From: Oscillospiraceae bacterium
Lineage (GTDB): Bacteria; Bacillota; Clostridia; Oscillospirales; Ruminococcaceae
Assembly (NCBI GenBank): GCA_017439985.1
Contig: JAFSIC010000028.1
Coordinates: forward strand, 996 to 64,995
Length of the DNA stretch: 64,000 nucleotides
Reading direction: 5' to 3'
A program made the translations under genes and the position numbers. This document shows positions 1 through 64,000 of this stretch, one piece after another. Under the pieces are notes generated by a model that saw nothing but the letters and a program-made list of their open reading frames with translations, searched no databases and was not told the DNA's origin. Each line of letters opens with the position of its first letter. Position 1 is the stretch's first letter.

Positions 1-469
1 GGAGCGTCCATACTTGAAACCGGAGCAGATCCCACCGCTGAGCCTGTATATCGATCAGATCCTCACGCTGTTTTCCACAGGAAGCAAAGAGGAGCAGGCT
101 CTGACCAAAGCAATGGTCAACAATTACAGCAAAGAAAAAATGCTGCGTCCTATCAAGGGAAAAAAGTACAGCAGAGAACAAATTTTGCAGATCCTGTTGA
201 TTTGTCGTCTGAAATCTGTTTTATCCATGGAGCAGATCAAAACCGTGACGACTGCACTAATGAGCGAGGAAAACTGCGAAGACACCTTAGAGGAGATTTT
301 AGTTGGTGCAGACCAACAGCGTCTATTGACCAAAGACTGTGCCGATTTTGTCAGTGACAGGTTGAACAGCGAAAGTGAAGCAGCTCTCATTCTCGAACTC
401 TGCCAGCTTAGTGACTTTTTCGCCCAAGCAGCAAAGGAACTTGCTGATCATAGTTTCGACAAAAAATAG
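1..469 (+). CDS. DUF1836 domain protein (5' end cut by window edge)
   Basis: ORF 14..469 stays open to the window edge. LTKAMVNNYSKEKMLRPIKGKKYSREQILQILLICRLKS resembles the conserved core of DUF1836 proteins as I recall them. Confidence 0.55.
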   Translation, partial: ERPYLKPEQIPPLSLYIDQILTLFSTGSKEEQALTKAMVNNYSKEKMLRPIKGKKYSREQILQILLICRLKSVLSMEQIKTVTTALMSEENCEDTLEEILVGADQQRLLTKDCADFVSDRLNSESEAALILELCQLSDFFAQAAKELADHSFDKK

Positions 470-486
470 TTGAATATACAGAAAAA

Positions 487-520
487 CAGCCCGCGAGATA
501 TTCGCAGGCTGTTTTTCTTT
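487..520 (+). terminator. intrinsic terminator after DUF1836 gene
   Basis: CAGCC(C)GCGA-gatat-TCGC(A)GGCTG hairpin followed by TTTTTCTTT. Confidence 0.6.
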
Positions 521-847
521 GGGGAGATGATATATGTAATAGGATAAAAAGGAGATGTCAAAATTGACCGGCTGGCTGAACAGCCGGGGGAGAGGAAGGA
601 TTCTGCAGGATATGGAGAGGAATTCCTGCATTCACTCTTCGTTTAACAGTATAAACCTTTTCAAAGAAAAAACAAGTGGAAACGTTTCAAATTTGATAAT
701 TTTTATGAAAATTTGTACAAATTCCGAAAAATAATAGAAAGATGTTGAATAAAATTGGAGTTTATGACCAGGAAAAATGATGATTTTTGCAGGATTAAGC
801 TTAAAATCCTGCAAAATCGAGCTGCAGGATTTCCATGACTCAGCCCG

Positions 848-876
848 TTGAGCTTTCCTGAAAAAAATGCTATAAT
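848..876 (+). promoter_or_regulatory. sigma-A-type promoter of hprK operon
   Basis: TTGAGC (848-853), 17-nt spacer, TG-extended TATAAT (TG 868-869, -10 at 871-876). Confidence 0.55.
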
Positions 877-953
877 ATCAATATCTATATATTGCGCTTC
901 AATGCGCCAAATATCCGCCGACTGCCGCCTGCGACAGGGGAAGTTCCGGGGAA

Positions 954-1904
954 ATGGAGGACATTATGGACAACATCATGAACCAAAAGAAATATAAGGT
1001 ATCCCTTGATAAGCTGGTGAAATCCCTGAAACTGGATCCGATCTATCTGCCAAAGGATCTCAGCGAACTGTACGTTACTTCTCCGGAAGTTAACCGTCCG
1101 GGTCTGCAGCTTAGCGGCTTTTACGAAGGTTTCCAGCCGGAGCGTATGCAGATTTTCGGTAACTCTGAGATGGACTATCTGCAGACTTTCATTCCGGAAC
1201 AGCAGCACAACACCATGGAGCTGTTCCTCAGCCACGATATTCCTGCTCTGGTATTCTGCAACGGTGCAGCAGAACCGGAGTATATCATCGAGCTCGCTAA
1301 AAAATATGAGCGTCCTGTTTTCCGCTGTGCACAGACTCCTTGCGGCCTGATGTCTTCCATCATGTCCATTCTGAATGTTGAACTGGCACCTCGCATCACT
1401 CGTCACGGCGTACTGATGGAAGTTTACGGTGAGGGCGTTATGATCATGGGCGAAAGCGGTGTTGGTAAGAGTGAGACCGCGATCGAGCTGCTGAAACGCG
1501 GCCATCGTCTGGTGGCAGACGATGCGGTTGAGATCCGCCGTGTGTCTGACCGTACTCTGGTCGGTCAGTCTCCAGAGAACATCCGTCACTTCATGGAACT
1601 GCGCGGTGTTGGTATCGTCAATACCAGACACCTCTTCGGTATCAGCTCCGTTAAATCCAGTGAAAAACTGGACATGGTTATCCGTCTGGAAAACTGGGAT
1701 CCTTCCAAAGTGTATGACCGCATGGGTCTGGAAGAAGAAACCATCGAGATCCTCGGTCTGCACATCCCATGTCTGACCGTTCCGGTAACTTCCGGTCGAA
1801 ACCTGGCTGTTATCATCGAGGTTGCTGTTATGAACAACCGTGCGAAGAAACTTGGTTACAACGCAGCAAAAGACTTGCTGGCAAATCTGGGTATGGCTGA
1901 ATAA
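954..1904 (+). CDS. hprK: HPr kinase/phosphorylase
   Basis: P-loop GESGVGKSETAIELLKRGHRLVADD and typical length of about 310 aa. An alternative ATG start lies at 966. Confidence 0.93.
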   Translation: MEDIMDNIMNQKKYKVSLDKLVKSLKLDPIYLPKDLSELYVTSPEVNRPGLQLSGFYEGFQPERMQIFGNSEMDYLQTFIPEQQHNTMELFLSHDIPALVFCNGAAEPEYIIELAKKYERPVFRCAQTPCGLMSSIMSILNVELAPRITRHGVLMEVYGEGVMIMGESGVGKSETAIELLKRGHRLVADDAVEIRRVSDRTLVGQSPENIRHFMELRGVGIVNTRHLFGISSVKSSEKLDMVIRLENWDPSKVYDRMGLEEETIEILGLHIPCLTVPVTSGRNLAVIIEVAVMNNRAKKLGYNAAKDLLANLGMAE

Positions 1905-1982
1905 GCAAAGCGTTTATTTGATACAATCCATAGGGAGGAGCAGATTTCTGCTCCTCCTATAACGATATGAAGAAAGGTTTGA

Positions 1983-2903
1983 GTGGACTTGACGAAAGAA
2001 CAAATCAATGCCCTCATCAGCTGCTGTGAAAAACTGGGCTGTTCCTATTCACAGCAGGAACCATTGGAAAAACATACGACCTTCCGTGCAGGCGGCCCTG
2101 CAGAGCTATTTGTTCGTGTGCAGAATGGGGAAACCTGTGCGGAGCTTCTGCATTTGGCTCGTCAGTTGAAGGTTCCTGTTCATATTTTGGGCAAGGGCTC
2201 CAATCTGCTGGTTTCTGACCAGGGTGTGGAAGGTTTGGTTCTGCACATGGAAAGCAAGCAGAATGAATTCCAACGCAAGGGCAATGAAATCATTGCGTGG
2301 GCAGGGGAGAATCTGTCTGCGCTTTGTATGTATGCGCTGGAGCAGAAGCTGAGCGGTTTGGAATTTGCCTACGGTATCCCCGGTTCTGTGGGCGGTGCGG
2401 TTTATATGAACGCCGGAGCCTATGGCGGCGAAGTTAAAGACTGTCTGAAATGGGTACGCTACCTGGATGAAAATCTGCAGGAGCAGCTGCTTCCTGCGGA
2501 ACAGCTGGATTTATCCTATCGGCATAGTATGTTCTGCGGCACAGACTGCGTGATTCTTGAGGCTTGTTTTGAGCTGAAAGAAGGAAACAGCGAGGACATC
2601 AAAGCCATCATGGACGACGTTATGTTCAAACGCCGTGACAAACAGCCACTGGAGCATCCAAGCGGCGGCAGCACATTCAAAAGACCGGAAGGTGCCTTTG
2701 CGGCTGCTCTGATCGATCAGTGCGGTCTGAAAGGACGCCGCGTGGGCGGAGCTTGTGTCAGCGAAAAGCACGCAGGATTCATCGTCAACGATAAGCAGGG
2801 AAGCTGTCAGGATATTCTGGATTTGATTGAAATCGTCCGTGCGGAAGTGAAAGAAAAAACCGGCTATGAGCTGGAAACCGAAGTGGAATTCTGGGGCAAG
2901 TAG
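1983..2903 (+). CDS. murB: UDP-N-acetylenolpyruvoylglucosamine reductase
   Basis: HTTFRAGGPAE, GKGSNLLVSD and GGSTFKRP motifs. GTG start preceded by GAAAGG. Confidence 0.92.
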   Translation: MDLTKEQINALISCCEKLGCSYSQQEPLEKHTTFRAGGPAELFVRVQNGETCAELLHLARQLKVPVHILGKGSNLLVSDQGVEGLVLHMESKQNEFQRKGNEIIAWAGENLSALCMYALEQKLSGLEFAYGIPGSVGGAVYMNAGAYGGEVKDCLKWVRYLDENLQEQLLPAEQLDLSYRHSMFCGTDCVILEACFELKEGNSEDIKAIMDDVMFKRRDKQPLEHPSGGSTFKRPEGAFAAALIDQCGLKGRRVGGACVSEKHAGFIVNDKQGSCQDILDLIEIVRAEVKEKTGYELETEVEFWGK

Positions 2904-2940
2904 CCATCAGTGGTTTGGGAATAGGAAATGAGGGGGATTT

Positions 2941-3816
2941 ATGCAATTTATCGTGATCACCGGCATGTCCGGCGCAGGAAAATCCAATGCGATCCATGCA
3001 CTGGAGGACCTTGGTGTCTACTGTATCGACAACTTACCGCCGGAGTTGATGCATCAGCTTTTTGAGATCTGTGCCAGACAGAGCGGCAAGGACGGCGAAC
3101 GCATCGCCATTGTTGCCGATGTCCGCAGCCTCAGTTGGTTTTCTGCCAACTCGCAGGACCTGCTCAGCAGCATGGAGCAAAACGATGTACAGATGATCTT
3201 CCTGGATTCCTCCGATGAAGAAATTATCAATCGATATAAAATGACCCGCCGTCGTCATCCTCTGTTGGGTGAAGGCGCTAATTCTCTGGCAGAAGCCATT
3301 GAACAGGAGCGGGAGCTGCTTGCTCCGCTGAAAAATCGTGCTGATTACGTAGTGGACACATCCTTGCTGTCCGCAGCTCAGCTTCGCAGCAGAGTACAGG
3401 AGCTGTTTGCACAGAACAGCGGCGAAAAGTTAGTCGTTAACTGCAGCTCGTTTGGCTTCAAATACGGTATCCCGACGGATGCCGATTTGGTCTTTGATGT
3501 GCGCTGTCTGCCGAATCCCTTCTATGTGGAGGAACTGAGGGAACAGACAGGCTTGGATGCTCCGGTTCGTGACTATGTGATGGATTCTCCGCTGACAGAG
3601 GGATTCTTGCAGCGAATTTTTGATTTCCTCGACTATATGCTGCCGCTGTACAGCAACGAGGAACACAAGAGTCAGCTGGGTATCGCCATCGGCTGCACCG
3701 GAGGCAAACATCGTTCTGTTGCCATTGCGCAGGCGGTTTATGAGCATATCAGTAAGGCGGGATATCTGACAGTGGTGAACCACCGAGATATTCAGAGAAA
3801 GAAGTTCAACCATTAA
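2941..3816 (+). CDS. rapZ: RNase adapter / nucleotide-binding protein RapZ (YvcJ)
   Basis: N-terminal Walker A ITGMSGAGKS, C-terminal CTGGKHRSV motif, 291 aa. Confidence 0.9.
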   Translation: MQFIVITGMSGAGKSNAIHALEDLGVYCIDNLPPELMHQLFEICARQSGKDGERIAIVADVRSLSWFSANSQDLLSSMEQNDVQMIFLDSSDEEIINRYKMTRRRHPLLGEGANSLAEAIEQERELLAPLKNRADYVVDTSLLSAAQLRSRVQELFAQNSGEKLVVNCSSFGFKYGIPTDADLVFDVRCLPNPFYVEELREQTGLDAPVRDYVMDSPLTEGFLQRIFDFLDYMLPLYSNEEHKSQLGIAIGCTGGKHRSVAIAQAVYEHISKAGYLTVVNHRDIQRKKFNH

Positions 3817-3835
3817 AACAGGAGTGGAAACAACA

Positions 3836-4726
3836 ATGACCTTTGCCCATCAGGTAAAGAATGAAGTCACCCATAACAAAGCACTCATCAATCATAACAG
3901 CATTCCGCTCCTTTACGGTATGCTGTTATTTGGGCGCCGTTTTGACGAAGAATCCATCATGATCAGCACGGAGCATAAGTCCGTGGCACGTCTTTGCGGA
4001 CGTTTGATCTTCCAGCAGATTCCCATGGCGGCCAGTGTAACAACAAGAGAATATAAGGGTACTTTCGATAAAAGTACATACGTTGTAACGGTGGATGATG
4101 CCAATGACCGCAAGGCGGTGCTGGATTATTTCCGCACAGCGAAAATCTTCACCAAAGCACAGTCCTTCCATGCGTTTATTGCGGGAGCCATGCTCTCTGC
4201 AGGCAATCTTTCCGATCCAAGCAAGGACTACCATTTTGAAATCATCTGCCCGAAGCAGGAAATGGCCGATCAAATGATCTCTCTGATGGAACAGATGGAG
4301 GTTAAAGCGCACTGCATGATCCGCCGTGACCTGCCGGTCGTCTACGTAAAAGACAGCCAGTCCATTGAGGATCTGCTGACTATTTTTGGCGCGCACAAAG
4401 CAGTGATGGACATGATGAATGTGAAAATCACCAAGGAAATGCGCAATCAGGCCAACCGCATCACCAACTGTGAGACGTCCAACATCATGAAGAGCGCAGG
4501 GGCTGCTGCGGTTCAGCTGAAAGATATTCATTATTTGCAGGAAAGCGGTCGTCTGGAAACGCTGCCTGTTGTTTTGAAAGAAACCGCCCAGCTGCGTTTG
4601 GAGAATCCGGAAGCAACACTTCGCGAACTGGCGGAGATCTCCGGTGTTTCCCGCAGCGGTATCAATCATCGTTTGAAAAAAATCTCCGAGCTTGCGGATC
4701 AGTTCCGCGCAGAGGAGCTGCAATAG
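3836..4726 (+). CDS. whiA: DNA-binding sporulation/cell-division regulator WhiA
   Basis: MTFAHQVKNEV N-terminus typical of WhiA and C-terminal HTH LRELAEISGVSRSGINHRLKKI. Start moved from GTG 3824 (inside the AGGAG RBS) to ATG 3836. Confidence 0.88.
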   Translation: MTFAHQVKNEVTHNKALINHNSIPLLYGMLLFGRRFDEESIMISTEHKSVARLCGRLIFQQIPMAASVTTREYKGTFDKSTYVVTVDDANDRKAVLDYFRTAKIFTKAQSFHAFIAGAMLSAGNLSDPSKDYHFEIICPKQEMADQMISLMEQMEVKAHCMIRRDLPVVYVKDSQSIEDLLTIFGAHKAVMDMMNVKITKEMRNQANRITNCETSNIMKSAGAAAVQLKDIHYLQESGRLETLPVVLKETAQLRLENPEATLRELAEISGVSRSGINHRLKKISELADQFRAEELQ

Positions 4727-4741
4727 AAGGGAGGGACAACA

Positions 4742-7700
4742 TTGACCGATCATTTCGTGCATCTGCATGTCCACACGGAGTACAGCTTGCTGGACGGTGC
4801 CTGCCGTATCAAGAAGCTGATCCAGCGGGCAAAGGATCTGGGGCAGGACGCAGTGGCCATCACTGACCACGGTGTTCTCTATGGAGCCATTGATTTTTAT
4901 AAAGAAGCCAAAGCAAAGGGGATCAAACCGATCATCGGCTGTGAGGTCTATGTTGCGCCTCGAACCCGCTTTGATAAGATCCATAAGGTGGACACCAGTC
5001 CGTACCATCTGGTTTTGCTCTGTGAAAATGAAACGGGCTACCAGAATCTTATCAAGATGGTGTCCCGCAGCTTCACGGAAGGCTTCTACTTCAAACCCCG
5101 CATCGACCGTGAACTGCTGAAACAGCATCATGAAGGCTTGATCGCGCTGTCAGCTTGTCTTGCCGGTGAGGTGCCTCGTGCATTGATGGCAGGGGATTAC
5201 GCTCGTGCAAAAGAGGCAGCGACTTTCTACCGTGATCTGTTTGGAAAAGAGAATTACTTCATTGAAGTGCAGAACCATGGCATTGCCGAACAGCAGCGCA
5301 TCATTCCGCAGCTGAAGCGTCTTGCCGCTGAGTTGGATGTGGGCCTTGTCGCAACGAACGACGCCCATTACATCAGCAGAGAGGACGCAGAAATGCAGAA
5401 AGTCCTCATCTGTATCCAGACCAACCACACTCTTGACGAAGACAATGACATGGAATTCGAAACAGAAGAATTCTATATCAAGTCTCGCCAGGAGATGGAA
5501 GAAGCCATTCCCGATTGTCCGGAGGCCATGGACAACACAGTAAAAATCGCAGAACGCTGCAATGTGGACTTCCAATTCGGTCATCATATTCTGCCTCTGT
5601 ATATTGCGCCGGACGGCAGGGAGAATGTGGAGTTCTTCCGCGATATGTGCTATCAGGGTCTGTACCGCCACTACGGCAGTAATCCGCCGCAGGAGTACAT
5701 CGACCGTCTGGAGTACGAGCTGAATGTCATTACCACCATGGGCTATGTGGATTACTATCTCATCGTCTATGACTTTATCAACTACGCAAAAACTCACGGC
5801 ATTCCTGTCGGCCCGGGACGAGGTTCCGGTGCGGGCAGTATTGCCGCTTACTGCATCGGTATCACCGGCATTGATCCGATGAAATATAATTTGCTTTTCG
5901 AGCGCTTCCTGAACCCGGAACGCGTCTCTATGCCGGACTTCGATATTGACTTCTGCTACGAGCGCCGCGAGGAAGTTATCGATTATGTTATTGAAAAATA
6001 TGGCGCAGACCGCGTGGCGCAGATCATCACCTTTGGTACCATGGCAGCCCGCGGCAGTATCCGCGATGTGGCTCGCGTCATGGGTCTCAGCTATCAGAAA
6101 GCGGATTCCGTGGCGAAACTGGTTCCAATGGAGCTGCACATCACCTTAGAGCAGGCTCTGGAAAAGTCCAATGAGCTGAAAAATCTCTACGACAGTGACC
6201 CGGAAGTGAAACGTCTGCTGGATACTGCGGTGAAAATCGAGGGTATGCCACGAAATTCCTCCACCCATGCGGCAGGCGTCGTGATTGCCCGCGACTCGGT
6301 GGAGAAATATGTTCCGCTGGCGAAAAACGATGATACCATCGTGACACAGTACACCATGACGACGCTGGAAGAGCTGGGCTTGCTGAAAATGGACTTCCTT
6401 GGACTGCGAAATCTGACCGTCATCAGCGACGCAGAGAAGATGATTCGTCAGTATGAGCCCAACTTCTCTGTTGCCAATGTACCGATGGACGACAAAGAGA
6501 CTTTTGAAATGATGTCCAAAGGTCAGGCGAAGGGTGTATTCCAGTTCGAGTCTGCAGGTATGCGGCAGGTGCTGGTTCAGCTGAAGCCGGAATCTGTGGA
6601 GGATCTGATCGCGGTCATTTCTCTGTACCGCCCGGGCCCAATGGATTCCATTCCTCGTTATATCCGCAACCGTCACAATCCAAAAGAGATTACCTATAAA
6701 ACACCGCTGCTGAAGGATATTCTGGATGTTACCTACGGCTGTATCGTTTATCAGGAGCAGGTTATGCAGATTTGCCGCAAGCTGGCGGGTTATTCCTACG
6801 GTCGTGCGGACTTGGTGCGCCGTGCTATGTCCAAGAAAAAACACGATGTCATGGAAAAAGAGCGCAATAACTTCATTTATGGCGCAAAAAAAGATGACGG
6901 AACTGTGGAATGTGTGGGTTGTGTCGCCAATGGCGTCAGCGAAAAGGTTGCCAACGAAATCTTCGATGAGATGAGCTCCTTTGCATCCTATGCGTTCAAC
7001 AAATCCCATGCGGCGGCGTATGCAGTGGTTGCTTATCAGACAGCCTATCTGAAACGTCACTACCCGAAAGAATACATGGCAGCCTTGCTGACCTCTGTTC
7101 TGGATAATACGGATAAGGTTATCGGCTACATCAGTGAATGTGAAAATATGGGACTGACCATTCTGCCGCCGGACATCAACAAGAGCACCGCCCGCTTCAC
7201 AGTGGAAGGCGATTCCATTCGTTTCGGCTTACAGGCGATCAAGAACACCGGCCGTGCACTGTTGGATGATTTGGTGAAGGAGAGGGAAGAAAACGGCCCG
7301 TTCGAGAACCTTTCCGACCTTTGCACCCGTATGTACGGCAAGGATATGAACCGCCGCGCACTGGAAAGCTTCATTAAATCCGGTGCCTTGGATGGTTTGG
7401 GAGACAATCGCCAAACGATGCTGCAAGGATATTCCTCTGTCTTGTCCGCTATTGATGACCAGCATAAAAACAATCTGGAGGGTCAGATTAGTCTCTTTGA
7501 GGCCATGATGGAGCCTGCAGAAGCAAAGAAACAGCAGCGTCATCAGCTGCCGAAAAAGGAAGAACTTCCGCCGCAGGTGCTTCTGGCCATGGAGCGAGAA
7601 GTCATAGGTCTCTATGTATCGGGACATCCGCTGACTCGTTATCAGGACCGCGTACAGCAGTGGAAAACGAAGCTCATTGTGGACATCAACGGCGAAGAAT

Positions 7701-8269
7701 ACCCGGACGGAAGCCTTGTGGAGGTTCTCTGCATCATCGAAAGCAGGAAGAACAAAGCCACCCGCAGCGGCGAGACCATGGCCTTTGCGACTGTGGAGGA
7801 CAGCACCGGTTCTATCGAGACTTTGATTTTCCCGAAAGTTTTGTCAGAGTATCGTTCTCTCTGCGAAGAGGGTACGGTCGTGCTGCTGAAAGCGCGCGTC
7901 AGCATCCGAGAGGAAGAGGACGTGAAGCTGGTAGCTTTGTCTATGCAGGATCCGGAAACAGTACAGAAATTGGGCTCAGAGCCGATTCCAGCACCGGAAA
8001 ATCCGACACAGCCTCAGCCGGAAAAAGCCAAAAAACAGCACAAACCGGGCTTGTATTTGCGTGTGGATTCGAAGGAAGATCCAAAGCTGAGGAAGGCTCA
8101 GGAATATCTGGCGATTTTCGAAGGTGCTTGTCCGTTGTATATTTATTTCAAGGACAGCAAGAAAATGATGCTGGCGCCGCAGCGTCTGTTCTGTGACCCG
8201 AATGCTCCGTTACTGAAACAACTGAAAATTCTTCTGGGCGAGAAAAATGTTGCCTTGGTAGAAAAATAA
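4742..8269 (+). CDS. dnaE: DNA polymerase III alpha subunit
   Basis: PHP domain HLHVHTEYSLLDG, palm motifs GPGRGSGAGS and MPDFDIDF, 1175 aa. TTG start after GGGAGGGA. Confidence 0.95.
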   Translation: MTDHFVHLHVHTEYSLLDGACRIKKLIQRAKDLGQDAVAITDHGVLYGAIDFYKEAKAKGIKPIIGCEVYVAPRTRFDKIHKVDTSPYHLVLLCENETGYQNLIKMVSRSFTEGFYFKPRIDRELLKQHHEGLIALSACLAGEVPRALMAGDYARAKEAATFYRDLFGKENYFIEVQNHGIAEQQRIIPQLKRLAAELDVGLVATNDAHYISREDAEMQKVLICIQTNHTLDEDNDMEFETEEFYIKSRQEMEEAIPDCPEAMDNTVKIAERCNVDFQFGHHILPLYIAPDGRENVEFFRDMCYQGLYRHYGSNPPQEYIDRLEYELNVITTMGYVDYYLIVYDFINYAKTHGIPVGPGRGSGAGSIAAYCIGITGIDPMKYNLLFERFLNPERVSMPDFDIDFCYERREEVIDYVIEKYGADRVAQIITFGTMAARGSIRDVARVMGLSYQKADSVAKLVPMELHITLEQALEKSNELKNLYDSDPEVKRLLDTAVKIEGMPRNSSTHAAGVVIARDSVEKYVPLAKNDDTIVTQYTMTTLEELGLLKMDFLGLRNLTVISDAEKMIRQYEPNFSVANVPMDDKETFEMMSKGQAKGVFQFESAGMRQVLVQLKPESVEDLIAVISLYRPGPMDSIPRYIRNRHNPKEITYKTPLLKDILDVTYGCIVYQEQVMQICRKLAGYSYGRADLVRRAMSKKKHDVMEKERNNFIYGAKKDDGTVECVGCVANGVSEKVANEIFDEMSSFASYAFNKSHAAAYAVVAYQTAYLKRHYPKEYMAALLTSVLDNTDKVIGYISECENMGLTILPPDINKSTARFTVEGDSIRFGLQAIKNTGRALLDDLVKEREENGPFENLSDLCTRMYGKDMNRRALESFIKSGALDGLGDNRQTMLQGYSSVLSAIDDQHKNNLEGQISLFEAMMEPAEAKKQQRHQLPKKEELPPQVLLAMEREVIGLYVSGHPLTRYQDRVQQWKTKLIVDINGEEYPDGSLVEVLCIIESRKNKATRSGETMAFATVEDSTGSIETLIFPKVLSEYRSLCEEGTVVLLKARVSIREEEDVKLVALSMQDPETVQKLGSEPIPAPENPTQPQPEKAKKQHKPGLYLRVDSKEDPKLRKAQEYLAIFEGACPLYIYFKDSKKMMLAPQRLFCDPNAPLLKQLKILLGEKNVALVEK

Positions 8270-8270
8270 A

Positions 8271-8300
8271 GAAGCCTCCCGCAAGGGAGGCTTTTGCTTT
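8271..8300 (+). terminator. intrinsic terminator after dnaE
   Basis: GAAGCCTCCC-GCAA-GGGAGGCTT hairpin followed by a T-rich tail. Confidence 0.75.
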
Positions 8301-8546
8301 GCAAGCAGAAAAAGGTATATATTGTGAATAATCTAACATAATATCAACAAGAAGAATGAATAATTTCTTGCATTTCTTTTGTAATGCGAATAATGTACAG
8401 ATTTTAAGCCATAAATCATACAAGATAACATAATCTAACAAAGTAACATTTACAAGGGGAGAAATCCATGTTATACTCAATAATATAATAGTTATGTTCT
8501 GCTAAATGAATAGGGGAGAATAAAAAATATACAAGGGGGAGAATGT

Positions 8547-9287
8547 ATGAATATTCTGCGACGGGAGAATATGAAGGATTTTATTCGTCAGCATGGTATC
8601 GTTAGTTTGAAGGAATTGTCCGCCGCTTTTCCTGATGTCAGCGTTATGACACTGCACCGCGACCTGAGCTACCTCGCCGGAGAGGGCGAGATCCAGCGTA
8701 TCCGCGGCGGTGCAAAATTTATTGGTGAAGTGGGCGCATCGGAAGGTGATATTCCGAACAAATCCGCGAAGGATATCATTGCTCGCAAGGCAGTGGATTT
8801 TGTTCGCGAGGGCAGCGCGATCTATATTGACTGTGGCACGACCATGATGGAACTGGCACGAATCATTCCGGATATGTACATCAACGTGGTGACCTGCGGA
8901 GCAAATGTGGCACTGGAAGTTGCCAAAAAGACCCGCCCGACCATCAATCTGTGCGGTGGTGTTCTCAACAGAAACAATCTGTCCACCACCGGCAACTTTG
9001 CTGAAATTATTTTATCCCAAATCAATATTGACGTGGCTTTTGTGTCCGCATCCGGCTTTTCTGTAGAGGGCGGCTTTACCTGCGGTTTTGAATCGCAGGC
9101 TTCGTTCCGTCGTCTGCTTATCGAAAAGGCGCGCTCTGTCATTGTTCTGATGGACAGCTCCAAAGTGGGCAGAATGCTGCCGTTTACCTTCTCCGGCATG
9201 AAGGACATCAACTACCTCATCAGCGATAAAACCCTGCCGCAGAACATTCTGGATCTGGCAAAAGAACATAATGTCGAAGTCCTGTGA
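8547..9287 (+). CDS. DeoR/GlpR-family transcriptional regulator
   Basis: N-terminal HTH VSLKELSAAFPDVSVMTLHRDLSYL plus a C-terminal sugar-phosphate sensor-like domain, 246 aa. Confidence 0.8.
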   Translation: MNILRRENMKDFIRQHGIVSLKELSAAFPDVSVMTLHRDLSYLAGEGEIQRIRGGAKFIGEVGASEGDIPNKSAKDIIARKAVDFVREGSAIYIDCGTTMMELARIIPDMYINVVTCGANVALEVAKKTRPTINLCGGVLNRNNLSTTGNFAEIILSQINIDVAFVSASGFSVEGGFTCGFESQASFRRLLIEKARSVIVLMDSSKVGRMLPFTFSGMKDINYLISDKTLPQNILDLAKEHNVEVL

Positions 9288-9396
9288 TAAACTGCAGCCA
9301 TCGGAAACGGTGGCTGTTTTCTTTTTGACAATAGTGGATTTGTCGCAGTCTTTGTGTTATAATCGTTTCATACTGAAACAAAGGAAGTTGAAATCA

Positions 9397-10254
9397 ATGG
9401 CAATTCTTTTGAAGGGCGGTGCTGTTGCAGCTGCGATGGTGGATGAAAGCGCAGCGAGAGCAGCGAAGCTCCGCGCGGCGGGTGTTCAGCCAAAGCTGGC
9501 CATCGTTCGTGTGGGGGAGCGCCCGAATAACCTGTCTTATGAAAAAAGCGCCATCAAGCGCTGTGATAAAATCGGTGTGGACTGTCAGTGCTTCACGTTC
9601 CCTGAGGATGCTTCTCAGCAGGAATTGGAGCAGGTGATCCGTCAAATCAATGAGGACGACAGCATTCATGGCTGTCTGATGTTTCGACCACTGCCGCCGC
9701 ATATTGATGAAGGCGAAGTTTGCGCTCTTCTGCGCCCGGATAAGGACGTGGACGGTATTACCCATGCTTCCATCAGCGGCGTGTACACAGACAGTGGGGA
9801 AGGCTATCCGCCTTGTACAGCCAAGGCCTGTATGACGATCCTGCAGCATTACGGCATCCCGATCAGCGGAAAACGGGTCGTTGTGCTGGGTCGCTCTCTT
9901 GTTATCGGCAAGCCGGTGGCTATGCTGCTGCTTCAGCAGGATGCGACGGTGACACTCTGCCACAGCAAGAGTGAGAACCTCCGGGAGATTTGTCAGGAGG
10001 CCGACATCATCATCGCTGCCATCGGACGCATGGAGCTGGTTCAGTCTGACTTTATCCGCAAAGATGGCACACAGACCATCATTGACGTGGGAATCCATGT
10101 GAAAGATGATGGAAAACTGACCGGTGACGTTGATTTCTCTGATGTGGAACAGCACGTTGCTGCCATTACTCCGGTTCCCGGCGGAATCGGTGCGGTAACG
10201 ACTTCCATTTTGGTGGAGCACGTCATTTGTGCCGCTGAACAAACACTTGCATAA
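9397..10254 (+). CDS. folD: bifunctional methylenetetrahydrofolate dehydrogenase/cyclohydrolase
   Basis: MAILLKGGAVA start with AAGGAAG RBS. VVVLGRSLVIGKPVAMLL Rossmann segment and PVPGGIGAVTT near the C-terminus. The ORF-track start 9271 is rejected as an N-terminal extension. Confidence 0.9.
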   Translation: MAILLKGGAVAAAMVDESAARAAKLRAAGVQPKLAIVRVGERPNNLSYEKSAIKRCDKIGVDCQCFTFPEDASQQELEQVIRQINEDDSIHGCLMFRPLPPHIDEGEVCALLRPDKDVDGITHASISGVYTDSGEGYPPCTAKACMTILQHYGIPISGKRVVVLGRSLVIGKPVAMLLLQQDATVTLCHSKSENLREICQEADIIIAAIGRMELVQSDFIRKDGTQTIIDVGIHVKDDGKLTGDVDFSDVEQHVAAITPVPGGIGAVTTSILVEHVICAAEQTLA

Positions 10255-10288
10255 GAAAAGAACCTCCGGTTTGTCCGGAGGTTTCTTC
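10255..10288. terminator. bidirectional terminator between convergent folD and HAD genes
   Basis: AACCTCCGG-tttgt-CCGGAGGTT flanked by an A-run and a T-rich run. Confidence 0.7.
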
Positions 10289-10290
10289 AT

Positions 10291-10920
10291 TTATGGCAGT
10301 AATTCAGCGGCTTTTTCCACGATATCGGCGATGCAGTTCAGCTTCTGCTCGGACTCAACTTTGCCGAAGCCGTAAGCAGCATGAACAAAGGGGATTCCGG
10401 CCAGCTGAGCGGCAGCTTGGTCACTGGCAGTATCGCCCACATAGATCGCACGATCGATGTCGTTGCGTTCTATCACAAGGCGGATGTTGTCTCCCTTACA
10501 GCGGCCTGTGCGGCCGATACACTCGAAATCGTCGATGATATCCCAGTAGTCATGGGCAGAGAGGAAAGCCTGAATATAGCCGTCCTCACAGTTGCTGATG
10601 ATGCCCAGGAAGTATGTTTCTTTCAGCTTCAGCAGAGTTTCACGGAGAGAAGGGTAAGGACAGCCGCCTGTTTTCTCCAGTGAGACTACTTCTGCGGCGC
10701 AGAGATCTTTGACCAACTGCACACCATCCTCTGCATTGAGCTGAGGGAAGAGCATGGCTGCGATCTGATCCACAGTCTTGCCCATGCAGGAGCAGCTTTC
10801 TTCATAGGTAAACACATGGTCAATGCCGCGTTCCTGCAGCAGTTGGTTCCACGGAGGAATGATTTGACGGGTGGCATCCCAAAGAGTGCCATCCAAATCG
10901 AAAAGAACGGCTTGTTTCAT
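10291..10920 (-). CDS. HAD-family hydrolase (phosphatase)
   Basis: Motif I FDLDGTLWD and motif IV-like YVGDTASD, 209 aa. Confidence 0.8.
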   Translation of the reverse strand: MKQAVLFDLDGTLWDATRQIIPPWNQLLQERGIDHVFTYEESCSCMGKTVDQIAAMLFPQLNAEDGVQLVKDLCAAEVVSLEKTGGCPYPSLRETLLKLKETYFLGIISNCEDGYIQAFLSAHDYWDIIDDFECIGRTGRCKGDNIRLVIERNDIDRAIYVGDTASDQAAAQLAGIPFVHAAYGFGKVESEQKLNCIADIVEKAAELLP

Positions 10921-10975
10921 TCTATATCACCTTTCATCGGGAGGATTCTGTTCTGATTGTAACATAAATCAGCGT

Positions 10976-11009
10976 AAAAAAGAACCTCCGGAACCAAAAT
11001 TCCGGAGGT
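10976..11009 (-). terminator. intrinsic terminator after DUF1847 gene
   Basis: Minus strand reads CCTCCGGAA-ttttggt-TCCGGAGG followed by TTCTTTTTT. Confidence 0.7.
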
Positions 11010-11017
11010 GAGAGAGC

Positions 11018-11677
11018 TTAATCGAAGAGTTTTTTCTTGTAGTAGCCGTTTGCCTGGTAGATGACGGAAGCAGCATTGTGACCCAGCACACGGTCTTTGG
11101 TGAAGAGAGTGGTGCACAGGCCGTCACAGTATTTGTAGTAGAGGCTATCATGACCTACGCAGAGACCCATGAGAACGTTCAGGTCAGTGCCGGCTTTGTT
11201 GAGAATTTTTGCCTGCATGATCGGATTGCAAGCGATTTTACCGGTGGTTTCAGAGCAAACAGCAGGGATGCCCATCTCGGTTTTTGGCACGGAACCAACT
11301 TTGCAGCAAGCGCCGTATACTTCAAAGCCATGATGACGGAAGTATTTGGTTACGATTTTGGCTTCTTCTTTTACGCCGCCGCAGAATGCAATACCAATGC
11401 GTTTTGCACCGATTTTCTTTGCAAATTCTTTGGTTTCCTGCAGACGGGTCAGCTGGCAGTAGAACTCATGCTCTACTTCAGCAGCAGCGATCATTGCAGT
11501 TTTGTTTTCTTCTTCTTGATAGAGATCCATAACCTCTTTCATGAGCTCTTCATCCATACCAGTGGTCAGGCAGAATGGAGGGAATGGGGAATCCTCTTTG
11601 GTGCCGGCGAAACCGCCGCGGCCACAGCTGAAAGTGCCGCAATCGACACAGGAATGTGGGCAATTATGTTCAGACAT
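11018..11677 (-). CDS. DUF1847-family Cys-rich metal-binding protein
   Basis: N-terminal CPHSCVDCGTFSC and C-terminal GLCVGHDSLYYKY...KDRVLGHN pattern that I associate with DUF1847. Start set to ATG 11677, 9 nt after AAAGGA. Confidence 0.6.
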   Translation of the reverse strand: MSEHNCPHSCVDCGTFSCGRGGFAGTKEDSPFPPFCLTTGMDEELMKEVMDLYQEEENKTAMIAAAEVEHEFYCQLTRLQETKEFAKKIGAKRIGIAFCGGVKEEAKIVTKYFRHHGFEVYGACCKVGSVPKTEMGIPAVCSETTGKIACNPIMQAKILNKAGTDLNVLMGLCVGHDSLYYKYCDGLCTTLFTKDRVLGHNAASVIYQANGYYKKKLFD

Positions 11678-11800
11678 TTTATTCATCCTTTCATTTTTCG
11701 ATGTCTTTATTGTAACGCGATGTGAAAGTGGGAGCAAATAGATTAAATCAATGAGAATAAGAAAAATGATAGGAAGAGTGAATGGGGTAGGATAGTTTAC

Positions 11801-12246
11801 TGTCCGAATCCCTCAGCAATTCAAAATAAAAACAAAAGCCACCCTTAACAGGGTGACTTTCGTTTTTTGGCTGGGCTAATGGCGGGGCGGCGGTGAATGA
11901 GTATCTACAAAACAGGAGTAAAAGAACACCGCCGTCAACATCAAACACTTTGCGTCGTACTCTCGACGCAATTTCGTAAACGAACCCGGTTTGATGTCCG
12001 AATCCCTCAGGTAAAACAAGAGAAACAAAAAAGTCACGGTTTATAACCATGACTTCTTTGTTTGGCTGGGCTGGCGGGATAACAGCGCTTGGCGCTGTAC
12101 TGATTGGCTCGATGCACTCGCCAATCTCTCGGACTAAAAAAGTGTCACAGTCACTTTTTTAACGTCCTCGACCCTCTCAGGGTCCGAATTCCTTAGCAAT
12201 CCAAAATAAAAACAAAAGCCATCCTTAACAGGATGACTTTCGTTTT
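11801..12246 (-). repeat. tRNA-Gln-linked repeat array (two extra tRNA-Gln 3'-end copies with terminators and inverted T-arm copies)
   Basis: The tRNA-Gln 3' end ATCCCGCCAGCCCAGCCA recurs 18/18 at 12063..12080 and with a 3-nt insertion at 11868..11887. The CCA ends are 184 and 195 nt apart. Each copy is followed by a hairpin plus T-tract and then GTCCGAATCCC in inverted orientation (12180..12192, 11996..12006, 11802..11812). Confidence 0.85.
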
Positions 12247-12322
12247 TGGCTGGGCTGGCGGGATTCGGACCCACGAGATGACGGAGTCAAAGTCCGTTGC
12301 CTTACCGCTTGGCTACAGCCCA
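12247..12322 (-). tRNA. tRNA-Gln (anticodon UUG), CCA encoded
   Basis: Reverse complement TGGGCTGTAGCCAAGCGGTAAGGCAACGGACTTTGACTCCGTCATCTCGTGGGTCCGAATCCCGCCAGCCCAGCCA folds as a cloverleaf with anticodon loop CTTTGAC. Confidence 0.93.
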
Positions 12323-12336
12323 AAATATTTAGATAA

Positions 12337-12368
12337 GGAAAAAGCGGCTTTTGCAAGCCGCTTTTTAA
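12337..12368 (-). terminator. terminator-like hairpin between tRNA-His and tRNA-Gln
   Basis: Minus strand reads AAAAAGCGGCTT-GCAA-AAGCCGCTTTTT with a GNRA loop, followed by TTTTTCC. Confidence 0.6.
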
Positions 12369-12446
12369 TGGGGTGGGTAGTGAGAGTTGAACTCACGACC
12401 TCCAGAGCCACAATCTGGCGCCCTAACCAACTAGGCCATACCCACC
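12369..12446 (-). tRNA. tRNA-His (anticodon GUG) with encoded G-1 and CCA
   Basis: Reverse complement GGTGGGTATGGCCTAGTTGGTTAGGGCGCCAGATTGTGGCTCTGGAGGTCGTGAGTTCAACTCTCACTACCCACCCCA has anticodon loop TTGTGGC. Confidence 0.93.
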
Positions 12447-12455
12447 ATAACTATG

Positions 12456-12532
12456 TGGCGCGCCAAGAGAGACTCGAACTCCCGACCTACTGCTTAGAAG
12501 GCAGTTGCTCTATCCAGCTGAGCTATTGGCGC
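12456..12532 (-). tRNA. tRNA-Arg (anticodon UCU), CCA encoded
   Basis: Reverse complement GCGCCAATAGCTCAGCTGGATAGAGCAACTGCCTTCTAAGCAGTAGGTCGGGAGTTCGAGTCTCTCTTGGCGCGCCA has anticodon loop CTTCTAA. Confidence 0.93.
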
Positions 12533-12540
12533 ATATTTAA

Positions 12541-12614
<74 letters not shown>

Positions 12615-12653
12615 AGGTGTTGCTGTGATTGTTCTGTCCTGACGACGATTGTT

Positions 12654-12682
12654 ATTATATCGCACTTTAATGGAAATGTCAA
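12654..12682 (-). promoter_or_regulatory. consensus sigma-A promoter of the tRNA cluster
   Basis: Minus strand reads TTGACA (12682-12677), exactly 17 nt, TATAAT (12659-12654), about 40 nt upstream of tRNA-Gly. Confidence 0.8.
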
Positions 12683-12707
12683 CACTTTTTTGAAATTTTT
12701 TATTTCT

Positions 12708-12741
12708 TGAAAAAAGGGCGGAGTTATGCGGTTTTCCGCCC
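12708..12741 (-). terminator. intrinsic terminator after the RR-HK-HD operon
   Basis: Minus strand reads GGGCGGA-aaaccgcataact-TCCGCCC followed by TTTTTT. Confidence 0.7.
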
Positions 12742-12778
12742 TTTTTCCGGAAATCGTGGAAAACTTTTTTCAAAAAAC

Positions 12779-13438
12779 TTAAAGAATATTCTGTCCGTTG
12801 ATGCAGAGATGGAAGTCCAAATTCAGACGTTCCGCAGCTTTGCGACAGAGAAGCATGCGGTCCATGAAGATCTCAAAATAGGTGAGGACAGGAGAAATCT
12901 CAGAGTCAATGCTCAAGTCCAACGTGACAGACTTTTTGTCCTCGCTGAGAATAGTGCAGGACTGAGATACCGCAAAGTTCACACGGTCGTGAATGTCAAA
13001 AGTAGATGGCTCCTGATTGCGGACACGGCTGCGGCGCACATCGGTTTTGTCACCGAGGATGATGGCGGCGGCCACCTCGTTGACAGGAAAAGCGGTTTTT
13101 TCATCGTGGTTGCCAATGGCGCTGACGATGGTGGAAAGTTCCTCCGGGTCGCAGCCCAGCTTGTCCAGAATACGGAAAGCCATCACAGCACCGCTCTGCG
13201 CGTGGTCATGACGATTGACAATGTTACCGATGTCGTGCATATAGCCGGCGATCCACGCCAGTTCTGCGCTGCGTGCAGGGTAACCCAAAGCCAGCAGCAG
13301 TTTTTCCGCAAAATCGGCAACCTTGGTCACATGAGCAACATTGTGCTCGGTGAAACCAAGAGCAGCCATAGATTCATCCGCCTTGCGGATATAGGTGCGG
13401 ATGGATTCATCGTTTTTAATGGATTCTTTTGTTATCAA
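12779..13438 (-). CDS. HD-domain phosphohydrolase
   Basis: FTEHNVAHVTKVA ... IAGYMHDIGN ... HDHAQSGA ... GNHDE motifs. TTG start overlaps the kinase stop (TTGA). Confidence 0.75.
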   Translation of the reverse strand: MITKESIKNDESIRTYIRKADESMAALGFTEHNVAHVTKVADFAEKLLLALGYPARSAELAWIAGYMHDIGNIVNRHDHAQSGAVMAFRILDKLGCDPEELSTIVSAIGNHDEKTAFPVNEVAAAIILGDKTDVRRSRVRNQEPSTFDIHDRVNFAVSQSCTILSEDKKSVTLDLSIDSEISPVLTYFEIFMDRMLLCRKAAERLNLDFHLCINGQNIL

Positions 13439-15162
13439 TTCAAATCGTTCCTTTCAGTTTCAGAGAGAGGGAAGATAGCACAGATGCAGCTGCCCTGTCC
13501 CGGTTCGCTGTCAATGGTCAGAGAGCCGCCGTGCGCCTGTACAATGTGCTTCACAATGGAGAGGCCCAGACCAGTACCGCCGGTCTCTTTGGAGCGACTC
13601 TTGTCCACACGGTAAAAGCGCTCAAAGATGCGGTCGTGATGCTCCTTCGGAATACCGATGCCCGTATCTTTGACGGAGAGAACAACAGTATCTTCTGTTT
13701 TATGAATGCAAACATGAACACTGCCTTCGTTTTTATTATATTTTACCGCATTTTCGCATAGATTGTAAACAACCTCACGCAGCATAGTTCGATTTCCGCG
13801 AACAAAAGCAGCTTCACCGTCACAGACGATGCGAATCCCTTTCTGGTCGGCAGCAGGGAGCAGATGTTCACATTCTTCCTGGGAAAGAGAGAGAAGTTCG
13901 ACTTCTTCCTGCAGCTGTTCCATGTTGGCTTCGATGCGAGAAAGACGGATAATATCGTCGATCAGGCTGAGCAGGCGGGAGGATTCTTTACGAATCAGAC
14001 CGGAGAACATCTTGACATCGTCGGAAGAAGACGCCATGCCGCTTGCCATCAGCTCTGCAAAGCCGGAGATGGAAGTCAACGGTGTTTTCAATTCGTGTGA
14101 CACATTGGCAGAGAACTCTTCACGGGATTTCTGTGCCCTCTGCTGTTCGGTAACATCCATGAGGAAGAGGATCACGCCACTGATTTCAGTGCGGCTCTCA
14201 GAGCCGTACACAGGGTTGGAGAAGTATTGGTAAATGCGGTCACTGTCATCCTGCAGAAGATAACCGGAGACGCTCTGTCCCTCCAGTGCCTGTTCTACCG
14301 ATTGGATCAGAGCAGAGTCATCGGTCAGCTGCAGCAGATTTTCACCCTCCAGCTGCTGATCGGAACGGCGCAGCATAGCGAGAGCAGAGTTATTGACCGT
14401 CAGGATGCGTTTCTCGCGGGAAAGCATGACCAAGCCTTCCTGCATATTCATCAAAATCAATGTGATGGTGTCTCGGTCCTGTCGAATGGAATCCAGCTGT
14501 GCGCGAATGGTATCATTCTGTTGACGGATGGTATTGATAAACGGTGTCAGCTCATCATAGAAATCGGCGGGGTCGAGGTTGTCCATCTGATTGACAGCTT
14601 CCAGCATCGGCTCAACGATGCGGTTTGTTGCCTGATCAGAGAAGAAGGCGCAGACAAAGAAAAGGATCAGGCAGGATACCAGGTCCAGAGGGAGAATCTG
14701 CTGGAAGGTGCTGATGACATTGGTTTGGTTGCGACCAAGACGCAGAACCAGATCTTCCTCACCGAAGCGAAGGGCACAGTAATAGGTGTCCTGATCAATG
14801 GTCAGAGAGCGGCGGTTATCCTGTCCCATTCGCTGATTCATAGCCTGCCGCACTTCAGGACGATCACTGTGATTCTCCATGCGGGAAGAATCCGCTTTGG
14901 AATCCCAGACAACAAAGCCATCGGAGCGGATCAAAGTAATGCGTACAGACGGGTCGGCAGCATCCTGCAGGAAGCCCAGCACATCACCGCCAAGGCGTTC
15001 GATCTCGGCGGCAGCCACAGCCAGGTCGTTGCAATGGCTCTGCAGATCCTCCTGTTTGTCCTGATTATGGAAACTCATGTACAGGGACAGAGAGGCAATG
15101 GTACTGCAGAACAGGGATACCAGCGCGATCAGACATAAAGTCAGATAAATTCGTTGCTTCAT
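13435..15162 (-). CDS. sensor histidine kinase (PhoR/VicK-like: 2 TM, PAS, HisKA, HATPase)
   Basis: H-box SHELKTPLTSISGF, N-box LCENAVKYN, G-boxes DTGIGI and GGTGLGLSIVKHIV. Two hydrophobic segments flank a roughly 130-aa outside domain. Confidence 0.9.
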   Translation of the reverse strand: MKQRIYLTLCLIALVSLFCSTIASLSLYMSFHNQDKQEDLQSHCNDLAVAAAEIERLGGDVLGFLQDAADPSVRITLIRSDGFVVWDSKADSSRMENHSDRPEVRQAMNQRMGQDNRRSLTIDQDTYYCALRFGEEDLVLRLGRNQTNVISTFQQILPLDLVSCLILFFVCAFFSDQATNRIVEPMLEAVNQMDNLDPADFYDELTPFINTIRQQNDTIRAQLDSIRQDRDTITLILMNMQEGLVMLSREKRILTVNNSALAMLRRSDQQLEGENLLQLTDDSALIQSVEQALEGQSVSGYLLQDDSDRIYQYFSNPVYGSESRTEISGVILFLMDVTEQQRAQKSREEFSANVSHELKTPLTSISGFAELMASGMASSSDDVKMFSGLIRKESSRLLSLIDDIIRLSRIEANMEQLQEEVELLSLSQEECEHLLPAADQKGIRIVCDGEAAFVRGNRTMLREVVYNLCENAVKYNKNEGSVHVCIHKTEDTVVLSVKDTGIGIPKEHHDRIFERFYRVDKSRSKETGGTGLGLSIVKHIVQAHGGSLTIDSEPGQGSCICAIFPLSETERNDLN

Positions 15163-15171
15163 GAGAAACTC

Positions 15172-15864
15172 CTAACGCTCGGCTTCCAATTTGTAGCCGA
15201 CCCCTCGAACAGTTTGAATCATACTGCCAAAGTCGCCCAGTTTGTGACGCAGCTGTTTGATATGCATATCGACGGTGCGGGTCTCGCCCTCAAAGTCGAA
15301 GCCCCAGACAGCCTGCATCAGCTGATCGCGGGACAGAGCCATGTCCTGATTGCGCAGCAGGTGGCTCAGCAGTTCAAATTCTTTGTAGGTAAGGATGATC
15401 TCGTTGTCACCACAGCGAACTTCACGTTTCTGACGATCCAACGTGATCGGGCCGCAGCAGAGAGGAGGTTCTTCAACAGAAATGGCAGGTGCAGGTGCGG
15501 AAGCGCGGCGCATCAACGCGCGGATGCGGGAGAGCAGTTCCATAACGCCGAAGGGTTTGGTCAGATAGTCATCAGCGCCGGAATCCAAAGCGCTGACCTT
15601 ATCAAACTCACTGCCTTTGGCGGTCAGCATCATGACAGGAATGTGGGAGAATGGGGAGCGGCGAACCCGCTTCAGAATCTCCATGCCATCCATATCAGGC
15701 AGCATGATATCCAAAAGCAGCAGCTCAGGAGGGTTCTGGTTTGCCGTTGCAAAGAAATCGGAGCCGCTTGGGAAGCCCATGGCCTCATAGCCGCTGTTTT
15801 TCAGAGCATAAAGCACCAACTGACGAATGCTGTCGTCGTCTTCAACGATGTAAACTCGATTCAT
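15172..15864 (-). CDS. OmpR/PhoB-family response regulator
   Basis: Receiver domain VYIVEDDD...LLLLDIMLPDMDG...LTAKG and winged-helix output TRTVDMHIKQLRHKL. Start set to ATG 15864 after AAAGGAGA. Confidence 0.9.
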   Translation of the reverse strand: MNRVYIVEDDDSIRQLVLYALKNSGYEAMGFPSGSDFFATANQNPPELLLLDIMLPDMDGMEILKRVRRSPFSHIPVMMLTAKGSEFDKVSALDSGADDYLTKPFGVMELLSRIRALMRRASAPAPAISVEEPPLCCGPITLDRQKREVRCGDNEIILTYKEFELLSHLLRNQDMALSRDQLMQAVWGFDFEGETRTVDMHIKQLRHKLGDFGSMIQTVRGVGYKLEAER

Positions 15865-15957
15865 GTATGTGATCTCCTTTCGAAGCGTAAAATTTCCACA
15901 TATATAGTATATCTTTATTTTTGACAAGACACAAGGAGCTGTATTGTAAAATCAGTG

Positions 15958-15989
15958 TAAAAAGAAAAGCCCCGACCGTTAGGCGGGGC
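15958..15989 (-). terminator. intrinsic terminator after small Cys-rich gene
   Basis: Minus strand reads GCCCCG-cctaacggt-CGGGGC followed by TTTTCTTTTT. Confidence 0.7.
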
Positions 15990-15995
15990 AGGGAT

Positions 15996-16277
15996 TTAGC
16001 GTTCTTCAAAGCGCATTTCTTCCGGTGGGATGCAGGCGATCGGGCAAGCACATTCTTCAAAAGCCTGATCCAGACCAGCGAATACTTTCACGCGGTAAGG
16101 GAAACCGTTGGGGAACTCGCGAACTTCGGTGACACATTCACAGAAATCGGTATCACAATGGAAAGAGAGCAGATTGATGCCGGCCTCACCAAAGTGAGCA
16201 CGAACAGCACGGTGCAGCTGCTCTGCATCCAGAGTGGGATTGGCTTTGAAATTGACAATGAAACGGAATACGTTCAT
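15996..16277 (-). CDS. small Cys-rich protein, possibly ferredoxin-like (function unknown)
   Basis: 93-aa ORF with strong RBS AAGGAGGT, its own promoter and its own terminator. The Cys pattern HCDTDFCEC ... ECACPIACIPPEE is reminiscent of the CP..AI end of small ferredoxins but is not canonical. Confidence 0.55.
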   Translation of the reverse strand: MNVFRFIVNFKANPTLDAEQLHRAVRAHFGEAGINLLSFHCDTDFCECVTEVREFPNGFPYRVKVFAGLDQAFEECACPIACIPPEEMRFEER

Positions 16278-16316
16278 AAAATACCTCCTTGATGTCTGAA
16301 CTAAGTCTCTGATTTT

Positions 16317-16344
16317 ATTATATGCAGGAATCGAAAAAATGCAA
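16317..16344 (-). promoter_or_regulatory. promoter of small Cys-rich gene
   Basis: Minus strand reads TTGCAT, 16 nt, TATAAT. Confidence 0.6.
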
Positions 16345-16373
16345 GTAAAGGGAGCTGCTTTTTAAGAAAATGC

Positions 16374-16402
16374 TTGACAGAGCCCTTTGCTTGTGCTAAA
16401 CT
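16374..16402 (+). promoter_or_regulatory. promoter of tRNA-Leu
   Basis: TTGACA (16374-16379), 17 nt, TAAACT (16397-16402), 18 nt upstream of the tRNA. Confidence 0.7.
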
Positions 16403-16420
16403 AATATAGCAATTGAACAA

Positions 16421-16504
16421 GCCGGCGTGATGGAATGGCAGACGTGACGGACTCAAAATCCGTTGAGGAGACTCGTGTGGGTTCAAGTCCCACCGCCGGC
16501 ACCA
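16421..16504 (+). tRNA. tRNA-Leu (anticodon CAA), long variable arm, CCA encoded
   Basis: GCCGGCGTGATGGAATGGCAGACGTGACGGACTCAAAATCCGTTGAGGAGACTCGTGTGGGTTCAAGTCCCACCGCCGGCACCA has anticodon loop CTCAAAA. Confidence 0.93.
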
Positions 16505-16743
16505 GAGAGCTCAGGTATCTTCGTGGTATCTGAGCTTTTTTCTATGTTGTGGGACTTGAACCAAAGCGGCCGAAGGCGTAAGAAAATATTCCTGTGGAAT
16601 ATTTTTAGCCTGAGCATTTTGCGAGTGTATCGAGCAAAATATCAGAGATTTGCGAAGCAAATGTCTGTCACAGTCTCACCGCCGACACCAGAATACCCCT
16701 CGGAAATTTCGCTTAGTTATGCGGTTTCCGAGGGGTTCTTTTT
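16505..16743 (+). repeat. tRNA-Leu-linked unit (terminator, inverted T-arm, hairpin scaffold, tRNA-Leu 3'-end copy, terminator)
   Basis: Terminator at 16508..16541. GTGGGACTTGAACC at 16549..16562 is the exact reverse complement of tRNA positions 16480..16493. AGTCTCACCGCCGACACCA at 16672..16690 matches the tRNA 3' end AGTCCCACCGCCGGCACCA 17/19, 186 nt after the genuine CCA. A second terminator lies at 16695..16743. Confidence 0.85.
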
Positions 16744-16848
16744 GTATAAACATGGACTACAGTACCCACTTCCGTACCCACTTTTCAAAAAACACTTGAC
16801 CACAATAGGGGAGTTCATCGTATAATAGATATAAGGAGAGTGATAATC

Positions 16849-17337
16849 ATGCCAATGGAGGGCGTGCAGCAGCCTGAAATCCTTGCGATTGATGATGAGC
16901 TGCGTCTGCGTAAATTCGATAATGAGTTTGCGTTTGCACTGGAATGGTATCAGGATTTAGAATTGGTAAAACTGGTAGATGGGGTAGATGTGCCATATTC
17001 CGAAGATAAACTGGAAAGAATGTACTGCTACCTCGATCGAATCGGTGAGCTGTATTTTATTGAAAAGAAGCTCGATGACGTTTGGACTCCGGTCGGCGAT
17101 GTTTGTATGTGGAAAACAGATATGCCGATTACGATCAGCCGCCCGTTTTGGAAACAAGGCATCGGAAAACGCTGCACCCTGCGTCTTTTGAAACGAGCAA
17201 AAGAACTTGGCTGGCAAAACTGTTTTGTCAATGAGATTTATCATTATAACATTGGTTCGCAGAGACTGTTTGAATGCTGTGGATTCCGTTTGTACGAGGA
17301 GAATGAAGCCGGCAAACGCTACCGCATTGAGCTCTAA
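16849..17337 (+). CDS. GNAT-family N-acetyltransferase
   Basis: The acetyl-CoA motif region WKQGIGKRCTLRLLKRAKELG and the C-terminal FECCGFRL are typical of GNATs. ATG 16849 lies 9 nt after AAGGAGA. Confidence 0.75.
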   Translation: MPMEGVQQPEILAIDDELRLRKFDNEFAFALEWYQDLELVKLVDGVDVPYSEDKLERMYCYLDRIGELYFIEKKLDDVWTPVGDVCMWKTDMPITISRPFWKQGIGKRCTLRLLKRAKELGWQNCFVNEIYHYNIGSQRLFECCGFRLYEENEAGKRYRIEL

Positions 17338-17354
17338 CAGAAAGGAGAATAAGG

Positions 17355-17651
17355 ATGACAATTCAATTTGAAAAAGAGAAAATGACCCTTCTCAGCGAGG
17401 AAGGGATCCCGATGGGATACATTACTTTTCCGGAAATCAAAAAAGGCTTGGTCAACATCGACCATGTGCTGACTTATCCAAAATTCCGCGGACAGGGCAT
17501 TGCGGCAAAGATGATGGAAGCTCTGCTGCAGCATTTGGATGAGCAAGACTCTAAGGTTGTTCTGACTTGCCCTTACGCACAGAATTATGTGGGAGAGCAT
17601 CCTGAATGGAGCCATCTGCTGCCGACCAATATTCATTTCGAGAAGAAATGA
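17355..17651 (+). CDS. small GNAT-like acetyltransferase (YjdJ type)
   Basis: 98 aa. HVLTYPKFRGQGIAAKMMEALLQHL followed by CPYAQNY, as in single-domain GNAT-like proteins. Confidence 0.65.
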   Translation: MTIQFEKEKMTLLSEEGIPMGYITFPEIKKGLVNIDHVLTYPKFRGQGIAAKMMEALLQHLDEQDSKVVLTCPYAQNYVGEHPEWSHLLPTNIHFEKK

Positions 17652-17747
17652 TAAATTTTTCACAGCAGGCTGCTGATATATAGACTTTCCTGAGATAAAG
17701 TGATAAAATATACAAAACATCAATTTCCGTTGAAAGGAAGCGACTGT

Positions 17748-18938
17748 ATGGATTACGTACTGTCTGACCGAATCAGCAATGTCAAACCATCCGTGGTTGG
17801 AGATATCTTCAAAATGGCTGCCGATCCGCGCATTATTGCCTTTTCTGCAGGTAACCCGGCAAAAGAAGCGTTCCCTGTGGAAGCAGTCCGCCGATGGACA
17901 GCAGAAATCATGGAGGAGGACCCTGTCGGAGCACTGCAATACTCCTTAAATGACGGCGACCCGCGCCTGCGTCAGCGTATCAAGGAGTTTCTGTTTGAAC
18001 GCTACCACATCGGCAGCGATGACGACGACATCATCATTACCACCGGTGCAGAACAGGGCTTGGATATGCTGGCAAAACTGCTCTGCAATGAGGGTGACGC
18101 TGTTCTCTGTGAAGAACCCAGCTTTGTCGGTGCGCTGAATACTTTCCGTTCCTACGGTGCTCAGCTGGTGGGTGTTCCCATGGAAGCAGACGGCATTCAT
18201 TTGAGCAAATTGGAAGAGGCTTTGCAGCAGCATCCGAATATCAAATTTATGTACCTGATTCCAAATTTCCAGAACCCAACGGGTATCACCATGAGCGAAG
18301 AAAAACGCCGCAAGGTGCTGGAACTTTCCGTCAAATATTCGGTTCCTATCGTCGAGGATAATCCTTACGGTGATCTGCGCTTTGCAGGAGAGCCTGTGCC
18401 AGCCATGAAATCCATGGATACCACAGGCAATGTCATCTATGCAGGCAGCTTTTCCAAAGTGCTTGCACCGGGTCTGCGTGTGGCCTACCTCTGTGTTCCG
18501 AAACAGCTGATGTCTGCGCTGAATACGGCAAAACAGTGCAGCGACGTGCATACAGCGATTCTGAATCAGCTGCTTTGCTATAAATTCCTGACAGACTTTG
18601 ATTTTGACGCACACATTGAAAATTGCTGCCGAATCTATAAGCAGAAATATGAACTGATGGCGGGGGAGATCGCTCGCTGTTTCAGCACAAAAGTGACAGT
18701 TACCGAACCGCAGGGCGGTATGTTCCTGTGGTGTACCTTGCCTGATGGGGCGGATATGATGGCTTTCTGCAAGGTAGCAGTCCAACGCGGTGTGGCAGTG
18801 GTACCGGGAAATGCTTTCCTGATGGACGAAGCAAAAAGCTGCCAATCCTTCCGCATGAATTACTCCTCGCTGCCCGATGAAAAAATCATCGAGGGCATTG
18901 AGATCTTAGGGCAGCTGACGAAAGAGTGGTTCGACTGA
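17748..18938 (+). CDS. PLP-dependent aminotransferase (class I/II, LysN/PatA-like)
   Basis: NPTG, the SFSKVLAPGLRVAY PLP-lysine motif and the RMNYS C-terminal motif. Start set to ATG 17748 after GAAAGGAAG. Confidence 0.85.
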   Translation: MDYVLSDRISNVKPSVVGDIFKMAADPRIIAFSAGNPAKEAFPVEAVRRWTAEIMEEDPVGALQYSLNDGDPRLRQRIKEFLFERYHIGSDDDDIIITTGAEQGLDMLAKLLCNEGDAVLCEEPSFVGALNTFRSYGAQLVGVPMEADGIHLSKLEEALQQHPNIKFMYLIPNFQNPTGITMSEEKRRKVLELSVKYSVPIVEDNPYGDLRFAGEPVPAMKSMDTTGNVIYAGSFSKVLAPGLRVAYLCVPKQLMSALNTAKQCSDVHTAILNQLLCYKFLTDFDFDAHIENCCRIYKQKYELMAGEIARCFSTKVTVTEPQGGMFLWCTLPDGADMMAFCKVAVQRGVAVVPGNAFLMDEAKSCQSFRMNYSSLPDEKIIEGIEILGQLTKEWFD

Positions 18939-19195
18939 TGCCGGATAAATTTCAGAAATGGTTTGATGAAAACAGCGGTTATGCGCTGCATCATACGGGA
19001 AAACGGGCTTTTTCCCATACTGCTTGTTGCGGTGAGCCGCCGAAGAATACAGGCAAGCGGATCCTGTTTCCGATGAAAGGCCGCATGGAAGAAAAGGAAT
19101 TGTACCGCTGTTCTCACTGTGGATTACACTTTGTTCGACAGGGGGATGGCTTCTGTCCCATCGAGAATCTGCTGAAATATCCGCTGCTTCCGTAG
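18938..19195 (+). CDS. hypothetical small protein with Cys pairs (possible zinc ribbon)
   Basis: 85-aa ORF whose ATG overlaps the aminotransferase stop (TGATG). It carries CC ... CSHC ... C residues. I recognise no family. Confidence 0.4.
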   Translation: MPDKFQKWFDENSGYALHHTGKRAFSHTACCGEPPKNTGKRILFPMKGRMEEKELYRCSHCGLHFVRQGDGFCPIENLLKYPLLP

Positions 19196-19213
19196 GATTT
19201 TCCGGCGTAGGTC

Positions 19214-19242
19214 TTGTGAAATCTCAGACTTTGTATTATAAT
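19214..19242 (+). promoter_or_regulatory. promoter of pfkA
   Basis: TTGTGA, 17 nt, TATAAT. Confidence 0.6.
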
Positions 19243-19296
19243 AAACGTTGGTTCATAAGAAAAATTTCTCAATCCACCAGAAAGGTGAGGACATAT

Positions 19297-20301
19297 ATGA
19301 AAGAACATCCACTTCTGAAGAGCAAACCAAAGATGATCGGCGTACTGACCAGCGGCGGCGATGCTCCGGGTATGAACGCAGCCATCCGTGCTGTTGTGCG
19401 TACCGCTATCAATAAAGGCATCCGTGTGCTGGGTGTCAATAATGGTTATCAGGGCCTGATCGACGGCGACGTTGTTGAAATGGACCTGCGTAAAGTTTCC
19501 AATACTCTGCATCGCGGCGGTACGATTCTGAAAACTGCCCGCTGCAAAGCGTTCTATAATCTGGAAGGTCAGATCAAAGGACGCAATATGTGTTTGGAAA
19601 TGGGCATTGAAGGTCTGGTCGTAATCGGCGGCGACGGTTCTTTCCGCGGTGCAAAAGCGCTGACAGCGCTGGGCATTCCAACCGTTGGTATCCCTGCCAC
19701 CATTGACAACGATATTTCCTGTACCGATTATACCATCGGTTTCCATACTGCACTGAATACTGTTATCGACGCGATCGACAGACTGCGCGACACAACTGAA
19801 TCCCACAACCGCTGCTCCGTTGTTGAGGTTATGGGTCATGGCCGCGGCGACCTGGCTCTGTATGCTTCCGTAGCAGGCGGTGGTACCGCTTGCTGGATCA
19901 ATGACCCGGACAATCGTATCGGCTTCAATGTGGAACGCGATATTATCTACAAAATGCGTACCACTCTGCGTACTGGTAAACACAACTTTATTATTGTTGT
20001 ATCCGAGGGCATCACCGATGTTCATGAGCTGGCAAAAGAAATCCAGGAGAAAACCGGCGTAGAATCTCGTGCAACCGTACTGGGTCATATTCAGCGTGGT
20101 GGTGAGCCTTGTGCGTTCGACCGTATTCTGGCAAGCCGTATGGGCTTCCATGCCGTAGAACTGCTGGAGCACGCCATTGGCAACCGTGTTATCATCATTT
20201 CCAAAGATGAAGTTACTGATATGGACATCAATGAAGCGCTGGAAATGCCGGGCAAAGTAAATTACCGTATGCTGGAAATCAACAGTGCGATCAATATTTA
20301 A
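19297..20301 (+). CDS. pfkA: ATP-dependent 6-phosphofructokinase
   Basis: GVLTSGGDAPGMNAAIRAVVR, IGGDGS and TVLGHIQRGG motifs. ATG 19297 follows AAAGGTGAGGA. An alternative start is 19333. Confidence 0.93.
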   Translation: MKEHPLLKSKPKMIGVLTSGGDAPGMNAAIRAVVRTAINKGIRVLGVNNGYQGLIDGDVVEMDLRKVSNTLHRGGTILKTARCKAFYNLEGQIKGRNMCLEMGIEGLVVIGGDGSFRGAKALTALGIPTVGIPATIDNDISCTDYTIGFHTALNTVIDAIDRLRDTTESHNRCSVVEVMGHGRGDLALYASVAGGGTACWINDPDNRIGFNVERDIIYKMRTTLRTGKHNFIIVVSEGITDVHELAKEIQEKTGVESRATVLGHIQRGGEPCAFDRILASRMGFHAVELLEHAIGNRVIIISKDEVTDMDINEALEMPGKVNYRMLEINSAINI

Positions 20302-20317
20302 TATTACAAAAAATCCT

Positions 20318-20352
20318 AACGAGCTTCACAATAGGGTGAAGCTCGTTTTTCT
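20318..20352 (+). terminator. intrinsic terminator after pfkA
   Basis: AACGAGCTTCAC-aatagg-GTGAAGCTCGTT followed by TTTTCTG. Confidence 0.8.
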
Positions 20353-20370
20353 GTTTCTGATTAAAAATTC

Positions 20371-20399
20371 TTGACAAATTTGTTGCTTTCACTTAAAAT
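20371..20399 (+). promoter_or_regulatory. promoter of permease gene
   Basis: TTGACA, 17 nt, TAAAAT. Confidence 0.65.
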
Positions 20400-20435
20400 A
20401 AGTTAAACTGAACTAACTTGCAGAAGGAGAATTTT

Positions 20436-21434
20436 ATGACGGATACAACACTTCTTCATTCTCACTCCCATGAAGAGGGGATCGGTGAATTTCTTCACCA
20501 TAGTCTGGAGGCTCTGGGACTTAGCCATGAGTGGACAGAATTTATCAGTCACATTGTGATTGACTGTGTGGAAATTGTTTCACTGCTTTTGATTGTGATG
20601 ACGGCAGTATTTTTCCTGCAAAGCTACATTGACTTTGATCGTTTGAAGTCCAAGCTGACCCAGTTGCGCAGTTTTTGGGGTTATGGGCTTGCTGTGATTC
20701 TTGGTATGCTGTCCCCATTCTGCAGCTGTTCCATTATTCCCGTAATGATCGGTCTGTTAACCATGGGAGTTCCGCTCTCCGTTTGTCTATGTATGCTGAC
20801 TTCCGCATCACTGCTGAATATGACCGCATTGATGGGTATTTCCTCTATGCTGGGACAATTTACTTTGTTGTACCTCGCAGGTTCCATTCTGCTGATTGCC
20901 GGAAGCTCAGCATTGATGTCGAGAGTTACATTTCATCCGGAGGATTTGAGTGTGGTAGAGAAGACTCATTACCATTGCTGCGACGGTTGCTGTCATGATG
21001 AAATCCCCGGATATAGCCAAGAAATGTCAATTCTGCAGCGTCTGCGGGGAGCGTTCGAGAATGCACTTTCTGTGTTGGGGTCTGCTTGGTTCTTTATTCT
21101 GCTGGGCGTCGGAATCTCCGCTGCACTGAGCAGCTTTTTCCAAATGGAAAGCATCATTCATTTTGTGGATGAAAACAGCTTTGTCTCTATAACAGTGGCA
21201 GCACTGGTTGGTTTCCCGATTCACTCCGATCTATTTTCTGCACTGCCGATTTTGAATCTGCTACTGAATATTTCCACAGCAACAGCTCTGAGTTTTTCGC
21301 TGGCGACCATGTCGATTTCGATACCAAGCATGGTGTTGCTGAGTCGTATTTTGCGTCCCAAAATCTTGTTACTCTATGCACTGAGCTTGCTGCTTCTTTC
21401 CATTGGAATAGGCTGGTTGTTGCTTTTGCTGTAA
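20436..21434 (+). CDS. predicted permease (ArsP_1/YraQ-type, CxC motif)
   Basis: Multi-TM protein with His-rich N-terminus and the LSPFCSCSIIPV motif typical of this permease family. ATG 20436 follows GAAGGAGA. Confidence 0.7.
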   Translation: MTDTTLLHSHSHEEGIGEFLHHSLEALGLSHEWTEFISHIVIDCVEIVSLLLIVMTAVFFLQSYIDFDRLKSKLTQLRSFWGYGLAVILGMLSPFCSCSIIPVMIGLLTMGVPLSVCLCMLTSASLLNMTALMGISSMLGQFTLLYLAGSILLIAGSSALMSRVTFHPEDLSVVEKTHYHCCDGCCHDEIPGYSQEMSILQRLRGAFENALSVLGSAWFFILLGVGISAALSSFFQMESIIHFVDENSFVSITVAALVGFPIHSDLFSALPILNLLLNISTATALSFSLATMSISIPSMVLLSRILRPKILLLYALSLLLLSIGIGWLLLLL

Positions 21435-21436
21435 AC

Positions 21437-21468
21437 AAAAAGACCGTTCTCATCGAACGGTCTTTTTT
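21437..21468. terminator. bidirectional terminator between convergent genes
   Basis: AAAAAGACCGTTC-tcatc-GAACGGTCTTTTTT. Confidence 0.8.
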
Positions 21469-21475
21469 CATGCTC

Positions 21476-21754
21476 TTATTTGGAGTAGCGGCTGAGCCAG
21501 ATGTCAGCCAGTTCCATCGCCTCAGCCAAGCCGTGGCGTTCTCCTTTGTTTGCAACGCGGTCTTTGATGCTGAGGGTTTCATCGGTTGCCAGCAGCTGCA
21601 GAAGGATCAAATCAGCAACTTCCTGGTCGCCCTGCATTTTTTTGCTGCGGATCTGCATCATAACAACGTAAGCGTCTTTCATACTGCCGTAGTAAATGAT
21701 ATCCCCGCTGCGAACCAGCGGTTTACCTTTATAGGTTAAAAAGTTCTGTTCCAT
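21476..21754 (-). CDS. hypothetical small protein
   Basis: 92-aa ORF with GGAGGA RBS 8 nt upstream of ATG 21754 and an extended -10 (TGTTATACT) about 70 nt upstream. I recognise no family. Confidence 0.5.
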   Translation of the reverse strand: MEQNFLTYKGKPLVRSGDIIYYGSMKDAYVVMMQIRSKKMQGDQEVADLILLQLLATDETLSIKDRVANKGERHGLAEAMELADIWLSRYSK

Positions 21755-21908
21755 AGTCAAAATCCTCCATCACAATATATTCAATAAACGGGAATCCCCG
21801 AATTTCTACAAAATCTCACGAACATAGTATAACACATTTGTACGAATTGGTAAAGGGAAAAAAGGGGAAAAGAAAAAGACGATCGAAACCGATCGTCTTT
21901 GGGAAGTC

Positions 21909-22154
21909 CTAATCATTCAGATACGATTTTACCAAGATCTGCAGCAGTTCATCGCGGTCAATACGTCGGATCAGACTGCGGGCATTGTTGTATGTGGTGA
22001 TGTAAGTTGGATCCTCAGACAGGATATAACCAACGATCTGATTGATCGGATTGTAGCCTTTCTGACGCAGAGCATCATAAATGGTGGTCAGAATTTTCTT
22101 GATCTCTTTCTCTTTATCTTCGTGAATGGAAAAGGAAATAGTCGGTTGATTCAT
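21909..22154 (-). CDS. ireB: IreB-family regulatory phosphoprotein (UPF0297/YrzL)
   Basis: ILTTIYDALRQKGYNPINQIVGYILSEDPTYITTYNNARSLIRRIDRDELLQILVKSY is the hallmark UPF0297 sequence. Confidence 0.85.
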   Translation of the reverse strand: MNQPTISFSIHEDKEKEIKKILTTIYDALRQKGYNPINQIVGYILSEDPTYITTYNNARSLIRRIDRDELLQILVKSYLND

Positions 22155-22257
22155 GGTCATACTCCTCCTTTGGTACTAACTAATATCTATGATACAACAT
22201 TTCCACGAAAAAATCAACAAAGAAGTGATGCGTTTCGTGAAAAAATTGTGGAAAGGA

Positions 22258-23109
22258 CTACAACTCAGGATAATTTCCCAAAAACTTCAGGGAAATCAGA
22301 TCCATCGGCAGACGTCCCATGGCAGCCTGAACATTGTCGTCCTCATAGTTACCGGAAAAATCGCAGTAAAAGACAAACTCAAAAGGACTATCCGGGATAG
22401 GGCGGCTTTCCAGTTTCAGCAGGTTGATGTTGCGCTGCGCGAAATGATTCAGCGCATGGATCAGAGAGCCGGGACGATGACTCAGACGGAAGACCATACT
22501 CATGCGCGTACATTCCGGAGTGCAGATATTTTCACGGCTGATAACAAGGAAACGGGTGAAATTTTTCTTGCGGTTCTGAATGCCTTGGGCGTGAATGACC
22601 AGTCCATACTTTTCCGCGCAGGCAAAGGAGCCGATGGCGGCAAGAGAAGGGTCCTTCTGTTCTGCAACAAACTGTGCCGCAGCGGCAGTGTTGGAAAACT
22701 CTCTGGCATTTAGTTGACGATTGGCTTTGAAAAAGTCGCTGCACTGATGCAGAGCCTGTGGGTGAGAGAGAACGGTTTGAAGCTGTTCCGGCTCAGCATC
22801 TGGCAGGGTCAGCAGGCAATGATCCACAGGGATCGTCACAGAGCCGACGATGGAAAGATTGTGCTCCAACATCAGATCATAGTTTTCTGTCACAGAGCCG
22901 GCCAGCGTATTCTCGATCGGAATCACACCATAAGGACAATCCCCATTGGCAACTGCAAGGAAAACATCCTCAAAGTTCGGGTAAAAATGAATGTGCGGTT
23001 GTATGAAAGCCTGATTGCAGGCGATACTGGCGTAAGAGCAGTCTACACCCTGACAGGCAACAGGCAATGAGCCCTCTTCATTGCCGCAGAGAATGCAGTC
23101 TAATTTCAT
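22258..23109 (-). CDS. pheA: prephenate dehydratase
   Basis: PDT domain (YGVIPIENTLAGSV, TRFLVI) plus C-terminal ACT domain (ESRP). The ATG overlaps the aroC stop as ATGA. Confidence 0.88.
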   Translation of the reverse strand: MKLDCILCGNEEGSLPVACQGVDCSYASIACNQAFIQPHIHFYPNFEDVFLAVANGDCPYGVIPIENTLAGSVTENYDLMLEHNLSIVGSVTIPVDHCLLTLPDAEPEQLQTVLSHPQALHQCSDFFKANRQLNAREFSNTAAAAQFVAEQKDPSLAAIGSFACAEKYGLVIHAQGIQNRKKNFTRFLVISRENICTPECTRMSMVFRLSHRPGSLIHALNHFAQRNINLLKLESRPIPDSPFEFVFYCDFSGNYEDDNVQAAMGRLPMDLISLKFLGNYPEL

Positions 23110-24215
23110 TGAAGATCCCACCTTTTGTCAGAGGATAACAGAATGTCCAGCAGGACGAGAGCGGCAGCAGCTTCCACCACAGGCAGTGCACGGCGCACGA
23201 TACAAGGGTCGTGGCGTCCGACGATATTGAGGGTCACTTCCTCTTTGTTGATAAAATCCACTGTCCTTTGCTCACGGGCGATGGAAGGGGTCGGCTTAAA
23301 GGCACAGCGGAACACGAGAGGCATACCCGTCGTAATACCGCCGAGGATACCACCGTTGTGATTGGTCTCGGTCATGATGTCGCCATCCCGCAGAACAAAC
23401 ACATCGTTGGCCTGGGAGCCCCTCATGGAGGAAAGCTCAAAACCACTGCCGAATTCCACGCCTTTGACGGCAGGGATAGAGAAAAGCAGAGAAGCCAGCT
23501 GACTCTCCACCGAGTCGAAAAGCGGATCGCCATAGCCGCCTGGAACACCCAGAACAGCACATTCGATCACGCCGCCTACGGAGTCTCCTTCCGCGCGAAC
23601 TGCGGCGATATGCTCCTGCATCTGCTGAGATTTTTCTTCCTCCAAGGTTGGGAAGAAGCTATCGTTCAGTTTTGCAGCAAGCTCATCATTCAGCTCATCA
23701 AGAGAGAAGCGTCGTTCCTTGATCGGACCGACCTGCTGAATGTGCGCACAGACAGAGATGCCCTTTTCTGCAAGAAGCAGCTTAGCCAATGCACCGGCAA
23801 AACAAAGAGGAGCCGTTAGACGGCCGGAGAAATGGCCGCCGCCGCGAATGTCGTTGTACCCGTCATAACGGAGAAAACCGCTGTAATCGGCGTGTCCGGG
23901 TCGTGCAATGCGTTCAAACAGGCTGTAATCCTTGGACTGTGTGTTGTTGTTTCGGATGAGCGCACAAATCGGAGTACCGCAGGTTCTTCCATTGAGAAGT
24001 CCGCTCTGAATCTCCGGAATATCTGCTTCTTTTCGGGCGGTGTCGGTCGCAGCGCCGGAGGAACGGCGGCGTCCCATGAAAGCAAGGACTTGTTCCCAGT
24101 CGATTTTTTGACCGGCAGGGAGGCCGTCAACGATCACACCGATGCTTTCGGAGTGGCTTTCGCCCCAGATACTGATTTTCAAATGCTTACCCCAGCTGGA
24201 TGCCACGGACAACAC
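23106..24215 (-). CDS. aroC: chorismate synthase
   Basis: WGESHSESIGVIVDGLPAG, RPGHADY and GGGHFSGR motifs. The start is uncertain: ATG 24215 overlaps aroA by 29 nt, and TTG 24182 is an alternative. Confidence 0.9.
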   Translation of the reverse strand: MLSVASSWGKHLKISIWGESHSESIGVIVDGLPAGQKIDWEQVLAFMGRRRSSGAATDTARKEADIPEIQSGLLNGRTCGTPICALIRNNNTQSKDYSLFERIARPGHADYSGFLRYDGYNDIRGGGHFSGRLTAPLCFAGALAKLLLAEKGISVCAHIQQVGPIKERRFSLDELNDELAAKLNDSFFPTLEEEKSQQMQEHIAAVRAEGDSVGGVIECAVLGVPGGYGDPLFDSVESQLASLLFSIPAVKGVEFGSGFELSSMRGSQANDVFVLRDGDIMTETNHNGGILGGITTGMPLVFRCAFKPTPSIAREQRTVDFINKEEVTLNIVGRHDPCIVRRALPVVEAAAALVLLDILLSSDKRWDLQ

Positions 24216-25458
24216 CTCCTAAACGTGCAAATTCTTCATAAAACTGCGGATAGGACTTCTTCACGCAATTTGGATTTTCAATGATAACGGGTTCCTGACA
24301 GCGCAGCGATGCGATGGCAGCGGACATAGCGATGCGATGGTCGTTGTAACTGTCAACAGTACCGCCGATAAGGGTGGAACCGTGAATCACAAGCCCCTCG
24401 GCTTCTTCTTCAACAGAAGCTCCAAGTTTCTGTAAAATATTGCTGACAGCAGAAAGGCGGTCGCTTTCCTTGATACGCAGGCGGCCTGCGTTGATAATGT
24501 GTGTCGTACCTTCCGCGCAGGCAGCAACAACGGAAAGGATCGGAATAATATCGGGGATCTGACTGCCATCAATGGTGATACCATGGAGTTTTCCACCGTG
24601 AACGCTGACAGAATCAGTTCCATAGCAGACTTCAGCACCCATCTGTGCCAAAATATCACAAACAGCTTTATCGCCCTGCAGGGAGTTGGACTGTATGCCA
24701 TGAACAGTGACAGCTTCGCTGATCGCACCGGCACAAAGCCAAAAGGCGGCGTTTGACCAGTCGCCCTCGGCGGATAATTCGGCAGGAGAATGATACCTCT
24801 GACCGCCGGGAATGGTGTATAGCTGCGGGTTTTCCACATGAATGGTAATGCCGAAGCGACGCAGAACCGAGAGGGTCATATCCACATAAGCCTGCGATTC
24901 CAATGCTGAAGTCAAAAGGATTTTGCTGTCGCCGTCACAGAGCGGCAGAGCCATCAGCAGACCGGTGATGTATTGGCTGCTGATGTTACCGGGGAAGGTA
25001 TAGACACCAGAGGTCAAGCGGCCGCTGATATGAAAAGGAAGTAATTCTGCTGAAAAATTGGTGCCGTGTGCTTTCATTTCATCCATCAAAGGGGTGATGG
25101 GGCGCTGCGGCAGTCGTCCTTGGCCGCTGAAACAGCAATCCGCACCCAGAGCAGAAAGAACAGGCAACAGAAAACGCAGGGTTGAACCGGATTCGCAGCA
25201 GTCGGCATGAAAAGCGGAATGAAGGTCTTTCATACCGTGAATCTCAATGGAATCCTGATGGAACTGTATCGTTGCACCGGCAGCCTCCATGATCGAAGCG
25301 GTAGCACGGATATCGTCGTTCATGGTATAGCGATGAATGATGGTTTGTTCGCCGAAGCAGAGAGAGGCAGCAATGATCAAACGATGGAGATCGGATTTGG
25401 AAACAGGCGCCAGTATCTTTCCGCTGAGGGAACCATGTACAGAATAGTGCATAATCAT
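24187..25458 (-). CDS. aroA: 3-phosphoshikimate 1-carboxyvinyltransferase (EPSP synthase)
   Basis: PVSKSDLHRLIIAASL, LRIKESDR and DHRIAMS motifs, 423 aa. Confidence 0.92.
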   Translation of the reverse strand: MIMHYSVHGSLSGKILAPVSKSDLHRLIIAASLCFGEQTIIHRYTMNDDIRATASIMEAAGATIQFHQDSIEIHGMKDLHSAFHADCCESGSTLRFLLPVLSALGADCCFSGQGRLPQRPITPLMDEMKAHGTNFSAELLPFHISGRLTSGVYTFPGNISSQYITGLLMALPLCDGDSKILLTSALESQAYVDMTLSVLRRFGITIHVENPQLYTIPGGQRYHSPAELSAEGDWSNAAFWLCAGAISEAVTVHGIQSNSLQGDKAVCDILAQMGAEVCYGTDSVSVHGGKLHGITIDGSQIPDIIPILSVVAACAEGTTHIINAGRLRIKESDRLSAVSNILQKLGASVEEEAEGLVIHGSTLIGGTVDSYNDHRIAMSAAIASLRCQEPVIIENPNCVKKSYPQFYEEFARLGGVVRGIQLG

Positions 25459-26507
25459 ACCTCCCTGAGAAGCCGGAGGAATTGATTGACATCAAGAGAG
25501 ATGATTTCGGCAGAACCCGGTTCTTTTACGAAAATCAGGCGGATGGAAGAACCGGAGCGCTTTTTATCGTGGAGAACAGCTTCGCCCAATTCGGCGACAG
25601 AACCCTCGTAATGAGTTGGCAGACCGTAGGATCTGATGCACGCTTCCAAACGCTGAGTCAACGCAGAAGAATGGTAACCTAATTTCTCGCCGAGCTTCGC
25701 GATCAGAAGCATACCCATTGCCACGCCCTGTCCGTGAGTGACGGAATGATTGGTCACCTTTTCAATGGCATGACCGAGAGTATGACCGTAGTTCAGAATC
25801 ATACGCAGACCATTATCGTGTTCATCCTGTTCCACTACATCGCGTTTGATAGAAACACAGTGGGCGATGATCTCGTCGATTTCCGGCATAATATTGCCTT
25901 GTTCCATCCGTTCAAAGAGCGGGGCGGAAAAGATCATGCCGTATTTGATGGTCTCAGCAACACCATCTGCAAAGGTGACCGCAGGCAATGTCTTGAATGT
26001 CTCTGTGTCACAGACAACCAAAGAAGGCTGCCAGAAGGCGCCAATGAGATTTTTTCCCGCAGGAATATTGATAGCGGTCTTGCCGCCAACAGAAGAATCC
26101 ACCGCAGCGAGGAAGGTGGTCGGTACCTGCATAAAGCGGATGCCACGCAGATACGTTGCCGCCGCATAGCCTGCCAAATCACCAACAACGCCGCCACCGA
26201 GAGCGACGATAAAGTCGGGGCGAGTCAGCTGTTCTTCAATCAGAAAATCATAAACGCGGAACAGAGTTTCTGCGGATTTGCTGTCCTCGCCATGTGGAAA
26301 AATATACGATGCAACAGTATATCCGGCAGCAGAAAGCGATGGCACAACCTGATCAAGATAAAGAGAGGCGACCGTATCATCCGTGATAACAGCGGCCTTG
26401 GAACCCCTTTTGAAAACAGAGGAAGCGTAAGCTCCAACCTTGTTGAGCGAACCTTTTTCTATGATAATATCGTAATTGACACTGGCATTGACGTGAACGG
26501 TTTTCAT
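25455..26507 (-). CDS. aroB: 3-dehydroquinate synthase
   Basis: GGGVVGDLAGYAAATYLRGIRFMQVPTT and GHTLGHAIE motifs. Overlaps the aroA start by 4 nt. Confidence 0.92.
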   Translation of the reverse strand: MKTVHVNASVNYDIIIEKGSLNKVGAYASSVFKRGSKAAVITDDTVASLYLDQVVPSLSAAGYTVASYIFPHGEDSKSAETLFRVYDFLIEEQLTRPDFIVALGGGVVGDLAGYAAATYLRGIRFMQVPTTFLAAVDSSVGGKTAINIPAGKNLIGAFWQPSLVVCDTETFKTLPAVTFADGVAETIKYGMIFSAPLFERMEQGNIMPEIDEIIAHCVSIKRDVVEQDEHDNGLRMILNYGHTLGHAIEKVTNHSVTHGQGVAMGMLLIAKLGEKLGYHSSALTQRLEACIRSYGLPTHYEGSVAELGEAVLHDKKRSGSSIRLIFVKEPGSAEIISLDVNQFLRLLREV

Positions 26508-26519
26508 ACCGTCACCTCC

Positions 26520-27533
26520 TTAGTCCATGGTTTTTCCGAAGAACTCGACGGTTTTCTTCACTTTTTGCATGGTTTCATCGAAGCTGTCCGGAGTTAGGGA
26601 CTGAGCACCATCGCAAAGAGCGTGAGCAGGGTCATTGTGTACTTCAATAATCAGACCGTCTGCGCCAACTGCGATTGCGGCCATGGACAACGGCTCAACC
26701 AGAGAGCGAATACCGGCCGCATGGCTTGGGTCAACGATGACCGGCAGGTGAGTACGCTGCTTCAGAATCGGAATAGCGGAAAGATCGAGGGTATTTCTGG
26801 TCGCAGTTTCAAAGGTGCGAATGCCGCGTTCGCAGAAAATGATGTTTTCATTGCCGCCGGCCATGATGTACTCTGCGGACATGATCAACTCGTCCAAAGT
26901 GGAGGAGAGACCGCGTTTTAACAGAATAGGTTTATTGACTTTGCCGAGAGCTTTCAGCAGCTCAAAGTTCTGCATATTGCGTGCACCGACCTGAATAATG
27001 TCCACATCATCGAAGAGCGGCAGGTGGGACTTGTCCATAATTTCGGTAACGATGGGCATACCGCTGTGTTTTTTTGCTTCCAACAGGAGCTGCAGACCTT
27101 CTTCGCGCAGACCCTGGAAAGCGTAAGGGGAGGTTCTTGGCTTGAAAGCGCCGCCGCGCATCAGACCGGCACCGGAAGCTTTCACAGAATCGGCCACGGA
27201 GATCATCTGCTCACGGCTTTCCACAGAGCAAGGGCCGGCAATGACCTGAAAATGACCGCCGCCGATTTTTCTTCCGCAGACATCGATGATCGTGTCATCC
27301 GGATGGAATTTGCGGTTTGCTTTTTTATATGGCTCCTGAATGCGTTTTACTTTTGCAACAATGTCGATGGATTTGAAATCTTCCGGATCAATGGCAGAAG
27401 TATCACCGATCAGACCGATAATGCTTTCCTGAACACCATGAACTTCCTGCGTCTGCACGTTCATCGCATGGATACGGCGCAGCAGCTCATCGACCTTACT
27501 GCGCTCAACGTTTCTCTTCAAAAGAATAATCAT
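26520..27533 (-). CDS. aroF: 3-deoxy-7-phosphoheptulonate (DAHP) synthase, type I-beta with N-terminal regulatory domain
   Basis: [18 protein letters not shown] and DPSHAAG motifs, preceded by a roughly 70-aa ferredoxin-like N-terminal extension. Confidence 0.9.
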
Positions 27534-27555
27534 ACAGTTTACTCCTTTACACGAT

Positions 27556-27599
27556 AAAATAGAAAACCCGGTACCTACCGTAGGGCAGCAGGCACCGGG
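27556..27599 (-). terminator. leader terminator (candidate attenuator) upstream of aroF
   Basis: Minus strand reads CCCGGTGCC-(15 nt)-GGTACCGGG followed by TTTTCTATTTT, located 22 nt upstream of the aroF RBS. Confidence 0.6.
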
Positions 27600-27629
27600 A
27601 CTGATCGTTACTGTTTCCTCAGAGACAAA

Positions 27630-27752
27630 TTATTCAGCTCTCAGGGCATTCGGCATACTGCCGCTGTTCATTTTTGCATCACAAAAGCGCTCTGCGCTGA
27701 TAAAGACAGAGCGTTCAAAGAGAGCAAAAGCAATGGAAAAACGTGCAGTCAT
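27630..27752 (-). CDS. candidate 40-aa Phe-rich leader peptide of the aro-pheA operon
   Basis: GGAGG RBS 7 nt upstream of the ATG. Peptide MTARFSIAFALFERSVFISAERFCDAKMNSGSMPNALRAE has 5 Phe, all TTT codons, in the first 23 codons. It lies between the promoter and the leader terminator. Confidence 0.35.
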   Translation of the reverse strand: MTARFSIAFALFERSVFISAERFCDAKMNSGSMPNALRAE

Positions 27753-27797
27753 GGTAGTGCCTCCGAATACAATCATACGAAAATAGTATTTGAACCA

Positions 27798-27826
27798 AAT
27801 ATATCACTTTAATCAGTCAAAGTCAA
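27798..27826 (-). promoter_or_regulatory. promoter of the aro-pheA operon
   Basis: Minus strand reads TTGACT, 17 nt, TATATT. Confidence 0.6.
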
Positions 27827-28004
27827 CAGATAAGCATAGAGAAATATCACAAAAAATTAGTTCACTCTGTGTACGAACGGAAATGATAGAAAATATTTCG
27901 TGAATACAAGCAATAGCTCCCGATTTCTTTGTTTTTAAGCATCAAGCCTTTCATTTCTTGTCGATACTTTACAGGAAATTTACAATTTACTTGTTGAATT
28001 TCCA

Positions 28005-28034
28005 TTGAATTTGATTATCATTTTATGATATAGT
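28005..28034 (+). promoter_or_regulatory. promoter of the activase/DUF2229 operon
   Basis: TTGAAT, 18 nt, TG-extended TATAGT. Confidence 0.45.
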
Positions 28035-28086
28035 TACAATCAGTTACTTATACCTTGTAATAAATAAGAAAAGAAGTGAAAGTACT

Positions 28087-31020
28087 ATGGATTTGAAAGT
28101 GGGAATCGATATTGGTTCCACAACGGTAAAAGTCGTTGTCATGAAGGGCAAAGATGTTCTTTACCGTGTCTACCAGAGACATCTGGCGCAGGTGCGTCAG
28201 GCAGCTCTGGAGGCGTTGCAGGGGGCGAAGGAATTTCTGAACGATCCGTTTAAGGTGGCGATTTCCGGATCTGCCGGTCTGGGTGTTGCAGAATGTGCGG
28301 ACATTGACTTTGTTCAGGAAGTATTTGCAACATACGAAACAGTGAAAGAGTACCAGCCGGATACCGACGCAGTCGTTGAATTGGGCGGCGAGGATGCGAA
28401 GATCATCTTCCTCTCCGGCGGCTTGGAAGAACGAATGAACGGCAGCTGTGCCGGCGGTACCGGTGCATTCATCGACCAGATGGCGACACTGCTGAACGTT
28501 TCCTCCGACGAGTTGGACTCTCTGGCACTGAAACATGAAAAAATCTATCCGATTGCATCTCGCTGCGGTGTATTTGCAAAAACTGACGTACAGCCTCTGC
28601 TGAATCAGGGCGCGCGCAAAGAAGATATTGCGGCAAGTATTTTCCAGGCAGTAGTTGATCAGACCATTGCCGGTTTGGCACAGGGCAGAGAGATCAAAGG
28701 TAAAGTTCTCTTCCTGGGTGGCCCGCTGTATTATTATAAAGGCTTGCAGCAGCGCTTTGTGGAGACTCTGAAACTGGGCAGCGGCAATGCTGTATTCCCG
28801 GACTACGGCCGCTTTGCAGTGGCGATAGGTGCAGCACTTTTTGCCGGCGGCGTGCAGAAGGAATTCACCTTTGAAGAGCTGGAAGCGAAACTGAAAGATA
28901 CCAGCAAACAGGTGGCAACAACAAACTATCTGGAGCCGCTGTTCCGCAATCAGCAGGAGTATCAGGACTTTGTTTCACGACATAAAGCGGCAACCATTCC
29001 TTGGTGTGATATCAGAACCTACAACGGCAAGGCTTATCTTGGCATCGACTGTGGTTCCACCACAACCAAACTGGTTCTGATGAACGAGAATTATGAAGTT
29101 CTGTATCAGTACTATGCATCCAATGAGGGCAACCCTGTCAAAGTTGTGAAAGAACAGCTGGAGACCATTTACGAACTCTGCGGCGATCATGTGACCATCT
29201 GTTCCGCAGTATCTACCGGCTACGGTGAAGATCTGATCAAAAACGCCTTCGATCTGGACGAAGGCATCGTAGAAACCATGGCGCACTTTACCGCAGCAAG
29301 ACACTTTGAGCCGCGCGTTGATTTTATTCTGGATATCGGCGGACAGGACATCAAATGCTTCCGCATCAAAAATGAAGCCATCGACAGCATTATGCTCAAT
29401 GAAGCCTGCTCTTCCGGATGCGGCTCTTTCATCGAAACCTTCGCAAAATCGATGGGCTACACAGCAGAGCAGTTCAGTCAGCTGGGTCTGTTCAGTCAGC
29501 ATCCGGTTGATTTGGGTTCCCGCTGCACGGTATTTATGAATTCCTCTGTGAAACAGGCGCAGAAGGACGGCGCAAGCGTGGAAGATATCTCTGCAGGTCT
29601 GTCCATGAGCGTTGTAAAAAATGTTTTGTATAAAGTAATTCGTACCCGCTCCGCACAGGATCTGGGTGAATACATCGTGGTACAGGGCGGCACCTTCCTC
29701 AATGACGCGGTTCTCCGCAGCTTCGAGCTGGAGCTGGGACACAATGTCATCCGTCCGAAGTTTGCCGGTCTGATGGGTGCTTACGGCGCTGCGATTTACG
29801 GCAAGCGCATCGCAAAAGAACGCAGCACCATGCTGGTTCCGGAGCAGCTGCAGCACTTTGTCCATGAAGCGAAACCATTCGTGTGTCAGGGCTGCACCAA
29901 CCATTGCAATCTGACCATCAATACCTTTGGCGACGGCAAACGATTCATCTCCGGCAACCGCTGCGAGAAGCCGCTGGGCATGGAAAAACAAGCCCTGCCG
30001 GACATCTATCAGTATAAACTGGACAAGATCAAAGCACTGGAAGGCACTGTGGGCAAACGCGGAAAAATCGGTCTCCCGCTGGGTCTCAATATGTACGAAA
30101 ACATCCACTTCTGGCATGCATTCTTAACAGAATTGGGCTATGAAGTGGTGCTGTCCGATATTTCTTCCCGCAAACTCTATGCCAGCGGTCAGCACACCAT
30201 TCCATCTGACACAGCCTGCTATCCGGCAAAACTGATGCACGGTCATGTGGAGAACCTCATGCGTAAAAATGTACCGATCATTTTCTATCCATGCATGAGT
30301 TATAACTTCAATGAGAAAAAAGGCGATAACCACTATAATTGTCCGGTGGTTGCCTACTATCCGGAGCTGCTCCATTCCAATATGGGTATGCTGAAGTACT
30401 ATAAATTCTGGTATCCATACTTCAATATGGCAGACCGCAGAATGTTTGAAAAGAAAGTCTATGAATTCTTCCACAAGGAAGACCCGACCATCACTTACAG
30501 CGAGATCTATGGTGCCTGCGATAAAGCATACTCCAGATACTTTGCGGAAATTGCCGATATCAAGGAAATGGGACGCAAAGCTATTGAGGAGGCACGCAGA
30601 CAGGGAAAAGGCATTGTGGTACTGGCAGGACGTCCATACCATGTCGACCCGGAAATCAACCACGGCATTAACAGCCTGATCACATCTCTGGGTTTGGCGG
30701 TAGTTTCTGAGGACTGTGTTTCCGATCTGGTCGAGCCGGTGAAAGTCAATGTTCTGAACCAGTGGACTTATCACAGCCGTCTGTACAATGCGGCAAAATA
30801 CGTGACTCAGAACAAGGACATGGAGCTGGTACAGCTGGTGTCCTTCGGCTGCGGCATTGATGCCATCACTACCGATGAGGTAGCCGATATTCTGACCAAA
30901 GGCGGCAAACTCTATACTCAGCTGAAAATCGATGAGATCAACAACTTGGGTGCAGTAAAGATCCGTCTGCGCAGCCTGATTGGTGCGATCAAGGAACGAG
31001 AAATGGAAAAGGGGGAATAG
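28087..31020 (+). CDS. tandem BcrAD/BadFG-type ATPase (2-hydroxyacyl-CoA dehydratase activase-like) fused to a DUF2229 domain
   Basis: Two acetate/sugar-kinase-fold ATPase modules start at VGIDIGSTTVKVVVM and YLGIDCGSTTTKLVLM. A Cys motif CQGCTNHC follows, then a C-terminal domain (GLPLGLNMYENIHFWHAFLTELG...) typical of activase-related proteins. Confidence 0.8.
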   Translation: MDLKVGIDIGSTTVKVVVMKGKDVLYRVYQRHLAQVRQAALEALQGAKEFLNDPFKVAISGSAGLGVAECADIDFVQEVFATYETVKEYQPDTDAVVELGGEDAKIIFLSGGLEERMNGSCAGGTGAFIDQMATLLNVSSDELDSLALKHEKIYPIASRCGVFAKTDVQPLLNQGARKEDIAASIFQAVVDQTIAGLAQGREIKGKVLFLGGPLYYYKGLQQRFVETLKLGSGNAVFPDYGRFAVAIGAALFAGGVQKEFTFEELEAKLKDTSKQVATTNYLEPLFRNQQEYQDFVSRHKAATIPWCDIRTYNGKAYLGIDCGSTTTKLVLMNENYEVLYQYYASNEGNPVKVVKEQLETIYELCGDHVTICSAVSTGYGEDLIKNAFDLDEGIVETMAHFTAARHFEPRVDFILDIGGQDIKCFRIKNEAIDSIMLNEACSSGCGSFIETFAKSMGYTAEQFSQLGLFSQHPVDLGSRCTVFMNSSVKQAQKDGASVEDISAGLSMSVVKNVLYKVIRTRSAQDLGEYIVVQGGTFLNDAVLRSFELELGHNVIRPKFAGLMGAYGAAIYGKRIAKERSTMLVPEQLQHFVHEAKPFVCQGCTNHCNLTINTFGDGKRFISGNRCEKPLGMEKQALPDIYQYKLDKIKALEGTVGKRGKIGLPLGLNMYENIHFWHAFLTELGYEVVLSDISSRKLYASGQHTIPSDTACYPAKLMHGHVENLMRKNVPIIFYPCMSYNFNEKKGDNHYNCPVVAYYPELLHSNMGMLKYYKFWYPYFNMADRRMFEKKVYEFFHKEDPTITYSEIYGACDKAYSRYFAEIADIKEMGRKAIEEARRQGKGIVVLAGRPYHVDPEINHGINSLITSLGLAVVSEDCVSDLVEPVKVNVLNQWTYHSRLYNAAKYVTQNKDMELVQLVSFGCGIDAITTDEVADILTKGGKLYTQLKIDEINNLGAVKIRLRSLIGAIKEREMEKGE

Positions 31021-31023
31021 TCC

Positions 31024-32322
31024 ATGAGCGAAACAAAAAAAGCTGTTTTCACCAAGGAAATGAAGGACACCCATACCATTCTGATTCCGACTATGCTGCC
31101 GATTCATTTCCGTCTGCTGTCCACCGTTATGGCAGTGTACGGCTATAAAACCAAGGTGCTCTCCAACAGCGGCAAAAGGGTCATTGAACAGGGCCTGAAA
31201 AACGTACATAATGATACCTGCTATCCGGCTCAGCTGGTTATCGGTCAGCTGATCGATGCGCTGGAGACGGATAAATCTCTTGACTTGGATAAAATTGCGC
31301 TGATGATCACCCAGACTGGCGGCGGCTGCCGCGCCTCCAACTACCTCTACCTGCTGCGTAAAGCACTGGACAAGTGTGGTTACGAAAATATTCCCGTGGT
31401 TTCTGCCACCTTTATGAAAACGGAGCAGAGCCCCGGTTTCAGCCTGCCGCTGACCATGATTTTGCAGCTCTACTATGGCATCATGTTCGGTGACCTTATC
31501 ATGCTGCTGAACAATCAGTGCCTGCCGTATGAATTGGAGAAAGGCGCTACCCAGAAAGCAGTCGATGAGGCGATCTCTCTGTCCGAAGAGTTGCTGAGCA
31601 AACACAAATTGCTCACATGGAACATGGCCTCCGATATGATGAAGCAGATCATCAACTGTTTCAAAAAGGTGGAACGCAGCAAAGAGAAGAAGATCAAAGT
31701 AGGTATCGTTGGCGAGATCTATGTCAAATATTCTCCGCTTGGCAACAATAATCTGGAGGACTTCCTTCTGTCCGAGGGCTGCGAGGTGGTTTGTCCGGGA
31801 CTAATGGACTTCATGCTGTACAGCTTCGCCAACAGCGAGTTTGACTATGAACTTTACGGCATGGGCGGTGCGCTGAAAGCGAAAGTCATGCACGAGGTCA
31901 ACGGATTCCTCCGCAAAAAGAAACGTCAGATGATCGAACTGATCAAGGAAAACAGCAACTTTGAGCCGCCGGCTCCGTTTGAAGTGACCATCGCATCAGC
32001 GGAAGGTTACATTGGCCATGGTGTTAAAATGGGCGAAGGCTGGCTGCTGACTGCCGAGATGGTGGAATTGATCCAGCACAGCCACTGCAATAATATCGTC
32101 TGCACACAGCCGTTTGGCTGTCTGCCGAACCACATCTGCGGCAAAGGTGTCATGCGCACCATCAAAGAAAAGAACCCGCAGGCAAATATTGTTGCCGTGG
32201 ACTATGACTCCGGTTCCTCTGCTGTCAACCAGCAGAACCGCATCAAGCTGATGCTGGCCAATGCTCGTATGGAGCAGAAACGTCAGCAGGAAGCACAGGA
32301 AAAAGAAACTGTTCTCGCATAA
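31024..32322 (+). CDS. 2-hydroxyacyl-CoA dehydratase-like / DUF2229-family protein
   Basis: 432 aa, translationally adjacent to the activase. HNDTCYPAQLVIGQ and QPFGCLPNHICGKG motifs are typical of the HgdB/DUF2229 superfamily. Confidence 0.7.
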   Translation: MSETKKAVFTKEMKDTHTILIPTMLPIHFRLLSTVMAVYGYKTKVLSNSGKRVIEQGLKNVHNDTCYPAQLVIGQLIDALETDKSLDLDKIALMITQTGGGCRASNYLYLLRKALDKCGYENIPVVSATFMKTEQSPGFSLPLTMILQLYYGIMFGDLIMLLNNQCLPYELEKGATQKAVDEAISLSEELLSKHKLLTWNMASDMMKQIINCFKKVERSKEKKIKVGIVGEIYVKYSPLGNNNLEDFLLSEGCEVVCPGLMDFMLYSFANSEFDYELYGMGGALKAKVMHEVNGFLRKKKRQMIELIKENSNFEPPAPFEVTIASAEGYIGHGVKMGEGWLLTAEMVELIQHSHCNNIVCTQPFGCLPNHICGKGVMRTIKEKNPQANIVAVDYDSGSSAVNQQNRIKLMLANARMEQKRQQEAQEKETVLA

Positions 32323-32346
32323 ATCATCAAATTTTCAGCCATCTGC

Positions 32347-32375
32347 TTGTACAGGCAGGTGGCTGATGCTATAAT
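32347..32375 (+). promoter_or_regulatory. promoter of the M55 peptidase gene
   Basis: TTGTAC, 17 nt, TG-extended TATAAT. Confidence 0.55.
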
Positions 32376-32403
32376 CAGAGTATAAAACAAAGGGGGAAGG
32401 AAC

Positions 32404-33204
32404 ATGAAAGTATTTATCAGCAGTGACATTGAGGGCACCTGCAGCATCAACAACTGGGATGAGACCCGCCACAACCATGCGGATTACGCATATTTTACCA
32501 AACAGATGACAAGAGAAGTTTCTGCAGCTTGTGAGGGTGCTTTTGCAGCCGGAGCAGAGGATGTTCTGGTCAAAGACGCTCACGGAACGGCCCGCAATAT
32601 CCTTCCTGAGGAGCTTTGCGCCAAAGCGAGACTCCACCGCGGCTGGACAGGTCATATTTTCCAGATGATGTCCGGCTTGGAAATGGAGAAATTTGACGCG
32701 GTTATGTACACCGGTTATCATTCTGCGGCAGGCAGCGGTGACAACAACATGTCCCACACCAAGAACACTCGTAATGAGTTTATCTATCTGAACGGCAAGC
32801 CGCTCAGCGAGTTCCGTCTGAATTCCTACATTGCGGGAATGCTGGGTATTCCTATCTGCTTCATCAGCGGTGACGAGGGTATCTGCAAAGAAGCGAAAGA
32901 GCTGATTCCGGGTATTCATACAGTGGAAGCATTGAAAGGAGTCGGCGGTGCGACCATCGCTGCACATCCGGATACCGTAGTCAAAGCCATTCGTGAGGAA
33001 GCGGAAAAAGCGCTCCGCGGCGACTGGAAAGCCTGCAAGGTTCCAATGCCGGAAGATTTCGAGGTCATCGTTCATTACAGAGAACAGGCTATGGCATATA
33101 ACAAGAGCTTCTATCCCGGCGCAGAACTGCTGGATGCAAAACGCGTCCGTTTCTACCACAAAGATTTTATGGAAGCCCTGCGTTTCCTGACCTTTGCATT
33201 CTAA
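32404..33204 (+). CDS. M55-family D-aminopeptidase (DppA-like)
   Basis: MKVFISSDIEGT ... VKDAHGTARN ... YHSAAG are hallmarks of peptidase family M55. Confidence 0.8.
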   Translation: MKVFISSDIEGTCSINNWDETRHNHADYAYFTKQMTREVSAACEGAFAAGAEDVLVKDAHGTARNILPEELCAKARLHRGWTGHIFQMMSGLEMEKFDAVMYTGYHSAAGSGDNNMSHTKNTRNEFIYLNGKPLSEFRLNSYIAGMLGIPICFISGDEGICKEAKELIPGIHTVEALKGVGGATIAAHPDTVVKAIREEAEKALRGDWKACKVPMPEDFEVIVHYREQAMAYNKSFYPGAELLDAKRVRFYHKDFMEALRFLTFAF

Positions 33205-33209
33205 CAATC

Positions 33210-33237
33210 AACCTCTCCTTCGGGAGAGGTTTTTCTT
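33210..33237 (+). terminator. intrinsic terminator
   Basis: ACCTCTCC-ttcg-GGAGAGGT followed by TTTTCTT. Confidence 0.8.
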
Positions 33238-33341
33238 CGGAAAAATTTTATGCAAAAGGGGTGCAATTTTTCCACAAATGCGCTATAATAAAATGAGTTG
33301 CAGGATTCTGCAGCAAATTAAAAATTCAAAGGAGACTGTAC

Positions 33342-33899
33342 ATGAGTCAACAGGAAATGAGCAAGAGAGATTCTTGGGCCAATGAGGTCTTTGAATATGC
33401 GGAAATGATCTTTACCACTATCGCTGTGGTGATGCTTCTATTCACCTTCGTGATCCGTCCCGCTGAAGTTTATGGTTCCTCGATGTATCCAACATTGGAG
33501 GGGGGAGACCGTCTGCTGATCAGTAAGCTCTTCTACGAGCCGAAACAGGGCGATATCGTGGTGATCCCACATCCAAACATGCCACCGGATGAGCCTGCGC
33601 TCATCAAACGTGTCATTGCCTTGGAAGGACAGACCGTTGACATTGATTTTGAAACCGGCGATGTATGGGTAGACGGCGAACTGCTGGACGAGCCTTACAT
33701 CAACGAACCAACCTACGATCAGCAGGATTTTGAAGGTCCGCTGACTGTTCCGAAAGGAGAAGTTTTTGTTCTCGGTGACAACCGAAATGCTTCTTCCGAC
33801 AGCCGCAGTGCGATTTTCGGAACCTTTGATGAAGACTATATTCTTGGCCGCTGCATCGTTCGCATCGCGCCGTTTGACAAGATGGGAAGTGTAGAATAA
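33342..33899 (+). CDS. lepB: signal peptidase I
   Basis: Catalytic Ser box GSSMYPTL, Lys box IKRVIAL and GDNRNASSDSR. Single N-terminal TM segment. Confidence 0.92.
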   Translation: MSQQEMSKRDSWANEVFEYAEMIFTTIAVVMLLFTFVIRPAEVYGSSMYPTLEGGDRLLISKLFYEPKQGDIVVIPHPNMPPDEPALIKRVIALEGQTVDIDFETGDVWVDGELLDEPYINEPTYDQQDFEGPLTVPKGEVFVLGDNRNASSDSRSAIFGTFDEDYILGRCIVRIAPFDKMGSVE

Positions 33900-34822
33900 T
33901 GGTAATGGAAGAAGAATATCTGACCGCGACACCGTCGATCCAGTGGTTCCCAGGTCATATGGCAAAAACCCGCCGCCTGATGAAAGACAACTTGGACATG
34001 GTGGATATTGTGGTGGAACTGCGTGATGCCCGCATCCCGAAGAGCAGCCGTAACCCTGAGATCGAAACCATCGTCGGCTCCAAGCCACGCATTGTTGTGT
34101 TCAATAAAGTGGATCTGGCAGACCCTGTTGTAACCAAAGAATGGATGGATTACTACCATTCCTATGGTGTCAACACTCTCTGTATCGACTGCAAGAGCGG
34201 CTCCGGTCTGAAGCAGTTCGTGCCTGCTGTCCGTGAGATCTTAAAAGATGAAATTGCTCGCCGTCAAGCAAAGGGCATGAGCGGCAAAGCCATCCGAATG
34301 ATGATCTGCGGTGTGCCGAATGTCGGCAAATCCTCTCTCATCAACCGCCTGTCCGGTTCCAAGAGAGCGAAAGTTGAGGATAGACCTGGCGTTACCCGCG
34401 GTAAACAGTGGGTGAAGCTGGAGAATGGCATTGAACTGCTTGATATGCCGGGCGTACTCTGGCCTAAATTCGAAGATAAATCCGTCGGTGAGCGTCTGGC
34501 TTACACCGGCGCAGTCAAAGATACGGTTTACGATCTGGAATGGGTGGCTATGCGTTTCCTTGCATTCCTGCGTGACAAATATCCGCAGTATCTGGAGCAG
34601 CGCTACAAAGTCAAAGCAGAAGAATGCGCTGATCTGGAACCATACGATCTGCTGGAGCTGGTGGGCCGCAAACGCGGTATGCTGGTTTCCGGCGGTGAAG
34701 TAAACACCGAGCGCGCAGCGATTACTGTTATGGACGAGTTCCGCAGCGGTAAAATCGGCCGCATCACGCTGGAGCGTCCTCGCAGTGCAACCGCCAAAGA
34801 TAATGCGGAGGTCGAGCTGTAA
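33899..34822 (+). CDS. rbgA: ribosome biogenesis GTPase A (YlqF)
   Basis: [10 protein letters not shown] and circularly permuted G motifs (FNKVDL before [14 protein letters not shown]). Confidence 0.92.
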
Positions 34823-35460
34823 TGGAGCTGTTCCTCTATGACGCACAGGTGAGAGCAGAGGGCTATCCTGTGCTCTGCGGTGTGGATGAAGCCGGCCGTG
34901 GGCCGCTGGTTGGTCCGGTGGTAGCGGCAGCGGTGATCCTTCCGTCTGATTTTCAGCTGGAGGGCATCAACGACTCCAAAAAGCTCAGCGAGAAGAAACG
35001 CGAAGCCCTCTTTGAAGTGATCAAAGAGAATGCTGTTGCTTACGGCATCGGCATGGCTGACCATAAGGAGATCGACGAGCTGAACATTTTGCAGGCGACC
35101 TTTCTCGCTATGCGCAGAGCAGTGGAAGCCATGGGAATGACACCGGACATGGTGCTGGTAGACGGTAATCAGGACCCAAAACTGAGTCTGCCGACCCGCA
35201 CTGTCATCAAAGGTGATGCAACATCTGCCTCCATCGCAGCGGCGTCCATTTTGGCGAAGGTGACGCGAGACCACATGCTCATTGAGATGGATAAGGAGTA
35301 CCCGCAATATCACTTTGCGAAGCATAAAGGCTACGGTACCAAGGACCACTATGCACAACTGATGGAGTATGGTATGTGTCCGTACCATCGCCGTACTTTT
35401 TTGAAAAAACTGAAAGGTGTGTTGCCGAATGCTGCAGCTGCCGATTTGGAAGAAAAATAA
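34822..35460 (+). CDS. rnhB: ribonuclease HII
   Basis: [21 protein letters not shown] and KGDA...[11 protein letters not shown] motifs. Confidence 0.92.
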
Positions 35461-35824
35461 AAATACCGGTGCCTGGGGTGAAGACCAGGCGGTTCAGTAT
35501 CTGCAGAAGCAGGGTTATACATTGCTGTGCCGTAATTTCCACAGCCGTTACGGGGAAATCGACCTCATTGTTCAGAAGGATGATATCATCGCTTTTGTTG
35601 AGGTTAAGACCCGTGCGAAAGGTGCACTCTATTCTCCTGCAGAAGCCGTTACACCTGCCAAGCAGCAGAAGATCGTGCTGACGGCCCTCCACTATATGGA
35701 GGAGTATAACTCGGACCTGCAGCCACGTTTTGATGTCTGCGAGGTCTATCCGGTTGTTGTGAAACGTAAAAAAACAGCGGAGATCAATTATCTGGAAGAT
35801 GCCTTTCAGGTATCCGCGTATTAA
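35429..35824 (+). CDS. yraN: YraN-family endonuclease (UPF0102)
   Basis: [28 protein letters not shown]...FVEVKTR pattern. Overlaps the rnhB 3' end. Confidence 0.85.
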
Positions 35825-35842
35825 ATAAAGGGGGAAAACTCT

Positions 35843-36778
35843 ATGGAATTATTTGACCTGCATTGCGACACGATCATGAGACTTCAGAAAGAAAACGCTG
35901 ACTTCTTCTGCAAGAACACCATGGTGTCCATCAACGAACTGGAAAAATTCAAACGTTACTGCCAGGCGATCGCAGTTTTCGTACCGGACCGTTTCCGCGG
36001 TGATGAAGCAGAACAGTTCTTCATCGACAGAAACGAATACTTCAAACATCTGATGGATGTGAACAAGGATCATGTGGAACAGGTTTGGACCTATGAAGAC
36101 ATTGATCGCATCACCAAACAGGGCAAACTGGCAGCTATGCTGACCGTAGAAGGTGCTGCTTGCCTCAATGGTAAAATTGAAAATGTAAAATTCCTCCACG
36201 ATTGCGGCGTTAAAATCATGACCCTGACCTGGAACGGTGAAAACGAACTGGCTTCCGGTCACGACACTCAGAAGGGCTTTACCGAATTCGGTCGTGCTGC
36301 AGTCAAAGAAATGGAAAAAGTGGGTATCATCGTTGATAACTCCCATTTGAACGATGTTTGCTTCTGGGAACTCTGTGAATTCGCTGAAAAACCATTCATC
36401 GAGACTCACTCCAACATCCGCACTGCTTGCGGTCACCGCAGAAATGTAACCGAAGAACGCTTTGCTGAATATGTAAAACGCGGCGGTATCATCGGTCTGA
36501 ACCTCTGCGATGCTTTTATCGTGGACGATCCAAAAGCAGAAGCTGCAAACTACGACGCACTCTTCCGCCATGTTGACCGTATGCTGGAACTGGGCGGTGA
36601 AAACGTTGTTTGCTGCGGTTCCGACTTCGACGGTGCATCCGTACATGAAAGCCTGAACACCCCAGTGAAATTTGCAGGTTTTGCAGATTACATGCTTGCT
36701 CATGGTATCAGCGAGACTGTTGTGAAGAAGATCATGTGGGAAAACGCTGCTGACTTCATGAAGAAATACATGAAATAA
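35843..36778 (+). CDS. membrane dipeptidase (peptidase family M19)
   Basis: FDLHCDT N-terminus and the HSN / GSDFDG metal-ligand regions. Confidence 0.8.
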   Translation: MELFDLHCDTIMRLQKENADFFCKNTMVSINELEKFKRYCQAIAVFVPDRFRGDEAEQFFIDRNEYFKHLMDVNKDHVEQVWTYEDIDRITKQGKLAAMLTVEGAACLNGKIENVKFLHDCGVKIMTLTWNGENELASGHDTQKGFTEFGRAAVKEMEKVGIIVDNSHLNDVCFWELCEFAEKPFIETHSNIRTACGHRRNVTEERFAEYVKRGGIIGLNLCDAFIVDDPKAEAANYDALFRHVDRMLELGGENVVCCGSDFDGASVHESLNTPVKFAGFADYMLAHGISETVVKKIMWENAADFMKKYMK

Positions 36779-36846
36779 ACCAAAAGGGAAGGAGAGGGCG
36801 ACCTTTCCTTCCTGATTTTTTGGTAAGATTAAGAAAGGACTGGAAC

Positions 36847-37542
36847 ATGGCACTGTTTGTGATCGCAGATACCCATCTGTCTTTGTCTACGGACAAGCCG
36901 ATGGACATATTTAACGGCTGGGACAATTACATGGAACGGCTGGAAAAGAACTGGCGTGCTCTGGTCAGTGAAAAGGATACGGTAGTTATTCCGGGCGATG
37001 TATCCTGGGCAATGGACCTGAAGGACTGCGAAAAGGACTTCGCTTTCCTCCAGGCTTTGCCGGGACGGAAGATCCTGATGAAGGGCAACCATGACTACTG
37101 GTGGACTACCAAAAAGAAGATGGACGCTTATCTGGAAGAGAAAGGCTTTGACAGTCTTCATATTCTGTCCAACAACAGTTTTGAATATGAGAATGTCGCT
37201 ATTTGCGGAACCCGCGGCTGGATTTTTGAAGGCGGGCAGCCGCAGGATCAGAAGATTGTAGCAAGAGAAGCCGGACGCTTGAAAATGTCTCTGGAAGATG
37301 CGGAAAAGCGATTCCCAGACAAAGAGAAGCTGGTATTTCTGCACTATCCGCCGGTCTATGGCAATGAGACCAACGAGAGTATTCTGCAGGTGCTGAGAGA
37401 CTTCGGTATCAAGCGCTGCTGGTATGGACATATCCATTCTGCCGGCTGCCGCTTTGCGCTGAATGGGGAATACGAAGGGGTGGAATACCGCCTGATCTCC
37501 GCAGATTATCTGAAATTTACACCGAAAATCATTCATATTTAA
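36847..37542 (+). CDS. metallophosphoesterase
   Basis: VIADTHL, PGDVSW, GNHDYWW and YGHIH motifs. Start moved to ATG 36847. Confidence 0.8.
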   Translation: MALFVIADTHLSLSTDKPMDIFNGWDNYMERLEKNWRALVSEKDTVVIPGDVSWAMDLKDCEKDFAFLQALPGRKILMKGNHDYWWTTKKKMDAYLEEKGFDSLHILSNNSFEYENVAICGTRGWIFEGGQPQDQKIVAREAGRLKMSLEDAEKRFPDKEKLVFLHYPPVYGNETNESILQVLRDFGIKRCWYGHIHSAGCRFALNGEYEGVEYRLISADYLKFTPKIIHI

Positions 37543-37769
37543 GATGTTTTTCTATGGATTTTCGTCACTTCTCATAAGAAGAGTGTGCAATAACGGTTGA
37601 AAACTCCGTTTACAGAAAATTTTCACTAAAATTGTAGCATTATTTTGCGAGTTATGTTATAATACTTGCGTTTAGGATTGCTTGTCCGCGTTTTCCCGTG
37701 TTTTGGAAAGAGACGGAGCATCACTTCACTCCGCAACGGCGGACAAATGAAAGGAATGGAAACATTACA

Positions 37770-39095
37770 ATGAGTCTGATTTCTAGCAAAAAAGTAGAAA
37801 ACAATGTTGTAGAACTGCTGATCGCTGTTTCTGAAGAACAGCTGCAGGCTGCTACCCTGGCTGCTTACAAAAAGAACGTAGGCAAAATCCAGATCCCTGG
37901 CTTCCGTAAAGGCAAAGCTCCAAAGGGCATGATCGAAAAAATGTACGGCAAAGATTTCTTCTATGAAGATGCTGTAAACGAAATCTATCCAGAAGCTTAC
38001 GAAGCTGCAGTTGCTGAAGCTGCTATCGAACCTGTTGACCAGGCTTCCGTTGACAATCTGGAATTCAAAGAAGGCGAAGGCTTCACCTTCCGCGCAGTAG
38101 TTACCGTAAAACCAGAAGTTAAAATCGGCGACTACAAAGGCATCAAAATCGAGAAAAACGTAGACCAGATCATGGCTGCAGAAGTAAACGCAGAGCTGGA
38201 TAAACTCCGCGACAGAAACGGCCGTCTGGTATCCGTAGAACGCGCTGCTAAAAAAGATGACACCGTTACCATCGACTTCGAAGGTTTCATGGACGGCGTA
38301 GCATTCGAAGGCGGCAAAGGCGAGGACTACCCACTGGTTCTGGGTTCCGGCACCTTCATCCCTGGCTTTGAAGAACAGGTTATCGGTCACAAAGCTGGCG
38401 ACAACTTCGATGTAAACGTAACCTTCCCAGAAGATTACCATGTTGCTGACCTGATGGGCAAACCAGCAGTATTCAAAGTAGCAGTAAAAGGCATTCAGAA
38501 AAAAGAACTGCCAGCTCTGGACGATGAATTCGCAAAAGACGTTTCCGAGTTCGACACTCTGGCTGATCTGAAAAAAGATCTGAAAGAAAAACTGCAGTCC
38601 AAAGCAGAAGAAGCAGCTCAGAACGAATTCGAAAACAAACTGATCGACGCTGTTATCGAAAAAATGGAAGCTGACATTCCTGACTGCATGATCGCTCACA
38701 AAGCAAACGAACTGCTGAACGACTTCGCTTACCGTCTGCAGTCCCAGGGCATGAGCCTGGATGTTTACAGCCAGTACACCGGTATGGATATCGACACCCT
38801 GCGCGGCAACTTCAAAGAAAGCGCAGAACGTCAGGTTAAAATCCGTCTGGCAATGGAAAAAATCGCTGAACTGGAAGGCGTAACCGTAACTGTTGACGAA
38901 CTGGACGCTGAATACGATCGTCTGGCTGGCATGTACGGCATCGAAGCTGCTAAAGTAAAAGAACTGGTTCCAGCAGCTGACGTTGAACAGGATATGTACA
39001 TCACCAAAGCAATCGACCTGGTTCGTAACTCTGCTGATGTTACCGTTAACAAAATCAAAAAATCTGCTAAAAAAGCAGATGAGGAAGAAAAATAA
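37770..39095 (+). CDS. tig: trigger factor
   Basis: N-terminal ribosome-binding signature IPGFRKGKAP, central FKBP-like domain, position upstream of clpP-clpX. Start set to ATG 37770. Confidence 0.93.
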   Translation: MSLISSKKVENNVVELLIAVSEEQLQAATLAAYKKNVGKIQIPGFRKGKAPKGMIEKMYGKDFFYEDAVNEIYPEAYEAAVAEAAIEPVDQASVDNLEFKEGEGFTFRAVVTVKPEVKIGDYKGIKIEKNVDQIMAAEVNAELDKLRDRNGRLVSVERAAKKDDTVTIDFEGFMDGVAFEGGKGEDYPLVLGSGTFIPGFEEQVIGHKAGDNFDVNVTFPEDYHVADLMGKPAVFKVAVKGIQKKELPALDDEFAKDVSEFDTLADLKKDLKEKLQSKAEEAAQNEFENKLIDAVIEKMEADIPDCMIAHKANELLNDFAYRLQSQGMSLDVYSQYTGMDIDTLRGNFKESAERQVKIRLAMEKIAELEGVTVTVDELDAEYDRLAGMYGIEAAKVKELVPAADVEQDMYITKAIDLVRNSADVTVNKIKKSAKKADEEEK

Positions 39096-39319
39096 TCCTT
39101 CGTAACGAATCGTTCACGAATCCGACATTTTTCTACAATAACAATCGGGTATGATATACCTGTGGCAGAGCCGGTGGATCACAGCTGTTCCACCGGCTTC
39201 TGTAACGTATGGACAAATTTTCATTTCTGTGTTATCGTTTGAATATTAAGGACAAAAATCTGACCATACTGAAGTGACGACTTTTATTATTACCGATTGA
39301 CGAAACGGAGGCTTTTACT

Positions 39320-39904
39320 ATGAGTTTGGTCCCAACCGTAATCGAGCAGACCGGACGCGGCGAGCGCGCCTATGATATTTACTCCCGTCTGCTCAACGAC
39401 AGAATCATCATGCTTTGCGATGAAGTTAACGACGTGACTGCAAGCCTTGTTGTGGCACAGCTGCTGTACCTGGAAGGCCAGGATAAAGAAAAGGATATCT
39501 CCCTGTATATCAACAGCCCGGGCGGTTCCATCAGCGCAGGCATGGCAATTCATGATACCATGAAATACATTAACTGCGATGTATCCACTATTTGCATCGG
39601 TATGGCTGCATCCATGGGTGCATTCCTGCTGGCATCCGGCACTCCGGGCAAACGCTTCGCTCTGCCAAACAGCGAGATCATGATCCATCAGCCATTGATG
39701 GGCGGTCTGCAGGGTCAGGCAAGCGACATCAAGATCCATGCGGATCATATCGTTCGCACCAAAGAAAAACTGAACCGTATGCTCTCTGAGTACACCGGTC
39801 AGTCTCTGGAAACCATTCAGAAAGATACCGACCGCGACAACTATATGTCTGCGGAAGAAGCTTGCGCTTACGGCCTGATCGATAAAGTGATCACCCACAG
39901 ATAA
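39320..39904 (+). CDS. clpP: ATP-dependent Clp protease proteolytic subunit
   Basis: [13 protein letters not shown], active-site [11 protein letters not shown] and IMIHQP. Confidence 0.95.
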
Positions 39905-39927
39905 GCGGCGGAGGAGGAAGAGGCAAG

Positions 39928-41244
39928 ATGCCAAGAAACAATGATAAAGACATCCGCTGTTCTTTCTGCGGCAAACACTCCGGCGAAGTGGAACGCATGA
40001 TCGCAGGTCCCGGTGTTTATATCTGCAACGAATGTATCGAACTGTGCAATGATGTGCTCAATGACGAGCCGCCAATGCCGCGCAGCGAGCGTCATTCTCA
40101 TAGCAGCTCCCGCAAAAGTGCTTCTGCACCTCAGCAGGAGATCCCAAAACCGGCAGAGATCAAAAAAGTTCTGGACGATTATGTGATCGGTCAGGAACGC
40201 GCCAAAAAGATCCTGTCTGTTGCAATCTACAACCACTATAAACGTAACTTCCTGCAGGAACAGCCGGAATGGAGCGATGATGTGGAGCTGGCAAAGAGTA
40301 ATGTTCTGCTGATCGGTCCGACCGGTGTGGGTAAAACCATGCTGGCTCAGACTTTGGCAAAAACCCTGAACGTTCCATTCGCTATTGCAGATGCAACCAC
40401 TCTGACCGAAGCAGGTTACGTTGGTGAGGACGTAGAAAACATCCTTTTGCGTCTGATTCAGTGTGCCGACTGGGATGTGGAGCGTGCGCAGACCGGTATC
40501 ATCTACGTGGATGAGATCGATAAAATCGGCAGAAAGAGCGAGAATACCTCCATTACCCGCGATGTCAGCGGTGAAGGTGTACAGCAGGCTCTGCTGAAAA
40601 TCATCGAAGGTACCGTAGCAAATGTACCTCCGACCGGCGGCAGAAAACACCCAAATCAGGAGTTCATTCAGATCGATACTTCCAAAATCCTCTTCATTTG
40701 CGGCGGTGCGTTCGACGGAATCCAGAAGAAGATCGAACAGCGTGTGGCAAAATCCAGCCTCGGCTTTGGTTCCACACTGGCCGACAAATCTGAGTTGGAT
40801 TATGACAAGCTGATGAGCCAGGTGACCCCACAGGATCTGGTGAAATTCGGCTTGATCCCAGAGTTGATTGGTCGTCTGCCTGTTATTGCAACTCTGACCG
40901 AATTGGATGAAGAAGGTTTGATCCGAATCCTCACCGAACCAAAGAACGCTCTGGTGAAACAGTATCAGAAGCTCTTCGCGATGGAAGGTATTCAGTTGGA
41001 CTTCACTCACGAAGCCCTGCAGGCTGTTGCAAGAAAAGCAGTAGAGCGCAAAACCGGTGCTCGTGGCCTGCGTGCCATCATGGAAGAAGCGCTGGATGAA
41101 CTGATGTTCCTGAGCCCATCGGATGAAGGTGTGGTACGCATCACCGTCACCGAGGATGCGATCGAACATAAAGGCGAATGCTTGAAAGAGTACGACCCGA
41201 ACAAAAAATCAGTGAAGCTGATGCTGCCGGGTTCCGCACACTAA
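39928..41244 (+). CDS. clpX: ATP-dependent Clp protease ATP-binding subunit ClpX
   Basis: Zinc ribbon CSFCGK...CNEC, Walker A GPTGVGKT, Walker [10 protein letters not shown]. Confidence 0.95.
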
Positions 41245-41253
41245 ACATATAAG

Positions 41254-41287
41254 GAGACAGTGAGAAATCGCTGTCTCTTTTCTTTTT
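41254..41287 (+). terminator. intrinsic terminator after clpX
   Basis: GAGACAG-tgagaaatcg-CTGTCTC followed by TTTTCTTTTT. Confidence 0.75.
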
Positions 41288-41453
41288 ACAAAAAATTCAT
41301 GTTTTCGACCGGCAGAATCAAATCCTGTCGTCTTGACCTTGACATTAAATCAGTGTACACTAAGAGGGTGACAGACTAACATTCACGCATATCCGCTGTA
41401 GCCGCATGCATACAGTAGCAAAGACAGAATCTGCGTGTCAGGGGGAAGAAAAC

Positions 41454-42974
41454 ATGAAAAAATGGACAATACTGCTCTTGACCGCGGCGCTGCTTTTGCA
41501 GACTGCCTGCAGCGACACACCGAGGGTTTCCGTTGCTGAGCTGACCCAGCGGGAAGAACTGCAGATGGAAGAGACGCTCGATTTACAGGAAGGCTACCCA
41601 GCGGAGCGACCGCTCATAGAGAAAGAGGAAACTCCGAAAGAAGATGATGAGAAGCAGGAAGAGAAGCCGCCTGCTGAGGAAAAACCGACAGAACAGCCTC
41701 CGCAGGAGGAAAAGCCTGCAGAACCGATTCCGGAAGCTCCTCAGCTGCCTGCAGAACCTCCGGTAGTGGAACCACCAGAACCACCACAAGCGGAAAAGGC
41801 CCCGGAAAGTACGGTCGTACCTCCAAAAGAAGAGGCGGCCACAGAGGAAGAGAAACCGCAGCAAAACCTGTCTGTTACCGATGAGATCCGTGCGGTTTGG
41901 TTTTCCTATTTTGAGTTGGAAACCATGCTGCAGGGCAAAATCGAGAGCGCCTTTACTGCCAATATCGGCAGTGCCTTTGATAATGTGAATGCCTTAGGGC
42001 TCAATACAGTGATTGTTCAGGTGCGGCCTTACGCCGATGCCATTTATCCATCGGAATATTTCCCATGGTCCTACCTTGCGACAGGAACTGAGGGCGGCGA
42101 TCCCGGCTTTGATCCACTGAAAGTTATGGTACGGGAGGCGCACAACCGCGGTTTATCCATCGAAGCGTGGATCAATCCCTACCGTGTTCGGAACGCGAAT
42201 TATAAAAAAGAGCTTTCGGCAGGAAATGTCGTCAAGGAATTTCTGCAAAGCGGCGATGCCATCGAATACAATGGCGGAATCTATTTTGATCCTGCCAGCG
42301 AAAAAGCGCAGAAACTGATCGTCAATGGCGTAAAAGAAATCGTCGCCAATTATAATGTGGATGGTATCCATTTCGATGATTATTTCTATCCGACAACGGA
42401 TGAAGACTTTGACAAACGTTCCTATTCTGCTTATAAACAGAGTGGAGGGCAGCTGACATTGGCTGATTGGCGCAGAGAAAATGTCAATCGATTGGTAAAA
42501 GCCGTGTACAGTGCAGTACATGATACAAAAAACGATGTGCGCTTTGGCATCAGCCCTCAGGGAAATCTGGAAAATAACTACAACAAGCAGTTTATTGACG
42601 TTGCTTTGTGGTTATCAAAGGGCGGTTATGTGGACTATATTTGCCCGCAGATTTACTTTGGCTTTGAAAACTCCACCAGTCCTTATGCAGAAACAGTGGC
42701 ACAATGGAATGATCTGATCAGACTTTCATCTGTGGACCTGTTAGTCGGCTTAGCACCGTATAAAGTGGGAACAGAGGATACCTGGGCAGGCGATGGCAAA
42801 AACGAGTGGAAGAGCCATTCAGACCTGCTGAGCCGTATGGTGGAATGCGCCAGAGAAGAACAGCAGTACGAAGGTTTTGTGCTGTTCCGCTATGACTCTG
42901 TGTTCCATCCCGCTGCGGCGGTAAAAAGCCAAATCAATAAAGAAATCAATAACCTGAAAACGGTTTTGGAATAG
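41454..42974 (+). CDS. putative lipoprotein with glycosyl-hydrolase-like family 10 (GHL10/YngK) domain
   Basis: Signal peptide ending LLLQTAC, an E/P/K-rich linker, then VRAVWFSY...NTVIVQVRP...GFDPL...AHNRGLSIEAWINPY, typical of GHL10. Confidence 0.7.
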   Translation: MKKWTILLLTAALLLQTACSDTPRVSVAELTQREELQMEETLDLQEGYPAERPLIEKEETPKEDDEKQEEKPPAEEKPTEQPPQEEKPAEPIPEAPQLPAEPPVVEPPEPPQAEKAPESTVVPPKEEAATEEEKPQQNLSVTDEIRAVWFSYFELETMLQGKIESAFTANIGSAFDNVNALGLNTVIVQVRPYADAIYPSEYFPWSYLATGTEGGDPGFDPLKVMVREAHNRGLSIEAWINPYRVRNANYKKELSAGNVVKEFLQSGDAIEYNGGIYFDPASEKAQKLIVNGVKEIVANYNVDGIHFDDYFYPTTDEDFDKRSYSAYKQSGGQLTLADWRRENVNRLVKAVYSAVHDTKNDVRFGISPQGNLENNYNKQFIDVALWLSKGGYVDYICPQIYFGFENSTSPYAETVAQWNDLIRLSSVDLLVGLAPYKVGTEDTWAGDGKNEWKSHSDLLSRMVECAREEQQYEGFVLFRYDSVFHPAAAVKSQINKEINNLKTVLE

Positions 42975-42995
42975 AAAAAGAAGGGAGGCGGTATT

Positions 42996-45900
42996 TTGCC
43001 GAATCCAAGACGTAAGAAGAAAAAAGCAAAACAGACGCAAAAAATGGTCATCGCGTTGTCGGCGGCATTTTTGTTTATCACAGTTTGTGCCGGTACAGCA
43101 GCTTTTTTGCTGAAAGATAAGGAAAAAGAAAATCCTGTCGATGAACCGGTGCTGGAACAGCCCGTTATCGATGAAAATCAGGATGCGGAAGAACCGGAAG
43201 AAACTCCGACAGAGAATCCGCAGGAGACGCCATCTGTTGAGGGAGAAGTCAACGAAGAAACGGAGCAGCCTGACGAGGAATTGATTCCGGAAGAAACGCT
43301 GATTTCTTTCAATAAGCCGGCGGAGATGCGAGCGGTATATGTGAACGCAGGAACAGATTTCCTGACGGACAGCGGCAAAACCGATGAAGAACAGCAGACA
43401 GAGATCAACGCAATGCTGGCAAAAGCGGAGAGCTATGAGATGAATACCATTGTTATTCCGCTGCTCAGCGAGGAAGGCTCCGTGTTCTCTGTGGATTCCA
43501 TCAAATCTCGCAGTACCTTTGATGCACTGGCTTACTTAATTGAAGCTGCGCGAGGCAATGGTTTGTTTGTTTACGGTATTTATGATCTGTCCCTTTACGG
43601 AGATGGCAGTTCTGTCAGCCGCAGTGGCATTAAAAATACCGAAGTAGCCAACTTGGCGTTAGCCGCTTATGAAGAATTCATCAAGAATTATAATCTGGAC
43701 GGTGTTTTGCTGGATGGCTGCGAAAACCCGGAACTGGCTGGCAGTTACAGCGATTATATGATGCATGGCGCAGGCCGCAGCTATGAGCAGTATCTTCAGG
43801 ATAATGCCCTGATGATGGTTTCGGCAGCGCGACAGCTGACACAGAAATACAATCCAAACACACAGGTCGGTCTGCTGACTGATGCCGTTTGGGCAACTCT
43901 TGCAAATGATGAGAGCGGTGTAGATATTCCTGCAGTCAGTGAAGGCTGGAAATTGACCAATCTGAACAGCAAACAGCTTCTGGAAGAAGATCTGATCGAT
44001 TTTGCAGCAGTTGAAAACTTCACATCCACTGCAGATACAGAAATTCCATTCACAGCAATTGCTAAATGGTGGGATGCACTGGCGGCTGAACAGGAAGAAC
44101 CAATCTACATGGTTCATGCTGCGGACAGAGCCTGCACAACAGATATTTCTGCAGGCTGGGCAGCTCATGACCAGCTGACACGTCAGATGATCGCCTTGGA
44201 TGAATGTGAAAACCTGGAGGGCAGTGCCTTCCGCTCCCTCAGCAACTTGGCAGAAAACCCACAGAACAGTACCACGCTTCTGATGGATTACTTCTCCAAT
44301 AATGTGAAGAAGGAACATATCCTTACGGAGTTGGCATTCTCCAAGCCAACACAGCTGAATATTTCCACCACAGATAAAACCTATACGTTCCAGGGCGCAT
44401 CCGACCCGAATGCGGACGTCACTGTGGATGGTCAGGTTTTGGAAACCGATGAAAACGGCTTCTTCTCTTACACCGTGGAACTGCAGCCGGGTGAAAATAA
44501 GTACACCTTCCACCACAAGGCAAAAACGATGACCTTCACCATCAACCGTCAGGTACAGGTGCTGAAGGAAGTAAGCCCGACCGGTTCTATGGCGGTTGAC
44601 GGAGGTATGAAAGTATCCGTAACTGCCGTTGCCTATGAAAACTCCAATGTGATGTTTACCGTCAATGGTCAGAACTACCCGATGTCTTTGGACGAGACCA
44701 GCGGTAATGAGGATTTGAGAGGTACAACTTACAAGCGTTACACAGGTTCCTTTGTTGTTCCGGATGCAACGAAATCTGTTCAGAATCTGGGCAATATCGT
44801 TGTGACCGCAACTTGGGAAGGCGTTACCAAAACCATGGAAGGCGCCAGCGTTTCTGTCAATAAACTGGCCATCGTTGAGGATGGTGTGCTGGTTCGCGTG
44901 ACCGCAGATCAGGCCATCGTTTTCCCAACCAATGAGATCGGTAAATACCCAACCTCAGCAAACTATCGTCTGCCGAAAGGCACACTGGATTACGCTGTGG
45001 GTGAGGAAGTGACCTATAAATCCGGCAGTGACGTTCGTAAGTACTTTAAGCTGGCTTCCGGTATGCGTGTGTACAGCAGTGACATCACAGCCGTCTCCGA
45101 CAGCAACGCTTATGTAGCGAACAACAAGATCACCGGTATGACGGTGAAAGCGGATAATGACTACACTTATGTGATTCTGAAATCAGAACAGCCGGTACCG
45201 TTTATTCCATCGTACAGCAGTACCAAGTTCTCCATTGATTTCAAATACACCACTTCCATGCCGGAGGACATGGCATCGCTGACAAAGAATCCGCTGTTCA
45301 GCTCTGCGACATGGAATGATACCACCTTGACCCTTGGCCTGAAAGCACAGGGCGGTTTCTTAGGTTATAAGGCGTATCATGAAGATGGCAAAATCGTTTT
45401 CCGCTTCAATAACCCAACTACAGTCAAGGGCGCGAACATCGTCGTTGACCCGGGCCATGGCGGCGCAGATAACGGCGCTCCGGGCTTCAATCCAAACTAT
45501 CAGGAGAAGCACATCAACTGGGCTATCGCGAAGAAACTGGCAGCGAAACTGGAGAAAAAAGGCGCCAATGTTCTTTTGCTGAACACCATCAATACGACTA
45601 TGGATATGGACACCCGCCTTGCGAAAGCGCAGGCTTTCAACGCACAGGTTTACATTTCTGTTCATCATAACTCAGCGTCATCTACAGCGACAGGTACGGA
45701 AGTTTATTACTTCTATCCGTTTGCACAGTCTTTGGCGACTCGCCTGAGCTCCGCCATCAGCGGCGCGCTGAACACCAACAACCGCGGCGCACGTTTTGAT
45801 GTATTCTATGTAACTCGCGATCCTCAGTTTGTCGGAATTCTTTCTGAGGGTGGATTTATGTCCAACAATAAGGAATACCGTAAACTGATCGATGACGATT

Positions 45901-46598
45901 ATCAGGATGAGGTTGCTTCTGCAATGGCAGATGCCATTGCTTCCTTCCTGAAAGCGGCAGGTTCCGGCAATGCGGGAATCACCGGTACACAGTCTGTGGG
46001 CAGCGATGTGGGCAATGTGTCCAACGGCAACAGCAGTACAGGCGGTGAGACCAACTCCGGTACTGAAACAACAGACAAGCTGACATTCACAGAAAGCTCC
46101 ATCACTCTGACGGAAGGGGAGACCTACGATATTGACTTCACGATTCCGGACGACTACGATGAAGATGACATCGAATGGAAGAGTGAGGATGAGGATATCG
46201 TTCTGGTCAATGGCAGCGGAAAGATCAAAGCAGTAGGCGAGGGTACTGCCAAAGTTGCAGCACGCCTTGACGATATGATCGCATCCATTGAAGTCACTGT
46301 CAAAGCAGAAGGCTCTGAGGACGAAGAGGAGAATAACTCAGGTTCCGCAAGCATCAGCGGCAGCGGCTTGGAAATTGACGCTCCGGCGACGGTTGAAGTT
46401 GGCGATACTGTCCGCTTGACCGCTTATCTGAACGGCAAGGAAGCAGATGTAGAGTGGTTCATGTATGAGTACTCTCAGCAGTATGCAAGCCTCAGTTCCG
46501 GCGGTAAGCTGAAAGCGCAAAAAGCGGCTCCGATCACCGTCTGGGCAGAGCTTCCGGACGGCACAAGAGCTTCTAAGGAAATAACCATTACCAATTAA
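42996..46598 (+). CDS. large cell-wall protein: TM anchor, GHL10-like domain, N-acetylmuramoyl-L-alanine amidase (Amidase_3), C-terminal Big_2-like repeats
   Basis: TTG start after AAGGGAGG. Amidase_3 signature VVDPGHGGADNGA...ISVHHNS...GTEVYY...VTRD. The C-terminal repeats ...VLVNGSGKIKAVGEGTAKV... resemble bacterial Ig-like group 2. Confidence 0.75.
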   Translation: MPNPRRKKKKAKQTQKMVIALSAAFLFITVCAGTAAFLLKDKEKENPVDEPVLEQPVIDENQDAEEPEETPTENPQETPSVEGEVNEETEQPDEELIPEETLISFNKPAEMRAVYVNAGTDFLTDSGKTDEEQQTEINAMLAKAESYEMNTIVIPLLSEEGSVFSVDSIKSRSTFDALAYLIEAARGNGLFVYGIYDLSLYGDGSSVSRSGIKNTEVANLALAAYEEFIKNYNLDGVLLDGCENPELAGSYSDYMMHGAGRSYEQYLQDNALMMVSAARQLTQKYNPNTQVGLLTDAVWATLANDESGVDIPAVSEGWKLTNLNSKQLLEEDLIDFAAVENFTSTADTEIPFTAIAKWWDALAAEQEEPIYMVHAADRACTTDISAGWAAHDQLTRQMIALDECENLEGSAFRSLSNLAENPQNSTTLLMDYFSNNVKKEHILTELAFSKPTQLNISTTDKTYTFQGASDPNADVTVDGQVLETDENGFFSYTVELQPGENKYTFHHKAKTMTFTINRQVQVLKEVSPTGSMAVDGGMKVSVTAVAYENSNVMFTVNGQNYPMSLDETSGNEDLRGTTYKRYTGSFVVPDATKSVQNLGNIVVTATWEGVTKTMEGASVSVNKLAIVEDGVLVRVTADQAIVFPTNEIGKYPTSANYRLPKGTLDYAVGEEVTYKSGSDVRKYFKLASGMRVYSSDITAVSDSNAYVANNKITGMTVKADNDYTYVILKSEQPVPFIPSYSSTKFSIDFKYTTSMPEDMASLTKNPLFSSATWNDTTLTLGLKAQGGFLGYKAYHEDGKIVFRFNNPTTVKGANIVVDPGHGGADNGAPGFNPNYQEKHINWAIAKKLAAKLEKKGANVLLLNTINTTMDMDTRLAKAQAFNAQVYISVHHNSASSTATGTEVYYFYPFAQSLATRLSSAISGALNTNNRGARFDVFYVTRDPQFVGILSEGGFMSNNKEYRKLIDDDYQDEVASAMADAIASFLKAAGSGNAGITGTQSVGSDVGNVSNGNSSTGGETNSGTETTDKLTFTESSITLTEGETYDIDFTIPDDYDEDDIEWKSEDEDIVLVNGSGKIKAVGEGTAKVAARLDDMIASIEVTVKAEGSEDEEENNSGSASISGSGLEIDAPATVEVGDTVRLTAYLNGKEADVEWFMYEYSQQYASLSSGGKLKAQKAAPITVWAELPDGTRASKEITITN

Positions 46599-46602
46599 AG
46601 AA

Positions 46603-46639
46603 AAGCAAGGGATTTATCGCCGTAAATCCCTTGCTTTTT
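46603..46639 (+). terminator. intrinsic terminator after amidase gene
   Basis: AAGCAAGGGATTTA-tcgccg-TAAATCCCTTGCTT followed by TTT. Confidence 0.8.
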
Positions 46640-46725
46640 GCGTAAAAATGCTTAAATAAACGGTGGAAAATGTCGTAAATGCTCAAAGAATAGGGCTTAT
46701 CCATAAAAAAAGGTTGGGTAGGTAG

Positions 46726-46754
46726 TTGACAAAATTATCACGACTCGGTAAACT
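46726..46754 (+). promoter_or_regulatory. promoter of nfnAB
   Basis: TTGACA, 17 nt, TAAACT. Confidence 0.65.
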
Positions 46755-46816
46755 ATTAAATGGACCGTACTGTGTACGGAATTTTCGTATGTTCAAATAA
46801 TTAAGAGGTGAGCCAA

Positions 46817-47656
46817 GTGTACAAAATCGTGAAAAAACAGAAGCTCAATGACGCTGTTGTTCTGATGGAAATCGAAGCACCGTTCATTGCAAGAAAAGTA
46901 CTCCCAGGCCAGTTCATCATCTTCAGAATCGATGAGCAGGGCGAACGTATCCCTGTAACTGTTGCTGACTATGACAGAGAAAAAGGCACCATCACTCTGA
47001 TCGTTCAGACTGTTGGTCGTTCCACCATTATGCTGGGCCAGATGAATGAAGGCGAAGCTCTGCTGGACGTTGTAGGTCCTCTGGGCATCCCAACCCATCT
47101 CGATGGTCTGAAAAAAGTTTGCGTTATCGGCGGCGGCGTTGGTTGTGCTATCGCATACCCACAGGCTAAAGCTCTGCACAATGCAGGCGCTCATGTAGAT
47201 ATGATCGCTGGCTTCCGCTCCAAAGACATCGTTATTATCGAAGACGAAATGAGAGCTGTTGCTGACAATCTCTACGTTATGACTGACGACGGTACCTACG
47301 GTGAAAAAGGTCTCGTTACCAACAAACTGCAGCAGCTGCTGGATGAAGGCAACGAATATGATGCAGTTATCGCTATCGGTCCAGTTATCATGATGAAATT
47401 TGTTGCAGCTACCACCAAACCACACGGTATCAAAACCATCGTTTCCCTGAACCCAATCATGATCGATGGTACCGGTATGTGCGGCGGCTGCCGTGTAACT
47501 GTTGGCGGCGAAACCAAATTCGCTTGCGTTGACGGCCCAGACTTCGACGGTCACCTGGTTGACTTCGACGAGCTGATGAAACGTAACGGCACCAACAAAG
47601 AACAGGAACGCCATGACTGTGAAAACTGCAGAATGAGGAGTGTTTACAATGCCTAA
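46817..47656 (+). CDS. nfnA: NADH-dependent reduced ferredoxin:NADP oxidoreductase subunit A (sulfide/dihydroorotate dehydrogenase-like FAD/NAD-binding protein)
   Basis: MYKIVKKQKL-type N-terminus (GTG 46817 after AAGAGGTGA), RIPVTVADYD FAD site and the C-terminal 2Fe-2S motif GTGMCGGCRV...CVDGP. Confidence 0.8.
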   Translation: MYKIVKKQKLNDAVVLMEIEAPFIARKVLPGQFIIFRIDEQGERIPVTVADYDREKGTITLIVQTVGRSTIMLGQMNEGEALLDVVGPLGIPTHLDGLKKVCVIGGGVGCAIAYPQAKALHNAGAHVDMIAGFRSKDIVIIEDEMRAVADNLYVMTDDGTYGEKGLVTNKLQQLLDEGNEYDAVIAIGPVIMMKFVAATTKPHGIKTIVSLNPIMIDGTGMCGGCRVTVGGETKFACVDGPDFDGHLVDFDELMKRNGTNKEQERHDCENCRMRSVYNA

Positions 47657-49049
47657 TATGTCCCTGGTGAAAAACCCAATGCCTGAGCAGGACCCAAAAG
47701 TTCGTGCTCGCAACTTTGAAGAAGTAACTCTCGGTTACACCGAAGAAATGGCTATCAACGAAGCACAGCGCTGCCTGAACTGCAAACACATGCCATGTGT
47801 AGCAGGCTGCCCTGTAAACGTTCAGATTCCTAAATTCATCTCCCTGATCGCTCAGGGTAAATTTGCTGACGCTTGCGCAGCAATCAAAGAAACCTCCGCT
47901 CTGCCAGCAGTTTGCGGTCGTGTATGCCCACAGGAAACCCAGTGCGAATGCAAATGCGTACGCGGTATCAAAGGCGAACCAGTTGCAATCGGCCGTCTGG
48001 AACGTTTTGCTGCTGACTGGGCTCGTGAACATGATGCAGAAGAAATCGTAAAACCAGAATCCAACGGCATTAAAGTTGCTATTATCGGTGCTGGTCCTGC
48101 AGGTCTGACCTGCGCTGGCGACCTGGCTAAACTGGGCTACGATGTAACCATCTTCGAAGCATTCCACAAAGCCGGTGGCGTACTGGTTTACGGTATTCCT
48201 GAATTCCGTCTGCCAAAAGTTATCGTTCAGAAAGAGGTTGAAAACCTCGAGAAAATGGGCGTTAAGATCATGACCAACATGGTTATTGGTAAAGTTCTGT
48301 CCATCGACGAACTGTTCAACGACTACGGCTTCAAAGCTGTATTCGTAGGTTCCGGTGCTGGTCTGCCATCCTTCATGGGTATCGAAGGCGAAGGTCTCGT
48401 AGGCGTTTACTCCGCTAACGAATTCCTGACCCGTATCAACCTGATGAAAGCATACCTCGACGAATATGATACCCCAATCCGCAAAGGTAAATCCGTTGCA
48501 GTAGTTGGTGGTGGTAACGTAGCAATGGACGCTGCTCGTTCCGCTATGCGTCTGGGCGCTGAACACGTTTACATCATCTACCGTCGTTCCGAAGCTGAGC
48601 TGCCAGCTCGTGCTGAAGAAGTACATCATGCAAAAGAAGAAGGCATCGAATTCCTGCTGCTGAACAACCCAACCAAGATTCTGGGTGACGAAAACGGCAA
48701 CGTTCGTGCTATCGAATGCATCAAAATGGAACTGGGCGAACCAGATGCTTCCGGCCGTCGCAGACCAGTTGCTATCGAAGGTTCCAACTACGAAGTACCA
48801 GTTGATACTGTTATCATGTCCATCGGTACTTCTCCAAACCCACTGATCAGATCTACCACCGAAGGCCTCGAAGCTAACAAATGGGGTTGTCTGGTTGCTG
48901 ACGACAAAGCTGCTACCACCAAAGAAGGCGTTTACGCTGGTGGTGACGCTGTTACCGGTGCTGCTACCGTTATTCTGGCAATGGGCGCAGGCAAAACTGC
49001 TGCTGAATCCATGCATGAATACCTGCAGGAAAAATTCGGCAACAAATAG
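47649..49049 (+). CDS. nfnB: NfnB / glutamate-synthase small-chain-like NADPH-binding FeS flavoprotein
   Basis: Two 4Fe-4S Cys clusters (CLNCKHMPCVAGCP, CGRVCPQETQCE) and two dinucleotide folds (VAIIGAGPAGL, VAVVGGGNVAMD). Overlaps the nfnA stop by 8 nt. Confidence 0.85.
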   Translation: MPNMSLVKNPMPEQDPKVRARNFEEVTLGYTEEMAINEAQRCLNCKHMPCVAGCPVNVQIPKFISLIAQGKFADACAAIKETSALPAVCGRVCPQETQCECKCVRGIKGEPVAIGRLERFAADWAREHDAEEIVKPESNGIKVAIIGAGPAGLTCAGDLAKLGYDVTIFEAFHKAGGVLVYGIPEFRLPKVIVQKEVENLEKMGVKIMTNMVIGKVLSIDELFNDYGFKAVFVGSGAGLPSFMGIEGEGLVGVYSANEFLTRINLMKAYLDEYDTPIRKGKSVAVVGGGNVAMDAARSAMRLGAEHVYIIYRRSEAELPARAEEVHHAKEEGIEFLLLNNPTKILGDENGNVRAIECIKMELGEPDASGRRRPVAIEGSNYEVPVDTVIMSIGTSPNPLIRSTTEGLEANKWGCLVADDKAATTKEGVYAGGDAVTGAATVILAMGAGKTAAESMHEYLQEKFGNK

Positions 49050-49070
49050 TCGTTGATTTTCTGTAATACA

Positions 49071-49103
49071 AAGGCTGTCGAGTGATCGGCAGCCTTTTCT
49101 TTA
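49071..49103 (+). terminator. intrinsic terminator after nfnB
   Basis: GGCTGTCG-agtgat-CGGCAGCC followed by TTTTCTTT. Confidence 0.75.
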
Positions 49104-49112
49104 TATAATGAA

Positions 49113-49335
49113 TGCAAAACAAAAGAACCGCCCCAAAGGCGGTTCTCTTGTTGATACAAACAGAAAAGGAAAGTTATATGTTAAGACAGGGGATGTCTGT
49201 GTAGATAGGCCTGCACGGCCTTGCGGCCGAACCTGCAGCCCGGTATTCCGTCCAGCTGACAGGTGAGAGCGAAGCTCCTGCAGATTAAGTTTAGATTGAG
49301 AAGGGAATCTGTGTGTTTCTCTTAAGTACAATCAT
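49113..49335 (-). ncRNA. candidate structured small RNA or long structured 3' UTR (unclassified)
   Basis: A 270-nt non-coding gap lies downstream of the minus-strand CDS. Minus strand has TATACT (-10-like) at about 49339, an extended hairpin capped by GGCC-GCAA-GGCC (a GNRA loop only in minus sense) and the terminator AGAACCGCC-tttgg-GGCGGTTCT + TTTTGTTTTG. Confidence 0.3.
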
Positions 49336-49417
49336 AGTATACACAGGAATTGTGAGAAAACTATGCTCTTTCTGAGAAGAAAAAGTTACATTTTTAATAA
49401 GAAATTGTGAACACAGA

Positions 49418-49948
49418 CTATAAATCAGCCAAGGCTACAAGAGAAACACAGCCGTGAAGCTGCTGAGGGGCCTCAGAACTGCTTTGAACCTGTAACTGAA
49501 GGGTCGATGCTGTTTCTACCACAGGAAGCAAGAGTGTGCTGCTGAGGGTCTGAGCGCTGCTTCCGGCGGAGCTTACAGTAACGGAGCTGCACAGATCACT
49601 GACAGAATCGATCACAGGGATAATGGAAAGACTTTGATTGATGGTGGCTGAAATTTGATAGCTCAGTTGATAGAGTCTGCCCGGCTGCAGAATAATGGTT
49701 TCGTTATCCGTGTCCAGTCTGATGCTGCGTCCATCAAGAGCCTGTGGACTGAGTTCCAGATTGTTGTCGTTACCATCAGGTGCAGAAATACCAAAAATCG
49801 CGTAGTCAAGCTGGCAGCTGCTGCTTCCCCAGTTGCAGGGGTACTGCGGATAGTACAGACAGGGGATGTCGAAAAAAGGGAAGGAACGATTTCCGCGCTG
49901 ACAGCGATCGCAACCGGAACTTTCATTGCTCATATTATATTTTCGCAT
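49418..49948 (-). CDS. hypothetical Cys-rich protein with possible C1q/TNF-like (BclA C-terminal-domain-like) beta-sandwich
   Basis: GGAGGT RBS 5 nt before ATG 49948. The N-terminal 45 aa carry 6 Cys. The remainder (YAIFGISAPDG...ETIILQPGRLYQLSYQISAT...STLQLQVQS...VSLVALADL) has the alternating beta-strand pattern I associate with exosporium/BclA-type domains. This is inference only. Confidence 0.45.
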   Translation of the reverse strand: MRKYNMSNESSGCDRCQRGNRSFPFFDIPCLYYPQYPCNWGSSSCQLDYAIFGISAPDGNDNNLELSPQALDGRSIRLDTDNETIILQPGRLYQLSYQISATINQSLSIIPVIDSVSDLCSSVTVSSAGSSAQTLSSTLLLPVVETASTLQLQVQSSSEAPQQLHGCVSLVALADL

Positions 49949-50000
49949 AAGATACCTCCAACGATAGAATATGTACAGCACATACTATGCAGGAAGAATA

Positions 50001-50029
50001 GGAAAAAGTCCTCTCCGTAAGGAGAGGAC
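50001..50029 (-). terminator. intrinsic terminator after 56-aa ORF
   Basis: Minus strand reads GTCCTCTCC-ttac-GGAGAGGAC followed by TTTTTCC. Confidence 0.8.
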
Positions 50030-50034
50030 AGCTT

Positions 50035-50205
50035 TTATTTTGCAGAAGAGTTGGTGTTCCAGCGATGGAGCACCTGTTTCATGTCAGCTAAAGTAGCGAC
50101 AGAATCGGAAGACTGGATCAACAGACCCTGCTCCTGTTCATCCAACGACAGGAAATAGCTTTTCGCCTGTGGGTTCTGACTGAGAAGAACGTTCAGTTTG
50201 TTCAT
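50035..50205 (-). CDS. hypothetical 56-aa protein (below ORF-track cutoff)
   Basis: ATG 50205 lies 5 nt after GGAGGTGA. Peptide MNKLNVLLSQNPQAKSYFLSLDEQEQGLLIQSSDSVATLADMKQVLHRWNTNSSAK. The gene has its own terminator. Confidence 0.5.
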   Translation of the reverse strand: MNKLNVLLSQNPQAKSYFLSLDEQEQGLLIQSSDSVATLADMKQVLHRWNTNSSAK

Positions 50206-50246
50206 GAAAATCACCTCCGGGAATAGTATCTCCCGAAGGTGCTTGC

Positions 50247-50669
50247 TTATGCTTTGTTCGTTTTATAGACAAACACAGATGCCGCAGTCATGAGAAGAAA
50301 AGCGGCAATGTAGGCAGGAGGTACGGAGTGTGCCCACGGTGTCAATCGGAAACCTAAACTGAGGAGCGGCAAATAGAACAGCTGACTGTAGCCGCCGATA
50401 CGGTTCATCCAGTAAGCGCCGAATCCCCATTCCTGAATCAGCACAAGAAGCAAATCAATGGCTGCGGGAGCATTCAGCAAAAGCAAAGCTTTCCAGTCAT
50501 AATTTGTCATACGCAGCGAAACATGGCTCAGATAGCCCCAGAATAAAAGCATCAGCACGGAAATCAGCATCAATGGAACACCAAGAAGATTCATCATCAG
50601 CCAATCCTGAATGCGCCCCAGAAGAAAGGGAGAACAGCCTAACAAAATGATCAAAAAGCAGCGTTTCAT
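50247..50669 (-). CDS. hypothetical integral membrane protein (about 4 TM)
   Basis: ATG 50669 lies 4 nt after GGAGGGA. Hydrophobic segments include CFLIILLGCSPFLLG, GVPLMLISVLMLLFWGYL and PAYIAAFLLMTAASVFV. Confidence 0.55.
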   Translation of the reverse strand: MKRCFLIILLGCSPFLLGRIQDWLMMNLLGVPLMLISVLMLLFWGYLSHVSLRMTNYDWKALLLLNAPAAIDLLLVLIQEWGFGAYWMNRIGGYSQLFYLPLLSLGFRLTPWAHSVPPAYIAAFLLMTAASVFVYKTNKA

Positions 50670-50805
50670 AAAATCCCTCCTTTTATTCAGTATAGCATAA
50701 CGATCTTTTCTCTTCAATCCTTCGTTGACAAGGAGTCAAAAGAGTGATACCATAATTCTGTGATAATTTTTACGAAAATTGCTTCATTTCAGGAGGTTTT
50801 TATAG

Positions 50806-51909
50806 ATGAAACGTGATATTTCCCAGGAAACAAAAGATATTCTGGAGGGCGTAGAACAGTTCTGGAAAGATGTCTGCGCTTTGCCGCAGGCAGACACGCA
50901 GATGCCTGACCGCCGCCGCTTCATTTTGCTTCTCAGCGGCCTGTCCTCTTATCGTAAAGTACCGGGTATCGAAGAACATCAGGGCTTTGATAGTCTGTAT
51001 CACTGCAAGGGACGAATTGCAGCAAACCAGACCAAAGAATATCTGGAAAAGGTCATGGGTGTTACCGATAAAGAAAGCTTGTATCAAGTGGCAAATAATT
51101 TCTATCACAGTGGCGATGAGTATGACCAGTTCATGAGTTTTTGGGAAAGACGTCCTGTTTTCAATGAGAAAGATTTGACTGCTGAAGGTCGTGGTGCTTT
51201 CCAGAAATGCAAAGGCTTCGCGGAACTCTTCCGTGACTTGGTGGAAAACCGCGGTTTCTTTGCATGGGACTGCAATGAACGCATTTGTCTGTATCGTGCA
51301 GCCTGTGCCTGCGGCTTGATTTCTGACGCTGAATTCTGGAATCTCTGCGAGCCATTGGCAAGAAAAGCAACGCAGCTGTATCGTAGCTGGAAGGAATATG
51401 CTCTCAGTGCCTTCTGCGGCGCGATTTACTTCGCGTACTGTCAGTATGGCTGTCAGGAAGGCGAGGAACTGAAACAGTTCTATGCCATCAACAATATGCT
51501 CCTACACAAGCTGTTCCTTGGTGAGGGTCACTGGACTCGCTGGGATTGGTATGAATTCCCGGTGAAACAGTGGGCAATTCCGGGTCCGCAGATCAAACAG
51601 GTTTTGACTGACTGGAACGGTCCTGTTGGCTGTCTGGCAACCGACCGTATTATGGTCGATGGCTGCAAAGTAGGCTACATGTATCGTCAGCAGCCTGTCA
51701 ACGAAGGGGACAGCGGTTGGTGTTTCTTTGCCGGCGATGAGGATGATGCTTACACCTGCAATCCGGATAATGTGGGTGTCTTCCACTTAAATACGCTCTG
51801 CAACTATGATCCATCCATTATGCCGCTGCTGAATGCGCCATACGGTACTGCTTATGTACGCGGCGAAGACGGCTTGTTCCATGAAGAGCAGCTGGAAAAC
51901 GAGGAATAA
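50806..51909 (+). CDS. DUF1266 + DUF2185 fusion protein
   Basis: The central FFAWDCNERICLYRAACACGLISDAEFW matches the DUF1266 W-D..R signature. The C-terminal DSGWCFFAGDEDD...PSIMPLLNAPYGTAYVR matches DUF2185 as I recall it. Confidence 0.6.
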   Translation: MKRDISQETKDILEGVEQFWKDVCALPQADTQMPDRRRFILLLSGLSSYRKVPGIEEHQGFDSLYHCKGRIAANQTKEYLEKVMGVTDKESLYQVANNFYHSGDEYDQFMSFWERRPVFNEKDLTAEGRGAFQKCKGFAELFRDLVENRGFFAWDCNERICLYRAACACGLISDAEFWNLCEPLARKATQLYRSWKEYALSAFCGAIYFAYCQYGCQEGEELKQFYAINNMLLHKLFLGEGHWTRWDWYEFPVKQWAIPGPQIKQVLTDWNGPVGCLATDRIMVDGCKVGYMYRQQPVNEGDSGWCFFAGDEDDAYTCNPDNVGVFHLNTLCNYDPSIMPLLNAPYGTAYVRGEDGLFHEEQLENEE

Positions 51910-51911
51910 CT

Positions 51912-52433
51912 ATGAGACGAACTGCGTTTTCCCTGATACTTTGTCTGCTGCTAAGTTTTTGTGCCTGCACGCAGCGCAGTGCAGCGCCGACAATGGCAGT
52001 ACAGCCGACAACAAAAGAACCGACGAGAGATATGACGGAAGTCTCAGAGAAGCTGCAGCCTCAGGTGGATTTGTCCCCGTTGACCGAGAGTTCATTAGGG
52101 CAGGCTCTTGTTGCTTCCGTTCGAGAAGTAGAGAGCGTTGTGATCACCAGTACAGCCAATGGGGAAGTAGTCTATGAGTCTACGGACGATGTGCTGTCGC
52201 AGGGCTTCTATGACGCTCTGCAGATCATCAACGAGGAATACGAGACTTTGGATATTCGCCCCATTGATTATGAAGTTGATTTTACGACGGCTTTGGGTAT
52301 CACAAAACACTATGGATTATGGATCAATTTCACGAAAGACAACAATGTCATTGTGCAATGTGATGGTGATTTATGGGATTTGCCAATCGGCGAAAGCAAC
52401 TGGCTGCGTGCTAAGATCGGTGGACTTGCATAA
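51912..52433 (+). CDS. putative lipoprotein (unknown function)
   Basis: Signal peptide MRRTAFSLILCLLLSFCAC with a lipobox-like end. Starts 3 nt after the previous stop. Confidence 0.5.
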   Translation: MRRTAFSLILCLLLSFCACTQRSAAPTMAVQPTTKEPTRDMTEVSEKLQPQVDLSPLTESSLGQALVASVREVESVVITSTANGEVVYESTDDVLSQGFYDALQIINEEYETLDIRPIDYEVDFTTALGITKHYGLWINFTKDNNVIVQCDGDLWDLPIGESNWLRAKIGGLA

Positions 52434-52568
52434 TCACGCATGACTGGCAAAATACTTTACACTAAATAATGGCAAATTGATATATATTGAATTAAAATGC
52501 TTGTTTTAAGCCATTATTGTTAATGTGTAAAGTTATATAACATTATAGGAAAGAATGGAGAGATTCTG

Positions 52569-52985
52569 ATGAAAAGCATCAAACCTGGTCGAGGACCGTC
52601 GAAAAGAAGCTTTGCCGGCTCTGTTTTTGTCGTGATTTTTGGTATCATCTGGACGATTATAGCCTTTACAATGACTGCTACCGGAGGCTTTGGAATCATC
52701 GGATTGTTGTTCCCATTGTTCGGTATTTGCTTTGTGGGTTTCGGAATCTATGATGCCTACATTGCTTACCAAAATGCTCATGGCGAGGACCGTATGTCGC
52801 TCTTCGATATTGTAGACGGTGATGAAGAACCGGACCCTTGGGCGCCGGACTATGAGCAGAGAAAAGCTCAGCAGCAGTCGCTTCGAAGCGATGATAGGGA
52901 AGAAGCAAACTTCTGTCCATACTGCGGCAAAGCGGTGGAGCCTGAGCATAATTTCTGCAAACACTGCGGAAAACCACTGGAATAG
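52569..52985 (+). CDS. membrane protein with C-terminal double-CxxC zinc ribbon
   Basis: Two TM segments, an acidic linker and CPYCGKAV...CKHCGKPL. Confidence 0.55.
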   Translation: MKSIKPGRGPSKRSFAGSVFVVIFGIIWTIIAFTMTATGGFGIIGLLFPLFGICFVGFGIYDAYIAYQNAHGEDRMSLFDIVDGDEEPDPWAPDYEQRKAQQQSLRSDDREEANFCPYCGKAVEPEHNFCKHCGKPLE

Positions 52986-53009
52986 TTTTCATAAGAAGCT
53001 GCCAAACTC

Positions 53010-53039
53010 TTGACGATGGCAGCTTCTTTGTATTATAAT
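53010..53039 (+). promoter_or_regulatory. promoter of asnS (embedded in the upstream terminator hairpin)
   Basis: TTGACG, 18 nt, TATAAT. Confidence 0.5.
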
Positions 53040-53102
53040 AATTAAATGATATTTGCTTTTGCGAGTGTCAAGTTTACAAACTCTATAAGGAGGAAAAACA
53101 AT

Positions 53103-54497
<1,395 letters not shown>

Positions 54498-54506
54498 AAA
54501 AGACGA

Positions 54507-54532
54507 GCCGCCTCATTTGAGGCGGCTTTTTT
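54507..54532 (+). terminator. intrinsic terminator after asnS
   Basis: GCCGCCTC-attt-GAGGCGGC followed by TTTTTT. Confidence 0.8.
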
Positions 54533-54546
54533 CAGGAGTTGATGAA

Positions 54547-54933
54547 ATGGTAGAAGTCGTTGCTGCTTTGATCTGGGATGAGGATCGGTTTCTGATTTGC
54601 CAGCGTCCCGCCAATAAAGCAAGAGCATTGCTGTGGGAATTTGTAGGCGGAAAAACCGAAGCGGATGAAAGCCTGCAGGAAGCATTGATTCGCGAGTGCA
54701 AGGAAGAGCTTGATATTACTGTGGCGGTCGATGATGTTTTTATGGATGTTGTGCATGAATATCCCGATATTACAGTGCATCTGACCTTATTCAACAGCCG
54801 CATCGCAGAGGGAACACCAAAACTGCTGGAGCATCATGATATGAAGTGGATCAAAGTATCAGAAATCGACGAGTTTGATTTTTGTCCGGCGGATGTTGAT
54901 ATCCTCGCAAAACTAAAACAAATCAAAGCATAA
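54547..54933 (+). CDS. NUDIX hydrolase (MutT-like)
   Basis: Nudix box GGKTEADESLQEALIRECKEELDI. Confidence 0.85.
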   Translation: MVEVVAALIWDEDRFLICQRPANKARALLWEFVGGKTEADESLQEALIRECKEELDITVAVDDVFMDVVHEYPDITVHLTLFNSRIAEGTPKLLEHHDMKWIKVSEIDEFDFCPADVDILAKLKQIKA

Positions 54934-54936
54934 AGA

Positions 54937-54968
54937 AAGAGCCTGAGATGTTCTCAGGCTCTTGTTGT
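54937..54968. terminator. bidirectional terminator between NUDIX and MATE genes
   Basis: AAGAGCCTGAGA-tgt-TCTCAGGCTCTT. Confidence 0.75.
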
Positions 54969-56366
54969 TTATTTGTCGGCAACGATATTGTTTGCCCAGA
55001 TACCGGATTTCAGCATGAAGTAACCAATCACTACTTTGATTGCATCGGCAAACTGTACGCAGAAGTAAATCACAACGACGCTGACGCCGGTGAAACGGCT
55101 GAGACAGAATGCGATCGGCAGGCTGACAACCCAAGTGAACACACAGTCGAAGAGGAAAGTGATAAAAGTCTTGCCGCCGGAACGCAGTGTGAAGTACATA
55201 CCATGAGACAGCGCGTGAATCGGAAGCGCTGCACCTGCAACCAACAGAAGCTGTGTAGTCAGATCACGAACAGCCTGTTCGGTGTTGTAAATCAGTGGAA
55301 CAAACGGAGAGGTAACGGCAATCAGAATGCCGACACCGATATGAGTTGCAAAGGTAAAGAACAGCAGTTTGTTGTCAGTATCTTTTGCTTCTTCGATTTT
55401 GCCTGCGCCAAGAAGCTGGCCGACCATAATGGATACTGCATTACCCATAGCGAACATAATAACGCAGAACAGATTCCAAACGGTGCTGGTGATGTTGGTA
55501 GCAGCAACGACAGTCAAGCCGCGGGTGGAGTAGCTCTGGTTGATCATAGTGGTACCGATACTCCACAATACCTCGTTGGCGATCAGCGGAGCTGCCGTGA
55601 TCAGAATACGGCTGACAATAGCAGTCGGAATTTTCAGACTCTTGTAGGCACCGACAATGAATTCAAAGCGCTGCTGATGTGTATGGGTGATATACATTAA
55701 GTACAGTGCTTCTACATAACGTGAAATTACCGTAGCGATCGCAGCACCGACTACGCCCAGACGAGGGGCACCGAAGTTACCGAAAATCAAAATATAGTTG
55801 AGCACAAGGTTCAGCAGGATGGCGATAACGCTGGCGAACATTGGCGCCTTGGTTTCGCCGGTTTCTCTCAGAGTAGAGGAGTAGGTCTGGGAAAGAGCGA
55901 AAGGAGGCAGTCCGATCAGCATCACAGCCAGATAGGCTTTCGCTTCGCTGAGAGTCAGCACCAGATCGCCGCCGGAACCGGTATCGGTCAGGAACAAACC
56001 AATCAGCGGCTCACTGAAATTGAGCAGCACAGCAAGAGCTGCAATGGTCACAAGTACCGCGTAAATAATCTTAAAACGGAAAGCATAGCGTACACCATCG
56101 TTGTCGCCTTTGCCGTAGTACTGTGCACCGAAAATGGAGGCGCCGGCAAGACCACCGAAAATAGCCAGATTAAAAACAAAAATCAACTGGTTAACAATGG
56201 CAACACCGGACATGGATTCAGTACCCAGCCGCCCAACCATAACATTGTCCAGCAATGACACAAAGCTGGTGATACCCTGCTGAATGATCATCGGTATAAT
56301 GAGGATCAACAGACCATGGTAAAAGGCCTTGCTGCCGATAAATGTTTTCTTGAATTTTTGAAGCAT
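54969..56366 (-). CDS. MATE-family efflux transporter
   Basis: 465 aa, about 12 TM segments. The N-terminal ILIIPMIIQQGITSFVSLLDNVMVGRLG is typical of MATE proteins. Confidence 0.88.
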   Translation of the reverse strand: MLQKFKKTFIGSKAFYHGLLILIIPMIIQQGITSFVSLLDNVMVGRLGTESMSGVAIVNQLIFVFNLAIFGGLAGASIFGAQYYGKGDNDGVRYAFRFKIIYAVLVTIAALAVLLNFSEPLIGLFLTDTGSGGDLVLTLSEAKAYLAVMLIGLPPFALSQTYSSTLRETGETKAPMFASVIAILLNLVLNYILIFGNFGAPRLGVVGAAIATVISRYVEALYLMYITHTHQQRFEFIVGAYKSLKIPTAIVSRILITAAPLIANEVLWSIGTTMINQSYSTRGLTVVAATNITSTVWNLFCVIMFAMGNAVSIMVGQLLGAGKIEEAKDTDNKLLFFTFATHIGVGILIAVTSPFVPLIYNTEQAVRDLTTQLLLVAGAALPIHALSHGMYFTLRSGGKTFITFLFDCVFTWVVSLPIAFCLSRFTGVSVVVIYFCVQFADAIKVVIGYFMLKSGIWANNIVADK

Positions 56367-56501
56367 AAGGTCTCCTTCTTTCTTTTTGTCGTATCACCAC
56401 ACATTATAGCTGATTTTATCAAAAGATTCCAGTCCTTTTCTTGCTTCTCTGTAAATAATGCGATATAATTACATCGTAAGTGATACAATGATGAAAGTGA
56501 G

Positions 56502-57059
56502 ATGAGTCCTGAAATGGAACTGACTTACGGCAGACCGGCAAGCAGCGAGGGTCGTCTGGAAAAAGAGATCCGCGTTTATGACCTGCTGGATCAGCTGGGG
56601 ATTGAATATTGGCGGGTGGATCATGCACCTGCTTTTGATATGGAAGTCTGCAAAGCGATCGATGAGGCTCTGCAGGCAATTATTTGCAAAAATCTGTTTC
56701 TCTGCAATCGACAGAAAACCAAGTTTTATCTGTTGATGATCCCGGGGGACAAGGTGTTCAAAACGAAGGAGCTGTCCCATCAGATCGGCAGCAGCCGTCT
56801 TTCCTTTGCAGATCCCGAGGACATGGAGAAATATCTGGATATTACACCGGGTTCCATGAGTTTGATGGGCTTGATGAACGATCCTGATAATAATGTTCGT
56901 CTGCTGGTGGATGAAGATGTGCTGAAGGACGAGTGGCTGGGCTGCCACCCGTGTATCAACACATCCAGTATGCGTCTGAGAACTGCCGATGCGTTCGGCA
57001 AATTCCTGGAAGCAGTCCATCATGACATGACCGTTGTCAAACTGGTCGGAGAAGATTAA
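56502..57059 (+). CDS. YbaK/ProX-type aminoacyl-tRNA editing domain protein
   Basis: ICKNLFLCNRQKTKFYLLMIPGDK ... ITPGSMSLMGL ... HPCINT pattern of prolyl-tRNA-synthetase-associated editing proteins. Confidence 0.75.
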   Translation: MSPEMELTYGRPASSEGRLEKEIRVYDLLDQLGIEYWRVDHAPAFDMEVCKAIDEALQAIICKNLFLCNRQKTKFYLLMIPGDKVFKTKELSHQIGSSRLSFADPEDMEKYLDITPGSMSLMGLMNDPDNNVRLLVDEDVLKDEWLGCHPCINTSSMRLRTADAFGKFLEAVHHDMTVVKLVGED

Positions 57060-57088
57060 ATACATTTTATATAACAGGGGGAACTACT

Positions 57089-58099
57089 ATGAAGTACACA
57101 ACATTAGGTAAAACCGGTCTGAACGTATCCGTTGTTGGTCTCGGCGGTATTCCGATCCAGAGAACCGACGTGGAAGGCACTCGCAAGGTCATTGATGCCT
57201 GCGTGGAATGCGGCGTAAACTACATCGACACCGCTCGTGGATACACTGTTTCCGAAGAATATCTCGGTGAAGTGCTGGAAGGCAGACGCGATAAATTCAT
57301 TCTTGCTACCAAAACCATGGCTCGTGACTACGATGGTATGAAAGCTGACATCGAAAAGAGCCTGAAAAATCTGCGCACCAACTACATCGATCTGTATCAG
57401 ATTCATAACATCAAAACCGATGCCGAATTCGATACCTGCTTCGGTGAAAACGGTGCATATAAAGCTCTGCTGGAGGCAAAAGCAGAAGGCAAAATCGGTC
57501 ATATCGGTGCAACCGCTCATGGTCTGGAAGCATTTGAACGTCTGATCACTGAGTTTGAAGATAAAATCGAAACCATCATGTTCCCATTCAATATCGTGGA
57601 ATCTCAGGGTCTGGAACTGATGAAAAAATGCACCGAAAAGAATATTGCTTTTATCGCAATGAAACCAATGGCCGGCGGTAATCTGGAAGACGGCACTCTG
57701 GCAATGAAATACATCCTCAATAACCCAGACTGCACCATCGCGATCCCGGGTATGGGCGATGCAAAAGAAGTATACGAAAACTGTGCTGCTGTTGACGCAG
57801 GCGAACTGAATGAAGAAGACAAAGCTGCTTGTCAGAAAATCATTTCTGAGCTGGGTAAAAACTTCTGCCGCCGCTGCGGTTACTGCGCACCATGTCCACA
57901 GGGTATTAACATCCCAAGCAACTTCCTCTTTGCAAACTACCTGCGTCACTATGGTCTGGCAGAGTGGGCAAAAGGCCGTTACTACTCCATGGAAAAAACT
58001 GCAAAAGATTGTATCAAATGCGGTGTATGTGAAACTCGCTGCCCATACGAACTGCCAATTCGTGAGATGCTTGTTAAAGTAGCAGAAGATATGAAATAA
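57089..58099 (+). CDS. aldo/keto reductase with C-terminal 4Fe-4S ferredoxin-like domain
   Basis: The AKR N-terminus is MKYTTLGKTGLNVSVVGLGG...IDTARGY. The C-terminal Cys clusters are CRRCGYCAPCP and CIKCGVCETRCP. Confidence 0.85.
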   Translation: MKYTTLGKTGLNVSVVGLGGIPIQRTDVEGTRKVIDACVECGVNYIDTARGYTVSEEYLGEVLEGRRDKFILATKTMARDYDGMKADIEKSLKNLRTNYIDLYQIHNIKTDAEFDTCFGENGAYKALLEAKAEGKIGHIGATAHGLEAFERLITEFEDKIETIMFPFNIVESQGLELMKKCTEKNIAFIAMKPMAGGNLEDGTLAMKYILNNPDCTIAIPGMGDAKEVYENCAAVDAGELNEEDKAACQKIISELGKNFCRRCGYCAPCPQGINIPSNFLFANYLRHYGLAEWAKGRYYSMEKTAKDCIKCGVCETRCPYELPIREMLVKVAEDMK

Positions 58100-58118
58100 T
58101 CCCAAAGGAGCCTTTAAG

Positions 58119-59342
58119 ATGAAAAAGACTGTTCTGAGAGAATATGCAAAACTGATCGTCCGCGTGGGCGCTAATGTTCAGAAAGGTCAGGATGTTGTTG
58201 TTAATGCAGGTCTGGACCAGCCTGAATTTGTAAAAATGGTAGTGGAAGAAGCTTATAAAGCAGGTGCTGCCAATGTTATGGTACAGTGGAGCTATCAGCC
58301 GCTGACCAAACTGGATGTTCGCTACAAAACTCTGAAAAACCTCTCCGCTGTTCAGGAGTGGGAAAAAGCAAAATGGCAGCACTTTGTTGATAAAATGCCT
58401 GCTATGATCCATCTTTCTTCCGCAGACCCGGATGGTTTGAAGGGCATGAACGTTGCGAAATTCTCCAAAGCAAATCAGGCAAGCCGCAAGGTGATCAAAC
58501 CATACCGTGACCAGATGGACAACAAATATCAGTGGTGTATTGCAGCAGTTCCTGGTGAAGCTTGGGCGAAGAAAGTATTCCCTGGCTGCAGCAAACGTCA
58601 GGCTGTGGAAAAAATGTGGGAAGCAATTCTCAACTGCGCAAGAGCAAACGGCGATGCGGTTGCTGCTTGGGATGAGCACAACAAAGATCTGATCTCCCGC
58701 TGCCAGCACCTGACCGATATGGGTATCAAATCTCTGCATATCACCGCAGATAACGGCACTGATTTTACCGTAGAACTGATCGAAGAATCTCACTGGTGCG
58801 GCGGTGGTGACACTACAATCGACGGTATTTACTTTAATCCAAATATGCCGACCGAGGAATGCTTCATCTCTCCAATGAAGGGCAAAGCAGAAGGTATCGT
58901 GTACTCCACCAAACCGCTGTCCTATCAGGGTCAGCTGATTGAAAACTTCTCCGTTCGCTTTGAAAACGGTAAAGCAGTGGAAGTTCACGCTGAAAAAGGT
59001 GAGGAAGCCCTGAAAGCGATGATCTCTATGGACGAAGGCGCTTCCTATCTGGGTGAAGTTGCTCTGGTTCCGGAGAGAAGCCCAATCGCAGAAAGCGGTC
59101 TGCTCTTCTACAACACTCTCTTCGATGAAAACGCTGCCTGCCATCTGGCAATCGGTGCCGGTTTCACCAACACCATCAATAACTTTGAAGAAAAAACCAT
59201 GGAAGAGTGCCATGCAATGGGCGTCAATGAATCCATGACTCATGTTGACTTTATGATCGGCTGTGCATCTATGAACATTGATGCAACCTGTCGTGATGGT
59301 CAGGTTCGTCCGGTATTCCGCAACGGCAACTGGGCGTTCTAA
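58119..59342 (+). CDS. M29-family aminopeptidase (AmpS/PepS-like)
   Basis: LREYAKLIVRVGANVQKGQ N-terminus and C-terminal HLAIGAGF...HVDFMIG metal-site pattern. Confidence 0.85.
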   Translation: MKKTVLREYAKLIVRVGANVQKGQDVVVNAGLDQPEFVKMVVEEAYKAGAANVMVQWSYQPLTKLDVRYKTLKNLSAVQEWEKAKWQHFVDKMPAMIHLSSADPDGLKGMNVAKFSKANQASRKVIKPYRDQMDNKYQWCIAAVPGEAWAKKVFPGCSKRQAVEKMWEAILNCARANGDAVAAWDEHNKDLISRCQHLTDMGIKSLHITADNGTDFTVELIEESHWCGGGDTTIDGIYFNPNMPTEECFISPMKGKAEGIVYSTKPLSYQGQLIENFSVRFENGKAVEVHAEKGEEALKAMISMDEGASYLGEVALVPERSPIAESGLLFYNTLFDENAACHLAIGAGFTNTINNFEEKTMEECHAMGVNESMTHVDFMIGCASMNIDATCRDGQVRPVFRNGNWAF

Positions 59343-59356
59343 GCAAATATTGATCA

Positions 59357-59392
59357 AAAGCCGCCGTGTCCATAAGATGCGGCGGCTTTTTT
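59357..59392 (+). terminator. intrinsic terminator after M29 gene
   Basis: GCCGCCG-(13 nt)-CGGCGGC followed by TTTTTT. Confidence 0.75.
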
Positions 59393-59405
59393 ACAGGAGA
59401 ATACA

Positions 59406-60782
59406 ATGAAACGTAATGAACTGGAACAGGTCTTATCTTTTTTGCTGGAGCAGGGCATTGATTTTGCGGAGCTGTTTCTGGAGGACAGGCGAACCCAGGA
59501 GCTGCGCTGGGAAAATAAAAATCCCACTGGCAGTCAATCAGTGCGTTTGTACGGAGTTGGTCTGCGCTTGATCCATCGGGGAGAGGTCATTTATACACAC
59601 AGCAACGACGTCTCTCCGGACGGTTTGATGAAACTGGCAAAGCGCTCTCTGGAGTTTCTGCAGAATCGTGGGGAAAAACGAATCATTTCATCACAGAGAA
59701 CGCAGTTGCTCCGGAATCCAAATCAAATTCAAATCCTGCCGTCTGCCGTTGAATTAAAGAGAAAATGGGTTGTTCTGAAAGAAACCGATGCGGCGATTCT
59801 TGGCGCAGGACTCCCTCTTATGAATCATCGTCTGCAATACAGTGATATGGAGCAGCAGGTACAAATCGCTAATACAGAAGGTATTTATGCCGAGGAGCAG
59901 CGTATGGTCAGCCGTATGCGCTGTTATTATACTGTCGGTGACAGCAGAAAAGCTCAGTCTGACTGGTGCGATTTCGTGAAGCCTGTCGGTTTTGAAGCAT
60001 GGGAAAGCGAAGAACATCAGCGCTACTTCATTGAACAGATCAAATCGACGAATACAACACTGCATGCTCAACCGTTGAAGGCCTGTGTGCTTCCCGTTGT
60101 GATGGAAGCCGGTGCCTGCGGTACGCTCTGGCATGAATGCTGCGGCCATACCCTGGAAGCAATCGCAATTTCCGAGGGACGCAGTGATTTTATCGGAAAA
60201 ATCGGGCAGAAAATTGCGTCAGAAAAGGTGACCCTCATTGATGATGGTACCATTCCCGGTTTATACGGTTCTTCTGCTTATGATGACGAGGGTCAGCCTC
60301 GCCGCCGCAATGTTCTGATTGAAAACGGCGTGCTGAAAGATTACCTCTGTGATCGCTATCATGGTGAAAAAATCGGAAGAAGCAGCAATGGCTGTGGCCG
60401 TCGTCAAGACTACACTTTTGCACCAACATCCCGTATGAGCAATACATTCCTCGAAGCCGGTCATGACGATGAGGAAGAGATCATTCGCTCTCTGGCAGAA
60501 GGTCTTTATGTAAAACGTCTTGGTGGAGGCAGCGGCGGACAGATTTTCTCGTTGGCTTGCAGTGAAGCGTGGATGATCAAAAACGGTCAGCTGGCGTATC
60601 CTGTATCCCGCTGTATGCTGACGGGAAATGGACTGGAAGTGATGCAGAAAGTTGATCGAGTGGGCAGAACACTGAAAACGGAGTACGGCTCTTTCTGCGG
60701 TGCGTCATCCGGTTTAGTTGGTGTAACTGCCTTCCAGCCAAGAGTACGTATCAGTGAAATGGTGATCGGAGGGGAAGCGTAA
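59406..60782 (+). CDS. tldD: TldD-family metalloprotease
   Basis: HExxxH variant HECCGHTLE and the GGG..GQ / C-terminal TldD fold pattern, 458 aa. Confidence 0.8.
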   Translation: MKRNELEQVLSFLLEQGIDFAELFLEDRRTQELRWENKNPTGSQSVRLYGVGLRLIHRGEVIYTHSNDVSPDGLMKLAKRSLEFLQNRGEKRIISSQRTQLLRNPNQIQILPSAVELKRKWVVLKETDAAILGAGLPLMNHRLQYSDMEQQVQIANTEGIYAEEQRMVSRMRCYYTVGDSRKAQSDWCDFVKPVGFEAWESEEHQRYFIEQIKSTNTTLHAQPLKACVLPVVMEAGACGTLWHECCGHTLEAIAISEGRSDFIGKIGQKIASEKVTLIDDGTIPGLYGSSAYDDEGQPRRRNVLIENGVLKDYLCDRYHGEKIGRSSNGCGRRQDYTFAPTSRMSNTFLEAGHDDEEEIIRSLAEGLYVKRLGGGSGGQIFSLACSEAWMIKNGQLAYPVSRCMLTGNGLEVMQKVDRVGRTLKTEYGSFCGASSGLVGVTAFQPRVRISEMVIGGEA

Positions 60783-62068
60783 TGGAGATTTTCAAACGAT
60801 ATCGCGATTACCTTCAGACCTTAAAAGATCAAGAAGGTCTCTATGAAGTCAACGGCGAGCATCGCTCCCTGTTATCCATCGAATACACTGACGGTGTTCG
60901 TACCGCAGTAAAAGCGACAGATGAGAGCAGTCTTTACGCACGAGCCGGCAACACAAACCTCGGTTCTGCTTTGAGCCAGTGTTTAACAGAGTCGCCGGAA
61001 GAATTGCTGGCGACAGCCATTTCCATGTGTACTGATTCATTGGTACCGATGTCAGCCAAGTACCAGAGCCATCAAAGCAATTACGAAGCGGTTCAGCATC
61101 TTGGCTCTGCACAGGAGCTGGAAGAACAGCTTAAAGCGATAGATAAAGAGCTGCCGTTTGACGGGAAGACACTGAATTTGCAGGAAGTGGTCGAGACACG
61201 CTGGGTTTGCAATCAGCATGGATTGGCTCGTCAGTTCAGCCGCAAGCGCCTGGAACTGGATGTGGACTACCTTGGACTGCATTGGAATTGCTCTGCGTCA
61301 GCTGCGGCTCTTGATTTGAGCAATCTGAAAATTGATATGGAAGATCAGAGACAAAATCAGCTGCCGCTCGGACACTGCTCATCGGGAGTATATCCTGCGG
61401 TTTTCAGTAATTTTGCTTTTACAAAATTCTGGGTGACCGGCTGGCAGCTATTCAGCGGATTGGCACAGCAAAACGGAGCCAGTGCATTTGGAGGGAGAAT
61501 AGGTGAGCATATTGCGTCCGCGCAGCTGTCATTGTTTGACGTTGCGGAAGACGGCGATACAGGCTACGCCTATCCGTTTGACTGCGAAGGAAGGAACGGA
61601 GAAGCAGTCCCGCTGATTCAGCATGGAGTACTGACTTCTGCGCTTCATAACATGAGTACGGGAGAGAGCACAGGCAATGCGGGAAGAACCCTCGGTCTTG
61701 TCAAGGGAAACGCCATCAGTGTAACACCGAAAAATTTTCTCTTTGACTGCGGAGCCTTTTCCACAAAGGAACTTCTTGCAAAATTAGATGATGGTCTCTA
61801 TATTTTTGATGTTTTTGATGAGTTCCACGGCATCAATGTGGCATCGGGACAGTTTAGTTTCCCGTGCAAAGCGGCGCGTATCGTTAATGGAGAGAAGACG
61901 GAATTACTGGAAGGGCTGACGATAAACGGACACATCAGCGATTTGCTGCAAGCGGTACAGGCTGTGGGCGATCATCGCTGCTATATGCCGTTGCTGATGC
62001 ATCAATGCTGGCAGGTAGGAGCACCGGCAATTCTCGTTTCAGAAGTTCAAGTAACAGGGAATGAGTAG
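60782..62068 (+). CDS. pmbA: PmbA/TldE-family protein (partner of TldD)
   Basis: Paralogous fold lacking the HExxxH motif. Its start overlaps the tldD stop (TAATG). Confidence 0.75.
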   Translation: MEIFKRYRDYLQTLKDQEGLYEVNGEHRSLLSIEYTDGVRTAVKATDESSLYARAGNTNLGSALSQCLTESPEELLATAISMCTDSLVPMSAKYQSHQSNYEAVQHLGSAQELEEQLKAIDKELPFDGKTLNLQEVVETRWVCNQHGLARQFSRKRLELDVDYLGLHWNCSASAAALDLSNLKIDMEDQRQNQLPLGHCSSGVYPAVFSNFAFTKFWVTGWQLFSGLAQQNGASAFGGRIGEHIASAQLSLFDVAEDGDTGYAYPFDCEGRNGEAVPLIQHGVLTSALHNMSTGESTGNAGRTLGLVKGNAISVTPKNFLFDCGAFSTKELLAKLDDGLYIFDVFDEFHGINVASGQFSFPCKAARIVNGEKTELLEGLTINGHISDLLQAVQAVGDHRCYMPLLMHQCWQVGAPAILVSEVQVTGNE

Positions 62069-62126
62069 AGCACAGTCTGTACATCAAAACAAATGAAAAC
62101 GATGATTGATTCAAGGAGTGGGGAGA

Positions 62127-62894
62127 ATGAACGATTTACTGGATCGTATCTGGGAAACGAAAAATAAAAACTGCCTGTTGTTTGCTTATCCCCAGCCAAT
62201 TACGGAATCCTTACTTCGTTGGGTCGATGAAAACAATCCACAGCATTATAATAAAAATCATTTTCTGGCATTGGAAGAGCTGAACGAGTTCGATTTACAG
62301 GCGGCAGTGGAATTTCAAAAACGGGCTGGTTTGCAAGGTTTTCTGCTGAAAAGCCGAAAAAGACTGCCCAATGAGTTGATTGTGCATTTCGGACTGAAAG
62401 AGGAAAAACAGCTGTTGATGGCACAGTTGATAGACCGAAGTGCAGCGTGGAAAACAAACCCTGCGGTTCAAATCAAAGACTGCCGAAGCACTGTCGTTGC
62501 TGATGATTTGATGGTGGCTTGTGTTTCTCTGACCGAAGATCCAAATCGACAGCGTTGGATTCGTCATACGATGAAAGAAGCTCTGGAAGCTGCCCGCAGG
62601 CATCCCAATTATCACTGGCTGGTAGCTTATGAAAGCGGGCAGATCATAGGTCGCTGTTACGCATTCGCAGACTGCGGCTGTGTGCAGATGGAAGATTTAT
62701 GGGTCGCTCCACACGCACGGCAGCGTCATGCTGCCACATCGCTGATGAAATATGTGCGGGATCATTTTGATGGTTTGTTTTTCCTGCATACCGAGGCAGA
62801 GGACAGCGTGAAAAGTATGTACGGGAAATTGGGCTTTGAGATTGTTGATGAAGTTTATGAATACAGTAAAGTCTGGGGGAATCCACATGAATAA
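62127..62894 (+). CDS. GNAT-family acetyltransferase with unknown N-terminal domain
   Basis: C-terminal GNAT core VQMEDLWVAPHARQRHAATSLMKYV...MYGKLGF. Start ATG 62127 follows AAGGAG. Confidence 0.65.
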   Translation: MNDLLDRIWETKNKNCLLFAYPQPITESLLRWVDENNPQHYNKNHFLALEELNEFDLQAAVEFQKRAGLQGFLLKSRKRLPNELIVHFGLKEEKQLLMAQLIDRSAAWKTNPAVQIKDCRSTVVADDLMVACVSLTEDPNRQRWIRHTMKEALEAARRHPNYHWLVAYESGQIIGRCYAFADCGCVQMEDLWVAPHARQRHAATSLMKYVRDHFDGLFFLHTEAEDSVKSMYGKLGFEIVDEVYEYSKVWGNPHE

Positions 62895-63642
62895 GGATGT
62901 ACAGGCGATTCGCTGCTGCGAGGATCGATGGAGGGAACTCTTTGCGGTCAGACAGCCATTTCGGGATGGAATCATCCGCTGGAACAATAAGAATCTGCGT
63001 GATCAGTACACCACCAATACTTTTTTCTCAGAGCAAGAACTGTGCCGAGACGATGTGCAGGCAGCCGAGAGGTATCAACAAGAACACGATCTTTCATTTC
63101 TGCAGTTGATGTGCCGAAAACCACTGAAGGCAGAGCTGGTTCAGGAATTTTCATTAAAAGAGGAACTGGTTTTGACTATGCAGCTGAAAGGGGATAGCTG
63201 CCACTGGAAGGAAAATGCTCTTGTTCAAATCAAAGACGTACAATATGATGACATTGAACAGGAACTCATCAACTTCCATCTGCAGCAGGAAGCAGAAGCA
63301 CTGAAGCAAAGCGACTACGCCAAACGCCAGATTCTGCAGGATATGGACGCAGCGAAGAAACACCTGGAGTATCATTGGCTGGCAGCATATCTGCATGGAG
63401 AAATTGCGGGAATCTGTCATGTGCTTAGTTATGCCGGTTGTGTGGAAATCGATGATTTGGTTGTTGATGAGTCGTTCCGCAACCAATATGTAGCAACGAC
63501 GATCTTAAAATATGCTGCACAGCATTTTGATGGGATCAAATATCTCCATGCGGACGCAGAGGGTACTGCCAAGCAATTGTATGAAAAGCTTGGTTTTACT
63601 CAAGTTGACCTTTGCTGGGAATATCGAAAGGTATGGAGCTGA
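62887..63642 (+). CDS. GNAT-family acetyltransferase, tandem paralogue of the preceding gene
   Basis: Collinear similarity to 62127..62894 (for example HWLVAY/HWLAAY, GCVQMEDLWV/GCVEIDDLVV, MYGKLGFEIV/LYEKLGFTQV). The ATG overlaps the upstream stop. Confidence 0.65.
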   Translation: MNKDVQAIRCCEDRWRELFAVRQPFRDGIIRWNNKNLRDQYTTNTFFSEQELCRDDVQAAERYQQEHDLSFLQLMCRKPLKAELVQEFSLKEELVLTMQLKGDSCHWKENALVQIKDVQYDDIEQELINFHLQQEAEALKQSDYAKRQILQDMDAAKKHLEYHWLAAYLHGEIAGICHVLSYAGCVEIDDLVVDESFRNQYVATTILKYAAQHFDGIKYLHADAEGTAKQLYEKLGFTQVDLCWEYRKVWS

Positions 63643-63765
63643 AAATGGCTTAAATAAGCCACTGCAACCACCGGTTGACAAAGTTCCAAGTCCGCTTGGT
63701 AGTGATTTTACAATACTTTTGCTATGATTTAGTCAAAGAAAACAGCAAAAGAAAGAGGTGTCCTT

Positions 63766-64000
63766 ATGATCCTTGCAGAAAAAATTATGCAGTTGAGAAA
63801 GAAGAATGGCTGGTCTCAGGAAGAGTTAGCAGAGCAGCTGAATGTGTCACGACAGTCCGTTTCCAAATGGGAAAGCGCACAGTCTATTCCCGATTTGAAC
63901 AAGATCCTTGCTATGAGTGAACTCTTCGGCGTCAGCACGGATTACTTACTGAAAGACGATGCGGAAGAGATTCCGACCGAACCGGTCATGGAAGAGAAAG
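63766..64000 (+). CDS. XRE-family HTH transcriptional regulator (3' end beyond window)
   Basis: ATG 63766 follows GAAAGAGGTG. MILAEKIMQLRKKNGWSQEELAEQLNVSRQSVSKWESAQSIPDLNKIL is a classic Cro/C1-type HTH. The frame is open to the window end. Confidence 0.8.
   Translation, partial: MILAEKIMQLRKKNGWSQEELAEQLNVSRQSVSKWESAQSIPDLNKILAMSELFGVSTDYLLKDDAEEIPTEPVMEEK

Follow-up and report, generated by a model that had tools for sequence, protein, structure and literature searches.

Two tRNA loci in the 64 kb stretch of DNA analysed here (the window) raise the question of what kind of structured unit stands behind a tRNA-Gln and a tRNA-Leu gene. The first-pass annotation had described a collinear internal scaffold common to one unit at each locus (unit B and the Leu unit) and had regarded the motif as unrecognised. 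We re-read both units and the letters are identical to those transcribed before; on alignment the two have 77% column identity, which bears out the common scaffold. The 11-nt loop GAGTGYATCGA has exact matches at these two sites only in the 64 kb. The hairpin that carries this loop had been given a 7-bp stem with three compensated pairs in both units. The Leu unit does have a 7-bp stem, but the stem in the Gln unit is 6 bp (ATTGGC/GCCAAT), and the compensation, although present, consists of two compensated pairs and one extra pair when read outward from the loop.

The features of both loci are given in Table 1. The Gln array runs in the order tRNA-Gln, terminator, unit B, terminator, unit C, terminator and orphan inverted T-arm, and a 66-nt direct repeat joins its two ends (11802-11867 and 12182-12247, 92%). 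The units are on the same strand as their tRNA, with a gap of 52 nt between tRNA-Gln and unit B and of 44 nt between tRNA-Leu and the Leu unit. At both loci there is a terminator after the tRNA and after each unit; the terminator scan left out loops of more than 8 nt and hence the hairpin behind the Leu unit is absent from its output. Promoter-like sites are located upstream of the tRNAs only, with none in front of the units, in the regions scanned (11700-12700 and 16280-16860). The genes around both loci are housekeeping genes only (DUF1847, HAD, FolD, HD, PhoR/PhoP-like, GNAT, aminotransferase and PFK) and there is no recombinase gene among the ORFs near either locus. IreB, a Firmicute marker, is also encoded nearby in the window.

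Table 1. Positions of the features at the tRNA-Gln and tRNA-Leu loci of the window
Feature	Position	Strand	Remark
tRNA-Gly/Arg/His/Gln cluster	12247-12614	-	ARAGORN and Rfam
Promoter-like site TTGACA-17-TATAAT upstream of the cluster	12654..12682	-	12/12; sole one in 11700-12700
tRNA-Gln(UUG), last of the cluster; T-arm GGGTCCGAATCCC at 12260-12272	12247..12322	-	ARAGORN
Intrinsic terminator of the cluster	12208..12247	-	18-pair stem and T-run
TLR unit B, type-1 scaffold	12063..12194	-	
Unit B: inverted T-arm	12180-12192	-	12/13 with tRNA-Gln 12260-12272
Unit B: P1 hairpin	12170-12184	-	
Unit B: P2	12164-12167 with 12131-12134	-	
Unit B: P3, A/T-tract hairpin	12136-12160	-	
Unit B: P4, 11-nt-loop hairpin	12103-12125	-	
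Unit B: P5, triloop hairpin	12082-12098	-	
Unit B: 3' end, copy of tRNA-Gln nt 59-76	12063-12080	-	18/18
Intrinsic terminator after unit B	12023..12063	-	
TLR unit C, type-2 scaffold (differs from type-1)	11868..12007	-	
Unit C: inverted T-arm	11994-12006	-	11/13
Unit C: hairpin with AGAGTA loop	11950-11971	-	
Unit C: decayed 3' copy ATTAGCCCAGCCA	11868-11880	-	
Intrinsic terminator after unit C	11828..11867	-	Inside the 66-nt direct repeat
Orphan inverted T-arm copy GGGATTCGGACAG	11800..11812	-	Start of a further unit, without scaffold or 3' copy
Promoter-like site TTGACA-17-TAAACT with TG, upstream of tRNA-Leu	16374..16402	+	Sole one in 16280-16860
tRNA-Leu(CAA); T-arm GGTTCAAGTCCCAC at 16480-16493	16421..16504	+	ARAGORN
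Intrinsic terminator of tRNA-Leu	16504..16540	+	
TLR unit Leu, type-1 scaffold	16549..16690	+	
Leu unit: inverted T-arm	16549-16562	+	14/14 with tRNA-Leu 16480-16493
Leu unit: degenerate sense T-arm box	16568-16576	+	
Leu unit: P2	16574-16577 with 16608-16611	+	
Leu unit: P3	16583-16605	+	
Leu unit: P4	16616-16640	+	
Leu unit: P5	16648-16662, extended 16643-16667	+	
Leu unit: 3' end, copy of tRNA-Leu nt 58-76	16672-16690	+	17/19
Long hairpin and T-run behind the Leu unit	16695..16743	+	Reads as terminator; read from the sequence

Each unit begins with the reverse complement of the T-arm of the adjacent tRNA, from about nt 65 back to nt 52, a feature that the first-pass annotation had overlooked; unit B and the Leu unit end in a sense copy that extends from T-loop position 58/59 through CCA. 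In the predicted fold a closing stem is formed by the 5' half of this inverted T-arm and the beginning of the 3' copy (8 pairs are predicted in the Leu unit), and the acceptor 3' strand and CCA would form a single-stranded tail outside the closed fold. The inverted T-arm of the Leu unit matches its tRNA at every position although its intramolecular partner box is degenerate. Folded as single strands, unit B and the Leu unit have energies of -45.8 and -44.4 kcal/mol, with z-scores of -3.8 and -3.5, respectively, and none of the 200 shuffles is as stable.

This layout resembles that of the tRNA-linked repeats (TLRs), first described in 1978 by Egan & Landy, of which Rudd in 1999 counted 22 copies at ten loci in E. 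coli, each locus having one to five (PMC8144298). The class was founded on the rtT repeats, 178 bp long, in the tyrT operon of E. coli (Rfam RF00391, RtT). A TLR lies in a tRNA or rRNA operon and ends in 18-19 bp that exactly repeat the 3' end of the gene upstream; the repeats have "no known function", an earlier claim for rtT RNA having been retracted (PMC8144298). Unit B and the Leu unit are each located in a tRNA operon, just downstream of the tRNA gene and in its orientation. Their 3'-terminal 18-19 bp repeat the 3' end of their own upstream tRNA (18/18 for Gln and 17/19 for Leu), which agrees with the earlier observation that the ends are specific to each tRNA. The numbers of tandem copies are within the range of one to five, with unit B, unit C and an orphan start at the Gln locus and a single unit at the Leu locus. 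In the predicted fold the 5' segment pairs with the tRNA-derived 3' segment and encloses hairpins, as in the closing stem of RF00391. Because the location in a tRNA operon, the orientation and the 18-19-nt 3' identity fit the published definition (PMC8144298), we assign the units to the TLRs, and the motif is not of an unrecognised kind.

The RF00391 model found nothing in the window at its gathering threshold (45 bits), nor did it match the window units at E <= 10 with lax filters in stretches of 5.5 kb, 461 nt and 251 nt. As positive controls, the four units of E. coli tyrT-tyrV scored 133-137 bits and contig L137 scored 54 bits; an Rfam scan of 20 loci from the architecture scan described below placed the latter matches at two units of a four-unit array. 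Since RF00391 does not match the window units, kinship with the E. coli TLRs rests on architecture and not on demonstrable scaffold homology. The window units are TLRs with a scaffold outside Rfam, a distinct scaffold variant, in a probable Firmicute. We found no description of TLRs outside enterobacteria and no discussion of an inverted T-arm copy in TLRs in the searchable literature; the recent literature that we did find treats TLRs as a feature of E. coli or enterobacteria.

In E. coli K-12, as in the window, TLRs follow immediately on a tRNA (or rRNA) gene and share its orientation, end with 18-19 nt that match the 3' end of that gene exactly, are present in one to several tandem copies per locus and lack promoters of their own. 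Their parts also come in the same order: an E. coli rtT unit reads GGGGAAGGAT (inverse of tRNA-Tyr 59-68), AAGGTTCGA (sense 50-58), a scaffold of hairpins rich in GNA triloops and AATCCTTCCCCCACCACCA (58-76), and the RtT Rfam consensus likewise has a closing stem of the 5' inverse segment with the 3' copy. The E. coli 3' copy includes CCA, and one of the four tyrT-tyrV units is annotated in K-12 as the small RNA RttR, which ends at CCA. Apart from the host (enterobacteria against a probable Firmicute), the scaffold differs, that of the window having a long P2 and an A/U-tract hairpin P3 (consensus GTNAAG-AAAAC...GTTTT-TAG) that are not found in the E. coli unit. Additionally, the window units are bracketed by strong intrinsic terminators, one of which separates the tRNA from the unit, whereas in E. 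coli there is no hairpin terminator between tyrV and the first unit. A structured element between two terminators is seen in E. coli in RrA, RrB and RrF (between T1 and T2 of rrnA/B/D), the 3' end of which is also a copy of the final 18 nt of the stable RNA upstream, although in this case the upstream gene is 5S rRNA (PMC8144298). RrA/B/F arise by read-through and subsequent processing, and in vitro they bind Hfq and CsrA through GGA motifs (PMC8144298).

We searched other collections for relatives of the units. A 15-mer around the conserved loop (GCGAGTGYATCGAGC) gave more than 120 matches in viral contigs, all of them chance or coding, and a strict two-box pattern from both units gave one chance match in the genome collection, in a GC-rich coding region. 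The exact loop and junction of the window units are evidently private to this lineage. The type-1 5' box pattern matched only contig L136 in the viral contigs, and BLAST of the L135 and L137 units against phage and plasmid collections returned nothing useful. Because the conserved-loop pattern scans failed, we scanned for the architecture itself, using the pattern GGTTCGAATCC, 50-80 nt, GGATTCGAACC, that is, the common T-arm and then its inverse. This gave 6 loci in viral contigs and at least 120 in metagenome contigs. Among the 128 matches listed, at least 103 loci have one real tRNA arm with a non-tRNA inverse copy downstream and only 4 are convergent tRNA pairs. The earlier reading depended on the existence of further copies, and at least 103 tRNA genes in metagenomes have the same architecture.

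Among the matches listed, the inverse copy in the 103 loci lies 39-68 nt beyond the tRNA end, and 56 of the 103 have a copy of tRNA nt 59-73 downstream, which is within about 260 nt of the inverse copy in 55/56 (range 72-259 nt, median 132 nt). In 49/55 of the listed units the first position of the 3' copy is nt 56, 57, 58 or 59. A terminator-like hairpin is present between the tRNA and the inverse copy in 80/103 listed loci and after the 3' copy in 36/52. The tRNAs in the matches listed represent at least 12 amino acids (Ser, Arg, Gln, Glu, Val, Tyr, Lys, Pro, Ala, Thr, Asn and Leu) and include genes with and without an encoded CCA, with G+C contents of 46-76%. There are several scaffold classes among them, the type-1 scaffold of the window accounting for approximately 15 of the 55 listed units.

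The first-pass annotation had argued for selection on a folded RNA or DNA hairpin and against neutral decay of a duplicated tRNA. An alignment of 16 type-1 units, including both window units, gives a consensus of four helices (closing stem, P1, P2 and P3), with compensatory change in 17/23 pairs. In this alignment 89.9% of the cells are paired in comparison with 73.7% when shuffled (0/500 shuffles reach the observed level) and 38-48% with slid partners. A covariance model built from the 16 units matches further sequences outside the training set. The resulting alignment of 35 sequences, which was fitted to the model and hence leans towards it, is 90.8% paired, with compensatory change in 19/23 pairs and 128 compensated cells against 38 in shuffles. 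Over both alignments the paired share is approximately 90%, in comparison with 72-74% for shuffles and no more than 53% for slid partners; the closing stem (helix 1) is 87-90% paired with compensatory changes. The pairing in the family exceeds all 500 shuffles, with support for the closing stem, P2 and P3, and the argument for selection is upheld. The P4/P5 part of the scaffold does not align across the family, and the covariation covers the other helices. Contigs of the same species (L121-L128) are identical to the window over the units and so are uninformative on covariation.

When run on the window, the covariance model finds the two units only (99.1 and 79.5 bits, both being training sequences), the next best match having 13 bits. 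There are 45 matches in the fetched loci, some from sequences outside the training set. The RtT-positive units of L137 are matched at 26-36 bits, part of which comes from the tRNA-derived ends. Within the family, unit B and the Leu unit are mutual nearest neighbours.

The data also show which strand is folded. In 17 sequences of the 35-sequence alignment P3 has a G.U pair at its foot, the sense strand folds better than the antisense strand in 41/58 units (p = 1e-4), and the hairpin loops are biased by strand (GNA 46 against TNC 4; GNRA 16 against TYNC 1). Because of the G.U pair, the strand-biased loops and the stability of the sense strand, the strand that folds is the tRNA-sense strand. In view of the E. 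coli data, the simplest reading is that it would be RNA. Single-stranded DNA would likewise be consistent with selection on a folded sense strand.

In order to follow the turnover of the units, we compared the window with two contigs that have a common gene neighbourhood of HD protein, tRNA cluster and DUF1847. In L259 (DUF1847 79% identical) tRNA-Gln has no unit. L130 (DUF1847 83% identical) has a single unit, of type 2, and its entire tRNA segment lies in inverted orientation with respect to the flanking sequence. The number of units at tRNA-Gln is therefore 0 (L259), 1 (L130) and 2 plus an orphan (window). In another contig, L243, there are units behind tRNA-Phe, Leu and Arg that have a common scaffold and ends that track each tRNA. 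In L255 there are units behind tRNA-Arg and Lys, and the one difference between the T-loops of these tRNAs recurs in the inverse copy as well as in the 3' copy. In L243, L255 and the window, scaffolds are genome-specific and ends are locus-specific.

Taken together, the window units are probably TLRs in the full sense, modules that are transcribed by read-through, processed like tRNA 3' ends and turned over by recombination. By analogy with rtT RNA and RrA/B/F of E. coli, a module would be transcribed by read-through from the tRNA promoter and the transcript would end at the terminator of the unit itself. The terminators before the units are strong (16-18-pair stems) and so read-through may be rare. 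The fold would be closed by the inverted T-arm, and the machinery for tRNA 3' maturation would then cut and trim the transcript to give, on the same analogy, a compact and stable small RNA. This RNA might have a sponge-like protein- or RNA-binding role of the kind proposed for RrA/B/F, which is the only experimentally suggested one (PMC8144298). Recombination across the repeat that spans the tRNA 3' end, the terminator and the inverted T-arm may add units, remove them and build arrays, and gene conversion or local spread may keep the scaffolds at different tRNA loci of one genome alike while the ends stay locus-specific. Unequal crossing-over and gene conversion would cover the arrays, the losses and the similarity within genomes, but not the first acquisition of ends that match a new tRNA.

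These results suggest that the TLR architecture is widespread and not only enterobacterial, that it comprises several scaffold families, that an inverted T-arm copy is part of it, and that in at least one scaffold family structural selection clearly acts on the sense strand. They make a case for several new RNA family models beside RF00391, and they account for many annotated "tRNA fragments" and dual terminators behind tRNA genes without prophage scars. A 45-year-old puzzle of tRNA operons is thereby reopened in a form that can be tested in many organisms. A bolder proposal, that TLRs are a pan-bacterial and actively spreading class with both ends templated on whichever tRNA precedes them, we put forward only as a long shot. 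If true, it would imply an undescribed RNA- or ssDNA-based process of recombination or copying at T-loop position 58/59. The TLR would then be a self-retargeting module and the type-1 scaffold one of several families that use it.

We think it unlikely that the units derive, as scars or in miniature form, from integrase-mobilised elements with the tRNA T-loop as their target. An attP-like circle of approximately 185 bp (tRNA 3' end, terminator and arms) would be acted on by a tyrosine integrase in trans, and new units would insert beside the tRNA with older ones pushed outward. The T-loop is a classic sublocation of tRNA-targeting integrases, and in 49/55 units identity with the tRNA begins at position 56-59 in the T-loop and extends to the 3' end, as in an att scar. 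Likewise, attR fragments of tyrosine-integrase islands and prophages are downstream direct repeats from the T-loop to the tRNA 3' end that form tandem arrays at tRNA hot spots. In the window array the best-preserved 3' copy is nearest the tRNA, the presence of units varies among relatives, and there is a P4-like integrase ORF after the four-unit array of L137, with integrases also in L190 and L135. However, a Pfam scan of downstream ORFs in other loci found an integrase in only 1 of the 10 checked, and the window loci are flanked by housekeeping genes with no adjacent integrase or element body. Between the window repeats there is no island or integrase but only approximately 130 nt of covarying hairpins, and the inverted T-arm copy sets the window units apart from attR fragments. 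Integrase arm sites should keep their sequence, whereas in the scaffold it is the pairing that is kept, with compensatory changes, a G.U pair and loops biased by strand. Often the last element of an array is an orphan inverted T-arm, which would not be expected from simple integration. Additionally, the same layout occurs in E. coli behind 5S rRNA, where TLRs carry the 5S 3' end and would not suit a T-loop-specific integrase (PMC8144298). Since phmmer with the L137 integrase and the Pfam scan found few integrases near the loci, a miniature integrative element was dropped as the main explanation. Bridge-RNA, omega-RNA and CAST homing guide RNA, an 18-nt primer-binding site of retroviral type, and hairpin elements of the IS200/IS605 or RAYT type were also considered and rejected, having neither an associated protein nor a matching layout.

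Rather less probable again is that the units are folded ssDNA substrates for recombination, like integron attC or the attP of CTX phage, with cassettes exchanged at the tRNA. The inverted and split T-arms would rebuild a duplex T-arm site from which the scaffold branches at 58/59. GNA triloops closed by C-G are classic stable DNA mini-hairpins, and such triloops are abundant here; it is the sense strand that folds, the split T-arm has the scaffold precisely at its 58/59 junction and the arrays resemble cassette arrays. Against this, no IntI-type recombinase is encoded among the ORFs near both window loci and Rfam attC has no match in the window. GNRA tetraloops (16 against 1) and the conserved G.U pair are features seen more typically in RNA, the terminator kept by each unit makes sense for a transcript, and the E. 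coli members are demonstrably made and processed as RNA (PMC8144298). A tRNA pseudogene was rejected because no tRNA model matches over the units, the tRNA-derived sequence being confined to the last 18-19 nt and the inverted 13-14 nt. It is least credible of all, to the point that we hardly entertain it, that the units are neutral debris, either decayed tRNA duplicates or a chance likeness of two intergenic regions. There is tRNA-derived sequence at both ends of the units and the 3' copy of unit C has decayed, but the interior has no similarity to tRNA, the folding z-scores are -3.5 to -3.8, the covariation in the family exceeds all 500 shuffles and the architecture recurs behind at least 103 tRNA genes.

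Three type-1 units, that is, tRNA-linked repeats with the scaffold shared by unit B and the Leu unit of the window, lie on a single 14-kb contig (L243, 2858-14219), where they follow tRNA-Phe, tRNA-Leu(CAG) and tRNA-Arg(ACG). The scaffolds of the Leu and Arg units are 82% identical, whereas their ends are fully tRNA-specific.

The array behind the window tRNA-Gln also contains a second scaffold type, that of unit C, in which a long outer stem (CATCAAAC/GTTTGATG) is combined with an AGAGTA-loop hairpin and a stem rich in GC. This scaffold recurs in L130, a relative with the HD, tRNA cluster and DUF1847 neighbourhood of the window. The AGAGTA hairpin stems of the two units differ by compensated changes (TTGCGTCG/CGACGCAA in one, TTGTGCC/GGCACAA in the other).

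Coordinates of the units with the second scaffold type and of a TOTE protein
Feature	Location	Strand	Description
Unit C	window 11868-12007	-	second scaffold type
L130 unit behind tRNA-Gln	about 165-320	-	sole unit there; scaffold type as unit C
TOTE conflict-system protein	L151 1823-4450	+	archaeo-eukaryotic primase domain and helicase, Pfam PF22548

There is a 66-nt direct repeat in the window (11800-11867 and 12182-12247, both minus strand; 92% identity) that spans the terminator and the beginning of the inverted T-arm copy. No scaffold follows the distal copy, which is an orphan, and the arrays in L137, L216, L203 and L238 likewise close with orphan starts. In L137 (9880-12453), the 3' part of tRNA-Ser terminates a prophage-like region and is followed by four units of the RtT type (period 184 nt), which are like the E. 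coli tyrT operon repeat, then by the orphan start and a P4-like integrase gene. This tRNA is a hot spot common to three kinds of element.

The copied tRNA 3' end in unit B, along with the terminator that follows it (12023-12092, minus strand), gives a weak match to Rfam RF02432, the Streptococcus sRNA SpF25 (27.9 bits; gathering threshold, 48). SpF25 may itself be a transcript of a tRNA end plus terminator.

In L130 (1-1010, set against window 11677-12779), the entire tRNA-Gly/Arg/His/Gln segment and its unit are turned round with respect to the HD and DUF1847 genes on either side, an orientation opposite to that in both the window and a second such relative, L259. The unit-less space behind tRNA-Gln in L259 contains another palindromic sequence, roughly 150 nt long (2741-2885; GATATTCGTTCC...GGGAACGAATATTACATCAT), which includes an ATTTGC-AAA-GCAAAT hairpin and within which there is no tRNA-derived sequence. 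In another relative (L131, 2617-4194, plus strand), the DUF1847 gene is stripped of its tRNA neighbourhood and sits beside a large serine recombinase and the spore-coat genes cotJ.

Finally, an insertion sequence with the ends GTGGNCAAAAAATNGCAAATATGAGTACTG splits four units belonging to tRNA-Val or tRNA-Glu (L149, L151, L153 and L208). All four are interrupted at the same relative place, directly past the inverted T-arm copy, a pattern suggestive of an IS family whose targets are structured units of this kind. The TOTE protein gene of L151 adjoins the tRNA-Glu whose unit is interrupted.
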